DNA of 64,000 nt, from positions 62,001 to 126,000 of the forward strand of contig JAPEUI010000043.1 in the NCBI GenBank assembly GCA_026025075.1, given 5' to 3'. Position numbers and translations under genes: made by a program. Below, piece after piece: positions 1-64,000 of this stretch (positions within the stretch are counted from its first letter, which is position 1; each line of letters starts with the position of its first letter). The DNA comes from Vezdaea acicularis (lineage: Eukaryota). The notes below the pieces were generated by a model, which saw only the letters and a program-made list of their open reading frames with translations, ran no database searches and was not told the DNA's origin.

Positions 1-2
1 AT

Positions 3-272
3 CCGGATGACTTTGAGCCGTTCCTAGAAGAACCGCTACCTGGCTACCTGAAGAAAATCAGGGATACTGGCGAATGGGGCGGGCAGCTGGAGCTACTAGC
101 TTTAGCAAGGACATATGCCATCAGCGTCAATGTCTTACAGGCCGATGGGAGGATTGAAACAATCGGATGTGGCTCCACTGTAGAAGAAAATCAAGACAAA
201 TCCATTTGGCTAGCGTACTATAGGCACTACTTTGGCCTTGGAGAACATTATAATTCATTAAGAAGACACTGA
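3..272 (+). CDS. OTU-domain deubiquitinase (Otu2/OTUD6-like), 3' end only
   Basis: Frame from nt 3 reads PDDFEPFLEEPLPGYLKKIRDTGEWGGQLELLALARTY...IWLAYYRHYFGLGEHYNSLRRH*. WGG-x-LEL and GEHYNS are OTU catalytic motifs. TGA at 270-272. Confidence 0.85.
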   Translation, partial: PDDFEPFLEEPLPGYLKKIRDTGEWGGQLELLALARTYAISVNVLQADGRIETIGCGSTVEENQDKSIWLAYYRHYFGLGEHYNSLRRH

Positions 273-353
273 TGAAAGTCATACAATAACGGCATATATT
301 TTGATTCTTCGTTTACCTTGGAAAGAATGTCTCCACACTAGATCGGAACAGAT

Positions 354-1251
354 CTAGCTATCTCTTGTCCACACACTCATCATATCAGTCCCTTCCCCAG
401 CTTTATGTGTCCTCTCTGGTTTCCAACGCTTCACAAGTACGAAGCCATTCTTCGACACCCCAGGTTCAATCTTCTCTTCTTCAAGGTTACCATCGGAGTC
501 ATATGACAACTTCTTTCCAGGATGACTCAAATGCCCCTTATACACTTTTCCCGGAAGACCATGAGGAGGCCCGCCCGTAGCTGGATCTTTGTATGTCGGG
601 AACTCAAGGCAGATAAGGTTCCCCCCTTTTCCTTCCACCAAGAGACTCGACATCCGTTCCGCCCATTCTGGTCGCATAGATGGAGACAATGCACAAAGGA
701 ACTGCTTGAGAATATTAATCTATCTATAGATAGAATAGAATGGCCACTACTCGGCGCTTACGTACCGTATAGTCGAAGATAACCTCGAACTTTGGGCCAC
801 CTTTCACTTCTTTCTCCCAATCCTTACTAAAGAAGTCACCGCTGATGAACGTCACCGTTCCCACTCCGACAGCAGCGTCTTTAACAGGATAGTCCTTCAG
901 GTGCGCCTTAGCAAAGTCTCGAGCGACTTGAACAGCCTTCTCCGATATATCCAGCCCGTAAGCATCGAAGCCATGGCTGGCAAATAGTAAGACGTCATGG
1001 CCTTTTCCACAACCGGGAACAAAGGCCTTTCTTCTACGTTGTGTACCGCTCTCATCGACAAATGCCGAGTCGCCCAAGAGGTCTCTACGGTCGTTTAAAG
1101 CATCACTGAGCGAAGGGCTAGCGATACCGCGATCCCATGGGAGAAAGTCGCCAGCTTCCCAGAGCTTGGACCATTGCTCGCCTATTCTCTCTTGAGGGAC
1201 GTCTTTGAAATGTTCGAGAAGCCTTGCGCGTTCCTCCACTGGCATGGCCAT
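354..1251 (-). CDS. SAM-dependent thiol/halide methyltransferase (TPMT/HOL family), 2 exons
   Basis: Motifs LPWDRG, FVPGCGKGHDV, GLDISEKA, GDFF, FDYT|FLCAL, LEFP and GPPHGL. Intron 765..702 (GTACGT...CAG) joins the two ORFs in frame. Confidence 0.85.
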
Positions 1252-1917
1252 GATTTTTTGATTCTTACAGAGACGATTTTAGCCTCCGTACCCCTCGATT
1301 AAGTACGGCTGCCTCGGCGCGACTTGCCGAACTATAACCGGCTCCAACGACACCGGCCCAGGGAGTCAGGCGCTTACCATGCCTTACACGTCTGCGCATG
1401 ATCTTTAAAGCTATATTAAGCTGATAGGATTAAATGATGATACGTTATTTTAGCAAGAAGCGCCCTGTCCCCTGACAGGCTTAGCTTAATGCTTATCGAA
1501 GACGTCAGTGCGGAATTCTTCCGCAATCGGACAGTCAACGTTTTTCCAGACCTCGGGTCGAACGGCATCTCCAGCGAAACTCGGCACACCAGAAGCAATG
1601 GCGCCTTCTACGTCCTAACATGATCATAGGGCGCTTTGTAGGAATGATGGAGTTACTAGCCATTGGCTGCTATTTGGCCGGGCCTGTCCGTCTTTTCGAT
1701 ATCCCCAAGCCCTGCCTATCTACAATGCTTGCCGGAGTGACTCAACCGTTCTTCATCATGCTCCACCTTCCATGTGTCTCTGGAAGATTAGTCCTTTTCG
1801 CTCCTAATATATGAGATTCGGCTCCTCTCACTAGCTTCTGCAAATTCCAGGGTCTTTTGTTTAAGTGATATAAGGTATTTTCAGTTTGCCTGTTCATTGC
1901 AATGAGCCCTTTCTATC

Positions 1918-3677
1918 ATGAAAATAGCCGCAAAATCTGAGAAAGACTCAAGTCCAGGGTTACATGATGTCCCTATCTCTGGACATGTGCATAAAGAGAC
2001 TGATCTTGAAGTATCTTCAAAGTCGTCCGCGCCATCTATCACATCAATTAACCATGGCGCAATCGACCCTCAACCAAGCCCATTACCACGCATAACGAGG
2101 CAGCTGTCTAAGGTACCTCGATCAAAGCGCCGGGGACTTCTTGCGCGCTTCACTATAGTACCCGAAGTGGAAGAATCTAAAGAACATAAGAGGAGCATAA
2201 AATGGTCTATCACCTTGGTGATTGCCGCTGCGGCCGCTTCTGCTCCTATGGGGAGCGCCATCTTTTATCGTTAGTCAATATGTACTATATATCCTTGATT
2301 GAATGCTAATACAAGATGATAGCCGCCCTACCAGCTATAGCTGTAGACCTTCATACAACACAGACCATCACCAATCTCTCTGTCGCACTGTATATGCTTT
2401 CTATGGCTATATGCCCTCTTTGGTGGTCCTCGTTTTCTGAGACACTAGGTCGCCGCTCAATATATATCGTATCATTTTTGCTCTTCATTCTCTTCAACAT
2501 ACTATCTGCGATTAGCACGTCTATCGGGATGTTGGTTGCCTTTCGGATCCTTGGAGGAGGGGCTGCCGCATCTGTGCAGGCGGTTGGAGCTGGCACAATT
2601 GCAGATATTTGGGAGGTACGAGAACGAGGGACCGCTATGGGGATCTACTACCTTGGGCCCCTTTGCGGACCTCTAATTGCACCCATTGTTGGAGGAATAC
2701 TATCCCAGAAACTTGGATGGAGAAGCACGCAATGGTTTTTGGCTATCTGGGGTGGGGTCATTTGGCTGCTCCTGGTTTTCTGTCTTCCTGAGACCTTGAA
2801 GTCTCTTAAGCCAGCGGCATGCAAAAAGAAAGAGAATCCAGCCAATTCAACTTTAAGTCGTACTTCAACACGTCAAAGTGTTCAAGAAAAATCTAAGAAA
2901 GTGTTTAATCTCTTTCATCGATTTTTCATTGACCCTCTCAAGATTCTAGCCTATTTCAAGTTTCCTGCTGTCCTCTTGACTGTTTACTATGCTAGCATAA
3001 CCTTTGGGTCCCTTTACGTCCTTAATATCTCCATCCAACAGACATTCTCGACCGCGCCTTATGGCTACTCTGAGATCGTCGTTGGCCTTCTGTATCTGCC
3101 GAACTCGCTTGGCTACTTCTTGGCAAGTATATTTGGCGGTCGTTGGATGGATTATATCATGGCTAGGGAAGCTAAAGTAGCAGGGCGGTATGACGAACGA
3201 GGAAGACTGATGCTTATCCCCGAAGATCGTATGAGAGAAAATGCTTGGCTAGGCGCTATCTTATATCCAGCTGCTCTAATATGGTATGGCTGGACTGCAG
3301 AAAAAGGCGTCCATTGGATCGTTCCGGTAAGCTTTCGGTGCAGTTGATTCAGGAGATGCGTTAACGGCTTTCAGATGATCGCGAATTTCATATTTGGTGT
3401 GGGAAGCATGCTTATTTTCACCATGGCTACCACTATGCTTACTGAATTCATGCCAAAGAAGGCCTCCTACGGTGTCGGATGCAATAATTTCATGAGGAAC
3501 ATCTTTTCCTGCGTTGGGGGTGTCGTTGCTCAACCGCTTATCTCAGCAATTGGAAATGGTTGGCTATTCACCGGACTTGGGGTAATCGCATTTGCCAGTA
3601 GCTCAACAATCTGGGCGATGCGTAAATACGGCCCGAGATGGAGGATTCGCATGGATAAAGCCCTAAACAGTGGATGA
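1918..3677 (+). CDS. MFS multidrug:H+ antiporter, DHA1 family (Qdr/Dtr1-like), 3 exons
   Basis: PLWWSSFSETLGRR, GAGTIADIWEVRERG, GPLCGPLIAPIVGG, LGWRSTQW and LPETL motifs; many hydrophobic segments; introns near 2270-2321 and 3327-3374. Confidence 0.9.
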
Positions 3678-3762
3678 TGAAAGTCGCGATTAAGATCCGT
3701 CTCAGTCATTTCCTGAGCATCGTATCGTAGGATGGAGCATGATATACTTGGCGCCATTTCAG

Positions 3763-5136
3763 TTAACGATCGAAGCGACGTCGCTGGCTTGTTGGCTTCT
3801 TGAATGTCGGCGCCGAGGTTGGATCAGTTGATTGCGCATCAGGGATAGAAGTATTGCCTTGCGAGCTAGGCAGTATTGAATTATTGTCGTGATTATCCTG
3901 GTCCGGCTGCGACACGAAGCTTGTGTTTGGCTGTACAACAAAGACATAATGCTCAGGGAGCTGATCGATGGCACTGCACAGCCTGGCGAGAAGCTTTGGG
4001 ACAAAGATGTCGTAGACGTTTCTCGTGAATTTGTAAGCTGTCCATTTATCCTTTCCGTCACGGGCTGTGATGTCGAATTTATGGATTGCATGTCGATAGT
4101 AACTACCATTGTCTCCATCGATCACCGGGTAGTGGCCGTAGATCCTGACGTTCTTGTTGTCGTGTGAGACGGAGAAGGCGAGAATCTCCCGGTGGAGTTC
4201 TCGCTGGCGATCTAGCCGCCTGAACAGCTCGACGATGCCCTTCACGGCGACGCTGGCGCTGTGCATGTTCTGCCGGTCAGCGATGTTGAGGCCCTCTCCG
4301 CCGCACTTGACCTCGCAGGTCAGGAAAGGGAAGTACATATCTTCCTGAGCCATGACAGAGCACTGATCGTAGTACTCGCCAACGAAAGGTCGAAGCTTGT
4401 TGACCTGATTTTTCGAAAATGCAGACATTCCAAAACCAACCGAGAAGTCAGGTTGGGGCCGAGTTTTGATGAGAGGTAGGCATTTCAGCCAAGAACAATT
4501 AACCTTTTCAATTAGGATGTTGAGTTTTTCGACGCTAAAGATGGCTAGATGCCTTGCTGAGGGCACTATCAATCGAATGATGTCCAGAAGAATTCCAGCT
4601 TCGTTCTCATTCCGGAATGATGAACAAGTTCTCTCAAAAACATCATCACGGAAGAGCGAGTCCTTTGGAACAGGCTGTTCAGTATCTAGGAGTTGTGTGC
4701 AAAGTTTTACACAAGCGTCACTAATTCTATGTGGAGGTCTGTCCATATAAGCTCCAGCAGCAGCCAGACGATGTTCGCAACGGGGATCCTTGTAAGGTGC
4801 GCTTTTGACTTCTCGAGGAATATCTGTGACAGTGCCTTGGCTTGATTGCAGGTCGACACTGCGATTGGATGAAGATCTCTTCCTGGTGAGTGATTCACTT
4901 ATTGTGAAATCCGGATGGCTGTAGCTAGGAGGCCAGGTTTCGTTCCTCGCCCAATACTCGACAGGGCTGATGTGAGATGGTATTTTCCCGGTCTGGCAGC
5001 TTGCGGTAGCATCCTGCGCCTTTCTCTGGCTTTCCCTCGGCCTGATGTATCCAAGGTGTTTCGCTTTGGCCCCATCAATTGGCAGACGTTTGCGCTTTCG
5101 ACTAGCTGATAACTGACTCTGTGGAGCAGCCGGTTC
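3763..5136 (-). CDS. Fungal DUF7924-type hypothetical protein (main exon; the 5' exon probably lies upstream, possibly from ATG 5620)
   Basis: The frame of ORF 3763..4746 stays open up to an intron acceptor (GCTGAC...CTAG) at ~5137. It adds SPVEYWARNETWP and REVKSAPYKDPR ahead of PQPDFSVGF, FPFLTCEVKCG, IADRQNMHS, ILAFSVSHD and VRIYGHYP, a motif set I recognise from this widespread family. Confidence 0.7.
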   Translation of the reverse strand, partial: EPAAPQSQLSASRKRKRLPIDGAKAKHLGYIRPRESQRKAQDATASCQTGKIPSHISPVEYWARNETWPPSYSHPDFTISESLTRKRSSSNRSVDLQSSQGTVTDIPREVKSAPYKDPRCEHRLAAAGAYMDRPPHRISDACVKLCTQLLDTEQPVPKDSLFRDDVFERTCSSFRNENEAGILLDIIRLIVPSARHLAIFSVEKLNILIEKVNCSWLKCLPLIKTRPQPDFSVGFGMSAFSKNQVNKLRPFVGEYYDQCSVMAQEDMYFPFLTCEVKCGGEGLNIADRQNMHSASVAVKGIVELFRRLDRQRELHREILAFSVSHDNKNVRIYGHYPVIDGDNGSYYRHAIHKFDITARDGKDKWTAYKFTRNVYDIFVPKLLARLCSAIDQLPEHYVFVVQPNTSFVSQPDQDNHDNNSILPSSQGNTSIPDAQSTDPTSAPTFKKPTSQRRRFDR

Positions 5137-5716
5137 CTAGAGGGCTTTGTCAGCAACCGAACCTTACAGGCCATATTGATGATGTGACATAGGGTCTTGC
5201 AAGTAGGGGATAGAGGACCTCTGTGTTGGCGGTCTGACCATCCATAGCGCCGCTCCAAATTCCCTACACTTGTGTATATACTAGATTGCCGTGTTTCAAG
5301 GAAGTCGTATACTTTTGCGAACAGGCTCGGAGGTGTCAGGCGCCTGACCTGCACGACGTTTTCCTATCCAAAGCAAGCCGCAGATCAAACGCGACCTCAA
5401 TCGCTGACCTACGAGACTCTGAGGGTTGTGATACCAGACAGTTCATCGACCATCTCTCGTAAGTGCCTATATTTGACAAGGCCGGCGATTCCATGGCGGC
5501 TCGGAGATGGAAGGGAGTTGGCTGGACTTCTAAGTGGGTCGTAATTAAGGAAATGCGTATGTATTGGTTTTGCCTAGGAATCTGAAACTGTTTTTGATGA
5601 TGAGTTGAGTGTATACTCATTGTACTAGATAAGGATCATATCGACTCAGTGTTGGACAGAGCATCTTTCAGTCATATGACGCTGAGTCCAAAACGTTTTA
5701 GTTCGTCAGAGAGTCA

Positions 5717-5990
5717 CCTCGGCTAAAAGTTACAACCGCTTCCCACATGCAAATACGCTCCCCCCGACTTCCCCGCAAAATGGGAGGAGCCAATCGCGGA
5801 CGCGAGGAGGATCGAAAACATTCTTTCGTCCCTTCTGTCCGGCGCATCACGTTCACCGAAGGTCCACTTTGGCACCGGCCCAGTCTAATTGACTAGGCCC
5901 AGTCATGGCCGCTCCGCATCCCTTGGCTGCTCACGAGCTCTTGCCAGAGAATGGACCTCCTCGGCACCCGCCCCGGCATCCTCCAGCGGC
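5717..5990 (+). promoter_or_regulatory. Isocitrate lyase promoter with two CCTCGG (FarA/FarB/Ctf1-type) sites and several SYGGRG (CreA-type) sites
   Basis: CCTCGG at 5717-5722 and 5959-5964. CCCCGC, CTCCGC, CCCCGG and CTCCAG (reverse SYGGRG) between ~5770 and 5990. This fits the known fatty-acid induction and glucose repression of fungal ICL genes. Confidence 0.5.
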
Positions 5991-6169
5991 AGTGACATAA
6001 TATGACAGATGGTCGTCTCTCCTTTGAACTTCAACCGGCGCCTTTCCTTCTGGAATCATTTCTTATCTTCAAATATCGTTGTTAAGCCCTTGTGCATACC
6101 ATCCCTGTGCTTAAAACTTCCCACTTAGCTGCACATCGTACTTCAGAACCTCCATTAGATCCTTAGCCG

Positions 6170-7985
6170 ATGATGCATCTGGTGGAGCAAGAAGAACGGG
6201 CTTACCACGCTGATGTGGATGCCGTAAAAAAATGGTGGAGAGATTCGAGATGGCGATATACCAAGCGGCCTTTCACTGCAGAGCAAGTTGTTACGAAGCG
6301 TGGTAACATGAGAATCGAATACCCCAGCAACGTGCAAAGCAAGAAGCTGTGGAATATACTAGAGAGTAGATTCAAGGTATGTTAAGCGATAGAGTGGAGA
6401 GCGTGTGCTGATACTCCACAGCACGGCGATGCAAGCTTTACCTACGGGTGCTTGGATCCGGTCATGGTCACACAAATGGCCAAATATCTTGATACCGTCT
6501 ACGTATCCGGATGGCAATGCTCCTCGACAGCTTCTTCTACTGATGAGCCTTCACCAGATCTTGCGGATTATCCAATGGTATATGGCACCTTCTATTTTTT
6601 AACGTGATGCTGATGGGTGCTTAGAATACGGTGCCAAACAAAGTCCAGCACCTCTTCATGGCGCAACTCTTCCATGATCGAAAGCAGCGTGAGGAGAGGC
6701 TTACCACACCGAAGGTTAACCGGGATAAAATTGCGAATACAGACTTCCTTCGACCTATAATTGCGGATGCAGATACTGGTCACGGCGGACTGACCGCTAT
6801 TATGAAGCTCACAAAACTTTTTATAGAGAAAGGCGCGGCTGGGATTCATATTGAAGATCAGGCTCCTGGGACTAAGAAGTGTGGGCACATGGCAGGAAAG
6901 GTCCTGGTACCAATTAGCGAACATATCAACCGGCTCGTTGCTATTAGAGCCCAGGCAGACATAATGGGTATAGGATCCCCTGACACGAGTCTGGGAGACA
7001 TGTTATTGACGCCAAATTCTAGGGACCGATCTTCTCGCAGTTGCAAGGACAGATTCGGAAGCCGCGACGCTTATCACATCAACCATTGATCCTCGAGATC
7101 ATAAGTTCATTATTGGCGCTACAAATCCCACCCTTCAACCGTTGAGTGATCTTATGGCTGCAGCCGAACAATCGGGAAAGTCAGGCGACGCCCTTCAAGC
7201 CATTGAGGACCAGTGGAATGCGCAAGCAGGCCTTAAGCTCTTTGATGATGCCGTAGTTGATGCAGTTAATGCTGGCGTTCACGTGGACAAGAAAGCTTTG
7301 ATACAGGAGTATCTCCGCGCTACTAGAGGGAAAAGTAATTCTGAATCGCGAGCCGTTGCTAAGGGCATCACAGGAATAGACGTTTTCTTCGACTGGGATT
7401 CTGCTAGAACAAGAGAAGGGTACTATAGATACCAGGGCGGCTGTCAGTGCGCTGTCAACCGAGCAATAGCGTTTGCTCCTTACGCGGACCTTATATGGAT
7501 GGAAAGCAAGCTACCAGATTTCGCTCAGGCGGAAGAATTTGCCAATGGAGTACATAGCGTCTGGCCAGAGCAGAAGTAAGTATCCCCGCCTTGTCCAAAC
7601 CTCCGTAATGTTAACAGCTCCCTATAGACTCGCATATAACCTCTCCCCCTCGTTTAATTGGAAGGCCGCCATGCCGCGTGAAGAGCAGGAAACCTACATT
7701 AAGAGACTTGCTAAGCTCGGGTATTGCTGGCAATTCATTACACTCGCCGGTCTTCACACTGTGGCTCTTATCTCAGATCAATTCTCTAAAGCCTACGGCA
7801 AGCACGGCATGAGGGCGTATGGTGAAATGGTGCAGGAGCCAGAGATGGAGGGCAATGTAGACGTAGTGACACATCAGAAATGGAGTGGCGCAAATTATGT
7901 GGATAATATGCTTAAGATGGTTACCGGAGGAGTGAGCTCAACAAGTGCGATGGGTAAGGGTGTGACAGAGGATCAATTCAAATAA
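6170..7985 (+). CDS. icl1: Isocitrate lyase (glyoxylate cycle), 5 exons
   Basis: [37 protein letters not shown], catalytic [26 protein letters not shown] and GKGVTEDQF. Confidence 0.97.
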
Positions 7986-8393
7986 CATACGGTAACCAGA
8001 AGGCCGACAAGACAGCCGTTCTGCTAGAACTCCGAGACAGTTAGCTCTTCTTCGTAATAAACAGAGACAAAAATCCTATTGAAACAGTTGATTTGCATCC
8101 CTGTGCTGAAAATTGAACCCTCCTTGTTTCGTCACTGGTGAAAATCATTGGTGGAGTCCATCTCGCTTCTCATTGGACAGTCTCACCTCACCTTGAGTAG
8201 TGAGCCATGACCCAGCTCCACTGCAATGAGGTTCGTCGTCTAATGAAGAGCTCCCAAATCATTGATCACTTCGATCTTTGGCTTCCGCTTGATTCCACGT
8301 CTACACGATCCAGCAGCCCACGTGTAGTGGATTAATTGGGCTTCATTGTCCCTCAGAACTTTGCCTCTCCTTCAGCAGCTCCTCGCGTCCTCA

Positions 8394-9467
8394 ATGGAGA
8401 ATTCTCGAGGCCTAGATCTACCAGCCTCGTCCGACTTTCATGTGCATCTGAGAGATGACGAAATCATGAGAGCCGTCGTCCCAACGATTCGATTAGGAGG
8501 CGTCAATATGGTCTATGTTATGCCCAATCTCACGCCTCCAATCACAACTGTCCAACAGGCGATCTCATACCGCGCTCGTCTTCAAGCAATTGAACCGAAG
8601 GTAACGTTTCTTATGTCATTATACCTACATTCAGAGACATCGCCAAAAAGCATCAAAGACGCGAAAGCAGCCGGGATCACAGGTGTCAAGTCGTATCCGG
8701 CCGGAGTCACAACAAACTCTGATTCGGGAGTGGTCAATTATGAGGACTTTTACCCGGTCTTTGCGGAGATGGAGAAAGAAGGTCTAATCTTGAATCTCCA
8801 CGGAGAATGCCCATCTTCGGGAGAGGTCAGCATGATGAATGCGGAGCAGTCTTTTCTTCCAACGCTCATGGAATTACACCATCGGTTTCCTAACCTAAGG
8901 ATAGTCCTCGAGCATTGCACGACTGCAGAAGCTATCGAACACGTTAAGGCATGCGGCCCTACCGTTGCCGGAACCATAACTCCTCATCACCTTTTCCTTA
9001 CCATCGAAGACGTTCTAACTGATCCCTTTTGCTTTTGCAAGCCTGTTGCAAAATTCAAAAAGGACCGCACCGCTCTACTAAAAGCAGTAGTCTCTAATGA
9101 TCCTAAATTCTTCTTAGGCTCAGACAGCGCTCCGCATCCCGCTATAGCCAAAAGAGGCGGACCTGACGGCAAAAGTAAGACCGCTGCTGGCGTTTTCACT
9201 CAGCCCTACGTTACACAGTTAGTCTTCGACGCCCTGGATGAGGCCGTTGGACGAGGAGAGATAAGGAGAGAATCTGTCACCGCTGAAATACTTTCATCAT
9301 TCCTTGGTGAATTCGGTAGACAGTTCTATCAAGTTGAAGGTGGGGACGAGCGGGTCAGCGTTCGTCGGGAGAGCGAAATGATATGTGACCACATTAGCAG
9401 CGGTGCTATGGAAGTAGTCCCATTTCGTAGGGGCCTTAAAACTTGGACCGTTGATTGGATTAAGTAA
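8394..9467 (+). CDS. URA4: Dihydroorotase (homodimeric type)
   Basis: DFHVHLRD, YVMPNL, KSYPAGVTTNS, LNLHGE, LEHCTT, FCKPVAK and FFLGSDSAPH. First ATG at 8394. Confidence 0.95.
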   Translation: MENSRGLDLPASSDFHVHLRDDEIMRAVVPTIRLGGVNMVYVMPNLTPPITTVQQAISYRARLQAIEPKVTFLMSLYLHSETSPKSIKDAKAAGITGVKSYPAGVTTNSDSGVVNYEDFYPVFAEMEKEGLILNLHGECPSSGEVSMMNAEQSFLPTLMELHHRFPNLRIVLEHCTTAEAIEHVKACGPTVAGTITPHHLFLTIEDVLTDPFCFCKPVAKFKKDRTALLKAVVSNDPKFFLGSDSAPHPAIAKRGGPDGKSKTAAGVFTQPYVTQLVFDALDEAVGRGEIRRESVTAEILSSFLGEFGRQFYQVEGGDERVSVRRESEMICDHISSGAMEVVPFRRGLKTWTVDWIK

Positions 9468-10352
9468 TGGGCTGTTTTAAGTCAATAAACGCTTCTTAGA
9501 ATATTTAAAAGACACTTCTTACATCTCCTTATACAATTAAAGGGCTTGCCCCTTTAATATTTCAATCTGTTCCTTAAGTTCTCGTCTGAGTCTTAAGGCT
9601 TTACTTTGTACCGGTCTATCGCAAACGCCGATACTTGGATAGTTCTTAAGCCCTTTAGTATTGGCCAGAGATTTTACATGCAGTGGTGTGATTAGGATGG
9701 GAGTGTTTCAAAAGAGAAGGTTGCATGTCGTGCGGCATTCATGATGACGAGTTACCACAGTGAAACTAGAGACTCTTCTCAAACCTCTGGGTCAGAAGAC
9801 CGTACATGCTATGATAGTCTTCTCATTAATGCACATATCCGTCCTGCATAGCTCGGTTTGAAAATTTTTGGTGTTGGACTACAAGAACCACGTGTTAGGG
9901 TGTCAAACTTAAGGTCGCAACACGCTACGACTTAAAGACACGCAAAGCCCAACACACAAAAGAGAGCTCTGAACTTCCGCCTTTTTCTTGGTGCATGTTA
10001 CATCTCTTGTTCCCAGTTGCCATTGTTCCTCAACCAATATATATATATATTGGATCTCTGGTCCCTTGCCCTTGCTGACAAGCATTGCGTCTACTCCAAG
10101 CCACTCCAGCTTGATTTCATAGCTGGTATGTTTCAGTTTTACACTGGCTTGCAACTTCCTTCAAATAGCTGACTTACTCTTTATTTTCTCCTGCACACAA
10201 CTTAATCCTCCTTGCTTACAAAGCTAGGATCACTTCCCTTATTCAAGCCAAGGTAATTTCGTGATCAAGTGTAAGGCATTTCACTAGCCATTTCTCTACG
10301 GTGTATTCGATACGATTCTAAAGAAGGGCAACTAGCCTTTCGTAGCTCGACT

Positions 10353-11622
10353 ATGACGTCCGACTCAGCCAGTAGCGCTCCTAAAAGTACACCATCAACT
10401 CGCCGTCGCCGGTTGGCTCCTAGGTCTCTACAGAATACTGCAAAAACTCACACGACCGCGATGAGTACGGAATCTAGTGTGATGTTCAGAATCAGCAGAC
10501 CAGATGGGTCCGAGATTCCTTTGATTCCAGTAGATGAACTACCTGCTGGTATCAGAGTGCTTGCGAAGCTGAACACGAGTCGGCCCGCTTCTTCTTCGAT
10601 TGTTGGGACTAGGGGAAAGGACACCAGCAATTTTGATATACACTTCAACGTATCGGATATGTCCGAGGAAAAGGCAGTTGCTTTATTCGAAAGCTTATTA
10701 GACCGCTTCGGCGAAGAGCAAGTTAAATCAATGGTCAAAGCTCATTTTCCTTCGTCCCCTGCAGATATCAAATCAGATTTCTCAAGCTTTACGGTGAGTT
10801 TAGCTTGTCCCAACAACTTGTAGTCTGCTAATCAGATAGTCTTCCTATCCATCACAAGATTTCAAATGGCTTTCACAAGCAGTTGAGGGCCCCAAAACCC
10901 ACTGCACTCACTGGCTCCATTCAGGACAGTGCGAGTTTGTGCAGTCAGGATGCAAGTACAAGCATGAGATGCCTGACACAGAGGAAGGGCGTGCTAATGT
11001 TGGTCTACGGGGGATCCCGGAGTGGTTCTTGAATAGTCAGCACGATAAATTCGGGAGGCCTTTGGAAGCGTTGGATCGGTCGGAGGAGAGGAAAGGCCAG
11101 GCAAAGGGTTCGAAGAGCTGGCTTAAAGACCGTGAGGCCCGAATGTCTGTGGGGGACATACAGTCGAGGATTAGTGCTTTGCTGCCCAACCCTCCTCGAA
11201 CATTCACAACCGATCTCACCCCTAAGGAAAGTACTTTACCAAGAGGTGCTCCACCAACCACCGCCCTCTCAAAAAGACCTCCCGTCGTTGGCCCTCGCTT
11301 GAAAGCCAGCAAAGCCCGAAGAGAATCTTCAAGACTCCGAAGCACCACGAAAGGAAGTTCACTCATGGCAGACTATTTGAAAGGAAAGGGGAAAGAAGGA
11401 GGAATGGGGGAGCACTGCAGAAAAGGGCCATTTATGGATTACATTTGCGTCACTCCGCCCCAACTAGACGCGGACATAAGTAGGTTGAGCCAAGGCCCTG
11501 ATGAGCCATTCGTCATGCCCCCAAGGCCAGAAGGGCGTGGTGCTAAGCCATACCATACCTTGAAGATACCCAAGCCGCTGGCTCAAGAGACTGAGGCAAC
11601 TGTGAAACCTGGCATTGAGTAG
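10353..11622 (+). CDS. CCCH (C-x8-C-x5-C-x3-H) zinc-finger protein, fungal-specific, 2 exons
   Basis: N-terminal RPDGSEIPLIPVDELP. After intron ~10794-10839 comes KTHCTHWLHSGQCEFVQSGCKYKHEMP...GLRGIPEWF. Confidence 0.75.
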
Positions 11623-12419
11623 TTAGATAAAGATTACCAAGCATGCGCCTAGGGGTATTTATTACATAAAGGAGAATGAAAGGGCGGATTCATATGAAAT
11701 AGAGGAAATTCCAGTCATTAACATAACTACCTGACTCACCCTGTATTCCACGTGTGATTTCCTAAGTAGACACCAGAGACTGGTTCATCTTCTTCATATA
11801 GTCCATCGTGTACTTTACGCTCAAGTTTTAGGCCTTTCTAGCCGAGTCAGCACATGATACGGAACCGTTTTCAAATTTCCATTGGCATGCCTTGGACTTG
11901 GTTAGGTTTGGCCGAACTTTTTGGTTGAGCTTCACCTAAGATCTGGCTAGATTTTGGCTGGGCTTTAGAGGCAAGACATTGGCTACGGAGAATGACTCTC
12001 AACCCTGTCATACTGAGAAGCGTCATACGATAACAACAGGCTCCCCTTCTATACATGATGCCTACTCCACAACGCAGATCGTCGCGCTGTCTAGAAGATT
12101 ACTTGTTGGAGACTAAGCGCAGAATACAGTACGTACAGCTTCAGCCAGACCTGTTTTCTCTACTATTTACGACAGCGATGAAATACCCAGAATCGCAAGG
12201 CCTACCCAAGCCGCTCTCACCGACAAGAGATAGAACGCCGCTATTGATATACCCGCCCACGCCTAATCCAAGCCCACACACCACAAAGAAAATCCAAGAT
12301 GAAAAAACATACGTGAATAGAATATTACTTGCAGTCCTGCTGGCATCCTTAAATCCTGAACAACGTCGGTCGAGATGACCCGAAATATGATATCAAAATA
12401 GATTGCTGCCCTCAACGCA

Positions 12420-13539
12420 CTAGACGTCCATAGACGCTGCAATGTCCTCGCTGATTCCCCGTATCTCGTTCTTTCGCCTTTCCACTAGCTCTAGATCTTC
12501 TTCATCCTCGTCGTATTCATACTCATATACGTATTTACTGTGGGTGCCATTTTCGTCCATATCTTCATCATCTTCAGCCCAATCGCCCACGTCATCAGCG
12601 CGGTCCCCAAGCCAATACCTAGCCCGTTTCCTTGCGCTTGTACTGGAATCTCTGTCATATTTTGATCGGCCAGGCGTACTAAGAAGCGTACGTTCCGCTG
12701 GAGAGTGACTTATAATTGAGAGGCCGCGAAGATAGAGGTAACATACTCGCTTCTTCGTTTTGTTGAAGAAGAAGTAACTGAAACTCCATATTGCGCCCTC
12801 CTCTCCATCATACGGATCTTCCTCGGGACTATAACAGTAGATGCTACATTCCCTTAATGCCATCTCCTTGTCGATCATAGTCCACATTTTCGGACTCCAG
12901 GTCTGGCTACCGCCAGGTGTGGGCGGATCGTCGGTGGGGGATTCGTTTGACCATCGACTGGGAACAGCTAGCAAGGAATTGGCCGGTTTAGGACGAAGGT
13001 TGTATAGAGTCGTATCAATCGTGTTCATGACTGATTTCAGACTTCTCTCACGCCGGAAGTCGGTCGGGCGTAAGATATGAGAAAAATCATAATCTGGATG
13101 ACTCGCATTCAAAGTCGCGATCAGATATGCGAAAGTACGCCGACTCGAGATTTGGCTTAGAGGCCCGAACGGGCTAGACCGGGAGAGGTTGAGTGAAGTT
13201 ACCGTTGACGATCCTTCCGGTGGGGAGAGGGAGGCTGAAAGACGAACAAGTGAAGCATGCTGAGACTCCAGCGAGCTCTCGATATTCTTATAGAGCTTCT
13301 TATCACCCCCTGCGGCCTTAGTTGTATAAATATCGCATCCACCAATCACATGGCAGTCAACAGTATCGAAGTTCAACGCCGCAGTGATGTTGTCAAAGTC
13401 TTGAAGGGGAAGAAACTAGATCAGCTCATCTTGTCAGCTCATGTGTAGAATTGAGTGCGACCGTCACCATTTGCAGGCGCTGAAGCGTTTGCGCAAACTC
13501 GGATGGGTCTTTGCTCTAGGAGTGTTGACCGACCTTCAT
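12420..13539 (-). CDS. MAF1: RNA polymerase III repressor Maf1
   Basis: Micro-exon ATG AAG at 13539, then an intron, then FLPLQDFD...GGCDIYTTKAAGGDKKLYK, LIATLNASHPDYDFS and WSFSYFFFNKTKKRV, ending in an acidic tail. Confidence 0.95.
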
Positions 13540-14576
13540 AGCCGCGACAGATCAGATCAGTTTATGTATTTTGCGAGGCTTGTAGGCGTATTGAGTATTC
13601 CTAAGAGCTTAATTTCCCCCCAATATCCAGAGCAGCTCGGAGGTACGAAAGGTACTCTAGATTTGCTTGGCAACTCGGAGGATTATGAGATGCAATGTCT
13701 TTAGAGCTAAAGACTTTTGAAGGGGACAAAATCAAGGGCCTGTTCAAGCATAAGACTCTTGGCAAACGGACTCTTTGTGCTTGATGACACGTTTTTGATC
13801 TATGAGCTGAGCTGATTCGAATTTCTGCTGAAGCGAGACGGCAAACGGCTGGGCATTCTACGCTGGCGACGCAGACTGTCCAGAGATGCGCGTACAAGCC
13901 AGACGATAGACGTCTAGCAGAAGTTGTTGGAGATGAGATGACTAGACATGTTGAGATGTTGAACGCGCTGGAATGACGAGTGAGGTCGTCGTGATGGATA
14001 AAGCGGAGGTCGCTTGCGACGCTGTGCGACCGTGATTGCGAAGCGGTTCATGATTGGCTGACATTGCATCAATGATTAGTAAGCTCGTAGTAGCAGAGTA
14101 TTCTGCTAAAGCACCCAGCCCCACATGAAGGGTGCGGGGCATTATCAAAGATGGGAGGAGAGTCGGCTTCAAACAGCTCTTTGAAGATACCTTGTTTGAG
14201 AATAGCTTAGTATTGTAAAGCCTGCACCGTCTTTAGCGGTGACAGCTTGTCCATAGGTCTTTCCAGACTTGGGAAACGTTTTTGGAAATTAGGACCGTAG
14301 AAAATTGTACTGCATAATATGACAAAGGAGTAGAGGTGCTATGCATGAGTAATGTAGGCTGGAAAGCTCAACCCATTAAAGCTAAGGATTAAAGTACGCC
14401 GGCACTCCGCATGTGATTGACCACATCGTTATCGGTCTGTGCCCCGTTAGAACTCATGGTTAGCTAAGAGCGGTATAACGACCAAGTATGTCAAGATTTG
14501 ACATTGAAACTGACGGAACCCCCGCTTTAGTTATGCCATCCAAAAGAGATATGTCCAGCAATGCACGAGAATCTAG

Positions 14577-15340
14577 CTACATAATCTTGGATATAGTGTC
14601 ATCCTCGATCTGGGGGTTGGGAAAAGGCGTCAGTCCTTGCTGAAGATATTTCCAAGTGAAGAGAAGAAAATTGCAGTATGCTCAATTGAACAACTCCGGC
14701 AGCTTATATATAAGGAAATTTCCTGACGACTCAGGCACTACTCACCTCCATGTCTTCTAAGCTGTCTTGCTGGCTAATACACCGCAAGACATTCTTCTTA
14801 CTACTCTCCTGCATCTCCCCGGCTAGTAACAGCTCATCCAATATGAAATAGGCTTTCTGGAAGTTGAAGATGATGTCCAGTTCGCAAACGTTGCCGTAGT
14901 ATTTGTCCATTTGCTCAACGTAGCGGTGCACGATCTCGAGAGCAATAAGCTCGTTATCGGTCGACGAGCAACCAGCAATAAAGAATAAAGAAGCGTATCT
15001 TCTATAGACAACCTTTGAATCTATAACGGTGATTAGTGACGGGCAGGAAAGAGGTCTTAGGTAGGAACGGACCCTTGTATTCTAGAAAATTGCACATTCG
15101 AGTCCGCCGAGACAGCACCAGTTGCGAGACATCCTTGATGATCTTGGCCTTTTCTTTCGGTGAGAGGGTCGTAAACCATTTTGCTAATCGCTTTACGTTG
15201 GCCCCATTAGTACTTGCGATTGGTGAGTACGTTGTTGTGTACTCACAACCTTCCCTTGCCGTGACAGAAGGATAAGGTAGCTGCAATATCAGTTAATTTT
15301 GCACATGCTGAAGAGGTTTATATATTTACTTAATAGCCAT
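14577..15340 (-). CDS. APS1: AP-1 adaptor complex sigma subunit, multi-exon
   Basis: [19 protein letters not shown]...[24 protein letters not shown]...[23 protein letters not shown]...|[10 protein letters not shown]. Confidence 0.93.
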
Positions 15341-15780
15341 CCTGTGAAACGGAGGGCGCGCGGAGTTCGGACGCCCAATCAATTTTTTAGTCCTAAGGTA
15401 GGCTGCGTTTCGAGCTTTTTTGAAGCTCTTGATCACGTAATTGTGGGGCGGTCAAATCACAAGCCGGGGTCCCCCCACCATCGGAGGAACATTCCAACAC
15501 TGGCCATTCACGATGCACACTTTTTTTAAAGCGACGATATCGACGAAGTGTCCCGCATCTTGTATTAACACGGTTCTTCTTCCTTTCTCTTATCCTAGAC
15601 ATGAAATGACCGATCTGCTTCTCACTTTACTCCAATTCGCAATTTACATAGACTATAATACGTCCTGCAGACGGGCACTGCGTCTATTCTCTATCGGGCG
15701 GGATCTTCGCTTCTAGCTTGCAGTCAAAGAAATCGGCTTCAATGGTGCCCGACACCTCTCTCTGGTCTACACCTTTCAAG

Positions 15781-16859
15781 ATGAAGAACCTCATCTTATC
15801 GACCTCGTAGGCTCTCCTACGTCTTAACTCTCTAGTTCACTCACTTATGGAACATGTTCCAACAGGAATATCATGACGGGCGGCCCGTCCATTCGGCGCA
15901 GCGCTACGATCGCGAAATCTAATGACGAATTGACTTCGTCACTGCGCGCTAACTTCATCGCTGCCCAGAGTGAACGAGCGAGTGTGACGAACCATGTGAA
16001 TGGTCATGTCAAGCAGAAGAAACCAATCTATCGGCCTGAGGAGTGGATTGGTGTCGAAAAGAATACTCTATGGATTCCAAAGGTTGACTGGACCACCCCA
16101 ACAGGACTAGAAGAGGAGCGCAGCGAATATGACATTACACTGAAGCTATTCTATCTCCCGGGAATATCTTCACAAAAGAGATGGCAGCATGCAGATGCTG
16201 CCGTCAGGCTGGTTCTGAAAGAGCTGGGCGTCAACTCCGTTGACCTCCTTATTTTGTCATTCCCTGGAGTTTCTTTCGACTCATCGAAAGAGGCCTCAGA
16301 GGCGCTCCCCAATGGAACAAATGGAACAGCGAATGGGATTCATGAGGTCATGGACGACATGGACTCAATTGTTCACACATGGAAGCACCTCGAGAAGCTG
16401 CATGATGAGTCGATTGTGAACAACCTTGGAGTTTCCGAGTTCAGTAGCGAAAGACTGAGAAGATTCTTGCCGCTCACGAGGATAAAGCCGTCCGTTGATC
16501 AGGTCAACCTCAAGGATGCCTGTCAAGTACCAGGCCCATTGATCCGGTTTGCAAAACAAGAGGGCATAGAAGTCCTGGCTCACAATGACTGTACAAATAT
16601 ACTGCCTAAGGGCACAACCAGGGAACTGCTTGGCCCTGGCCCACAAGGCGTTGGCGTCTTCTCCGCAAACTGTGAGGAAGCGGAAGAGTACCAAGGTCTT
16701 TGGCCGGCTGTAGACATACAGCCACAATGGGTTGTAAAGTACACGGCCGTCGTTCGAAACAGAGGTATAGTCGAGAACAAGGGCTATTTCGCGGCAGCGG
16801 CTGTGAAAGGGCTCCCAGAAGAGGACACCAGTGTTGACGCAGACGGCGGCTGTTGCTGA
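15781..16859 (+). CDS. Glutamate-cysteine ligase regulatory (modifier) subunit, aldo-keto reductase fold
   Basis: MKNLILST|SNIMTGGPS across a short intron (an in-frame ATG also lies at 15742). EERSEYDITLKLF, VDLLILSFPG, LGVSEF, PSVDQVN, HNDCTNILP and PQWVVKYTAVVRNRGIVENKGY. Confidence 0.85.
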
Positions 16860-17075
16860 TGCTACCTGATCGCTGCAAACCTCTCAAGATATATTCGGCT
16901 TGGTTTTCTCATATGCATACAAATGGCGTACGGAGGACTCTTTGGTGCATTCGTTGGATATCTTCTAGCACCCCTCCAGTTAAGGGCATGTCTTGTCTCA
17001 TCTGATTGTAGATACCATTAGACCTGATACAAAGTTTATGAACCTGTGCCTTTCTTCAATAATGTCTCTCCGCAA

Positions 17076-17978
17076 TCAGCCAATCATACTCCTCTTCCTC
17101 CCCCTCAACCTCACCTCCTCCAACTTCGCCAACACCCCTCTCGCCCCCCCAAACCCATCCCTATACCCCCCCAGAACCTCCCCAAACCACTCCTCTACCC
17201 TCGGATGCGTGCTCCCAAACGCCCGCTCCAGCACATACAGATCCACTGCCCGGTCCTCATCCTGCACGCTCTGCGCCGCGAGCCCGAAATCGATTAATAC
17301 CACATCGCCCGCTAGTTTGTCCACCTCCTGTTCATTTGCTGTAAGGGCGTTCAAGCTTGGTATGGTAGGAAGAGGGAAAGGAGGGCGTAAGATCATGTTG
17401 CTGGTTGTCAAATCACCATGCACGATCCCCGCGCCATGCAACCTTCCCAATTCCCTCCCCATCCTCCCCAGGAGGGCCTTCAACGCTTGTACCCCCCCCG
17501 CCTGCTCCTCCCCCTCCCGCCCCACCCACCTCCGCGCCCACTCCCCCAATACCTCCCTCACCACAACTCCCTCGACCCACTCAACAAGCATCCAGCCCTC
17601 TTCAGCGCCCAAGGCGAGAACACCAGGAACACTAACCCCCTCGCGCCTTGCCCTGACCAGCGCGCGCGCTTCGCTGAGGATACGGTGTTTAGTCAGGCGA
17701 GCGTCGAGGGTGGGATGCCGGTAGGGCTTTGAGGGGCGGTGTTTCAGGGCGGCGGGGAGGCCGCCGAGAGAGGGGGGAAGGAGGAAGGTGGTTCGGTAGA
17801 GGAGGGCTTCGGCGCCGTGGGCGATGAGGGTGGGGGGCGTGGTGAGGTGGGCGGGGGGAAGGAGGAGGGGGGGGAGCGTTGTTGGGGGGGAGGGGTGGTG
17901 GGAGGGGGGGGCTGGTGAGGTCGGAGGTTTTGCGGGGGTGGGAGAGGAGGTTGGAGCGGGTGGAGAGGAGGAGGACAT
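17076..17978 (-). CDS. BUD32: EKC/KEOPS complex kinase Bud32 (PRPK) with a Pro-rich N-terminus
   Basis: GAEALLY, KHRPSKPYRHPTLDARLTKHRILSEAR, HGDLTTSN, LIDFGL, EDRAVDLYVLERAF and VRLRGRKRSMIG. An in-frame upstream ATG lies at 18098. Confidence 0.95.
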   Translation of the reverse strand: MSSSSPPAPTSSPTPAKPPTSPAPPSHHPSPPTTLPPLLLPPAHLTTPPTLIAHGAEALLYRTTFLLPPSLGGLPAALKHRPSKPYRHPTLDARLTKHRILSEARALVRARREGVSVPGVLALGAEEGWMLVEWVEGVVVREVLGEWARRWVGREGEEQAGGVQALKALLGRMGRELGRLHGAGIVHGDLTTSNMILRPPFPLPTIPSLNALTANEQEVDKLAGDVVLIDFGLAAQSVQDEDRAVDLYVLERAFGSTHPRVEEWFGEVLGGYRDGFGGARGVLAKLEEVRLRGRKRSMIG

Positions 17979-18402
17979 GTTTGGTGAGCGTACGGTGGTG
18001 GTAGTGGGACGGAGAGTGGGGGAGCGGGGTGTAGAGGTCGTGGTTGAGCTTAGGAGCGCATGTCGGGTTGGCGGCTTAAAGCCTAAGCTGAGCGGCATTC
18101 ATTGGCTGAGCTTGTATTGGCATTGAGAAGGTTGTGTACTTTAAGAAATTGGGTTTCTGGGGGGGCTTGATTGTAGAGGAGCATGTGTGGAGAGATTGGA
18201 GGCTCGGTCATTGGAGAGATGTAGATTTTAGCGATGGGCTATTAGAATCATTGTCGAAAACCTACAGTTGGGCTATTCGACGAACCATCCAAAATATTTG
18301 CAAGCACATATACTTAGGCACATAGCTACTGCTATCATACGTTTACTTTCATGAGGCTACTATATACTGTACACAAAGACGTGTCCCGCCGCCTCTGGTG
18401 CT

Positions 18403-21222
18403 TCATGACTCATTTTCTACATCCGGTATGCTCTTATTATCCGTCCACAGCTGAGAGAGCTTACCCAACAGCGCCCTACACAGATCCATTACCCGTCTCT
18501 CCTGCTCCAGTTTGTCCTGCTTGTCTTCCATCTTGTCGATCCACTTTGCAGAGACGGCTGAGCTCTTTAGCGTTTTGCGGAGACGGAGTGTGTCAGGCGA
18601 GCCTTCAATACCTCCTGTGCCGCGATTAAGGCGCGTAAGATATTGATCGATTGCGTAGGTTCCTAGGACGTCCAATCCAGGGGCGAGATCTGGCGCGAAG
18701 AGGCGGTTCGTCTGGTTGAGTATCGCTTGTGTCATATGCGGGTTCTCGTCGAGTTTCTGCATCGCCCGTGCGCAGTGCATCGCAAGGCGGATACCTGGGG
18801 TAGTTGCGGCTGCGCTGGCTGGTGGTAGCACCAGTGTGTCTAAGATGTTGTACTTTTTATCGGAAAGTGCTGTAGAGTATGATAGGTTTCCAAGTCTACC
18901 TGCTCGGGCAAGCAATGAACAGGCCGCGACGCCCCTCATCTGGACGAAAGATCCTGGAGGCGCAACTTTCAGAGCAAGCTTGAGAGAATCATCGTAATTC
19001 GTCTTTGACTCTTCAACGGCGGCAATCAGTGCATTGTGCACGATCAAGCTAGACCACCATGCAGCTAGGGCATCCAGTGGTGACCGGATCTTAAAATCCT
19101 CTACAACACTATCCATTCCTTCATCTGAGACCTCAGTATTCTCATTAGTCGGATTGTTCCAGGCCAGGTTGTACGCACGCTGGATGACCGGGTCCATGAG
19201 AACTTTGTCACAGTCCATTTCAAGAAGAATGGCGAGATAGTCTGGCAGTATCCCGGTATCGTTGGTTTTGCCGAACGAATGTTTTAATTGTTGACGTTGA
19301 AGGGAGCGGGCCTTGTTCCATTGCCATCGAGCAATAGCAGCAATGCCCTTCTCCAAGACGTAGTAGCCAAAGTAGCCAGCGTTTGCAACCTCCCAGAGCA
19401 AAATACGAACGTGAAGTGCTTTAAGCATCAACCGGGCTGGGCTCTCAGGTAGTGTTCCTGAAACGATCAAAAGAAGAACGAGACGGGTTTTGCTGATTTC
19501 AGCATCTCCTCCGGCCAGCAGAGCATCTATACCTATATCCCACGCCTTGACTCTCGCTATCTCGTAATCTTCAGTTGAACCTGTGAGTTGTTCATACCAG
19601 CCAGCTCCGATCGCCTGCCATAGCAAAAGTTTGGATGACTCCGAGATCAGAGCCCATGCTTCCAAGAAGATATTATGCCGTGGTACCCAGACGGTTTGGA
19701 TAGACGTGAGCCATGCTTGGCGCCGTACTTCTAAGGGTGACGCCGGAGACGGCACTTGTACTAGGTTCGCGAGGTTGATGGGGTGTGTAGGCCTCTTTCG
19801 GTAGACAAGATCGAAGATCGAAGGGAATGCAACGTATAGAAAAGCTGCAAAAAGGCAAGTTATCCTTAATAGTAATATGAACAAATGAAATCGCGTGAAA
19901 TGGTCATCGAAACTAGCCACGTCCGAGTGCCCACCCAGCCTGGTTAAGAGCTCGAAAGGGAGTCCGGACAGACCACGACTTCCTCCTTTACTACTCTTAT
20001 CGTCTGTCTCGGTGAAGCCTTCGAGCATCATGAGACTGGCTAGTGATCCAATCATGAGCTTACTAGCAAATCCACCTTGACTGTTCTGTGCTCGAGCACT
20101 ACCTCGTTGCGTAGAAGACGTCACCTCTGCGGGTGGAGCATAGTGTGCTTGTGACCTCCCTGCCGCTCTCATGCGCGCAAAATCCTCAGGAACTTTGATC
20201 ATCCCTTTAACGTCTTCATACTTGATGTCTTCGTAAGCTTCGATTTCAGCTACAGGTCTTGTCGGACTGGCCTCTCCTGGGGCTGTAGGACTCTCCTCTA
20301 TCTTCACTGGTCTTGAGGCCACTGCCACTTCCAGAGCAGCAATACGGGCCTTGAGGCTTGAATTCTCGGTCTCTAATCGTCTTGAACGACCTTCAAGGTG
20401 CCCAATGTATTCAGTCGCTTTGGATAGAACTATCCCTTTATTAAGCTTATGAGCTGGTGTCAGACCATCTAGTTCGGGCTGATCTTCTTTGTCTTCAATT
20501 CCTAATACCGATCGGGCTTTCGCTCGTAGACTCGGCACACTGTCTCGAAGCGCTGAGATCTTGTCATTGAGATTGTTGCGATACTTTTTCTCGATGACAT
20601 TATGTGCATTCTTTTTGACTGGCTTTCTCCCTCGCACCTCTTCGAGGCTCCCATCATCTTCCGAGCTAAACTTTCTTTTCCTGCCTTCAGGTTTTGTTGT
20701 AATTCCTAACGGCCGCAACCGCGTTGATTGAAACCCTTGCATGTGACTGTGGGTGGGTGGTGGCGCAGCGGGTTGCAATGTTGACTCCGAACTCTGAAGT
20801 TGGTCAGGCATAGCAGCAAAGATGGTCGAAGGGTCCTTCTCTTGTGCTTTTGCGAATGCCAAAGATGAAAAGGCTTCATCAAACGATAGGGTATGCTGGT
20901 CGTCACCATGGACGAATGGGTTGGTCTCTTTTATTTCAACCAGAGGTGACTCAGGAGATCTCGTCGATCGTTCGGCCGGTGATAGGTTAAAGCTTGATCC
21001 CTTCCTCATACTCAAGGTGTCCTCTGGGCTTGGCAAACTCGAGGGCAAACCATCATCTGTTGTCAACGTATTGTCATCGTCCCACCGCATAAGCTCCTCC
21101 CAGCTGCCGGAGGAATACTCGTCCGATATCCGTCCCTTGTCGGCAGGCGACATTCCATTATCTCTGGCCTTTTGGAAAGGGCCCTTTTCATTTGTCAATC
21201 GGTCTAGTGATAGCCCTGCCAT
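18403..21222 (-). CDS. srbA: Sterol regulatory element-binding protein (bHLH-zip plus membrane segment plus fungal C-terminal domain)
   Basis: bHLH KKNAHNVIEKKYRNNLNDKISALRDSVP carries the SREBP-diagnostic Tyr. Also KLMIGSLASLMMLEG, a TM segment, RRQAWLTSIQTVWVP, ARVKAWDI and IRSPLDALAAWWSS. The start codon is uncertain. Confidence 0.92.
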   Translation of the reverse strand: MAGLSLDRLTNEKGPFQKARDNGMSPADKGRISDEYSSGSWEELMRWDDDNTLTTDDGLPSSLPSPEDTLSMRKGSSFNLSPAERSTRSPESPLVEIKETNPFVHGDDQHTLSFDEAFSSLAFAKAQEKDPSTIFAAMPDQLQSSESTLQPAAPPPTHSHMQGFQSTRLRPLGITTKPEGRKRKFSSEDDGSLEEVRGRKPVKKNAHNVIEKKYRNNLNDKISALRDSVPSLRAKARSVLGIEDKEDQPELDGLTPAHKLNKGIVLSKATEYIGHLEGRSRRLETENSSLKARIAALEVAVASRPVKIEESPTAPGEASPTRPVAEIEAYEDIKYEDVKGMIKVPEDFARMRAAGRSQAHYAPPAEVTSSTQRGSARAQNSQGGFASKLMIGSLASLMMLEGFTETDDKSSKGGSRGLSGLPFELLTRLGGHSDVASFDDHFTRFHLFILLLRITCLFAAFLYVAFPSIFDLVYRKRPTHPINLANLVQVPSPASPLEVRRQAWLTSIQTVWVPRHNIFLEAWALISESSKLLLWQAIGAGWYEQLTGSTEDYEIARVKAWDIGIDALLAGGDAEISKTRLVLLLIVSGTLPESPARLMLKALHVRILLWEVANAGYFGYYVLEKGIAAIARWQWNKARSLQRQQLKHSFGKTNDTGILPDYLAILLEMDCDKVLMDPVIQRAYNLAWNNPTNENTEVSDEGMDSVVEDFKIRSPLDALAAWWSSLIVHNALIAAVEESKTNYDDSLKLALKVAPPGSFVQMRGVAACSLLARAGRLGNLSYSTALSDKKYNILDTLVLPPASAAATTPGIRLAMHCARAMQKLDENPHMTQAILNQTNRLFAPDLAPGLDVLGTYAIDQYLTRLNRGTGGIEGSPDTLRLRKTLKSSAVSAKWIDKMEDKQDKLEQERRVMDLCRALLGKLSQLWTDNKSIPDVENES

Positions 21223-23866
21223 AGGGGCGCTCCCGACTCGGATTTGCGCAAGGCAAGGGAGCTTGTGCGTGGTAGGTCTATCTAAAAGACTTTCGTTCAC
21301 TGAAGAAAGAAAAGTTGTCGGTTCGATAGCGAACCTTGTCTAGTGTTGGATGGCAATTGGTCACTATAAGTGGCCTAGATGCACCAAGGAGACGATGTTC
21401 CTGGTTCCTTATGAGCAGTACATCTTTGCAGGAGGTCGAAATTGTTGAAGTGAAGCAAATTCCCGAAGGTATCTATCGTCAAGGCGCCGTAAATTGTATC
21501 TACTAGCGGGTTGCATTTTCCCATTAGCAGGTGCTGACGGTTTTATATTTATCTTTGTAGTCGGGGCATATGCTTTGAGATACCGTTTATCTCTATGACC
21601 TGAGGTTGACGCGTTTTGCGATGGTCTGATGCGGCGAACCACGGAACTGAGCAGAGCCGAGGGGTACATCTTGCACAGCCTTGAGCCGAGAAATACGAAA
21701 TTATACGATCACTTCATGGCGAGAAAGAAGCACGAGTGGACTTTGTAGCTGCTGTAACCTAGATCTAAAAGTCCAAGGTCTGCGGTCAAGATAATTGAGT
21801 GAGCAACAAAGCTTGATGGGCCCAGGAACAACCTCCATGACCGTGGTGTGGCGCAGATTCACTCGGCGCCATCTAGCCTCTCGGCCTACATAAGAACGAC
21901 ATTTGAGAAACCCTTGGGTCCTAGCCAAGAAGATTCATGCTGTGGGGCAATACCCCGCACCAACGCTAGACTCTACGATGGTGGTTGACGCCCTTAAGTG
22001 GTAGCCAGCGGAGGCAAAGTCAATATAAAGTTCTCCATTGCCGCGCTGAAACCATACGAGCGACTTCTATTCGAATCAACACACCGAGTCTACGAGCCTA
22101 CAAGTAGCATAGACAGCGTAGAGTAATCCTGATCCTGACTGCACGGACTGGTCACGGTCTCACTTGAAGTTTGGCTGAAGTGTCTGAATGTCCTTGAAGA
22201 CTTCTTCATGACGACGAGGGTTTCTACGGAGGCTTTGGGGCTGTGGGTGACATTCCGATGTTCGGAGCAAAGATGTCCGAGGTGAAGATGACTCCGCTGG
22301 ACCCTTTTCTCTCGTGTATTCATGCGTCAGGAGCCGCGCGTTCTCACATGCGCGGTGGAATGGCGGATGAGACGATCATTCGAGACGAATGTCTCTGAGC
22401 CCTCTCTGCGTGCCACTCGCAGGTGCAGGATTGAGATCAGAGCCTCGATTCCATTTAAGCCATCCTCCCGTTGCATAGTTTACCAGGAAGCAGCCGCCGC
22501 TGTCCACAGGTCGTGGTGTCCTTTGCGTCTGACATTTTTTTGAATGCTGGGCTACGTCATAGCGTGATATCGCGAAATTTCGGGGCAGTCGCAGTTGCCC
22601 TTTCCCAGGCTGGACGGGACGAAGCGCTTCAGGGCTTCCTCGAAGTTATCTCGTCGCAGCTGCAGCTTTGCAAAGTTTAGTTTACAGAACGTATATCAGA
22701 GCGCTGATCGTGGTAACGTCGATCTCTGAAAATTTTTGAGAGGGAGAGCGGCATTCGGGGGGCCTCCTGCTTGTGCGTTCTGCAACCTGCATTCCGCATT
22801 CTGCAAGCGCGACCCGAGATCTACGTGCGCGAACGGTATACTGCTCGGCCGCCCGGCCACAGAGGACGAGGGCGGGAGAGGAAAGAGCACACTCAGACCG
22901 CACTGCCCTTCACATCAGAAGCAGCACACCATCTTCCTTCCCTCTCCTTCTCCCTATTTCACGTCTCACACCGTCCTTAATATTGGAGGCGCAGCCCTGT
23001 CAACGCACGCACCTAGAGTTTTGCAAAAGCTGATGCCGTTTCCCACGTCCGGTCTCTCTTTTGCTTCTTCTCCATCTCTTTTTACGACTGCATGTTCACC
23101 AGTCCTCCTCAATACAGTTGGCCTACGGCAAATCTGATCATACCGCCTGACTCAGGGTCCAGGTCTGGAGTCCAAGGCCAGTGGTGTACTCGAGAAAACT
23201 TGGCGGGCATCCCCGCCACCTGCGGTCCGTTTCCGCTCGCTTTAACGCTGGTCGAGGAATTTGGTGGGCTAATTTGCAAGTAGGAGACAGAAAACGGACG
23301 ACGTACGGAAGACGCTCGACCAGGGTGCGGTGCACGAGTCCACGATCGAGCAAGTGGAACCGCGTGAGAAGCTAAAGGAGCCGGTGAGCATTCCCATGGT
23401 GGGGGGTCCATCTCGATCTCGTTCCAGTACCCCGCGAATATTTCCTCGGTGAGCCACGTTGCACCGAAACGCCTCCGCCAGAGTCACTCGACTTCCTGGA
23501 GACGACTTCTTCGTAGCATGGAGTCAATGCTCTGGCACTTGCCGGTCGTTACACGGCATGAGCACGAAGTTCTCTCCAGGAGGTCACGGCACCATCTGGA
23601 TCCAAGCTGAGCGTTCGTAACATGCGATGAGCAGTTAAGGCTAATCTGCTCCAGAATCCAGTCACAACCGCCGCTGCACACCACGGCACCAGCGTCGCCT
23701 TTTCGTTCGTCCGCTCTCCTGCCGCCACTCACCTCGCGTTTCGAGCGAACCGCTTACGCCGAGCTTCTAGCTCTCTCTACTGGCTGGACTCTCCCCTGCC
23801 TCTTCAGCACCGTCACGAGATCTTTTGGGAATAGGACTAGGTCCGAACGAGAAGAAGCTTGCTACA

Positions 23867-24943
23867 ATGGCGGCAATCACGGCTCGGGGCATATCGCCTT
23901 CATCGCCATCGCCATTGTCTTCGCCCGTTTCCGCTCGACTACAAGTATCATCCATCGATGGTCGCTCACCCACATCTACACAGATTCCAGACAGCGCTGA
24001 AACGGCAGCCCACAATAAGACATCCAGCCTGGGGGCCCCGCCGTCATCAAGCAGCATCCAGGTTAGCGCGACCGCACCTTGCAGATCCCCGGCGCCACCA
24101 ACACCGACGCGATCCGACAAGCCCAATCTTAATTCTGCCACAGCCGGTGCTGGATACCCCCGCAAAACCAAAGCTAAGCCAGGCCTACATCTACCCCTTC
24201 CTCCCACCACGAACACTTTCCCGATCAACATCCCTCAAACTGTCAAGAACTACGGCACGCCGACCACTCCGACATCTCCTCTGACTGCCCGTATCACGGA
24301 GAAAGAAGGCCGCTACTTCCCATTCTACTCACCAAGCCGCCACACCCCACATCACAATCGCAAACCCTCAGGCAAGACTCAATACTACTCGACCGCCCTC
24401 CGCGAAACCCCCCATTCTCCCAAGAGGATGTATACCGAGCGCTCGCCAACCTACGCCCCGTCATCCTCCCTCTCACCCACCTACAGCGCCTCAATGCCAC
24501 CCCCAAGCGGTGCTTCCAGAAGGCAGAATCGCAATACCGCCCACAAAGCCACTCTAAAACTTAGCGGCCTCCCGCGCTTCCACCCTGCGAACTTCTCCAA
24601 CCAAGCTACCATGGCTCCAGCACCAGCACCAGCCCCTCAACCGCAATACTCAGACGTTCAGCTCCAGCTGCACCTCCACCAGCGCGAGCTCATCTCGTCC
24701 GCAACCCGTAGCAGCGCCGATACGACCTCCACCGGTAGCGCCAACCCCGTTTCTCCCCGCCTCTGCCCCCTTGGAAGTCCTGGGCCAGTAACGCCGATTG
24801 TGCTGGATGAGCGGGGCGGCTACCTGGTCGCCGGCGCTGCAGCCGAGGACAGGAAGAAGCTGACTCAGACGCCGGATGGAGAGCAGGCTCTCGTGGAGCG
24901 CCTGATCCGTGAGGAGACAACGCGGGCTTCGGGTCGACGTTAG
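23867..24943 (+). CDS. Ser/Pro/Thr-rich fungal hypothetical protein
   Basis: 358-codon ORF from ATG 23867 with short conserved-looking islands LKLSGLPRFHPANF, LHLHQRELI and PVSPRLCPLGSPGPVTPIVLD...GYL. Confidence 0.7.
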   Translation: MAAITARGISPSSPSPLSSPVSARLQVSSIDGRSPTSTQIPDSAETAAHNKTSSLGAPPSSSSIQVSATAPCRSPAPPTPTRSDKPNLNSATAGAGYPRKTKAKPGLHLPLPPTTNTFPINIPQTVKNYGTPTTPTSPLTARITEKEGRYFPFYSPSRHTPHHNRKPSGKTQYYSTALRETPHSPKRMYTERSPTYAPSSSLSPTYSASMPPPSGASRRQNRNTAHKATLKLSGLPRFHPANFSNQATMAPAPAPAPQPQYSDVQLQLHLHQRELISSATRSSADTTSTGSANPVSPRLCPLGSPGPVTPIVLDERGGYLVAGAAAEDRKKLTQTPDGEQALVERLIREETTRASGRR

Positions 24944-25123
24944 GACCGGTCCCGCCCAACAGGCTCTATCGGCGCCACAGACGACTTTAAGATTCTTTCA
25001 TATAAATTGCAAGCGGTTCGCGCGGAAAGGCGTAAGGCGCGTTATATATACCTATATTATACCCCCAGACCATCACTGTTCATCGACGGATAGACGAAGC
25101 TTCCCCGCGGCCGGGACGCTGGA

Positions 25124-25150
25124 GATAGCATAGCATTAGCATAGCATAGC
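25124..25150 (+). repeat. Short (TAGCA)n tandem repeat in 3' UTR
   Basis: atagcatagcattagcatagcatagc. Confidence 0.7.
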
Positions 25151-26157
25151 TCAGCTTCACACTTTGTCTCACAGACTGTTTTCTAGAGCGTTTCCTTTCC
25201 CTGTACCCATTCACTCGATTTCGTGAACTAGACTGCATATCAGCGTTGCATCGAGCGGTTTTCTGAGCGCATTCGTTTAGCACCCTTTCTTGTTCTGTTT
25301 TCTACTTGTACTTTTTCATTCTTCATCCTAGCGGCTGTGTATACTTTGCCCTTTGCCTTTGCCATTTGCTCCCATCTGGGCTCTACTGTAGATAGGCAGG
25401 GCCTTCCATATTCAGCCAAAGTGCGGGGATGGTGGACGGGGGTGTCGATGAACCCGCATACCTCATCACCTCATCACCTCAGCAAGCATTTAGCTGTAGT
25501 CGCTAACTACCAAAGTTTAAGAGATCATCGCGATACTTAGTGGCTCGTCTTCTATGGTGTTCGAACTCTATCCCCCTTCATGTATCGCGACTGAAACCCT
25601 TTCCCACATGGAGCCTTCCCGTACCCTCCAGCACCCTCCCGCACCGCTCCATTCTCGCTACCCACCCTCCACCCAAGACCCTCACTCCACATCCCTAGAG
25701 CAACAGAAGAAAACCCCCTGCAAGCCAAAAAAACGTCATCTCGCTCCCGGCCGCGGAACGCGCAAGTCCTGCGCGTCTGAATGGCGGAGGGCTTATCCGA
25801 TCGGCGGATCGTCGATGCATGGCTTTTCCAGGGTTAGACGCTGCATGAACATTTGGATGGACGGGAGGGGGTAGAGATGCTTGGGGGAGCGGGAAGGATA
25901 TGCAGATGATCGACGGTGGTAAGAAACGTGGATGGTGCTTTAAGGGTTGGTGGGGAGGGAGATGTGCGGTGCGAGATGGGAGGAGGATCGAGGAAGCCGA
26001 GGGGGGGCATAAAAGCGGGTGAGGGAGGGAGTCGAGAGGGATGCATGATGCGGGAAGAGCTGGAGCGGGTGGGTCCGGTAGTCTATGCGGTGCGGAGGCT
26101 AGTGTTGACTGTAGAGTATTGAAGTTGGATATGCAGCTTAAGCTCTTGGCGAGTTCT

Positions 26158-28514
26158 TCAGCCATTGGATATGTCCGGGTATCGCAGGTCTGCATTCTCC
26201 TCGAGGAAGTCCATCCAGCGTTTGAGGAACTGGCTGCCCCTATAGAGTATTAGCTCTCGTCTCTAGCGCTTCGGCGGAAATAGATCCATCGGTTTCTTAC
26301 CTCCCGACGGTCTCTGAATCGCCGACGACGCAAAGCTGCTGTTTCGGTCGGGTCATAGCGACTGCGCAGACCTAGTCAGTATAGTCTGAATAAGGTGATG
26401 TTGGATTGACCTACCATTGAGCCTTCTCTTCTCGCCCAGAAAGCCCACTTCGCCGTCTGTGTTGCTTCTTACGAGACTGACGATCACTGCGGCTTGCTCT
26501 CGGCCTTGGAAGCCGTCGACGCTGCCGAGATCGATGCCGGGGAATCTCTCTTTTAGAGCCTTTGAAAGCAACGAGAGCTAGTAAACTCATGTCAGTCTCG
26601 GAAATCTTGAAAATTTGTAATAAAGCCTACCTGGGCATTGTAAGGTGTGATCACGGCAATGTCTTCTGCTCTCACACCTGCTTCTACCAGTTTCTCGACA
26701 TGTCTCTTCACGACTTCAACCTCTCCAACATTGCTCTTGCTCTCGACCCCAAACCCTCCTCTTCTCCCGACTTCCTCGTCTTCTGTCGTCTCTGGGAAAT
26801 TTCCGCCTTGCGTGTCCCAGAATATAAGTGGCTCTACAATATCTTCCGTTTCTTCGACCTCGTATGGCAGATCCGTTAGGAGTCGTGATTTGACTGCTGG
26901 ATCCGCGGTAAGCTTAGATTCGTACATTTCTTGTGACGGGAACTGCATAATCTTCTCATGCATACGATATTGCACCGTAAGCATGCGCTTGATGGATTGG
27001 CCATGCAGAGTCAGCAGGCGGTCGAATAGTGTAGTTTCCAGGGCAAATAGTGTTTTAATACCATCAGCAGCTGGTGGCCTTTTCGTCTTCGTGTTCAGTG
27101 ACTTGATCGTGGGGGGGAGTTGTAGGTGGTCGCCAGCGAGAATTGCTTTCTTTGCAGACAGCAGAGGTACCCAGCACTGTGCTTCCAAAGCTTGGCTCGC
27201 CTCGTCGATAATGACGATGTCAAATCGTTCATGGCGCAGTTGGAACCCTCCAGCTCCATGCAGAGTGGCTAAGACAACCTTCGAGCTACCAATGAGGTCG
27301 CTCACACATTTTCGTTCCCTGATGCGAAATTCTTTCCGTAGCTCTTTCAGGTCTCCATAGATTGTTCTCCGCTCGCGCCCGTTTCGAGTTTTGCGTATAC
27401 TCTTCTGCTTGTCGTCCATCTCTTTCCTAACATCATTTACAATAGCAGCAGCATCGGATGTTTGTGTCAAGACGTCAAGAGAATGATTAAGTACCGAGGT
27501 CAAGAGTCGTGCTGGATGCCCCAAACGTACCATTGGGACCTTATGGGGAGCAAGCCGTTCGACAATGTTGTCGACAGAAATGTTGCTGGGGCCGCAGACC
27601 AGAATCCGTTGGTTGCGGAACAATAACTGGCGTATGAGCTCGATCAAAGTATGCGTCTTGCCTGTCTTTTTGGGTTAGTAGGCCTAGAGGAATCTTCGAA
27701 GAGAGCTTACTCCTGGAGGTCCATGGATTAAAGCAATTTCTCTAGATGCAATAGCGAATCTAATTGCGTCCTTCTGAGAATCGTTTAGACTTTCATCAAA
27801 GTATTCGGGCTGGCTTGTGCCAGTCTCAGGGTCATCAAAATGTACTGGACTAGGATGGGAATGCCCGAAAAGGGTACGGATGAATGGGGTGTAATCAGAT
27901 TCATTAGACTTCTCTAATTTGGTCATGGCTTCATTCATTCTATGCGTACGGGTCAGAACTTGACTCTTCTTATTCATGGTATTGAGGAAGATATACCTCT
28001 TATACGTAACATCATTGGCGAGCTTCACTCTAGCCAAATTAGCTCTAAGGTTCTCGAGAGCATAAGCAATTACATACATCCAGAGCCTCCCTCCAGGTAG
28101 TCCTTCATCGCCCTCACCATCTAGAGCGACGGATACCCTTTGAGCACCTACTCTGACCACCACGCCGTCGGAGCCTATTTTCATCATCTCGCCCAGCTCT
28201 TTCTTCCTTTCGCTGCCTTTAGGCTGTACTTGCACACTAACAATATCACCAGTGCGTATGCCATGATCAGCCAGCTCCCCGGCATTCCCAATTGCCGGAT
28301 CAAGCTCAAGCTCCAGAACGGTCTTGCCGCCTAGTCCTGTGCGCTGAGAAGTGACTAAGAGGTTAAGAATGGCAACTCCTGCTCGTTGGAGAGAGGTCGG
28401 AGACGTATGAGCAAGCAGGGCATTAGTAGACTTCAGCTCAGCCTGTAGTTCGGCCTTCAAGAGCTCCAATTGAGTAGAAGCAAATGCAGGAATGTTAGTA
28501 GCCACGAGTGCCAT
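26158..28514 (-). CDS. HCS1: SF1 Upf1-like helicase, Hcs1/IGHMBP2 (SMUBP-2) family, multi-exon
   Basis: LNDSQKDAI, IHGPPG|TGKT, GPSNISVDN, IIDEASQALE, LAGDHLQLPPT, LTVQYRMH, ITPYNAQ, VDGFQGRE and RRLN|VAMTR. Last exon GSQFLKRWMDFLEENADLRYPD ends at TGA 26160-26158. Confidence 0.93.
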
Positions 28515-28785
28515 TGCGTAGAAGTAGCTTCAACAGCTGTAGGAATAAAACAAAGAGCTCCTCTCCAAGTGCCCCTTGCGAGGTGGCTAAAGCAGGGTCT
28601 TGGCTCTAAGAGTCTTGTCAGGTTGGCAGCTGACACTAGCGTCCTGGAACGCTACTGCCTTCTTCACACATTCCCAGTCTCATGAAGCATTTGCAGCATC
28701 TTCTGTTTCTCCAGACGGCCGTTGTGTGCTGTGGGCCCCTGCTGCCTGGCACGCGCTAAAAGTCTTGGCGGTGTTTTCCACCGTC

Positions 28786-28793
28786 TATATAAA
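28786..28793 (+). promoter_or_regulatory. TATA box of the U2 snRNA gene
   Basis: TATATAAA about 40 nt upstream of the U2 5' end. Confidence 0.7.
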
Positions 28794-28832
28794 CAGCTCG
28801 TCCCACCCGCTTCTTCCTCTTTTCTTTTCTTC

Positions 28833-29075
28833 AGCTCTCTTTGCCTTTTGGCTTAGGTATGTCGCCTTTTCCCCGACCACTTTACTGTCGCTGCATCTTG
28901 CTGACTCTGTCGCAGATCAAGTGTAGTATCTGTTCTTTTCAGTTTAATCTCTGAAATGTCTCTAAGGAGGCAAATCGTGATTATACTTATTTTTGAATCC
29001 CGGTTGTGGCCCTCTGTGCTTGCGCATGGTCACAACCACTGTGTCACTGGTATTACACTGCCTCCAGTTGACGCG
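28833..29075 (+). ncRNA. U2: U2 spliceosomal snRNA, split by one spliceosomal intron
   Basis: Exon 1 AGCTCTCTTTGCCTTTTGGCTTAG plus exon 2 ATCAAGTGTAGTATCTGTTCTTTTCAG reconstitutes the conserved fungal U2 5' end, including the branch-pairing GTAGTA. Stem IIa TTTCAG/CTGAAA, stem IIb TGTCTC/GAGGCA, IIc GATTA, Sm site ATTTTTG (28989-28995), stem III GGTTGTGGCC/GGTCACAACC and stem IV with an ATTACAC loop are all present. Mature length ~185 nt. Confidence 0.96.
28857..28915 (+). other. 59-nt mRNA-type (U2-dependent) intron inside the U2 snRNA gene
   Basis: 5' splice site GTATGT, branch site GCTGAC (28900-28905) and 3' splice site CAG. Removal restores GGCTTAG|ATCAAG exactly. Confidence 0.93.
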
Positions 29076-29464
29076 ACTTTTCTTTTTCATCGAATCTTCG
29101 GTTTATCCGTGGGCTCGAAGAAGAATGTACTATGTCCACAGTAGATTCTTGTAGAACGATCGCAGTTGACATGCCTATTGAGATCGTTGCTAGCTTTGAG
29201 AGTGAGGGCTCTAGGCTGCCTAGCAAGATATCTGAAGACTAGAGATCTGGATCGACCCAAGTTTAGTGCCTGCAGTGCGTAGCATGTTCCTAAAACATCA
29301 GACTGAAAGTTGTCCCTTGACTATGTACCGTTGGTGGCCTTGAAAAGCTACCAGAAACCAACGAGTTGTCCCACGCCCGGAGTGAATGAAACGCTTCTAG
29401 AACGTGGGCTGCAATTGTGAGCCCTAACCTGTGTGCCCTAATGTCGGACACACGGGTAAATGGA

Positions 29465-30526
29465 ATGGTTGATCCAGCCATATTTGTGCATCTCCAAGCC
29501 AAGATCGATGAAGACTCTCAGGTCAGAGACGTGAGTTTGGGTGTGAACAATGATTGAACGCAAATATCTAACAGGTCTTAGGAACTGCGGAGCATACTGC
29601 AGAGGCTAGAGCGTCAAGGTAGAAACACTTCCAACTGTGGATCGCCATCTAAGTAACGAGGGCTCAAGGAAGGACTACGCAATCACTACTTGCTCGGGCT
29701 CACTCAACCCCGTCAAACCAACGTAGGCACACTCTCTGCGTGATCGTGCTATGAAAGCTGACATGATCACCAAGTATCACCAATCCTCGAAGACGCGGAG
29801 CGATCAATCTTGGTAGAGGTCGAAACGATCTCGGGTCTCTCCACTCTAGCGTCCAAGCACCCTTACTACAAGTACGTTCAAGCTCCTGGCATAGGGCAAA
29901 TCTCACCCCGCCTTTAGGTATAACAGTCTCTGGTCTCGAGATGTGCAAAATGTCACTTTTGCGATCGTCCTCTGTGGATGGCTTGGGGGCTTCAAAAATA
30001 TCGAGAAGCACGATCGCCTTTTAACAATTGAGGAGGTCGGAACAATACTCAGAGGTGGAGTGGTCCTTTTTGTCCTTAAGTCTCTATTGCTAACCGCTCT
30101 CAAGTCCCTGTCAATGTTAGTGACAGAGATGTGTTCCATCTAACAATCGAGGAGTATCTCCATGCGTTGATATCACTCATCGAAGAACTAGTATGACCCA
30201 GCTATCTACCGTTGTGTCTGTTCAAGGCTAACGGAGCCATAGGCACGACTAGCAGTCAACTCCGTTACACTTGGGGATTATGGTCGGCCTCTCGAGATTA
30301 GCCAATTCGTCAAAGACCTCCACGCTGGTTTCCAGATTTTGAATTTGAAGAATGACAGCCTCAGACGGCGAAGTGATAGTATTAAATACAATGTATGCTC
30401 TATTTCTCCAACATTGATTAATTCCACTGACCCCCAGCTTCACACTAGGTCAAAAAGGTAGAAGATGTTGTATACGACTTGTCTTTGAGGAACCTAATAC
30501 CTCAACATGATGCAGTCCTCACGTAG
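29465..30526 (+). CDS. TSN1: Translin (C3PO subunit), about 8 exons
   Basis: MVDPAIFVHLQAKIDEDSQVRD|ELR..., ASKHPYYK|YNSLWSR, LLTIEEVG, FHLTIEEYLHALISLIEEL, ARLAVNSVTLGDY, GFQILNLKNDSLRRRSDSIKY and VKKVEDVVYDLSLRNL. Absent from the ORF track because of the many short introns. Confidence 0.92.
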
Positions 30527-30764
30527 TACATAAACCCTAGGAGCCAGGAGGGTGGGAGTAATCACAATTGGTTGAAAGAAAAACATGGTCAGAGGTGGCA
30601 TGGTCTCTTGTATTCTTTTAAAAGTAGGGGAAAGTCTTAGTATCCTTTAGGAAGTAACACGCTTGGCTTCTTCCGCTCTCCGTAGAATTTCGACCGCAAC
30701 CTCCTCCGAACCCTTTTTGATCCATTGCAGTCGTGCCCACAGAAACTATGTCTACCACAATGAG

Positions 30765-31657
30765 ATGGCCACGATGACAGCCACCCAGTCGAAGCCCGTC
30801 AAGGCCTTCCCAGTGCTAGGCCCGATCGAGCTTCTCCACACCAATGGAGCCCGAACATTCACACACATCCACCCGATCTTGCTCTTGACTGCCTACTACC
30901 TCCAGTTCAGCGCCCTGGTCGCCGACCCCGTCTCGGGCCTTCTTGCATCCTTACTCCCTCTCGCAATCATTCAGACGTGCTACATAGTAACATGCCTACC
31001 CTCCGCCAGTGGTAGCGCGACTGCCTTTGACAAGGGCGCCAGGGGCGGCCATCGCAAGAAGCCCGTCCACGCGAAGAGCGTTGCAGGCCCCGCGGACAAG
31101 GCCGTTGTAAGAACCTTCCTCATTCTAGATCTTTCTGGGGCTTTGCCATGTCTGATAACACTCGCTCTAGTCAGCTATTCTATCCCTAATCCTATCGCTC
31201 GTCCTGGGCCCGCCCGTCCTCACCGCGATCATGATCCTTTTCGGCGCCCCACTCACCACCCATATCTACCATACCCTCCTCGCCGCCACTCACGTCTCTC
31301 TCCTAGCCACATATCCGCTCTTCTACGTATTTGGAGTCGACGGCGGGAAATGGAGGCGGATAGCCGGCGCCGCGCTGCCGTTGGACGAGGTTTTCGGCGC
31401 GACGTTGGGGACGTTCATCGGGTGCTGGCTGGGCGCCGTACCGATCCCATTGGACTGGTAAGGTCACTCTTAGAGGAGCTTTCTTCTTATTCTTGTTCTT
31501 ATTGTGGCATTATGGCTGATTATACGTTTTCAGGGATCGTGATTGGCAGGCATGGCCGGTGACTATCATCACGGGAGGCTATCTGGGCTACGTCGTTGGA
31601 AAGCTGGCGGGCGAGTACGTCTTCAAAGGAAAGCGAGTGGAATTTCATGAACCGTAA
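30765..31657 (+). CDS. GPI11: GPI-anchor biosynthesis protein PIG-F/Gpi11, 3 exons
   Basis: ILFGAPLTTH and GCWLGAVPIPLDW|DRDWQAWPVTI (PIG-F signature). Stop TAA at 31655-31657. Confidence 0.92.
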
Positions 31658-32360
31658 AACCTCATCTTAGAAAACAAACAATTCGAATTTTCAGGCTAAC
31701 TTCACGCATCTTTTTGGTTCTCGTTGATTGAAAATACCCGCGCAAAGGCTTTCTCCCCCATATCTTATAATGACGCCACGCATCGACTCCCATCATGTTG
31801 ACCCTCTCTCGAACGTAGAGAGGCATGCAGCTGGACTCAAATACCTGGATAGGCCTCGCTCCTGGTTTAGTATTCGGCCTGTGCAAGATGCGTATGACCC
31901 CATACCTTCTCATGCTGCCCATGCTCCTCAGCGGATTTTCTGAGAGACTACATCTGTAAATCACCAATTTCACTCATGCCAAAAAACCGTCCCCCGTCTA
32001 GTAAGAACACGAGTCATCCAAGTGCGGAGACTTAGGCGATTTCGTATGTACTAAATAGGTAGGTAAACTATTCCTAGATAGCAGCTAAATCTAGGGTTAG
32101 TCCTTGACGCAACTAACCCCGGTACGTGCAAACCAGCGAGGTGGACATAAAAGGAAAGGTAGAAGGATCAAATGATGCCAATCGGTGAGAACAGCTATTC
32201 CTTATATGTACCACTATGTAAGATCGTAGGTGGTAGAGAAGACTCCAAGGTAGGGAGGCAGTATATCCTGCGAAGCACCTCGAGACCCATGTTGTCCTAT
32301 CATCCATTGCCCCGCTTCCAAAGCGTCTTTCTTGCGGCCTAAAACTGGAAAGCCCAATTA

Positions 32361-35300
32361 CTATCCAAGACTTGCTAGGTGGACGGCCCTCTGATTACGC
32401 CCCCGGAAATCCTCACAGTACGCCCTCAACTTCTTCGCGTTAATAGTGGTCGCAATTTGTTCTATTGCCTCAACGTTGTCGGCTCTGATGAACAACCGGC
32501 GTCCATGCAGAATTTGCTGTTGTACGTCGGCCAGCATGGCAGGCATTCCCAAGTAATCGGCACCGTGCATGATAGCAATCAGGTCGTCCAACTTCTCCCT
32601 CACAACTTCAATCTCATCATCATCATGTACTTGCAGAGGTGTCCAGTCTACTTTATCTTTATCCAGGTAAGCGGACTCGACAAGGAACTCTAGTGTCTTA
32701 TGATCAATATCTTCTATTTTGATTGGGCCCCCGTTTACGGTCGTCTGCCATGAACCATTGCAGAGCGTCTCGCAGTAGGAAGATCGGGCGGCGAGCACGG
32801 CTTTATGGGCCATAACTTCGTGGCCGCCTGCTGAGAAGGTAATATCTGTCAGCTTTTTGTCTCTCCAAAGCTTATGCAGGCCAGATGAAACAGAGCTGAA
32901 ATCCTCGAGACTTGGAGGATCTACTGGCGGATAAATCATAGATTCACAACCAATTGCTTTTAAGAGCCTTTCATACGGCAGCAGGAAGGTCCGAATTACC
33001 ATCAGAGGCGGCGCATCGCACCCACCGCCTGCGATCAAGTGCTCGAGTTTCGTCCAGGTACGTTCGAGCTCGTTGAGTGTAATTTGTTCCGGGGCCGATG
33101 CATATGTGTTGAGCCACAGTTCAGCCTGAGGATGGCAGAAGGACTTTGTACTCTCGTCCAACCTCTCCTGAAGATACTCATACGTGCTACAAAGATCACT
33201 TATGTATTGTCCTAAATCTTCCTCAAGTATGCTGCCTGACAAGCTGGCCAAATGTGCTAGATGCTTCCAGACGATCGTTGGATGTGGACGTCCATCAAGG
33301 CGAGCGCTGGCTAACGTTGCTTTCAAAGGCTCATGAGAAGGGAATGCGGTTTGCGACCAGCAAATTGGAAGGTGCTCACGCAGTACAACGTTACGAAGTT
33401 CCAGAACCTTCTGATTCGTCACCAATTGATCCATTTGTCGTTGTCGGTATTCCGGTTGTTGGCCTTCCAATTGGGATGTGACTCTTAACGCTGGGACGGC
33501 CGCTATGCTGTCCCACTCCTGGCTACTGGCATAAAGCCTGTACTCGTTCGTGCACAAGGGACTTAGGACCTTATCTTCATCAGAGGTCAAATGCGGATCG
33601 AAAACTCTCTCAAAACGCTGAGAGAGAGCCATTAGGCAGTCCAGGTAGTGTTTGCCTGAGATTTCTCTGTATGGATGGCTGCGACGCCCAAGGCTGTTCC
33701 ACAACGGGAGGGAGGCAACGCTTCTCATCACGAATTTGACCGAGGCTTCGCACCTAAAAGCGGCGGCGAAGAGTTCGTTGGAATCGTCATAATATTCTCT
33801 GGGCAGACGCATCTTACCATCTCTACCAGCGGCGAAGAAACGGGTCGAAAGTTTTACCGCTGGGGATTCTATTATATCCCGGGATAGTACGCGGACCAAG
33901 CGCTCATAGGGAGTCTCTTCATGCTGGCCAATGTGAGAGGGCATATCGGGCAGCGTGTACTCCCTAAGCATGTCAAAATCCAGAAGGACTCTGACGCCAA
34001 TCTTTTCCAGAAGCGTCTTGTCCCCGATACAAAATGCTGGTTCTACAAAACGACCGAGTTCCCTACACCAAGGTGTGAGGTATTCCTTTCTTGTAGTCGC
34101 AAGAGCTTCCTGGGCTGTGAGGTAAGAAGGGAGTTTGGATGCGCTGGGCCATATGGGAAGCTTCTTCACATCACTTTGAAATTGCGCAGAGAGTGGTTCC
34201 TGATGCGACTCGTAGAGATCCAATATGATCTTCTGAAGGATCTATCGGCATAGTATGTTAGCGTTTGGACGACTCTTGCCAAACGGCTTTCTCACCTTGA
34301 TATGCTTTCCAGGCATATGTGTATGGACAAACCTAGAAACGCTTAGGTCTGCTTCGCTAGCCAGGATAGACAGAGCATTTAAGAATCGGCTAACCGATGC
34401 TAGAGTTTGCAAAGACATCTCTTCTAACGAAAGAGCGCGAGGCATTGTGTTCCGGTTAAGCAAATAGAGGCCAGGGACGTGCTTGAGAAGCTCTTGATGT
34501 TGTTCTAGCAATGGCTCGACAGTTGCAGGTAATGTTTTCATTTCCTCTAAGCTTAGAAAACGAATTGACTTGCCCATTCGCCCTTTTACAAGAGGATAGT
34601 GACTTATGCCAGAGATACTCGAGTCAAAAGCGCGTCCTATTTCTTTGGCCTCGACAAGGTCCAGACGATTCACGAGTTCCCAGAAGCGCCGGAGCCAATC
34701 GCTCCTTGAGTCATTTGACGCAGTTAGCCAAGATTTTTGACATAGGAGTAGTCGACTTATGTGGGACAGATCCAATCTTTCGAGGTTGAAGCGTTTTGAG
34801 TTTATGATAGACGATATGAAATCGGTGTTTATCTCGTCGGAAGACAACAAAGATAAAGCAAAGTGAAATATTTCCCCATCACTCTTATCCGCTGATATAT
34901 ATGTTATATGGCCTGGGCTGGCTTTTGATTTTAGCGCAAGTGTCCCAAGAGTGCCATCAGCAAGCGGTAGGATTCTGCATCCATCCAATTCCTCAAATTC
35001 GGCCTCTTCCTGTGGTTTAATGAAAGATAGGAGCGCTGAAAGAACTTCGTTCTTATCTATGATAGCCTCTTCTAAATGATTACTGGCCGCTGGGGAACGG
35101 AGGGCTTGTCGTACGAGATGTGGATTTACAAGAGATATGTCGGGCAGCTTCTTGAGGAAGTGTCTAAGCCTTTGAGGTGGTTGAACGAGGTCCACGAACC
35201 AATGCGGAAGCAATGGCCTTATCGTCCGGGGGTTGGGGCCTTCTAGAATGTCAAATTTGGCTTTCCTAAATTCGACCAGTTTGGGCGCACTTCGTTTGGG

Positions 35301-38300
35301 GCGGCGTTTCTCTCCTGCCTTGATAGTATTGACTCCAAGCTTCTGCACAACAGGAAATATCCTGCGGTCGGATCTAGAGAGTTTTTCCCAGAACGAGTCC
35401 TGTACAAGGCCAGCTAGAGCACCTCCACGTGTCGCGTCCGTCGGGAAAAAGTCGTAAACTATTTCACCAACCTCTCTCCCAAGGCCTTCGAGGAATGCAT
35501 AGTAAAGGTCTGGAATAGCATTTTCTAGGAGCCATCGGTTCCAGTCAGATCCCGTATCCTTCATTCCTTCTTCGATTGCGATACTCTGGCGATCTCCTGA
35601 AAGCAGAAATGTCGCATGAACGTTCACCGGTAGATGCGATGAAAATCTCATCAACGGGAGGCAGTTGAAGAATCTGGTCGCTGGCACCTTGAATCCCGGA
35701 GCTGTGGAGATAGAGCCATCAGAAGCTATGAGCGCCGCGATTCCACATTCCGTATACTTAATGGCCCTCTTAGACCTCCCTTGAAGCTCTACTGGTATTT
35801 CAAGGGTGTCCTCAATTGCACGCCACCATTTGTCGGTCGCACATTGGTTCCTACCATCAGAAAAGGTCTTTGTGACTGAGAATTTAGCCCAGTCGGAGAA
35901 CTTTCTGTCATCATCAGTGTCATTCACTGGAGACAATGCCTCGATTACCCATGTCTTCTTCGTGTTACGCCGGACCTGGAAATCCACAGAATTTATGTTT
36001 CTCAAGTATAGCAGGCTTATCCTTGCGTGTTCGAATAAATCATCAAAGATTTGGTATGCCTTCAACGAGGTCGGGTGGTCGCCATCATTTTCTAAGAGCT
36101 CTGACGATGACCCCTTCTCGCGAAGCGGAAACCGGAATATGGTGCCATCATAGGAGTCATCGTTGCTTGAATAGCCCCAGAGCCCAACGAATGGAGCCAG
36201 CTGGTCAGGTCTTTGAGCTCTCAGCTTGGAAATCTTCACCTTTAAACCAGCTCTCCTTCGTCGCGTCCGAAAATTGAACGGTAGACATTTTTGCTGAGGA
36301 TCGAGCACCAAGAAGTACTCACCGGAGAGAATCATGGGAACGTCAGTCCAGTGGTACATCGTTTGTGAACCTCGACCGAATTTGCCGATTGTTGTGGGAT
36401 CGTCACGTTTGCTGCCTCTTCCAACGTACTTCATACCTTCAAAATCTTTATCTCGAAATACTCCATCGTTATGTATGAGAAGTGCAGGGCCTTGTAGTGC
36501 GGCTAGCTCAGGTGTCAGTACGCTCTTTGTTGAATACCTAGTTTCGTCAAGCATGAAGCTAATTTGGGTAGCATCGCCGCAGTCATCAGCGTTGGCAAGG
36601 TACTCGTGAAAAGTTGATTGTATGGGGTAACGTTCGAGTGTATCACGAATCCCATCCGTGACCTCCTCCCTTTGGTCGAATTCCTCTTCGTCCTGGTCAT
36701 TGATTTCTAAGGCCCCCCGTTCTATCTTTGAGCTAAGCGGTTCGATCCTTAAACGATCTGCAATGTCTCGGGATATCTGAGAGTTGGTTACTGGTAAAGT
36801 CTCATCCTGCATGCCAGGCCCTAAATCATTGAAGACGACATCTTCAATGTCTATAAGAGCGTTCTTCTCATCGGGTACTTTAAAACCTCTGAAGGTTTCT
36901 GCAGGGAGATGACTAGCGAGTCGTAAGACTTCTATAGCAACAGCAAGCTGTTCTTTATTCAGGGTACCCGTGTTGGGCAGATTTTTCTGACATTGTTCTA
37001 GGTCCTTGAGAGTGGGACGTTCTCTTATCTCAAATTTCGTCAAGAGATTATCATGTTTGGCCAGAAAGTTAAGGTCGACGTTGTACAAGAAAGGAGCAAG
37101 GTCTGCACAGCCCTTCCTGTAAACCTTGTGAGGCGCCACAAAACAACTAGCGCTGGTATAGACAAAGTTCATATCTTTCAAAGGTTCAAGATACTCCATT
37201 CGTAATCCAATTCGTGAAATGTACGTTAATATCCTATCAACGATCTTTGGCTTCTCTTCGTTGATGCTGCGCTGTAGCTGAGCATGAATTATTGCGGTAG
37301 ATATAGGCGTATCCCAGCCTAAAACAGAGCGCCAGCCTTTGCCCACTTCAAAGGGAAGAGATGGCATTACGTAGCTTACGAGATGTTGATCTTTCAGATC
37401 TCGGCAGTCTCCTGCCCTCATGAGGGTGCTCGGTCGCTCCGCTCCTGTTATTGGCATCCAGTATAATGCGCGAGCTATCTTTCGGAGCTCCTCATCGCCC
37501 CATAGTGCTTCTGGTATATCCATTTTGAGCATGTTTGTTGCTTGTTTTGAGACCTGCTCCACCGGCTTCTCTTTGTCCGCGTACCTCTTCATTCGATCTA
37601 GGAGAATACTCCGATCTAAGTCAATTCTCATCCCGCAATGCAGTAGGACCACACGATACGATTTAAAGAAATTTAACTCTGGACATATAAACTCATCCTC
37701 AAAGAAAAGGCTCGTAACCTTGGTGGCAGAGGGAGCGATAAGGCTGCTTGCGGCACCGTATGTCCTTGGCTTGTCAAGGCGGGCCATCTCGAGCGGTACT
37801 AAATGGAGCTTTGCAATGCGCTGTTGCGTAGACGGTGAAAGATTAGAGAACTCTCTCATGATATTACAAGAAAGGTTGAGTCGGGCTCTAGAATGAAGTC
37901 CTTCGTAGCCACCACGATCGAAGGAAGGAATTACAACATCCTCAATTAGTTGCTTGCGAGTTATTAAGTTGGCGATGCCCAGACGTTCAACCAGGCTTCT
38001 CACAAGGCCATCCGCTAGGTCTAGGCAGGTCGTTTTGATCGATGAGGGTACTGGGATGGTGAAGTCGCTCAAGCCGACGAAGCTCTCACTACCCATGAGA
38101 TTCATCCAGGAACGTGTTATTGATCTGGCATAAGCATGTTAGAAGAGATCGTTCCAAACTAAAATGTCGGCGCGGAGGACCTACGTATCGGGCTCCCTGA
38201 AGTTCCAGGACAACCCTTGGAATATACACAGCTTCCGTAGAGACTCTGCCGATATGCGATCTTGATACAGGGCCTCACGTGCTATCATTTCCATGATTGA

Positions 38301-41209
38301 GCGCTTGGTCTCGTCCTTGGCAGCTGCAAGGGGCGTCCTATCGTCTGCTAGCCACTGGACAAAGGCTTCTAAGTCACGGCCACCTCTCAATCTAAGCCCC
38401 GGGATCTCACGGGCCATTTGCATAAGGAAAGTCGCGCTATCTCCGGGCAGTGATTCGATGTCAACGATCATTGGTGCTCTAGCCATGTCGATATTTGCAA
38501 CTTCCATCATTAGTTCACGCATCTCTGGCTTAAGAATGTAAGTAGCCGTGTGCATGGCATTTGATGGCGTCAATCTTCTGAACTTCCCGTTGACTAGTGG
38601 AACTAACCACAAGGAGCCTATTACCGATAAAGCGTTTATGATCGATCCCCCCTCAGTTTCTTTGCAGCGCTTTTCAATCCATTCCCAGGATTTCAATACC
38701 CTTAGACCTGCATCTCCTTCAATTTCAATAGCGTTGCTTGACGTGTCAGCTTCGACGAAGACATTCCGCAAGCAGTACTTGCTATAAGCTTCAAGGGTGC
38801 GGAAGCGCAGCGACGAAATAGTGGTGCCTGGAGATTTCTTAAGGGTCTTTCGAAACAATTCAACCGTTTTGCTAGACATTCGATTGGTATCTAGATTTTC
38901 CTGTGGCGTCAAACTAAACAACTCCTTTTCTAAGGCATCTCGATGAAGGAATATGTCATGATTCCTTTTTAGGGAGTGAAATTCCCCATTCTCGTACGGG
39001 AAGAGGGCAAGAGTGGTCCAATCAGCAAAAAGGGGTCGGGGAGGTGAGTGGAGGATATATTCGAGCAGAAGAAGCTTTGACTCATTTGCTAGGGCATGCA
39101 GTTGGCTGAAGTTGTGAAGGTGCTTGCATATGGTACGTGAGGATAATTCTTCAACGCCGGAAAGTTGCTGAGCATACCGGAAGATAGGACCGTCAAAATA
39201 AACTATTGGTGCCCTTGCTTCCCGAAATGCTCGGCGTTCATCAAAGTTATGGGTAGGTGATGCCAGGAACAGCCCATCACTGACGGATCTGTAACCCACA
39301 TCGGTATACCAGACTGCGAGATCTTGCTGGCATGCCGCGTTCGCTACGTGCTCGCACATTGCGTCCCACAGCTCCCTCGGATCTTCTGGCTCTTGTGGCC
39401 ACAAGTGGAAGGCATTCTGCTCGGGCTTATGCTTGCGATGAGTGTCAAGAAGCTGGGCCCATGCCTCTGGGATCAGCTGGTTAAAGAGCATGCGATTCCA
39501 TTTCTCAGGTCTTCGATCCTGCACAGTCTCATCATGGCTTCCATGTAACCTTGCTCGATCAGGTGAGATGCTGAAAAGGCCATGGATATAAAGTGGTTGT
39601 TTTGTGGGTATGTGAAGCGGAAGTACGGAGAAGAGGTCTCCTTCTACCTTCTCGTCCTGGCTGCTAAGCTGAAGGGGAGCAGCTAATGCGACCCATGGAA
39701 GAAGTTTTTGTGATGCCGCCCATTGTCCTAACTCCTGGTCAAAGACGGATGGATCGATAAGATGATGAAGGAGGAAGGTATTTGTCGTTACTGGCATGTC
39801 CTTATGTTGATTCTTAAGGTCTATAGTTAGAGGTATGTCCTGACGCGTACGATCTTCAGCGCTGGAGTTGGAGAGTCGTCTAAGGGCCTCGTTGACAAGC
39901 GCCCGTTGTCTAATGACGAAATTAGCGTCAAATTCAAGATTAAAGAAACCGTCGAAGAAGCCCTGGGATCTCTGCAGATAAAAGTCCACATAAAGCAGAA
40001 CCGCAAAAGTATGTAGTATGCCAATGGGAAACTACTGGTAAACGACTTCCAAGGGCAATTTTAAATAGGTCCATAGTTTCAGGAGCCAATGCAAAAGCCG
40101 AATGTTCAGATCGGATTTTATCTGTATCTCGACACTGACTTGCCCGTCAAGGAGCCCGGAAGAATGATTCGCATTGCATGATGGGATAGTGCATCAGGGA
40201 AAGGGGTTAACGCTCTCACGTAAGAGGCGGACAGAAAGCAAGAGCTGCTGCATAGACACCCAGTGTCCCGGCCACGCATATAGGATCAAAAGCTGGTAAT
40301 ATGATCAAAGACTCACCTTGATACATGCTCGCCATTGGTGACTTCCATGCTTGCTAGTAACTCATTGTCAATGCGTAGGGTTATCTTTAAGATGTTCCTA
40401 AAAAAGACAAAGGCACCAGACTTAATCTCTTCGGCGAGAGATATCATTGCGGTTTTAACGTCTTCCAACTTTGTCTCTTCCTGACGAATGGCGCTTCGCT
40501 GTGCCCATCGAGAGTCTCTGATTGGAATGCGAATGATCGTCCCTTCAAATGGCTGATCTGGGTGCGAGAGGATGTGGGAGTAAGCTGCTAATTGATTTTT
40601 CATCGCTTCGTCTTCTGCATCTTCTGGAAAGTCGTACATAGGGCCTCCTGGAACGGGGAATTTGGAGGACCATGAGTGATGTGGGTCTAGTACGAGCAAA
40701 GTCGAGTTGGATAGTATGGACGGAGAATCAGTCCAATTGAAAACCTGGTGCTATCAGTACATTTATCCATAGTCCAAGATTTTCATGGTAACGAATCCCT
40801 ATACTTACTGAGCTGAAGCCACGACCAAATTTCCCGGTTGCGGAGACGTCATTTATCTTTGACGAATCGCCAAGCGAGGATAAGGACGCGAAGTCCGTGT
40901 CGGAGAAGGTAGCACTGTTGTGGGCAAGCAACGCAGGGCCTTGGAAGTCAGCAAGAGCTGGGTCGAGTAAAGGCGAGGTCGGATGGGACTGAGTATCCAA
41001 TACAAACTCCTTTGCTTGGTTAGCTGTGGACACATATATTGTGCGACATCGTCGAAAAGACTTACCATCGTTGAAGCGCCGGCATCGTCAGCATTCTGAA
41101 GCAATTCTCTCAAAATGCCTCCTCCGGCGGGATAGTCACGGCATATATTCCTGAGCGCCGTCGTTATGGGCTGACGCTGAGGATTGTGTCCTCTAGGCTG
41201 AGGAACCAT
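32361..41209 (-). CDS. Giant sacsin-like protein: two HSP90-like (GHKL) sacsin repeat regions plus C-terminal BTB/POZ domain, 6 exons, ~2735 aa
   Basis: Exons 41209-41066, 41009-40809, 40744-40317, 39909-38185, 38124-34296 and 34241-32361 join in phase (8208 nt). Repeat 1: RELLQNADDAGA...QGPALLAHN...TGKFGRGF..VFNWTD. Repeat 2: HEYLANADD...QGPALLIHND...IGKFGRGS..MYHWTD, with LPVNVHATF. BTB: LTDITF...AHKAVLAARSSY...IKIEDIDHKTLEFLVESAY. Confidence 0.9.
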
Positions 41210-43586
41210 CTTCACACGCACGAGATTTGTTTGTAACGAGATTATTCCGCTGAACGCAAGAATGTCATGAGCAGGAAGTACGGTCGATAGTTCAGGAGCT
41301 ATCGAAACAGATGGTATGCACAATCAACGTAAGAAGCCGTAGCACTGATGCTACAGACAAGTGATGAGCTGCAAACGAGGCTGCCGCTGGAATCCTTTTG
41401 TGCGGCGGCGGCGGAGCCTTGCCACACGGGCGGGGAGTGGTCCCTTCCGGTTGATAACGCCAGGCCTTTGCTCAATCAAATTCGCGGCTTGCCGTTGACC
41501 TGCATCCTGGAGACTATGGGTCGTCTTGATAGCCATCCCGAGGAGCATCCTCGCAACCTTGCGGTTTGCCTCGTCGAGAACCAACTCTGAAGAAAATAGC
41601 CGACCTATCATTACCTAGACGTGGGGCGAGAGGTTGTCCACTCCAAGGTAACACAGACGCTCCCAATCGGTCGCCATCCTGACGTCGCCAAGTTTCATGA
41701 TACTGTAGCCGCCCATGGGATGATATGGACAGGGGCCTGCTAGCGCATTATAGCCCCGCCTAACCGCCGTTCTCTCCCGTCAAAAAAGCTTTAGCCTCAA
41801 GGCGCTACTATAGCTCCTGGCTTTACGCGCTTTACAGACGCAGTTTCGTATGTGCATGTACGCTACAGCCGCCAACTAACATTTCGTCCCAATTATCTTT
41901 CAGGACTTGCACCTCCACCATGTAGGGGAAGGTCCCAACCCACCTCGTTCAGGTCACGAAACGTGTAACAAACCGACTAGGACCCTCTGCATGGGCAAGG
42001 CACCCGAACGGACCCTAGCGACGGCTTGAGGAATGTAAGTAAATATGGAATATTGAGGGGAAGCTGTAGAGTAGCCTTCATTGACGTCAATCTTCCCGAA
42101 TCCAGCCTCTGGATCATTCTCATCTCATCTCCGTCTCATGGCGACTTCCTCGATTCGCTCATTTTGCTTCCAAGCGGTTGGAGTGTACGCGGCGGGGCAT
42201 GCCTCCTAAGAAATAGGTTTATATTCTCCAAAATATACATAGCCCTGCAAATTCCACCACCTTTCGAGCTCATAGCGAATCATATGCCAAATTCTGAATC
42301 TATTCGAACAGTTCACCATCCGCTACTCTTACCCTGCCTTCCATGGCAGATTATGAGGCCTAGAAATCTGGGAAGAAGAAAGGCTCTATTGGATCGATTT
42401 TTGGATCCACAGAAAACTTTAAAAGGGAGAATCATTCCTCTATTGACAGCCGACCTCAAGGACAACCCTAAATAAAAAGAGTTGACAAGGGATGCCGGAG
42501 GAATGTTGAATAATTAGCGTAAATGCGCTGAGAAGCATCCAGACGGGTCATCTAAAATAGAAGAGTGGAAAGACAATGCCAGGGACACGAAGAGTTGGCT
42601 TAAAGGCCGTGGGGCCAGGCGGCTGTAGAGGATGTCCTGCAGAGAGTTGACGCTTCGAATCTCGCGGCTTTCGAGAAGCACTGAACGACTGCATCTCGAT
42701 ATACGCTCCAACGCTGCTCGGAGTCTACCCGACAACACCTCTGTAGTGACGGTTGAGGGTGATCGGCCAGTCAGTTAGAAAAATTTGATGTGGCGTTCCC
42801 TTTCTTTTCCAGAGAGTTTTGCTCCATCATAGGATGGTATTGGTACCGGAATGGCCATTATTCATTACCAATGATTGAGATGGGTCTATACGGCGATGTC
42901 TAAATAACATAGCGCCCTTGTATGAGTATCGAAGAGAAGGCTCCCAAGGTGCATCAATTATCAAGGAGAGCTGAGAGATTGTGCCCAGCATTTTAGTCTG
43001 GAACTAGTTAGAAGGACTGAAGACCTCGACAGAGTCTTCTCCAAGCACCAGTTCGAACCGCCGCGAGGAGACTCAGCGAGATTGAATGTAGACACTTGAT
43101 CCTCGCACGAGACAAAGCCTATCTCACAGCCTCTCATATACAAGAAATACATCGGTCCCCCTATTCGTTGCCCCTGTGCCTTGAGCGATGGATAAGCCCC
43201 ATTCTGATGAGATCTACACAGCAGCACTATCCACTCATCTGAACGCTCTGGGCTGCTACATACTCCTCGTCATTATGAAGACTATGACGGCGCCGAAAAT
43301 AGCTGCTTTACCCCGTCCCATCTCGGGGAGGGCGCTTGGAGCGCTGTGGAGGGGTGGTTCATGACCAGTGGCTTCGCGGAAGACAAAGCAGAGCAGAGCA
43401 TTGTCACAACAGGCTGTTTCTCTATACTGATCCATGTTACCCCTTAGGAGAGGAACAAAGGCTGCAATGAACTTTCTTCCTCTAGCCCCTTATGCAGCAG
43501 TGTTACAATCTCCTCACAAATACACTTTTTTCGAATTTGTTTGACTGCCCCTATATTCAAGACTCTGCCATCCGGTACATGCCGCC

Positions 43587-44804
43587 TTAATACTCCACCG
43601 CGAGCTCTTTCTTCACCCTCTTAACGACCGGCATACTGGCACTAGGACACAACCCCCTCAGACCCAGCTCGCAATCGCCGCACCTGCGTCCCACCGGCAA
43701 GCACACGGCCTGGCCCAAGCCCACCAGCATCTTGTTGATCTCATGCCAATGCTGCCTCGGCAGCCAGCTCTGCAGCATCTCCCGCGTCTCCTCGGGCGTG
43801 CGCGTCTTATGCCAGCCCCACAGGTTCGTGATGCGGTGCACATGCACGTCCACGCCGATACCCTCGGTCTTGCCCCACGCGGCGCTGAGACAGAGATACG
43901 CCATCTTGGGGCCGACGCCGGGCAGGCCCATCAGGCCCTCTACGGTATCCGGGATGTCTCCGTCGTACTGGTCGCGCAGGATGAGGGCCGTGGCTTTGAT
44001 GTAGCGCGTCTTGTTGTTGTGGAAGCCGACGGAGTAGATGAGTTCGTTGAGACGCTCGGGGGCAACCTCGAGGATGTTCTCGAGGCAGAGCCCACCCGGT
44101 GCCGGAAGCCCGGTTTGCAGGTTGCGCATGGCGATCGCGTTGGTGGTGTCTTTGGTTTGGGAGGAGAGCATGAGCGCGATTAGCGTCTGGAAGCGCTTAT
44201 CCTAGTCTTTGTGTTAGCATGCTGATAGAAGTACAGCGGTTGTCGAGCTTGCCCTTGGTGAGATGTTCTCCTGTGCAAGCGTCTCGCAGCCCATGGTATC
44301 CACCGGTGCGACTATGTTCTTCCTCATCTCGAGACAAGTATTATACAGCTCTTGCCAGTTTGGCGGCGCGTGTATTTCCACTTCCCCATCTTCTTTCTTG
44401 ACCTTCTTGGCCGGTTGTTTGCGAGCCTTCTTTTGGCGTAGAGGGGTGATCGTCGTCTCTTCGACCTTGACCGCGGCTCTACGAGAGGTCCGCTTTGGCG
44501 CGGGCGATGCGGTGACGCTTGTAGCGGGTGTCTCTGCACCTCTTTTGCGCTTCTTTGATGAAGATGGCAGCACGATATCTTCTATATCCCCAGCTGTAGA
44601 GGCTGTGATTGTGGAAGCAGCGGTCGGCTCATCGTCAAGGATCTCATTCTTGATAGTCGCCGAAACTACCAAATCACCCGATTGACCAATATCCGATGTA
44701 AGGGCGGAAGAGTTGGCACGCAACCTGCTGGAGCTCCGTCGGCCAGTGCTCGAGAGCGCATTGAACAGTTTCGCACTCTCCTGCGAAATGCGAGAGGTGC
44801 GCAT
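43587..44804 (-). CDS. NTH1: Endonuclease III homolog (DNA glycosylase/AP lyase), 2 exons
   Basis: [36 protein letters not shown], HhH motif [20 protein letters not shown] and Fe-S motif [19 protein letters not shown]. Confidence 0.95.
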
Positions 44805-45874
44805 CTCAATGGCTTAATAAGAGTTGGGTGGTCAAAGTGGGAGACGCGCCGGGAGCACCGAAGTCGCGAAATTCGACGATCAGCGCGTGCCGTCCCTGTC
44901 CAGCCATGTCGTCACCGAAGAAATTATTCAGTTAGGGGGCTCCTTTGGACCTCATCCAACCCCGTGCAGAAAGGGGCGCGCGATGCTTCCCGGATTAACG
45001 ACAGCGTTATTTACCACGTCGCATTGGACTGAATGATCAGTCCACCGCTGCGGCAATCCTCACGGACGTTGTCGGATTCGGAACCTTGCGGCTACCGAGC
45101 TCCAAGGGGCGACCACGCGATGTCTTGATGGGAGCGGCGACTTTCGAGCAAACATGTATTGAGCGTTGCTCACAGAGATCAAGTATGAATGGAAACCAGA
45201 ATTAAATCGAGCCTCAATATTCGGAACTGCTTAGATTTTCGTCGAGTAAAAAATGTTTTTCTTAAAGATTGACATGACAAGCTGCTGTTGCTCGAGGAGT
45301 TAACCGCTTCGGAAAGCTCGGTGACAGTTGCTGTGGTGATGAGCGTGCGCGGAGGACGCTCATTATCTATCGCACAAGGGACCACTCTGGAAGTACAGGA
45401 ATCTTCAGCATAAAACATTCACAGACTCTATTCACTTGCTCTCAGCTGCTACACTCCATCTCCCAACGCATCTCCCCAATCCTCAAGGCTTTTGATTGTT
45501 GCTGGCAGCTTGAGCGCACCTCGCCAAGACCACAGGCCGGAAAGCTCCTCCGCTCTAGCGCTGCCTGTGACGTAAAGGCGCCAGAGGTCACTTTGCCGTC
45601 GCCGGCTGCATCATCACTCGCACCGCCGTCACGCCTCGATACTTCCGCCTCCTCCGACCGCTCTGAGCCACACAACTTATAAGCTTTCCTCCCGCTCTGT
45701 TCCCTCTACTTCACTGTTACGTCTCCCCACTTCCGAGTTCATTCACATCGAATCCTAGGTACCTAAAGCCCTTCTCGCCGACGCTGAAAAGAACTCATCC
45801 GTGCGATCCGTTTCGTCAACACTCGTGCCTCGCTTTTCTCAGCATCTTCAGCGAATTCTATCACAGCCGCAAAC

Positions 45875-46498
45875 ATGAAGGCCGTCCTCATCCCCCTCAG
45901 ACTCCTCCAGGTACATGGTCTCACTGCTCAAGAATGCCCCCGGGTCACCCGCTAACAGTCAAAACAGTTCTTCTGGTCACTGCTCATTCTAGCGCTCGTT
46001 GGTAACATGATCCACGATGCCACAGCAGGAAACCCTTCAGTGGTCAACTACCAAATATTCGTCGGCGCATTCTCAATGCTCTCTCTTCTCTACTTGATTC
46101 CTGCCACATTCAGAGAGGAGTTCTCCGTGCACCCGGCGGGCCCTCCCCTGCTAGACCTCCTAAACACATTATTCTTCTTCTGCGGTGCTGTCGCGCTCGC
46201 CGCCAAGCTCGGCGCCCACAGCTGTGGCAACAAGGTACATAGCGGAACCCTTCCCACCAATTCTCACAATCTCCTCTTTTATTAACACATATTCTAGGGC
46301 TACATCAAGTCAAACTCCGTAACCAACGGCGCCAAGAACATGAGCAAGCGCTGCCACGAAGCGCAAGCAACAGACGCCTTTCTCTTCTTCGGCTTCGCAT
46401 GTTACGCCGCGTCGCTGGTGTTCTCCGCCCTCGGCGCCCGCGGATCAGGCACCACGGGTCTCCGTGGAAGAGGTGGGATTGCCAGGTCCAATGTCTAG
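45875..46498 (+). CDS. NCE102: MARVEL-domain eisosome protein Nce102-like, 3 exons
   Basis: MKAVLIPLRLLQ|FFWSLLILALVGNMI...NPSVVNYQIFVGAFS...LAAKLGAHSCGNK|GYIKSNSVTNG...RCHEAQATDAFLFF. Confidence 0.88.
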
Positions 46499-47192
46499 AT
46501 TTTTCGCAGGTGAGCGGCTTCGTACATTTGTTTGTTCAAAGCTGCTACCACCGCGCGCCACTCCGTCCAGCCTGCTAACTTTTTTTTTTGCCTGAGCAGT
46601 GGGTCGCGTCTAGAGACGTCGATGAGAAGACGAGAAAAGCCATCGATCACGTTTCTTCCTCCTCCTCCGACCTGTGCGGGCACGAGTCTGCGTTCTACCT
46701 GATTTTGCCTGCTCGCCTTGGTTTCAGTTCGTTCGGCACAACATAAAAAATTCCCGGGGCGTTTGCTTATCTTATCTCTCTGCCTCCTCCGGGGGCTTCT
46801 CTGCATCGTGAGAGGGGGTTTTGCTGGTTATGTATAGTATTCTTTTTGGAATTGTAGGGAGGTAATGCCATTAAAGGGGGGCTCTTAATCTACGGTAGCT
46901 TAATGAACATGGGAATCCAGGTATTTGGAACTTGTAATGCGCTTAATGACATTTGAGCTAAGCAACTTGTCGAAAATTTCCCCCCCTTCCCCCCTAATCC
47001 CGTACCTGACTTCCCCCTCCCCCTTACCTCGTAAGTAAAACCTTGACTCCCGCGCTTTCCCCCAAAAGTGCTGCAAATCACGACGCTACCGTATATCTCC
47101 ACCCCCTGCCCTATCCCCATCTCCTCCATCTCGTCCAAGAACGCCGAGGTAAAGAACGACCCAAAAAGCCCGGAGTCACTTGTCACCAAACA

Positions 47193-47255
47193 CTCACGCT
47201 TCTTACGCTTCTCACGCTTCTCACGCTTCTCACGCTTCTCACGCGGCTCACGCGG
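47193..47255 (+). repeat. 9-bp minisatellite (CTCACGCTT)x5 then (CTCACGCGG)x2
   Basis: ctcacgctt cttacgctt ctcacgctt ctcacgctt ctcacgctt ctcacgcgg ctcacgcgg. Confidence 0.9.
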
Positions 47256-47674
47256 GCTGAGGGCTGAGGGTTTGAACTGGGAGAGGGCGAGGGAGGGATG
47301 TGGGTGGAGGGGACTAGATTAGACTCAAACCGCTAAGGTAAGTGGGTGGAGGGGATGGTGAGGTGGTGAGTTGTGAGTTGTGAGTTGTGCGGAATGGGGT
47401 GGATGGGTGGGTATCGCTTGTATTACATGGGCCGATACGGGGGGGAGAGGGGGAAAGGAGGAGAGGAGGAAAGGAGGAAGACGAGGTCTCGAGTCTAGAG
47501 TCGCGGATGAGTTGGGGTGACTTGGAGGGGTATGATTACCCCCCCCCGGAGCGCTCCAGATAGGGGGTTTACAATGGGGTGGGAGGCGTGGATGGAGGGG
47601 ATATGTGCTGACTGGCTAACCAGCCAGTTGCTTTGCCGGTTACTGTGTACATAGGACCGGGATGGGGGGGTATG

Positions 47675-47683
<9 letters not shown>

Positions 47684-47732
<49 letters not shown>
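47684..47732 (+). repeat. (AG)~24 microsatellite
   Basis: Uninterrupted AG run preceded by (TAGA) units. Confidence 0.97.
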
Positions 47733-47736
<4 letters not shown>

Positions 47737-48119
47737 TAAGCCAGGCAAGACCGTAGTCAAGGACAAGATCAAGATCGAGGAGAACTATATACCCTCTTTG
47801 GAAACAGGTCACGTGAAGACAGTGCTACACTCAGAAGGACTCTATGTGGTAGAGGGGGGGATGGGGTGTAGAGTTTCTGGGTTCGATTGACTAGAAAGGT
47901 GGGGTGGTTGGTGTGTGTATATATATAATCCGGTATTCAGTATGTTGCAAGTATCATCATCGTCGTCGTACCTACGCCTAGCCAGGCCCGAGACGTCGCA
48001 AATAGAGGAAGAGAGGAAAAGTGGGTGATCCCATCAGGCCGAAAAGTTCGGGGTTATGAAATGATTTCCTTCAAGATAGGGAAACTCATCGGCCAGGAAC
48101 ATACTGCAAAGCAAAGGAG

Positions 48120-48797
48120 CTACAACTCCGCTTTCGGCGGCTCCACCTCCTTCTTTCCATCCTCCGCCTCAACCTCCTTCGGCGCTTCCTTCTTCAATTC
48201 CTTCTCAATCGCCTCCATCAGCGCCTCTGGCTTCGTGGTACTGGCCCAGCGCTCCTTAACCCTGCCATCCCTGCCGACCAAAAACTTTTCAAAATTCCAC
48301 TTCACGCGCTTCATGCCCAACAAGCCGGGTTTCTCCGCTTTGACAAAGTCCCAGAGGGGTTCGGCATCCGCGCCGTTGACGTCGGTCTTGGCGAGGATGG
48401 GGAAGGTGACGCCGTGGTTGAGTTGGCAGAAGGATTGGATGTCGGCGTCGGAGCCGGGCTCTTGCCCGCCGAATTGGTTGCAGGGGAAGCCCAGAATGAG
48501 GAAGGAGGAGGGGTATTTGGCTGAGAGGGTTTGGTAGAGGGTCTCGAGGCCCGTGTATTGTGGCGTGAAGCCGCATTTGGAGGCGACGTTTACGAGGAGG
48601 AGGACTTTGCCGCGGTGTTGGGAGAGGGGGTAGGGTGTTCCTTTTTCTGGAGGGGAGGGAGTTGGGTTAGTCATTGGTATGAAAAGGGCGGGTGAGGAGA
48701 TGTGAGCTCAGGCGGGGTCAAGTGAACTGAAGTGATGAACAAAGCAGGACATACTGTCTTTCGGACTAAACTCGTAGATAGTAGCAGCGGAGGCCAT
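48120..48797 (-). CDS. HYR1: Cys-type glutathione peroxidase (Hyr1/Gpx3-like), 2 exons
   Basis: MASAATIYEFSPKD|KKGTPYPL...GKVLLLVNVASKCGFTPQY, ILGFPCNQFGGQEPG and KWNFEKFLV. The active-site codon is TGC (Cys), not Sec. Confidence 0.95.
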
Positions 48798-50138
48798 CCT
48801 GCGTTTCCCCTCGACCGAATCGGTGGCCAGACCAGTCCTATCCCTATTCGCCCAAACGTTCAGAAATGGACGACTCTTCGAAATACCCGTTGGAGCGCCA
48901 GCCGGTTGCGAGTTGAGCTTGATGCCAGTCTGGAACAGCGAGCGCGAGCCTTGCATTTATGGGGCTCTCTGAGACCGAGGGCGAGGTAGAACAGATGGCA
49001 CGATTTAACAGCTGTGGATCTTGAAGAAGAAAGTAGTATCGGACGTTCGGAGCGTGCAGCAGACGACTACTCCATGCGTCATCAGGTGGTGGCGCCGCTG
49101 TTGGGCGAGCGTTGCCGGGAGGGGCGGGAGCCGAGGTTTTTTGCCGGCGGCGGCGTCGTCGTTCGGAAATGGGATAGTCCGAGATAGGGAGGGAAACGTC
49201 AGGCCCGGGAGGAGACGAAGTGGTGTTACGAGCCACAAGGTGTTTCTATGCGGCGATCCATTGGGGTCGGACGGTCCTGTGTAAAGATGGCCATTCAGAT
49301 GCACGGCCGTTGTGATACGACGACATCAGCGTTACTGGCAGGCCGCCCTGCAGCTAGCACCCTCCAACCCATGGGATGTATACATGATCTTCATGAGGGG
49401 AGCCGCTTTTGGGTTTTGACGTGCAGCTCTAACTTTCACAAGCTCCCGTTCTCACAGCACAGGGAATTCGGGGTCAGGGAGTAGGCAATACAGGGACGCA
49501 GGACGAAGGCAGGACACTCTCAAATCGAACAAAGACGTCACGGGCTCACATGATCGATGCATTGGCACGGCCAGTTTCTTTTCGGTCAAACCCCCATTCA
49601 GAGCCAAAAGCGCTCCCACCAACTAATCACAAAGGAAAAATTGAATCCGGGCCCTGCACAGATTTTCGCCATCACAGGTCCCATCGGTCCGGAGACATGG
49701 CAGGAAGATGTGAAGATGCTTGACGGGAGGAAAAAAGTTACGGATGCTTGAAGAAACTCGGGGATGAGGGATCATTTTAATAAGCCAATTGTCCCTTGCC
49801 ATCCCACGTTTCCGTCACCAAGCCCGGGAAAACGAAGAGCCACCCTGCTTTGCTTGAAGAGATCGCCTTGACACATGCTGTAATTGACAATGATGTTGTT
49901 CTCCACGACGACCCGATACACGTCTGCACAGAGACCATCCACCGATGAACCCGCATCCCTGTAACGAGGACATGCGGTAGAACCCAAGACGGTTGCTTGT
50001 TTGACTTTTCGTTTGCGGTGGAACCCAGAGAGCCCATCGTTGAAGGGAGAAGGTTGAAGAAGAAAGGGAGGGCGAACATTAGAAACTACAATCATGTACA
50101 AGCCGGCCACGTACTCCAGGGATATCGATGCAAAAAGT

Positions 50139-51485
50139 TTAGGAGAACTTGTAGGTGGCTGTTCCCGACATGACTTGGACCTATCGAAAATGTCAGAGCG
50201 AGGTCGAGATTGTAGCATAGACTCAAAATGAACTTACTGTGCAGCCATCCGAGTTAGAGCCTGTCAGTGAGATGAACTGGCCATTCTGGAACTTGCATGT
50301 GCCACTCAGGTTATCACCGATGATTTCGACCGTGAAGTCGAGAGCAGACATATCGGGTTGAGTGGGTTTGTTAGCCATAATTGAGAGCCACGTTGCTCCG
50401 TCCTTTGTACCAACACCAAGATTGATGGGTGCCCAGTTGCCATATGGCTTAGATGAGTCACCCCAGATGCAGGCTTCGCTTGGGGAGACGCCAGACGGGT
50501 TGACGTAGTACTGAGCAGAGGTACTGCCACCCAACCAAGTGTAGTAGGTGTTCGCGTTGGGGCAGGTCAGCGGTGTGGTTGAGCCTGGCTGCGCATTGAG
50601 GGGGACGGTCTCAGATTCAGTGCCTATTGTATATCAATTAGTATATTGTCGATGACACGTAGAAGTTCACATAGAAGACTTACCTGGATAATCGGTACGG
50701 CAGACTGCAACATTCTTGCTAAGAGTGTTCTGGACCTGGACATTTCCGGTTCCCGGGATGCAAAGTTTCGAGGAGAGAGCAGAGTTGGTCAACTTAAGCT
50801 TGCCACCTTCGCAAAGAAGACCCCCGATCGACTGACCAGTGGAGCCCTGGGTGGTAGGCCACTGCGATTTTTGATAGCCTGGTGGGCAAGCATAGGAGCA
50901 GTAGTTGCCCTCGCTGCAGCTGCCACCGGCGGTGACGGTGGAGAGGCTGCTGGCGGAGCCAGACTGGATGCCGCTCCATCCACCAAGTTGCATCCAGTCG
51001 ACGGAGATTGGACCGTAGTCTGATGGGAAGGTGCTGCAAGAGATTGAGCCATCAGGGAAGTCCTTGTCGAGACCTTTACCACCGGAGCTACCGCCGGAGC
51101 TTGAAGCGGGGGTAGCGGCAGCGGCGCTGGAGCTCGCACTGGAGACGGATGAGGTAGTGGTCGACGAGCTGCTGGGCTGCTGGTAGAAAGCCGCAGCGGT
51201 CTTGGAGGAGCTAGGAGTTGGGGTGGGAGCCGCTGAAGATGTGCTTGGGGGGGCGGTGCTCGCGACAGCTGAGGGACAGGCGCCGGACGCCATGATCAAG
51301 GTGCCATTCTTGCACCCCTCAATCACGTCCTTCTCGGGAATGACCTGGCCATCGAGTTCGTAGAGGGTAATGTAGTCAGCCGCGCGCTTCTCGGCATGGT
51401 GATGTCGACGATGGAGATGAGGGGACGCCGCGACGAAAGAGCCAGCCGTCACGAGCGTCACCGCCAAAGTGGTTGAGAACTTCAT
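50139..51485 (-). CDS. SUN1: SUN-family (GH132) secreted beta-glucanase, 3 exons
   Basis: Signal peptide, Ser/Thr-rich linker, FPDGSISCSTFPSDYG, CSYACPPGYQKSQWP, GGLLC, CRTDYPG|TESETVP and YYVN...GNWAPINLG. Last exon VQVMSGTATYKFS*. Confidence 0.93.
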
Positions 51486-54400
51486 ATCGACGAAAGAATC
51501 GTAGGTACTTTTGGGTAAAAAGGATTGTGGCAGGATCTATCGAAGATCACCGCAGAAGGAGGTCGGTTCAAGGAGCGTTGAAGGTTTGATGCTGGATAGC
51601 TTGTGTGATGATTGATCTATACGGATGCAAAAGTTAGAACGTTGAACATCCACGGTCGCAATTCGCACGCGTAGGCGCGACCAATGCGCAGTAATGGAGA
51701 AAGAAGACGGTCGACGAAGTTCTTAGGAGATGATGAGGCTTCGACATAGCAGGCCAGGAGGAGGTGAAACGGTGAAAGGTTGCGGAGCGGATAAAAGGGA
51801 ATTACAAGGACGCGAGGGCAGCGAGGATGTGAAAAGTCAAAACGAACCTCAGGAGCAGAACGGGGGGAGGGAAGAGGCCGAAGGTGAAGGTGCTGTCCGA
51901 ATGAGCTTGCTTGCAGGTAACGATTTCCAAAAGAGTGTGGTAGGAAGGCTTGCACCTGTCCTGGTCGGAGGGATAATGCAAACAGTGATGAGGGTTTTGA
52001 GAACGAGATCGTGAAGCAGGTGAGGAAGGGAGGAGAGGAAGAAGAAGGCAGAGGCCGCGAGGTGTGTTTCGAAGGGGGTGAGCGTGGAATTGGGAGCGGC
52101 AAGCGAGAGCCAAGCCAGCCAACCACAGCGCCGCAGCAGCGCACCGAGCAGCAACAGGGGCTCGTTAGCGCTACGGCTAGCGGGCTCAGGTACGGCGGCC
52201 AGGGGACGGCCGCCCGTACCTGACTGAACGCGTGCCCGGCGCAGCTCCCGCGACCCTCCGCCTCAGGGGAGGGAGGGCCCACGCAAGACTCCGAGCTGCG
52301 CAGCGCCGTGGGAAATTGGCTTGTGCTCGCCGTCCACACTCGGCCCAGCGCGGCACTTCCGGTCGACCCACCTGCGACAAGTGCGAAAAGAGAGGGAAAA
52401 AAGGAACGAAGCGAGAAAAAAGAAGTGGGGAGAAAAGAAAGCGATGGCAATGAGGAAAAATGAGTTGCGTTGCTCAGTGAAAGCTCACCTTGGGGTTTCG
52501 CCCGCGACTTGCTTCTGGTCTTGCACGAGGCCCAGCCTGTAGTCTCGAGAGCACCGGTGCGCTGGCGCCCGTGGTCGCCTGTGTTGCCGCTGGAAACGAA
52601 TCTCGTGGAGGATGTCAAGTCGTCGCTGGTCGAGCGTGGGCGGAGATTTGGCCGTGGAATGTCGCGATACCGAACCGTGCGGTCGTCAGAGGAGCCGGTG
52701 GTCAAATTCCTGTCAACAGGATCTTTCGACAACGGGTTGAGTCTTAAGTTCGAAATGATCGCAGATCAGATGCGCAAGAATTTGGTGGCGGCACTCAGGA
52801 ATCGTGAGAGATCGTATAGGCTTGGCCGTCAGTTCAGTAAGTCGTTGCTGGAGTCGTGAGACTACGTGGGGTGGTTTGCGGTGTCAAAAGGAGCGTTGGC
52901 CAGTTGAGAATGATCGTTATAATTGTGTTGCGTGAATAACAGATGCGAAGCAATCTCGCATAAGGGAATGTGTTCAGTGCTCGCAGATGGATAGATGAGG
53001 CCGAAAAGAGGGAAGGGAGCGTTGGGATGACGGAGGGGGTGGAGGGCACGGCGTTCTAAATACCCTCCGGTCTACAACCTCCAGCGCGCACTCACAAAGC
53101 ACCTTGTTCGCTCCGTCGCGCGCGCACACACAAGGCGACGGCCGTGATGCGGCGAGAGGGCGAGAGGGCAAGAGAGCGAGGGCAGCACTGGCACCAGTCA
53201 CGCAACATCAGGGAATCACAGAGGTGTGGCATGCCCGTGGGCCCCCCTCGGCATCTAGGGCATGGAGAAAAAGGACGGCGGGCTAGTGAAAGCGAGTCAC
53301 AATGCTCTTTGTCATCAGGGTTTTCCCAACCGAAGCGGTGCTGTCTTTTTCCTCTCTTATGCTTGATAGGGTTCTGGGACCATCCCATTGTCGAGCCATC
53401 ATCACAACGACGGCTTTGTCCTCCAGGCCACCCGGTCATCATGGCCATTCCCCTTCCATCCTCATGGGGAGACGCGCGGACGGCCAGCCCCATCTACGGT
53501 ACTGCGACTGCAAGGCTGATCAGATCCAAGGCAGGCGGCGGGGGGGCATCCCCAAGTCCCGGTACCGCGTCTGAGCCATCACGAGCCGGCAGATGCTTGC
53601 AACGTGTTCTGCAAACGCGACCCGCTGAATGGTTGATGCGATGCCAGACGACTGCACGGAAGGGCTGGTCTCTGCAGCATCGTGGCAGGGCCTGAGGGGT
53701 CCTCCTCACCGTCTGTTCCTCACGAAGCTTCTCGGGAGCCAGCAAGGAACAAGTCCGCCCAACGTGGATCGGCCCTCTGCATCCTTGGAAAGAGGAAGCC
53801 GACCAGATCGAAATCCGCGATCTCCCTTCGGAGTGGCATCCCTGCTCCCCCGGCCCCCCTGCTACCCCTCCTCGCCTAGCCATCCAATCGGACGCCCGCA
53901 CGGCGGCGGTGCCTGGATCCCGGCCCTGACTGCCCGGCGGCCACCACCGTTTCACACGCTTGGTCGGAACATCCCAACCTGGAATCGGCCGTTGGTTAAA
54001 GTTGGCGTGCCTGTGGTGCCTGAATTTTGCCAACGTGGCGAATGCGCGAAAGCGCTGCCCTGAAGTCGTTGCCGCCGTTTCACCCTCCGAAACCCAGCGC
54101 TTCGCTATTCTCGTGGAACGCAACGGGTAAGAGGTCTCGTTGGGTAAAGGGAAGATTTACGACAATTTCCGCACGTCGAGCAGAATCTCTGCGGACACAG
54201 ATTGAGAATTCTTGGAGCGCGCGAGTAGACTGCACCTTTGGACGCCCGACCTCTTCGAAGCTGACATCGAATCATCGGATGCCCCTACGGCACTTCATGT
54301 GACCGCTCTTTTGCTTCTTGAATCGTAATGCTCCGGCGAATCGCAAAATCCGTTGAATTGTTCGGCGTGGGGTGACTGCCCGGTGGACGTCGAATAATAC

Positions 54401-55115
54401 GAATGACCGAAAGTGACGAAATACTTGGTTTTCCACCAAGGGACTTCTCGTCATCCGGTATGCACGTGCCGGTGCTAACGCATGAAAATTTTCCCAGGGC
54501 CGGCCGAGCCCTCTGATTGCTCCCGTCTGGATAATTCGCGCACAATTTATGCAGGCCTAATGCGACGGTTTTCCACATCGTCTCCCCTCGTCACAAGTCC
54601 GGAGTGACTAGTCAGGCCCGCTAGTTTGCAATGTTTGCACACCGCGCCCCCCTCCCAAAAACTAAGCCAGGCTGGGCCAGGATGCCCGTCATGGCCATCC
54701 ATCCGAAAAACACAGTTGCTGCGTCAGCATCCAATGATCACTGTTTGTCGTCGTCATGCAAACAGGTCTCTTCCTGCAAGGGCGATGCCAGCATGCCGGC
54801 ATCGAGCGGGGACACGTCAATCGTCCGGGATGCGCCTTTGGGACAACCAGTCGCTAGCCGTACCGTCGTCCACTATGCACCCTTCTGGCCCGATCTTATC
54901 AGGGCAATCGCCTTCCTTGCAAGGCAGTCTGTCACCACCTCAACAGATTTGCACTCCATAGCACTCTTCACTCAACGGTAAGTAAAGGTTGATGATGGAG
55001 TGGTGAATCGCGGCTTGAATGCGATGGGCCTTCGATGGTCATGGTCGCCGTTTGAGTAGCCGATGGTGTATACTGCAATGGCGTAGGTGAAATTGCTCTT
55101 CGTGGTAGATCGGTA

Positions 55116-56693
55116 TCAAGCTGGCTTTTCAAGCTTAGCCGTCGAAGACCTTCTTTTGACCATCCTGACCCATCTCCGACGTCTCCATATGCCGGTCTTG
55201 CCTTTGCCGGTCCCTTCCTCCCATTCTCGCCGCTTGTCCTTTCCTTTTTGGGTGGCGGTGCCTTCCTCGACGTCTGAGTCGTCATACAGGATGTCGTAAA
55301 CCCATCGCTCTCCCTCCGTCTCGATCTCCACCCCCGTGATCATGCGTTCCTCCACCCATTCTCGACTCTGCAGATCGAGAGTCCATTTCTTATCGCTCCA
55401 TTCCCACCCCCTTGGAGGCTGAACGTCCTCGAAGAACCGAGTGCCTTTCGGTCTGTCACCTGAGATTCGCTCTGGCGATAGTGGATCGTGTGCTGATGGG
55501 GAAAAAATCCAACCCTCCCACTCTGTACTCCCACGTCGTCGCTGGAGCTCGAATATTTCCACTTCGCGTGACTCAAGTTCCCCGTCTAGCAGTATATCAT
55601 TTTCTATCCATGTCGAAAGCCAGTCTTTAGCCTGAAGTTCGCGCGGATGCACGTGATCTTCATGGACAGATGTGAATGCTTTTTGGATAGAAGGATGTCC
55701 TAGACATGTACCAATCCAGCCGGCAGAGAAGAACATGAGACGCCAAGGAAGAAGATGAGAAGCAACGAACATAGTGCATGCAGACGCAAACAAGTAGAGG
55801 AAGATAGCTGAAGAGAGGGCTTCATTGGAGAAATTTGTGGGAGGTGCCAAAAACGAGATAATCTTATCGTGAATTCGAGCAAAGTCATCCATACTATTCT
55901 GGAGGTCTCGAAGGTTTCGAAAGAAGTCTTTGCTCATCTCGGCTACTGGCTTAACGCTCGGAGCTGGAGCGGTGGCCGGGCCATGAGCAGAGTAGGTATC
56001 GGTGGGTGCATTCGTTGGTGGTGGTGGATGCCGGATGATGAATGAGGGGACCATGACACCAAGTAGTATCAAGGCAAGCGGTAAGACTCCAAGAAGGTAA
56101 GGATTTAAACAAATGAATGTATATATTGCGAGAAAGGAAAGCGTGTGAGACGGTACCCTCCACGTGACCAGCCTTAGAACGCGGGTTTGGAAGACGAAGA
56201 CAACACCGACCCTGTTATATGCCAAATTATTCAAGTGTCCAACTCCAATATGACTGAGCATGAGCTTACCGAGAGTTGAATCGTCGAAAGTTACGAGTCA
56301 TCAACGGAAGACTAAACCCAGGCCGATCTATATACTTTGTAGACCTTATATCTGCAGGTCCCTGGTCGTCGTCAATGTCTTCAGATGGTATTACCTGCTG
56401 TAGGAGTCTGGCTGAAGCATTAGTATTCTGGATAAATTCCATTTGAGAGCTGCTACTCAGGGTTCTCACTTCGCAAACAAGCGGTCCTGCAGGCTATTGC
56501 TACTAGAGGCTCTCTTCTCGCTAGCATCTTGGACTTTCTCTCGGAGACGGGTGGCTGATAGCTTGTTTCGTACTCTTTGCCTCTTCCCACCAGTTGCTTC
56601 GGCCTCCGAAGAGACCTCCTCGCTGCCTGAGACGACAAGTACCGGTAGGGTCTCGTCTCTATTCGCAAAACTGTTTGCTGATGGGCCATTCAT
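55116..56693 (-). CDS. Integral peroxisomal membrane peroxin, Pex24/Pex28/Pex29 family with dysferlin-like C-terminus, 3 exons
   Basis: SLQDRLFAK|LLQQVIP, RPGFSLPLMTRNFRRFNSR|VGVVFVFQ, SKDFFRNLRDLQNSMDDF, REVEIFELQ, PPRGWEWSDKKWTLD and WRRRRWVRMVKR. Confidence 0.88.
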
Positions 56694-57837
56694 GATCGCT
56701 ATATGATCTTAAGAGTCTGGGGGACTAGATTCTATGCCATCGTGAAGCTTAGCATGCAGAGGGGAGGACGTGATAGTCATCTATACAGCTCGAAATATGT
56801 GCTTGCAGGTAGTTGAGTTAGGTCTGGCAACTCTCGCTGACGTCTTCAAAGCGGCGGTGGCTCGTGTGTCTCGGCAAGCTGTGGCTTGGGCCCCTGCCCT
56901 TGGGAAGCCGCTAGGCCTGATTCCAGAAAGGCTTCGTCAACAGAAGAAAAGTCACGACTCCGGGATAGGGGCTGGGCCTCGACCCGCGTCCATGGCCGCC
57001 TGGGATGAAGTGTGATCGATAGCAAAAGTAAACCCATATTGCCCCGCCATGGAAAGGAGAGAGCAGAGACTTTGCAATTCACCGATGCTGCACCTTGATA
57101 GAGGCGAGTAGCACGGCGACGTACCACGTTTCGAGTCCTATAGGTGCAGGATACGGCGATAGACAATCTTTGACTCCACTTCCTTGGCTCTCCTAGCGAC
57201 AATATGCTGGGTCAAGATGCGCATGTGTCTTTGCATGTTCAGACGTAACTCAGTCCCTATGTCAATAAAGTTGCTTCTCGACCTGATCCCGCGTTGCCCG
57301 ACCGAGACGGGGGTGACGGGGTACCGAAAGCCGCCTAACCCAAACAAAGTTTCTCTGGCGACTGCAACTCTGTCTGGGCTCTCCTGTAGACTTGGCACTA
57401 CTGTAGACCCTCACCACCCCGATGTCTCCGTAGTGCACCGAATGCTCTCTTCACCCCATGATAATTAATTTGTCCGACTTCATCCCTTTACGCTCGCTAA
57501 GGATAGTCAATCCCAGCAACTGACGCACTCCCCGATCTGATCATTCGCCTCGGTCCCGTTGCAGTTAGCTCGTCGGCCATGGCAATAAGTCCGTGTTGTG
57601 GTTGACCTCAGCTCCTGACTCGGGCTCGACCTGGGGGCACAACACCGTACAGGTACACAGAACTGGAGAAGGAGGCTAGCTGGCGGGTTGTCGGGGGCGC
57701 TTCGACGCACATTATTCGATTCTATTCTCTCTTCTTTCGAAGCAACGCCCTGAGGCCTTAGCTCGCGCGAGGTCCTCGTCTTTCCGTGATCAACCTCAAC
57801 TAAACGAGGAGCAACCCTGGAGCTTCGGCGAGGTGCC

Positions 57838-60800
57838 ATGATGCCAATGCGGGTAGCAGCGCAACCCCAAGGACCAAATGGAAACTCGTACGGCCTCCAA
57901 TCAAGAGCGTCTAACAATTCGAGAGCCGAAGACTCCGGGTCTGGAGGTGAGCATATCGTACTCGCTACAATCTCATGCAGGCTTAATCATCCTAATTAAA
58001 CCCTCTATGAGACACTCAACCTCATATACTGACTATGAACTTAGCGGAAGGACCAGCGAGAAAGAGGTTCCAGGCAAATAATACGAATGGAGAAGGAGGT
58101 GCTAGACGGACAAATCCACCGACTTCCTCCGTCAAGAACTTCGTCGAACCTCGATCCACGTTTGCGAGTAGGAGAAGATCGGTACGAGACCAGAAAGCAC
58201 CTCTTGGTCCGCGGTCGGCGGAGTTTAGCTCAAGAACGTAAGGCCATCATTTCCCCCCCCCCCAAAAAAATGGGGTTAGACTAATCCGCCTACAGGGATA
58301 GCTTGCGAAGAACACACACCGCGACAAATACTTCCCCTTTCGTAGGGCTGACAGAGGGCGAGCGGGGCTCCACGGATCAATTACGAGATCCCAACTCTGC
58401 CTTTCGCAGCGAGGGTGGAGGGAGCAGTACAGAAAACACTTCGCATTCGTTAGGCTCGTTCGACTTTGAACCTTCCATCACTTTTGACGATCTACATAGC
58501 AACCTTACGTCTGGGGACACGAAAGCAGGCCTAAGTTCTGGTGCTCAAGGCGATGATAACAGGTTCGACCGTGCTTTAGAGCCATCAGACAATAATGGGG
58601 GGGTCGTAGATAGACCAGCACTACCAGTTGGTGCTGGAGGATCACGATTTGGGCGTGCTGGCTCTTTGCTAAGACGGCAAAGCATAGCATCAAAAGTAAC
58701 GCAAACTCCAGTTGCGCCCACCGGCATGGAACCGCCTACTACCAACCTCGCTACCAGATCAAAACGTCAGAGTCAAATGCCACCAAGTTCAATCGTGAAC
58801 CCCGTTTCAAGACCGCGCAAGTCTATAGGTCCAGGTGTCGTAGATGCTGCTAATTTCGCGGCCAAAGTGCCTCAAAGGAGGAGGCCGAGTCTTGCGACCA
58901 ATGCTGGCTTAGCATCTTTGAATACAAGAGATCAGATCCGACCCATGGCTACTCGTCAAAGCGTCAGTGGTAGCACAAATACTAGCTCAGATGGCGGCCC
59001 TCGATTCTTAACGACGTCGAGGTCCTTGAAGGCAAAGTCTATGCATGTCCCATCTGCAAAGGAAGTTCAAGATCCGAATATGTTATTCACTCCGACTCTG
59101 ACTCCAGATCACGCAAGGTCTATGTCCATCAACCAGGCTAGATCTCCCGGTAAATCTCCTGGTCGAGGGACAAATACGCCTTCATCTTCTGCGAAGCGGT
59201 TATCCACCATGCCTGCACATGTGACTGGTCTTGGTGCGAGAACGATTAGCCCAACTGATGCGCGACGTCTGAAGAGAATGTCCACCATTCAAGGACCACC
59301 TCCTATGCCAAACACTCCTCCGACACCACAGCCAGATTTCTTAGACTCCAGATCTGCCACTCAATCTCCATCGATGATTCCGAGGAAGAGCATCACTCCT
59401 TCTTCATCTCGTACAACACCAGAGCACAACCGCAAATCATACAGTTCAGGATTATCCATATCCTCAAATACCAGTCATAACTCGGCGCGAAACTCTATTG
59501 GTCCCACACTCGTTCAACCACGACTGCCCCAAAGCCTTTCAACTTCGAGGCTTCCAACGCCGAAGCAATCTAGAAACGTGCAGAGTGCTGCAGGCATAGA
59601 AGGGGAGGAGGTGCCCCCAGTCCCTGCCATTCCAAAGGCATTCGAGTCGCCAAAGGAGGCTGGAGATCAATTGTGCTTCCCCAGAAAGTCCAGCCTTCCC
59701 TTCGACTCCTCTAGCATTAACAGTGCTTCTGCTGGTGAGCCAGAGTACGGCAGTGTAAAGAGAAGGGAAACTTCCAAAGTTGACCGAGAGACTCGACAAC
59801 GTAGAGGACTGACAATTGCGTCTGCCTCTGATGTAGAGCAGAAGGCAAAAGCTACTACTGCGTCCAGTCGAAAGAATCTGCAGCCTTTGAGCCTTCCACC
59901 CCTGAATGTACTTCCCTTAAGCACGCCTACAGTATCAAGAGTCGCAGCACTACAGGATTTCGGAGGTACTCAGGAAGATGGAACTACCATCTCTCCCAGG
60001 CGTAGTCAGATCACTACGCCTGCAACCCCAATGACGGCATCCAGAGCCAATTTCTCCACCAGATATGAGTACCCGGATGGAGCCGATGTTACAGGCTCGC
60101 TAGTACGAAGTAATAGTACGAGTCATGTTCTCCGATCAGATTCAGCCATACTACCTACTCCAGCAACTTCCAATGCCAAGACTCACAATGCCCCTGAAGC
60201 CGGCACCGGAAGATCCATGGTATCTCCATATGTATCATCTTCTCTCCCTAAAACCAACGGAGAATACTACTACTCACGACCTTATACAAGCGGTGACAGT
60301 AACCCAGTGAATCTCAACTCCGAAAGCCGTGCGAAACGGCTTAATGGACCACGAGCACAGACATCCGCGAAAACTTCCAAAGACGAAACTCCGATCAGCA
60401 CATCAAGTCCGTCTGAGCAAGAAACACCTAGCTCGGCGTCTTCATTACGACGGAAGCTAAGTATCAGTTGGAAGAGGAGCTCATCAAAAGCATCTCATGC
60501 AGCGACAGAGCGTGATGCTGAGTATCCTCCTCAGCCGCCGAAGTACGATGACATGCCACCGCCCAAACTGCCCGCCTCTGCCGCTTGGAACAATTCAGCA
60601 GCCACGAGCCCTAGTCCTGGTGCTAAAGCTTCTTCACATTTTGAAAGAAGAAGGAGAAAAAGCTCAGCTTCGAGCATCACAACGGGAGCGGCGAGCACGA
60701 AAAGCGAAAGTATAGATGCTGGAAGGCCCACGAAACGAGATAACAGCGAGTCGAATCATGCAACCCCTACGTCCTCGCGTTCAGCATCGTCAATATTAGG

Positions 60801-62580
60801 GCCAATGCACAAAATGCTGAGCTCGAAGAGCTCTTCGAGCACGTTAAGGACTCGAAACGTCGATACCGGTCTTGATCGCGACGATCAAGCGGCCGAAGAC
60901 GAAATGAGGAAGCTAGCGTCGAAGAGAAAGGACTTCGAAGCTGCCGCTCAAGAAATCGACGAGCTGCGCCGGAGAGCCACACCTAAGGAATGCGTTACAC
61001 CTCTACAAGCCGTCCGAATGGTCAACCTTAACATTTTCGAAAAGGGCGAGATCGTTGACTACAAGGAGATCTACTTTTGTGGTACCAAAGAGGCGAAGAA
61101 GCATGTTGGTGATCTCAACGCCCAGTCCGCAAATTTTGGCTATGATGACGAGCGAGGAGACTACAACATTGTTAATGGCGACCATCTGGCGTACCGGTAT
61201 GAGATCGTAGACCTTCTTGGGAAGGGGAGCTTTGGCCAAGTCGTGAGATGCGTGGACCACAAGACTGGAGGCTTGGTAGCTGTGAAAATAATTCGGAACA
61301 AGAAGCGTTTCCATCAACAAGCCTTAGTGGAGGTCAATATTCTGCAGAAGCTTCGAGAATGGGTGAGCCTAAAGTCTATACAATCTCGGACCTTTGCTAA
61401 TCTGACTTCTTTGCCAGGATCCCCATAATAGGCACAGCATGGTAAACTTCACTCAAAGCTTTTACTTTAGAGGACATCTCTGCATTTCAACGGAACTACT
61501 TGGGATTAATCTCTACGAGTTCATCAAGTCGAATGACTTCCGAGGTTTCTCAATCAAGCTTATTCGACGATTTACGAAGCAACTCCTTAGCAGTCTGGTG
61601 CTACTCAAGAGCCATCACGTCATTCACTGCGATCTCAAGCCGGAGAATGTGCTCCTGGCTCATCCAGTACATTCTGAGATTAAGGTAATCGACTTCGGGT
61701 CCAGCTGTTTCGAGAATGAAAAGGTCTACACATATATCCAGTCAAGATTCTACCGATCTCCAGAAGTAATATTGGGTATGACGTACGGGCTACCAATTGA
61801 TATGTGGAGTATAGGATGCATCCTTGCGGAACTTTACACAGGATTCCCTATATTCCCAGGCGAGAATGAGCAAGAACAGCTAGCTTGTATCATGGAGGTT
61901 TTCGGGCCGCCTGAAAAGCATCTGATCGAGAAGAGCACGAGAAAGAAGCTCTTCTTCGACTCGCTTGGCAAACCACGACTGACTGTTTCGTCGAAAGGAC
62001 GTCGCAGGCGACCCAGCTCAAAGACTCTCTCGCAGGTCCTCAAATGTGACGATGAAGCCTTTCTAGACTTCATCACTCGTTGTCTCCGCTGGGATCCGGA
62101 CCGACGTCTGAAGCCCGATGAGGCCTGCCACCACGAATTCGTCACCGGTGTGAAGAAAACCATCCGCAGTCGCAACATCCAGGAGAGCGTTAACAACTCG
62201 CCCGTCAAACGCAGTAACGCAGCCTCTCAAACCCCGTTATCTCGGCCCCTCCCAGAACCGCCTACGACTAGCTTTCGCAATGGCACTGCGGTCAAAATTA
62301 GAGATCTTCCCAGCACTTCACCATCAAAGGTCAACCCTGCTAGGCGAGTGTCCAACATGAGCGCCGTGCAGAGCTCCATCGGCGTGAAACGCTCAAGCAC
62401 CGGAGCGACCATCATGAACAGCTCTGCGCTACCACGTGTGGCCACCCTATCTGGGAAGAACTCCAGCTCTAAGGACTTAGCCACTGCGGCTGCTGCTATA
62501 AGCTTGGTAAGTCACCTCCCCTTCATAGGACATCCGCACTTTCTCTAACGTCTACTGCGCAGCGTCGTGACAAAGCATGA
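57838..62580 (+). CDS. pom1: DYRK-family dual-specificity kinase, Pom1-like, 5 exons
   Basis: Splice phases work from ATG 57838 (introns 57947-58044, 58238-58295, 61363-61418 and 62506-62562). Long S/P/R-rich N-terminus, DH box NFGYDDERGDY, GKGSFGQV, HCDLKPEN, KVYTYIQSRFYRSPE and GENEQEQLACIME. Confidence 0.92.
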
Positions 62581-63301
62581 TATCGCGACCCTCTATCTTA
62601 CCCACTTCTTGCATAGCAGAGTCACTAGGACTCTTTTCTTTCTCTTTGTCATACACACATCACAGCATCTTTCATGCGAGCGTCCTTCAGCGCCTGGTTT
62701 CTCAGCCCTTTTGCATTCTCACCCTCATTCACTATACATATTCCTGTCATTGGGTTGGCGTTACACTCTTTCTTACGAAGACGGGACGACTGCGCTCGAT
62801 CGCGCCAGTCTTGACGATTGGAAGGAAAAACACTCCTCTAGGCGGGGGCAGGGCTAGGCAAGGAAAGCAGGGGAAAGAAGAAGACAGCTCTCAATGGATG
62901 GGTTCGAGGAGTGGCTGGCTTATGTGCGGCTGAGTGATGTTCGCTTCTAGCGGTCTTTGAATGAGTTATCGTCATCACGCATGCATGCCTTTCTTCTCTT
63001 CTTCGAATGTGGGATAGGCATGTCTGCATAGGTGATTGTATTATATCTCCAGAGCACAGAAATTCCTGCAAGCCAGGTTCCTGCTCAAGTCTGCTTCGCA
63101 ATGAATAGTCATATTTGGTAAAGCAGGAAAGCGATCTGCCTGTTACAGGATATTGAAGTATGGTGAAGCAGGGAGTGGTCTGTCTAACAGATGAAGGAGC
63201 AAGTGCTCGGCAAGAGGATGCATGAGAAATTAAAGTAGATAAGTGTGAAATACTGGAGCGCCAACTTTTTTCCACGGTTCACCATTCAGCAAGCCCCAAG
63301 C

Positions 63302-64000
63302 CTAATGTCTCCCGCTATTCACGCTAAAGGTTCTTTGCACCCTAACCCCCCTCTCCAAGTCCATCTGCTCAATCTCCGTCGGACTCCGCCGCGCATCCGT
63401 GAAGTTCCACGTCTCCTTTGGACTGAGTCTGTTCTGGTGGTCCTTGCGCTCGCTGTATGAGTATGCGCGCGATGATCCGTTCTGGCTGTCCGTCTGATTG
63501 GTTGAGGCCCAGCTCCCGAAAAGCTTGCGCCGGCTATCGGAGGGCTCAGACGCCGATGTACTGGGTGATTCTATGAGAGAGGAGGCGGCCCACATACTTG
63601 AGAGGGGCAGGAGGATCGCAACAAGGGTGAGAACGTTGGTAGATAGCTCAGCGGTAGTGGGGAAGGGGTATTGGAGGATAGCGAAGAGGGCTAGAGGGGT
63701 GTTCAGCGAAAGCGACAAGAATAGGAAAGATGGAATTGAAGGCTTACCAGGGATGACCATTGTCTGATAACCACCTATGAAGATGATTTTCATTGGCCCG
63801 TATTGACGAAGCTTCATCTTCCGTCGTTCGTTTAGCGCGAACCCTAGCTTGGTCGTGAATACGACAGAGAAAAAGCAGACGCTGATTGTAGTCGTTATGT
63901 TCGTTGCGCTTGCTAGCCAGACGTAAGGCAGGAAGACCTGCGCCAAGAGAATGGCTTTGGTGTTCTGTATGGATAGGAAGAGCCGGAATGCGATTGCGAC
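63302..64000 (-). CDS. STE2: Ste2-type alpha-factor pheromone receptor (GPCR), 3' portion
   Basis: KLGFALNERRKMKLRQYGPMKIIFIGGYQTMVIP (intron ~63747-63691) and TM7 TLVAILLPLSSMWAA, the Ste2 signature. The gene runs off the window end. Confidence 0.9.
   Translation of the reverse strand, partial: VAIAFRLFLSIQNTKAILLAQVFLPYVWLASATNITTTISVCFFSVVFTTKLGFALNERRKMKLRQYGPMKIIFIGGYQTMVIPGKPSIPSFLFLSLSLNTPLALFAILQYPFPTTAELSTNVLTLVAILLPLSSMWAASSLIESPSTSASEPSDSRRKLFGSWASTNQTDSQNGSSRAYSYSERKDHQNRLSPKETWNFTDARRSPTEIEQMDLERGVRVQRTFSVNSGRH

What the first reader, a model, noticed from the sequence alone, without database searches (positions are those of the whole stretch)
28833..29075. U2 snRNA gene interrupted by a spliceosomal intron at the U2/U6 catalytic helix
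Seen: an unannotated, structurally complete U2 gene with a TATA box is split by a 59-nt GTATGT...GCTGAC...CAG intron between GGCTTAG and ATCAAG. Established: in yeast numbering this junction is G26|A27, inside U2/U6 helix Ia. It is next to the helix Ib GCU that pairs with the U6 AGC triad and a few nt upstream of the branch-pairing GUAGUA. snRNA introns are known mainly in fungal U6 and in a basidiomycete yeast U2, and are attributed to reverse splicing. Inference: if this is the functional copy, U2 must be spliced by a U2-containing spliceosome, a possible feedback loop. The AG| context at the active site fits gain by reverse splicing. I cannot say whether this position has been reported in ascomycetes.
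Basis: partly seen in the sequence, partly recalled or inferred. Interest (0 to 1): 0.85.

Follow-up and report, generated by a model that had tools for sequence, protein, structure and literature searches.

The report
Intron-split U2 snRNA gene, fungal
A filamentous fungus carries a gene for U2, a core RNA of the splicing machinery, that is itself interrupted by a short ordinary intron, and related fungi in environmental DNA carry such introns at many different spots in the same 20-letter stretch of U2.

Summary
Window 28833-29082 (+) is a U2 snRNA gene (Rfam RF00004, 133.8 bits). Its first 24 nt (28833-28856) are separated from the rest by a 59-nt GTATGT...GCTGAC...CAG insert (28857-28915). 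Removing the insert rebuilds exactly the 5' end found uninterrupted in 32 of 53 intronless relatives.

The site is not special, though. A metagenome scan returned 119 fungal-type U2 genes. Of these, 56 carry a canonical short intron within nt 5-24, at 16 positions (9 at the window's site); 57 have none there; 5 were too short to judge and 1 is odd. A few have further introns downstream. Intron-bearing genes show strong compensatory covariation, so they are working genes. Two loci 88-97% identical in flanks and body have unrelated introns 15 nt apart.

My literature searches found only the 1993 Rhodotorula U2 intron.

Verdict: a real intron-containing U2 gene in a Pezizomycotina fungus. It is a new member of a known kind and belongs to an apparently unreported, position-variable intron population in U2.

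The parts
28786..28793 (+). TATA box (TATATAAA), 47 nt upstream of the proposed first base of U2
   Evidence: TATA[TA]A lies 33-62 nt upstream in 43 of 53 intronless relatives and in 25 of 54 intron-bearing genes (the strict motif only was scored).
28833..28856 (+). U2 exon 1, 24 nt: 5' end and nearly all of stem I, including the GCU that pairs with the U6 AGC triad
   Evidence: Identical to the uninterrupted 5' end of 32 of 53 intronless relatives. Unique in the window. The exact first base was not mapped.
28857..28915 (+). 59-nt spliceosomal-type intron: 5' site GTATGT 28857-28862, branch motif GCTGAC 28900-28905 (branch A 28904, 11 nt before the 3' end), 3' site CAG 28913-28915
   Evidence: The signals, the length and the branch-to-3' distance all fall at the mode of 50 unique U2 introns.
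28916..29082 (+). U2 exon 2: helix Ia nucleotides AUC, branch-pairing GUAGUA (28923-28928), stem-loops IIa and IIb, Sm site ATTTTTG (28989-28995), stem-loops III and IV. The 3' end is approximate.
   Evidence: Rfam alignment, MFE fold of the coordinate-joined RNA, covariation of the 3' domain.
29085..29091 (+). TTTCATC motif in the 3' flank, a candidate 3'-end formation signal
   Evidence: present 3-20 nt after the conserved GAYGCRA in 35 of 82 loci, against 0.7 expected from shuffles. Function is inferred only.

Best explanation
This is a working U2 snRNA gene of a Pezizomycotina fungus. Its primary transcript starts about 47 nt downstream of a TATA box and carries a 59-nt ordinary spliceosomal intron between G24 and A25 (yeast G26|A27), at the base of stem I. 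Spliceosomes that already contain mature U2 remove the intron, joining 28856 to 28916. This yields a canonical U2 of about 190 nt whose first 59 nt equal those of intronless U2 genes in related fungi. Only the spliced RNA has the contiguous GGCUUAG-AUCAAG needed for U2/U6 helices Ia and Ib. The intron belongs to a large population of short introns in the 5' 24 nt of fungal U2 genes. Shown here: the gene, the intron signals, exact restoration of the conserved sequence, the same architecture in many relatives, and RNA-structure constraint on intron-bearing genes. Inferred: transcription start, splicing, and dependence on pre-existing U2.
For: Gene identity:
- RF00004 at 133.8 bits with all pairs canonical.
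- GUAGUA and the Sm site are present.
- The coordinate-joined RNA folds into stems I, IIa, IIb, III and IV.

Intron:
- GTATGT, GCTGAC with its A 11 nt from the 3' end, and CAG.
- In 50 unique U2 introns selected only for GT...AG and exon restoration, 50 of 50 have a CTRAY-like motif whose A is 10-19 nt from the 3' end (my hand estimate of chance is about 0.06 per intron).
- The 5' hexamers are GTAAGT 15, GTACGT 12, GTATGT 8, GTCAGT 8, other 7. Median length is 56 nt.

Restoration:
- Removal rebuilds a 24-mer that is contiguous in 32 of 53 intronless relatives.
- 45 of 53 split relatives rebuild the same 24-mer exactly.
- 0 of 100 shuffles match the 24-mer in the window.

Same site elsewhere: 9 metagenome loci are split at this position.

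Function of split genes, in the variable 3' domain of 42 intron-bearing genes including the window's:
- 93.9% of cells pair, against 34-50% in slid registers.
- 19 of 23 pairs show double changes.
- 239 double-change cells, against 19-53 in slid registers.
- 0 of 500 shuffles reach the observed values.

Whole clades contain only split genes: i11 9 of 9, i18 4 of 4, i10 3 of 3, i9 4 of 4. Two contigs carry two split copies each (L046+L047, L033+L055).

The conserved 3'-flank motif is present in the window.
Against: - No RNA evidence exists: no RNA run was listed for the stretch and read-laying was not possible, so splicing and expression of this copy are untested.
- Only 64 kb of the genome is visible, so an intronless U2 elsewhere cannot be excluded.
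- In one related lineage, i24 genes (L005, L107) sit beside intronless genes with nearly the same mature sequence (L010, L074, L110), so both forms can coexist.
- The window's intron resembles none of the 9 other i24 introns (z from -0.6 to 2.7).
- The tree does not place the window's gene (best identity 72%, to L060), so no close orthologue supports conservation of this particular intron.
- The upstream CTAGCG-type motif common in relatives is absent from its usual zone here, where there is only a near-match.
Confidence: 0.85

Rival explanations
1. It is a silent or decaying U2 copy. The working U2 of this genome is an intronless gene elsewhere, and the insert is tolerated because the copy is not needed.
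For: The rest of the genome cannot be seen. No RNA holder was listed (this is no evidence either way). In one related lineage, intronless and i24 genes with almost the same mature sequence coexist.
Against: - Every U2 element and every base pair is intact.
- The splice signals are optimal for the group.
- The TATA box and 3'-flank motif are in place.
- The window's 3' domain fits the covarying structure shared by 42 split genes.
- Several clades have only split genes.
Confidence: 0.09
2. The insert is not removed. The RNA starts near 28890 and uses the hairpin that Rfam built from the insert's 3' part as its stem I.
For: The Rfam model aligns end to end over 28890-29082, with canonical pairs in the stand-in stem.
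Against: - The stand-in lacks the conserved GGCUUAG, so helix Ib and the upper part of stem I would be lost (alignment).
- A perfect 24-nt U2 5' end sits at the right distance from a TATA box, bounded exactly by GT and AG.
- The same split layout recurs in 56 relatives with unrelated insert sequences.
Confidence: 0.02
3. On origin, and compatible with the best explanation: the intron arose by reverse splicing of an excised intron into U2 RNA specifically at active-site nucleotides, followed by reverse transcription and recombination.
For: The junction is in helix Ia, next to helix Ib. Position 24 holds the most unrelated intron families (6 of 37) and is the only site with an AG|R context. Reverse splicing is the explanation the literature offers for snRNA introns (PMC5855946 passages).
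Against: - Introns occupy 16 of the 20 positions from nt 5 to nt 24, most with no AG| context. They also occur near nt 63-66 and in the 3' terminal loop, so there is no sharp focus on catalytic nucleotides.
- The U6 review itself notes introns in U1 and rRNA, which are not at the active site.
- The scan could not see nt 25-59, so the true distribution is truncated.
- Some i9 and i11 introns share 3' sequence (z 8-9), which suggests short slides instead.
Confidence: 0.2

Closest known systems
mRNA-type intron in the U2 snRNA gene of the basidiomycete yeast Rhodotorula hasegawae (Takahashi et al. 1993)
   Same: A spliceosomal intron inside a U2 gene. It is cited as the U2 example in PMC5855946 and PMC2396436 (passages and reference lists).
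   Different: Different phylum. By my recollection that intron lies just downstream of the branch-pairing sequence, not in stem I or helix Ia. The paper is not held, so I could not check its position. It is a single case, not a position-variable population.
Introns in fungal U6 snRNA genes (Schizosaccharomyces pombe, Tani and Ohshima 1989 and 1991; Canzler et al. 2016, title seen only in reference lists)
   Same: Short spliceosomal introns in a catalytic-core snRNA, at several positions, with multiple insertions proposed. The RNA must be spliced by a machine that contains it.
   Different: U6 is a pol III transcript and U2 a pol II transcript. The U2 introns here cluster in the first 24 nt, giving first exons of only 5-24 nt. 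I could not read Canzler 2016 (not held).
Introns in fungal U3 snoRNA genes (PMC5832005)
   Same: A TATA-driven, capped small RNA gene with short canonical introns concentrated at the extreme 5' end: 133 of 138 in the 5' half of the first stem-loop, with lineage-typical positions (passages).
   Different: U3 is not a spliceosome component. Three positions dominate there, against 16 here. [quoted passage not shown]
Spliceosomal introns in rDNA of ascomycetes (Bhattacharya et al. 2000)
   Same: Spliceosomal introns at many positions of a structured non-coding RNA gene in Pezizomycotina.
   Different: A pol I gene. I know it only from reference lists and one sentence of PMC5855946; I did not read it.

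Membership tests
U2 spliceosomal snRNA (Rfam RF00004) | Covariance-model score above the curated gathering threshold (46 bits) | tested here: met
   133.8 bits, E 4.9e-27, model positions 1-192 of 192. The first ~25 model positions are aligned to intron sequence, so the true 5' end is not what was scored.
U2 spliceosomal snRNA (Rfam RF00004) | Conserved 5' end with stem I and the GCU/AUC nucleotides of U2/U6 helices Ib and Ia | tested here: met
   Met only after removal of 28857-28915. The joined 5' end equals that of 32 of 53 intronless relatives and folds into stem I. Numbering checked against PMC4081067.
U2 spliceosomal snRNA (Rfam RF00004) | Branch-point recognition sequence GUAGUA and Sm site AUUUUUG | tested here: met
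   28923-28928 and 28989-28995.
U2 spliceosomal snRNA (Rfam RF00004) | Stem-loops IIa, IIb, III and IV kept by compensatory change | tested here: met
   No non-canonical pair in the window. In 42 split genes, 19 of 23 pairs show double changes and 93.9% of cells pair; 0 of 500 shuffles reach this. Stem IIa lies in the invariant core and was not part of that test.
U2 spliceosomal snRNA (Rfam RF00004) | Expressed, capped, Sm-bound RNA of about 190 nt | not testable with these tools
Spliceosomal (GT-AG, U2-type) intron | GT...AG borders with a fungal 5' hexamer, a CTRAY branch motif 10-20 nt from the 3' end and a YAG 3' site | tested here: met
   GTATGT, GCTGAC (A 11 nt from the end), CAG. The same pattern holds in 50 of 50 unique U2 introns.
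Spliceosomal (GT-AG, U2-type) intron | Removal restores the conserved uninterrupted sequence to the nucleotide | tested here: met
Spliceosomal (GT-AG, U2-type) intron | Spliced product and lariat observed in RNA | not testable with these tools
snRNA intron gained by reverse splicing at the active site | Insertion sites concentrated on nucleotides that line the catalytic centre | tested here: inconclusive
   The window's site is in helix Ia, but 16 sites span nt 5-24 and others lie near nt 63-66 and in the 3' loop. Nt 25-59 were invisible to the scan by design.

The most novel reading that the evidence does not exclude
The 5' stem-I region of U2 snRNA is a hot spot of repeated intron gain, loss and relocation in filamentous ascomycetes. 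Nearly every phosphodiester bond from nt 5 to nt 24 has been occupied (16 of 20 sites, 37 sequence families). Turnover is fast enough that two loci with 88-97% identical flanks and body (L003, L063) hold unrelated introns 15 nt apart. If these arose by reverse splicing of excised introns into the spliceosome's own U2 RNA, followed by reverse transcription and gene conversion among U2 copies, this would be the richest natural record of that long-proposed but never observed route of intron gain.
Probability: 0.3. Interest if true: 0.85.

Novelty: new member of a known kind. Interest (0 to 1): 0.62.

Why it matters
How spliceosomal introns are gained is a long-standing open question. Introns in snRNA genes have been the classic argument for reverse splicing, yet for U2 the reviews I read cite a single case from 1993. 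Here the window's gene leads to dozens of U2 genes with short introns at 16 neighbouring positions. Some lineages have a fixed position, and one clade has positions that differ between near-identical copies. That gives a compact, alignable system of 24 nt of invariant exon in which gain, loss, sliding and gene conversion can be told apart once named genomes and RNA data are used.

It also has a practical side. Covariance-model annotation mis-places the 5' end of such genes, as one search shows. This may be why U2 genes of filamentous fungi were described as only partially alignable (PMC2377427 passages).

Tried and rejected
- Whole-genome search for other U2 copies: no genome is held for this window.
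- Contigs behind five loci: not held.
- Sequencing runs: 9 runs listed, none on record as RNA, so 'no RNA holder listed'. The best share of words was 0.27. This gives no evidence on expression or habitat.
- Papers not held: PMC360287 (Takahashi 1993) and PMC4829304 (Canzler 2016).
- Supplement of PMC2377427, which should show the A. fumigatus U2 alignment: a PDF of pictures with no text. The hint that the two ~276-nt A. fumigatus U2 loci contain introns therefore stays untested.
I used identity to intronless relatives instead.
- Bacterial-type promoter/terminator scan: not applicable to a eukaryote, and ignored.
- The ORF 28591-28926 (+, 111 aa) over the gene: rejected as a chance frame.
- Tandem duplication of exon 1 as the intron's origin: by eye only 9 of 24 positions match between exon 1 and the intron's 3' end, so I did not pursue it.
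- A literature claim of absence rests on searches, which cover open PMC papers and bioRxiv only.

Full report
OBSERVATION

- Exon 1, AGCTCTCTTTGCCTTTTGGCTTAG, lies at 28833-28856.
- A 59-nt insert at 28857-28915 begins GTATGT, contains GCTGAC at 28900-28905 and ends CAG.
- ATCAAGTGTAGTATCTG follows from 28916.
- TATATAAA lies at 28786-28793, 47 nt before 28833.

Rfam's U2 model (RF00004) is the only family in the 64 kb that reaches its gathering score: 133.8 bits, E 4.9e-27, 28890-29082, with no non-canonical pair flagged. The hit starts inside the insert, where the model builds a stand-in stem I from the insert's 3' part. A permissive scan of 28780-29120 gave no separate hit for the 24 nt upstream. 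The 24-mer is unique in the window, and 0 of 100 shuffles gave a match at up to 3 mismatches.

ORGANISM

No whole genome is held. The neighbouring helicase ORF (26592-27674, minus strand) has its best named relatives at 70-76% identity in several classes of Pezizomycotina, namely Sordariomycetes, Leotiomycetes, Lecanoromycetes and Dothideomycetes. The window is therefore from a filamentous ascomycete whose class is unresolved.

RELATIVES

One metagenome scan used the 35-nt start of exon 2. That pattern begins with AG whether or not an intron precedes it.

I applied a rule that asks only that the window's 24-mer be present upstream, either contiguous or split by GT...AG. Four loci the rule left unexplained are intronless variants by eye (L025, L093, L096, L104), and three are split genes whose 5' part lies outside the locus (L044, L082, L097). 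The result for the 119 loci is:

| Class | Loci |
|---|---|
| No intron in the first 24 nt | 57 (53 by rule + 4 by eye) |
| Intron in the first 24 nt | 56 (53 complete + 3 partial) |
| Too short upstream | 5 |
| Odd (L062, no AG) | 1 |

The 53 complete introns fall at 16 positions:

| Position (nt) | 5 | 6 | 7 | 8 | 9 | 10 | 11 | 13 | 15 | 16 | 17 | 18 | 19 | 21 | 22 | 24 |
|---|---|---|---|---|---|---|---|---|---|---|---|---|---|---|---|---|
| Loci | 2 | 8 | 4 | 2 | 4 | 3 | 9 | 2 | 1 | 1 | 1 | 4 | 1 | 1 | 1 | 9 |

The window's own intron is a tenth at position 24.

Thirty-two of the 53 intronless loci carry exactly the window's 24-mer abutting ATCAAG. Forty-five of the 53 split loci rebuild it exactly.

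ARE THESE REAL INTRONS?

The rule did not ask for a branch site. Even so, all 50 unique intron sequences (the window's included) have a CTRAY-like motif with its A 10-19 nt from the 3' end: CTAAC 30, CTAAT 11, CTGAC 7, other 2.
- 5' hexamers: GTAAGT 15, GTACGT 12, GTATGT 8, GTCAGT 8, other 7.
- 3' ends: CAG 32, TAG 12, AAG 6.
- Lengths: 48-164 nt, median 56.

The window's intron sits at the mode on every count.

ARE THE SPLIT GENES FUNCTIONAL?

I aligned the variable 3' domain of 42 distinct split genes, the window's among them. Before this I dropped six split loci with a second intron (L009, L065, L069, L090, L027, L056), loci too short downstream, and duplicates.

RNAalifold predicts 23 pairs, and 19 of them show changes on both sides with pairing kept. 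With controls:
- 93.9% of cells pair, against 34-50% when partners are slid.
- 239 double-change cells, against 19-53 when slid.
- 0 of 500 shuffles reach the observed values on any measure.

In the tree of the variable part, several clades contain split genes only: i11 9 of 9 (support 97), i18 4 of 4 (100), i10 3 of 3 (99) and i9 4 of 4 (90, not starred). Two contigs each carry two split copies whose introns differ (L046+L047, L033+L055). Since U2 is essential, split genes must be spliced in those lineages. That is an inference.

HOW THE POSITIONS ARE DISTRIBUTED

The tree has 109 rows and 215 columns from a quick search; 45 of 101 inner branches are unresolved, so only strong groupings are used.

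Many positions are clade-specific, as listed above. One tight clade (support 100) holds L003 i7, L103 i7, L018 i16, L100 i17, L044 i10 and the intronless L087. By identity, L063 (i22) and L119 (i21) belong to it too, with bodies 89-97% identical.

L003 and L063 come from one metagenome. Their upstream 150 nt are 88% identical, the body 97%, and the first 36 nt downstream 97%. Yet their introns lie at nt 7 and nt 22, and their 65% intron identity is barely above the shuffled range of 13-61%.

Over all intron pairs, 25 of 133 same-position pairs reach z of at least 5, against 15 of 1,298 different-position pairs. The strongest different-position pairs, i9 with i11, share the branch-site-to-3' region, so short slides are possible in places.

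Single-linkage clustering gives 37 intron families. Position 24 has the most (6) and is the only site with an AG|R exon context. Families are not the same as gains, because intron sequence decays quickly.

The window's intron resembles none of the other nine i24 introns (z from -0.6 to 2.7). Its gene is unplaced in the tree, with best identity 72% to L060, also i24.

FURTHER INTRONS IN U2

- After stem-loop IIa (about nt 63-66): L009, L065 and L069 (which also have i24), L090 (also i18), and L059 and L089 (no 5' intron).
- In the 3' terminal loop: L027, and probably L056.
- Nucleotides 25-59 had to be contiguous for a locus to be found at all, so introns there are invisible in this survey.

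The placement is right. The A and U after the junction are the helix Ia nucleotides U2 A27 and U28, and the C five nt upstream is helix Ib C22 (passages of PMC4081067).

The site is one of many, so its position at the catalytic helix is not by itself evidence for active-site reverse splicing. The AG| context may still make it a favoured site. The self-dependence of U2 on U2-containing spliceosomes follows if the intron is spliced. It parallels the U6 case and would give positive rather than homeostatic feedback. That is an inference.

WHAT REMAINS UNTESTED

Whether the same genome holds an intronless copy is unknown. In one related lineage, i24 genes (L005, L107) group with intronless genes of nearly the same mature sequence (L010, L074, L110; support 94), so coexistence does occur.

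LITERATURE

Seven searches of open PMC papers and bioRxiv found no report of a U2 intron in ascomycetes. From passages I read:
- The 2018 U6 review cites only Takahashi 1993 for U2 (PMC5855946).
- The 2008 spliceosomal RNA screen cites the same work for Rhodotorula (PMC2396436).
- The 2008 A. fumigatus study reports that U2 'could only be partially aligned' and lists two loci of 276 and 277 nt (PMC2377427). That would fit unrecognised introns, but its supplement is unreadable.

Takahashi 1993 and Canzler 2016 are not held, and subscription journals are not searched. Prior description therefore cannot be excluded.

VERDICT

This is a genuine intron-containing U2 snRNA gene, with confidence 0.85 that it is the spliced, working form. 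As a single feature it is a new member of a known kind. The wider pattern it revealed, with roughly half of the sampled fungal-type U2 genes split and 16 positions occupied within 20 nt, appears unreported in what I could search and is the more interesting result.

Noticed in passing
L009, L065, L069, L059, L089, L090 (about 39-42 nt into exon 2); L027 and L056 (3' terminal loop): Second GT...CTAAC...AG introns inside U2 bodies: after stem-loop IIa in six loci (three of them also split at nt 24) and in the last loop in one or two. Some U2 genes therefore carry two introns.
   Followed up: partly
L003, about 75 nt past the U2 3' end: An inverted fragment made of the U2 upstream region, exon 1 up to GGCTT, and the start of an intron like that of L063 (i22). 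It lies next to a complete i7 gene and hints at recombination between U2 copies with different intron positions, or at an assembly artefact.
   Followed up: no
window 29085-29091 and the 3' flanks of 35 of 82 loci: The motif TTTCATC lies 3-20 nt after the conserved GAYGCRA end of U2 (0.7 loci expected from shuffles). It occurs in 10 of 36 intronless and 25 of 46 split genes, and may be a 3'-end formation signal.
   Followed up: partly
upstream of the U2 start in 43 of 97 loci; window -197 (28636-28641), with a near-match CGCTAA at about -78: A palindrome-like CTAGCG/CGCTAG element is enriched (9.7 loci expected) and clusters 60-103 nt upstream of the U2 start, just before the TATA box. It may be an snRNA promoter element. 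The window lacks an exact copy in that zone.
   Followed up: partly
L062: Exon 1 up to GCCT is followed by GTAAGC and a CTAAC, but no AG precedes TGGCTTAG. This may be a non-AG 3' site, a decayed gene or an assembly error.
   Followed up: no
window 28897-28918: The 3' part of the intron (UCU..UGAC-loop-GUCG.AGA) can form a hairpin that the Rfam model accepts as stem I. It would enclose the branch site in the precursor. I saw this only here and did not test whether other introns do the same.
   Followed up: no
window 26592-28529 (-): A gene for a DNA polymerase alpha-associated DNA helicase A-type protein (Pfam PF13086 and PF13087 in its relatives) is transcribed divergently from the U2 gene. 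Its upstream-most long ORF ends about 300 nt from the U2 start.
   Followed up: partly
L014 and L097 (164 nt), L086 (110 nt): A few U2 introns are two to three times the usual 48-74 nt. I did not examine their content.
   Followed up: no
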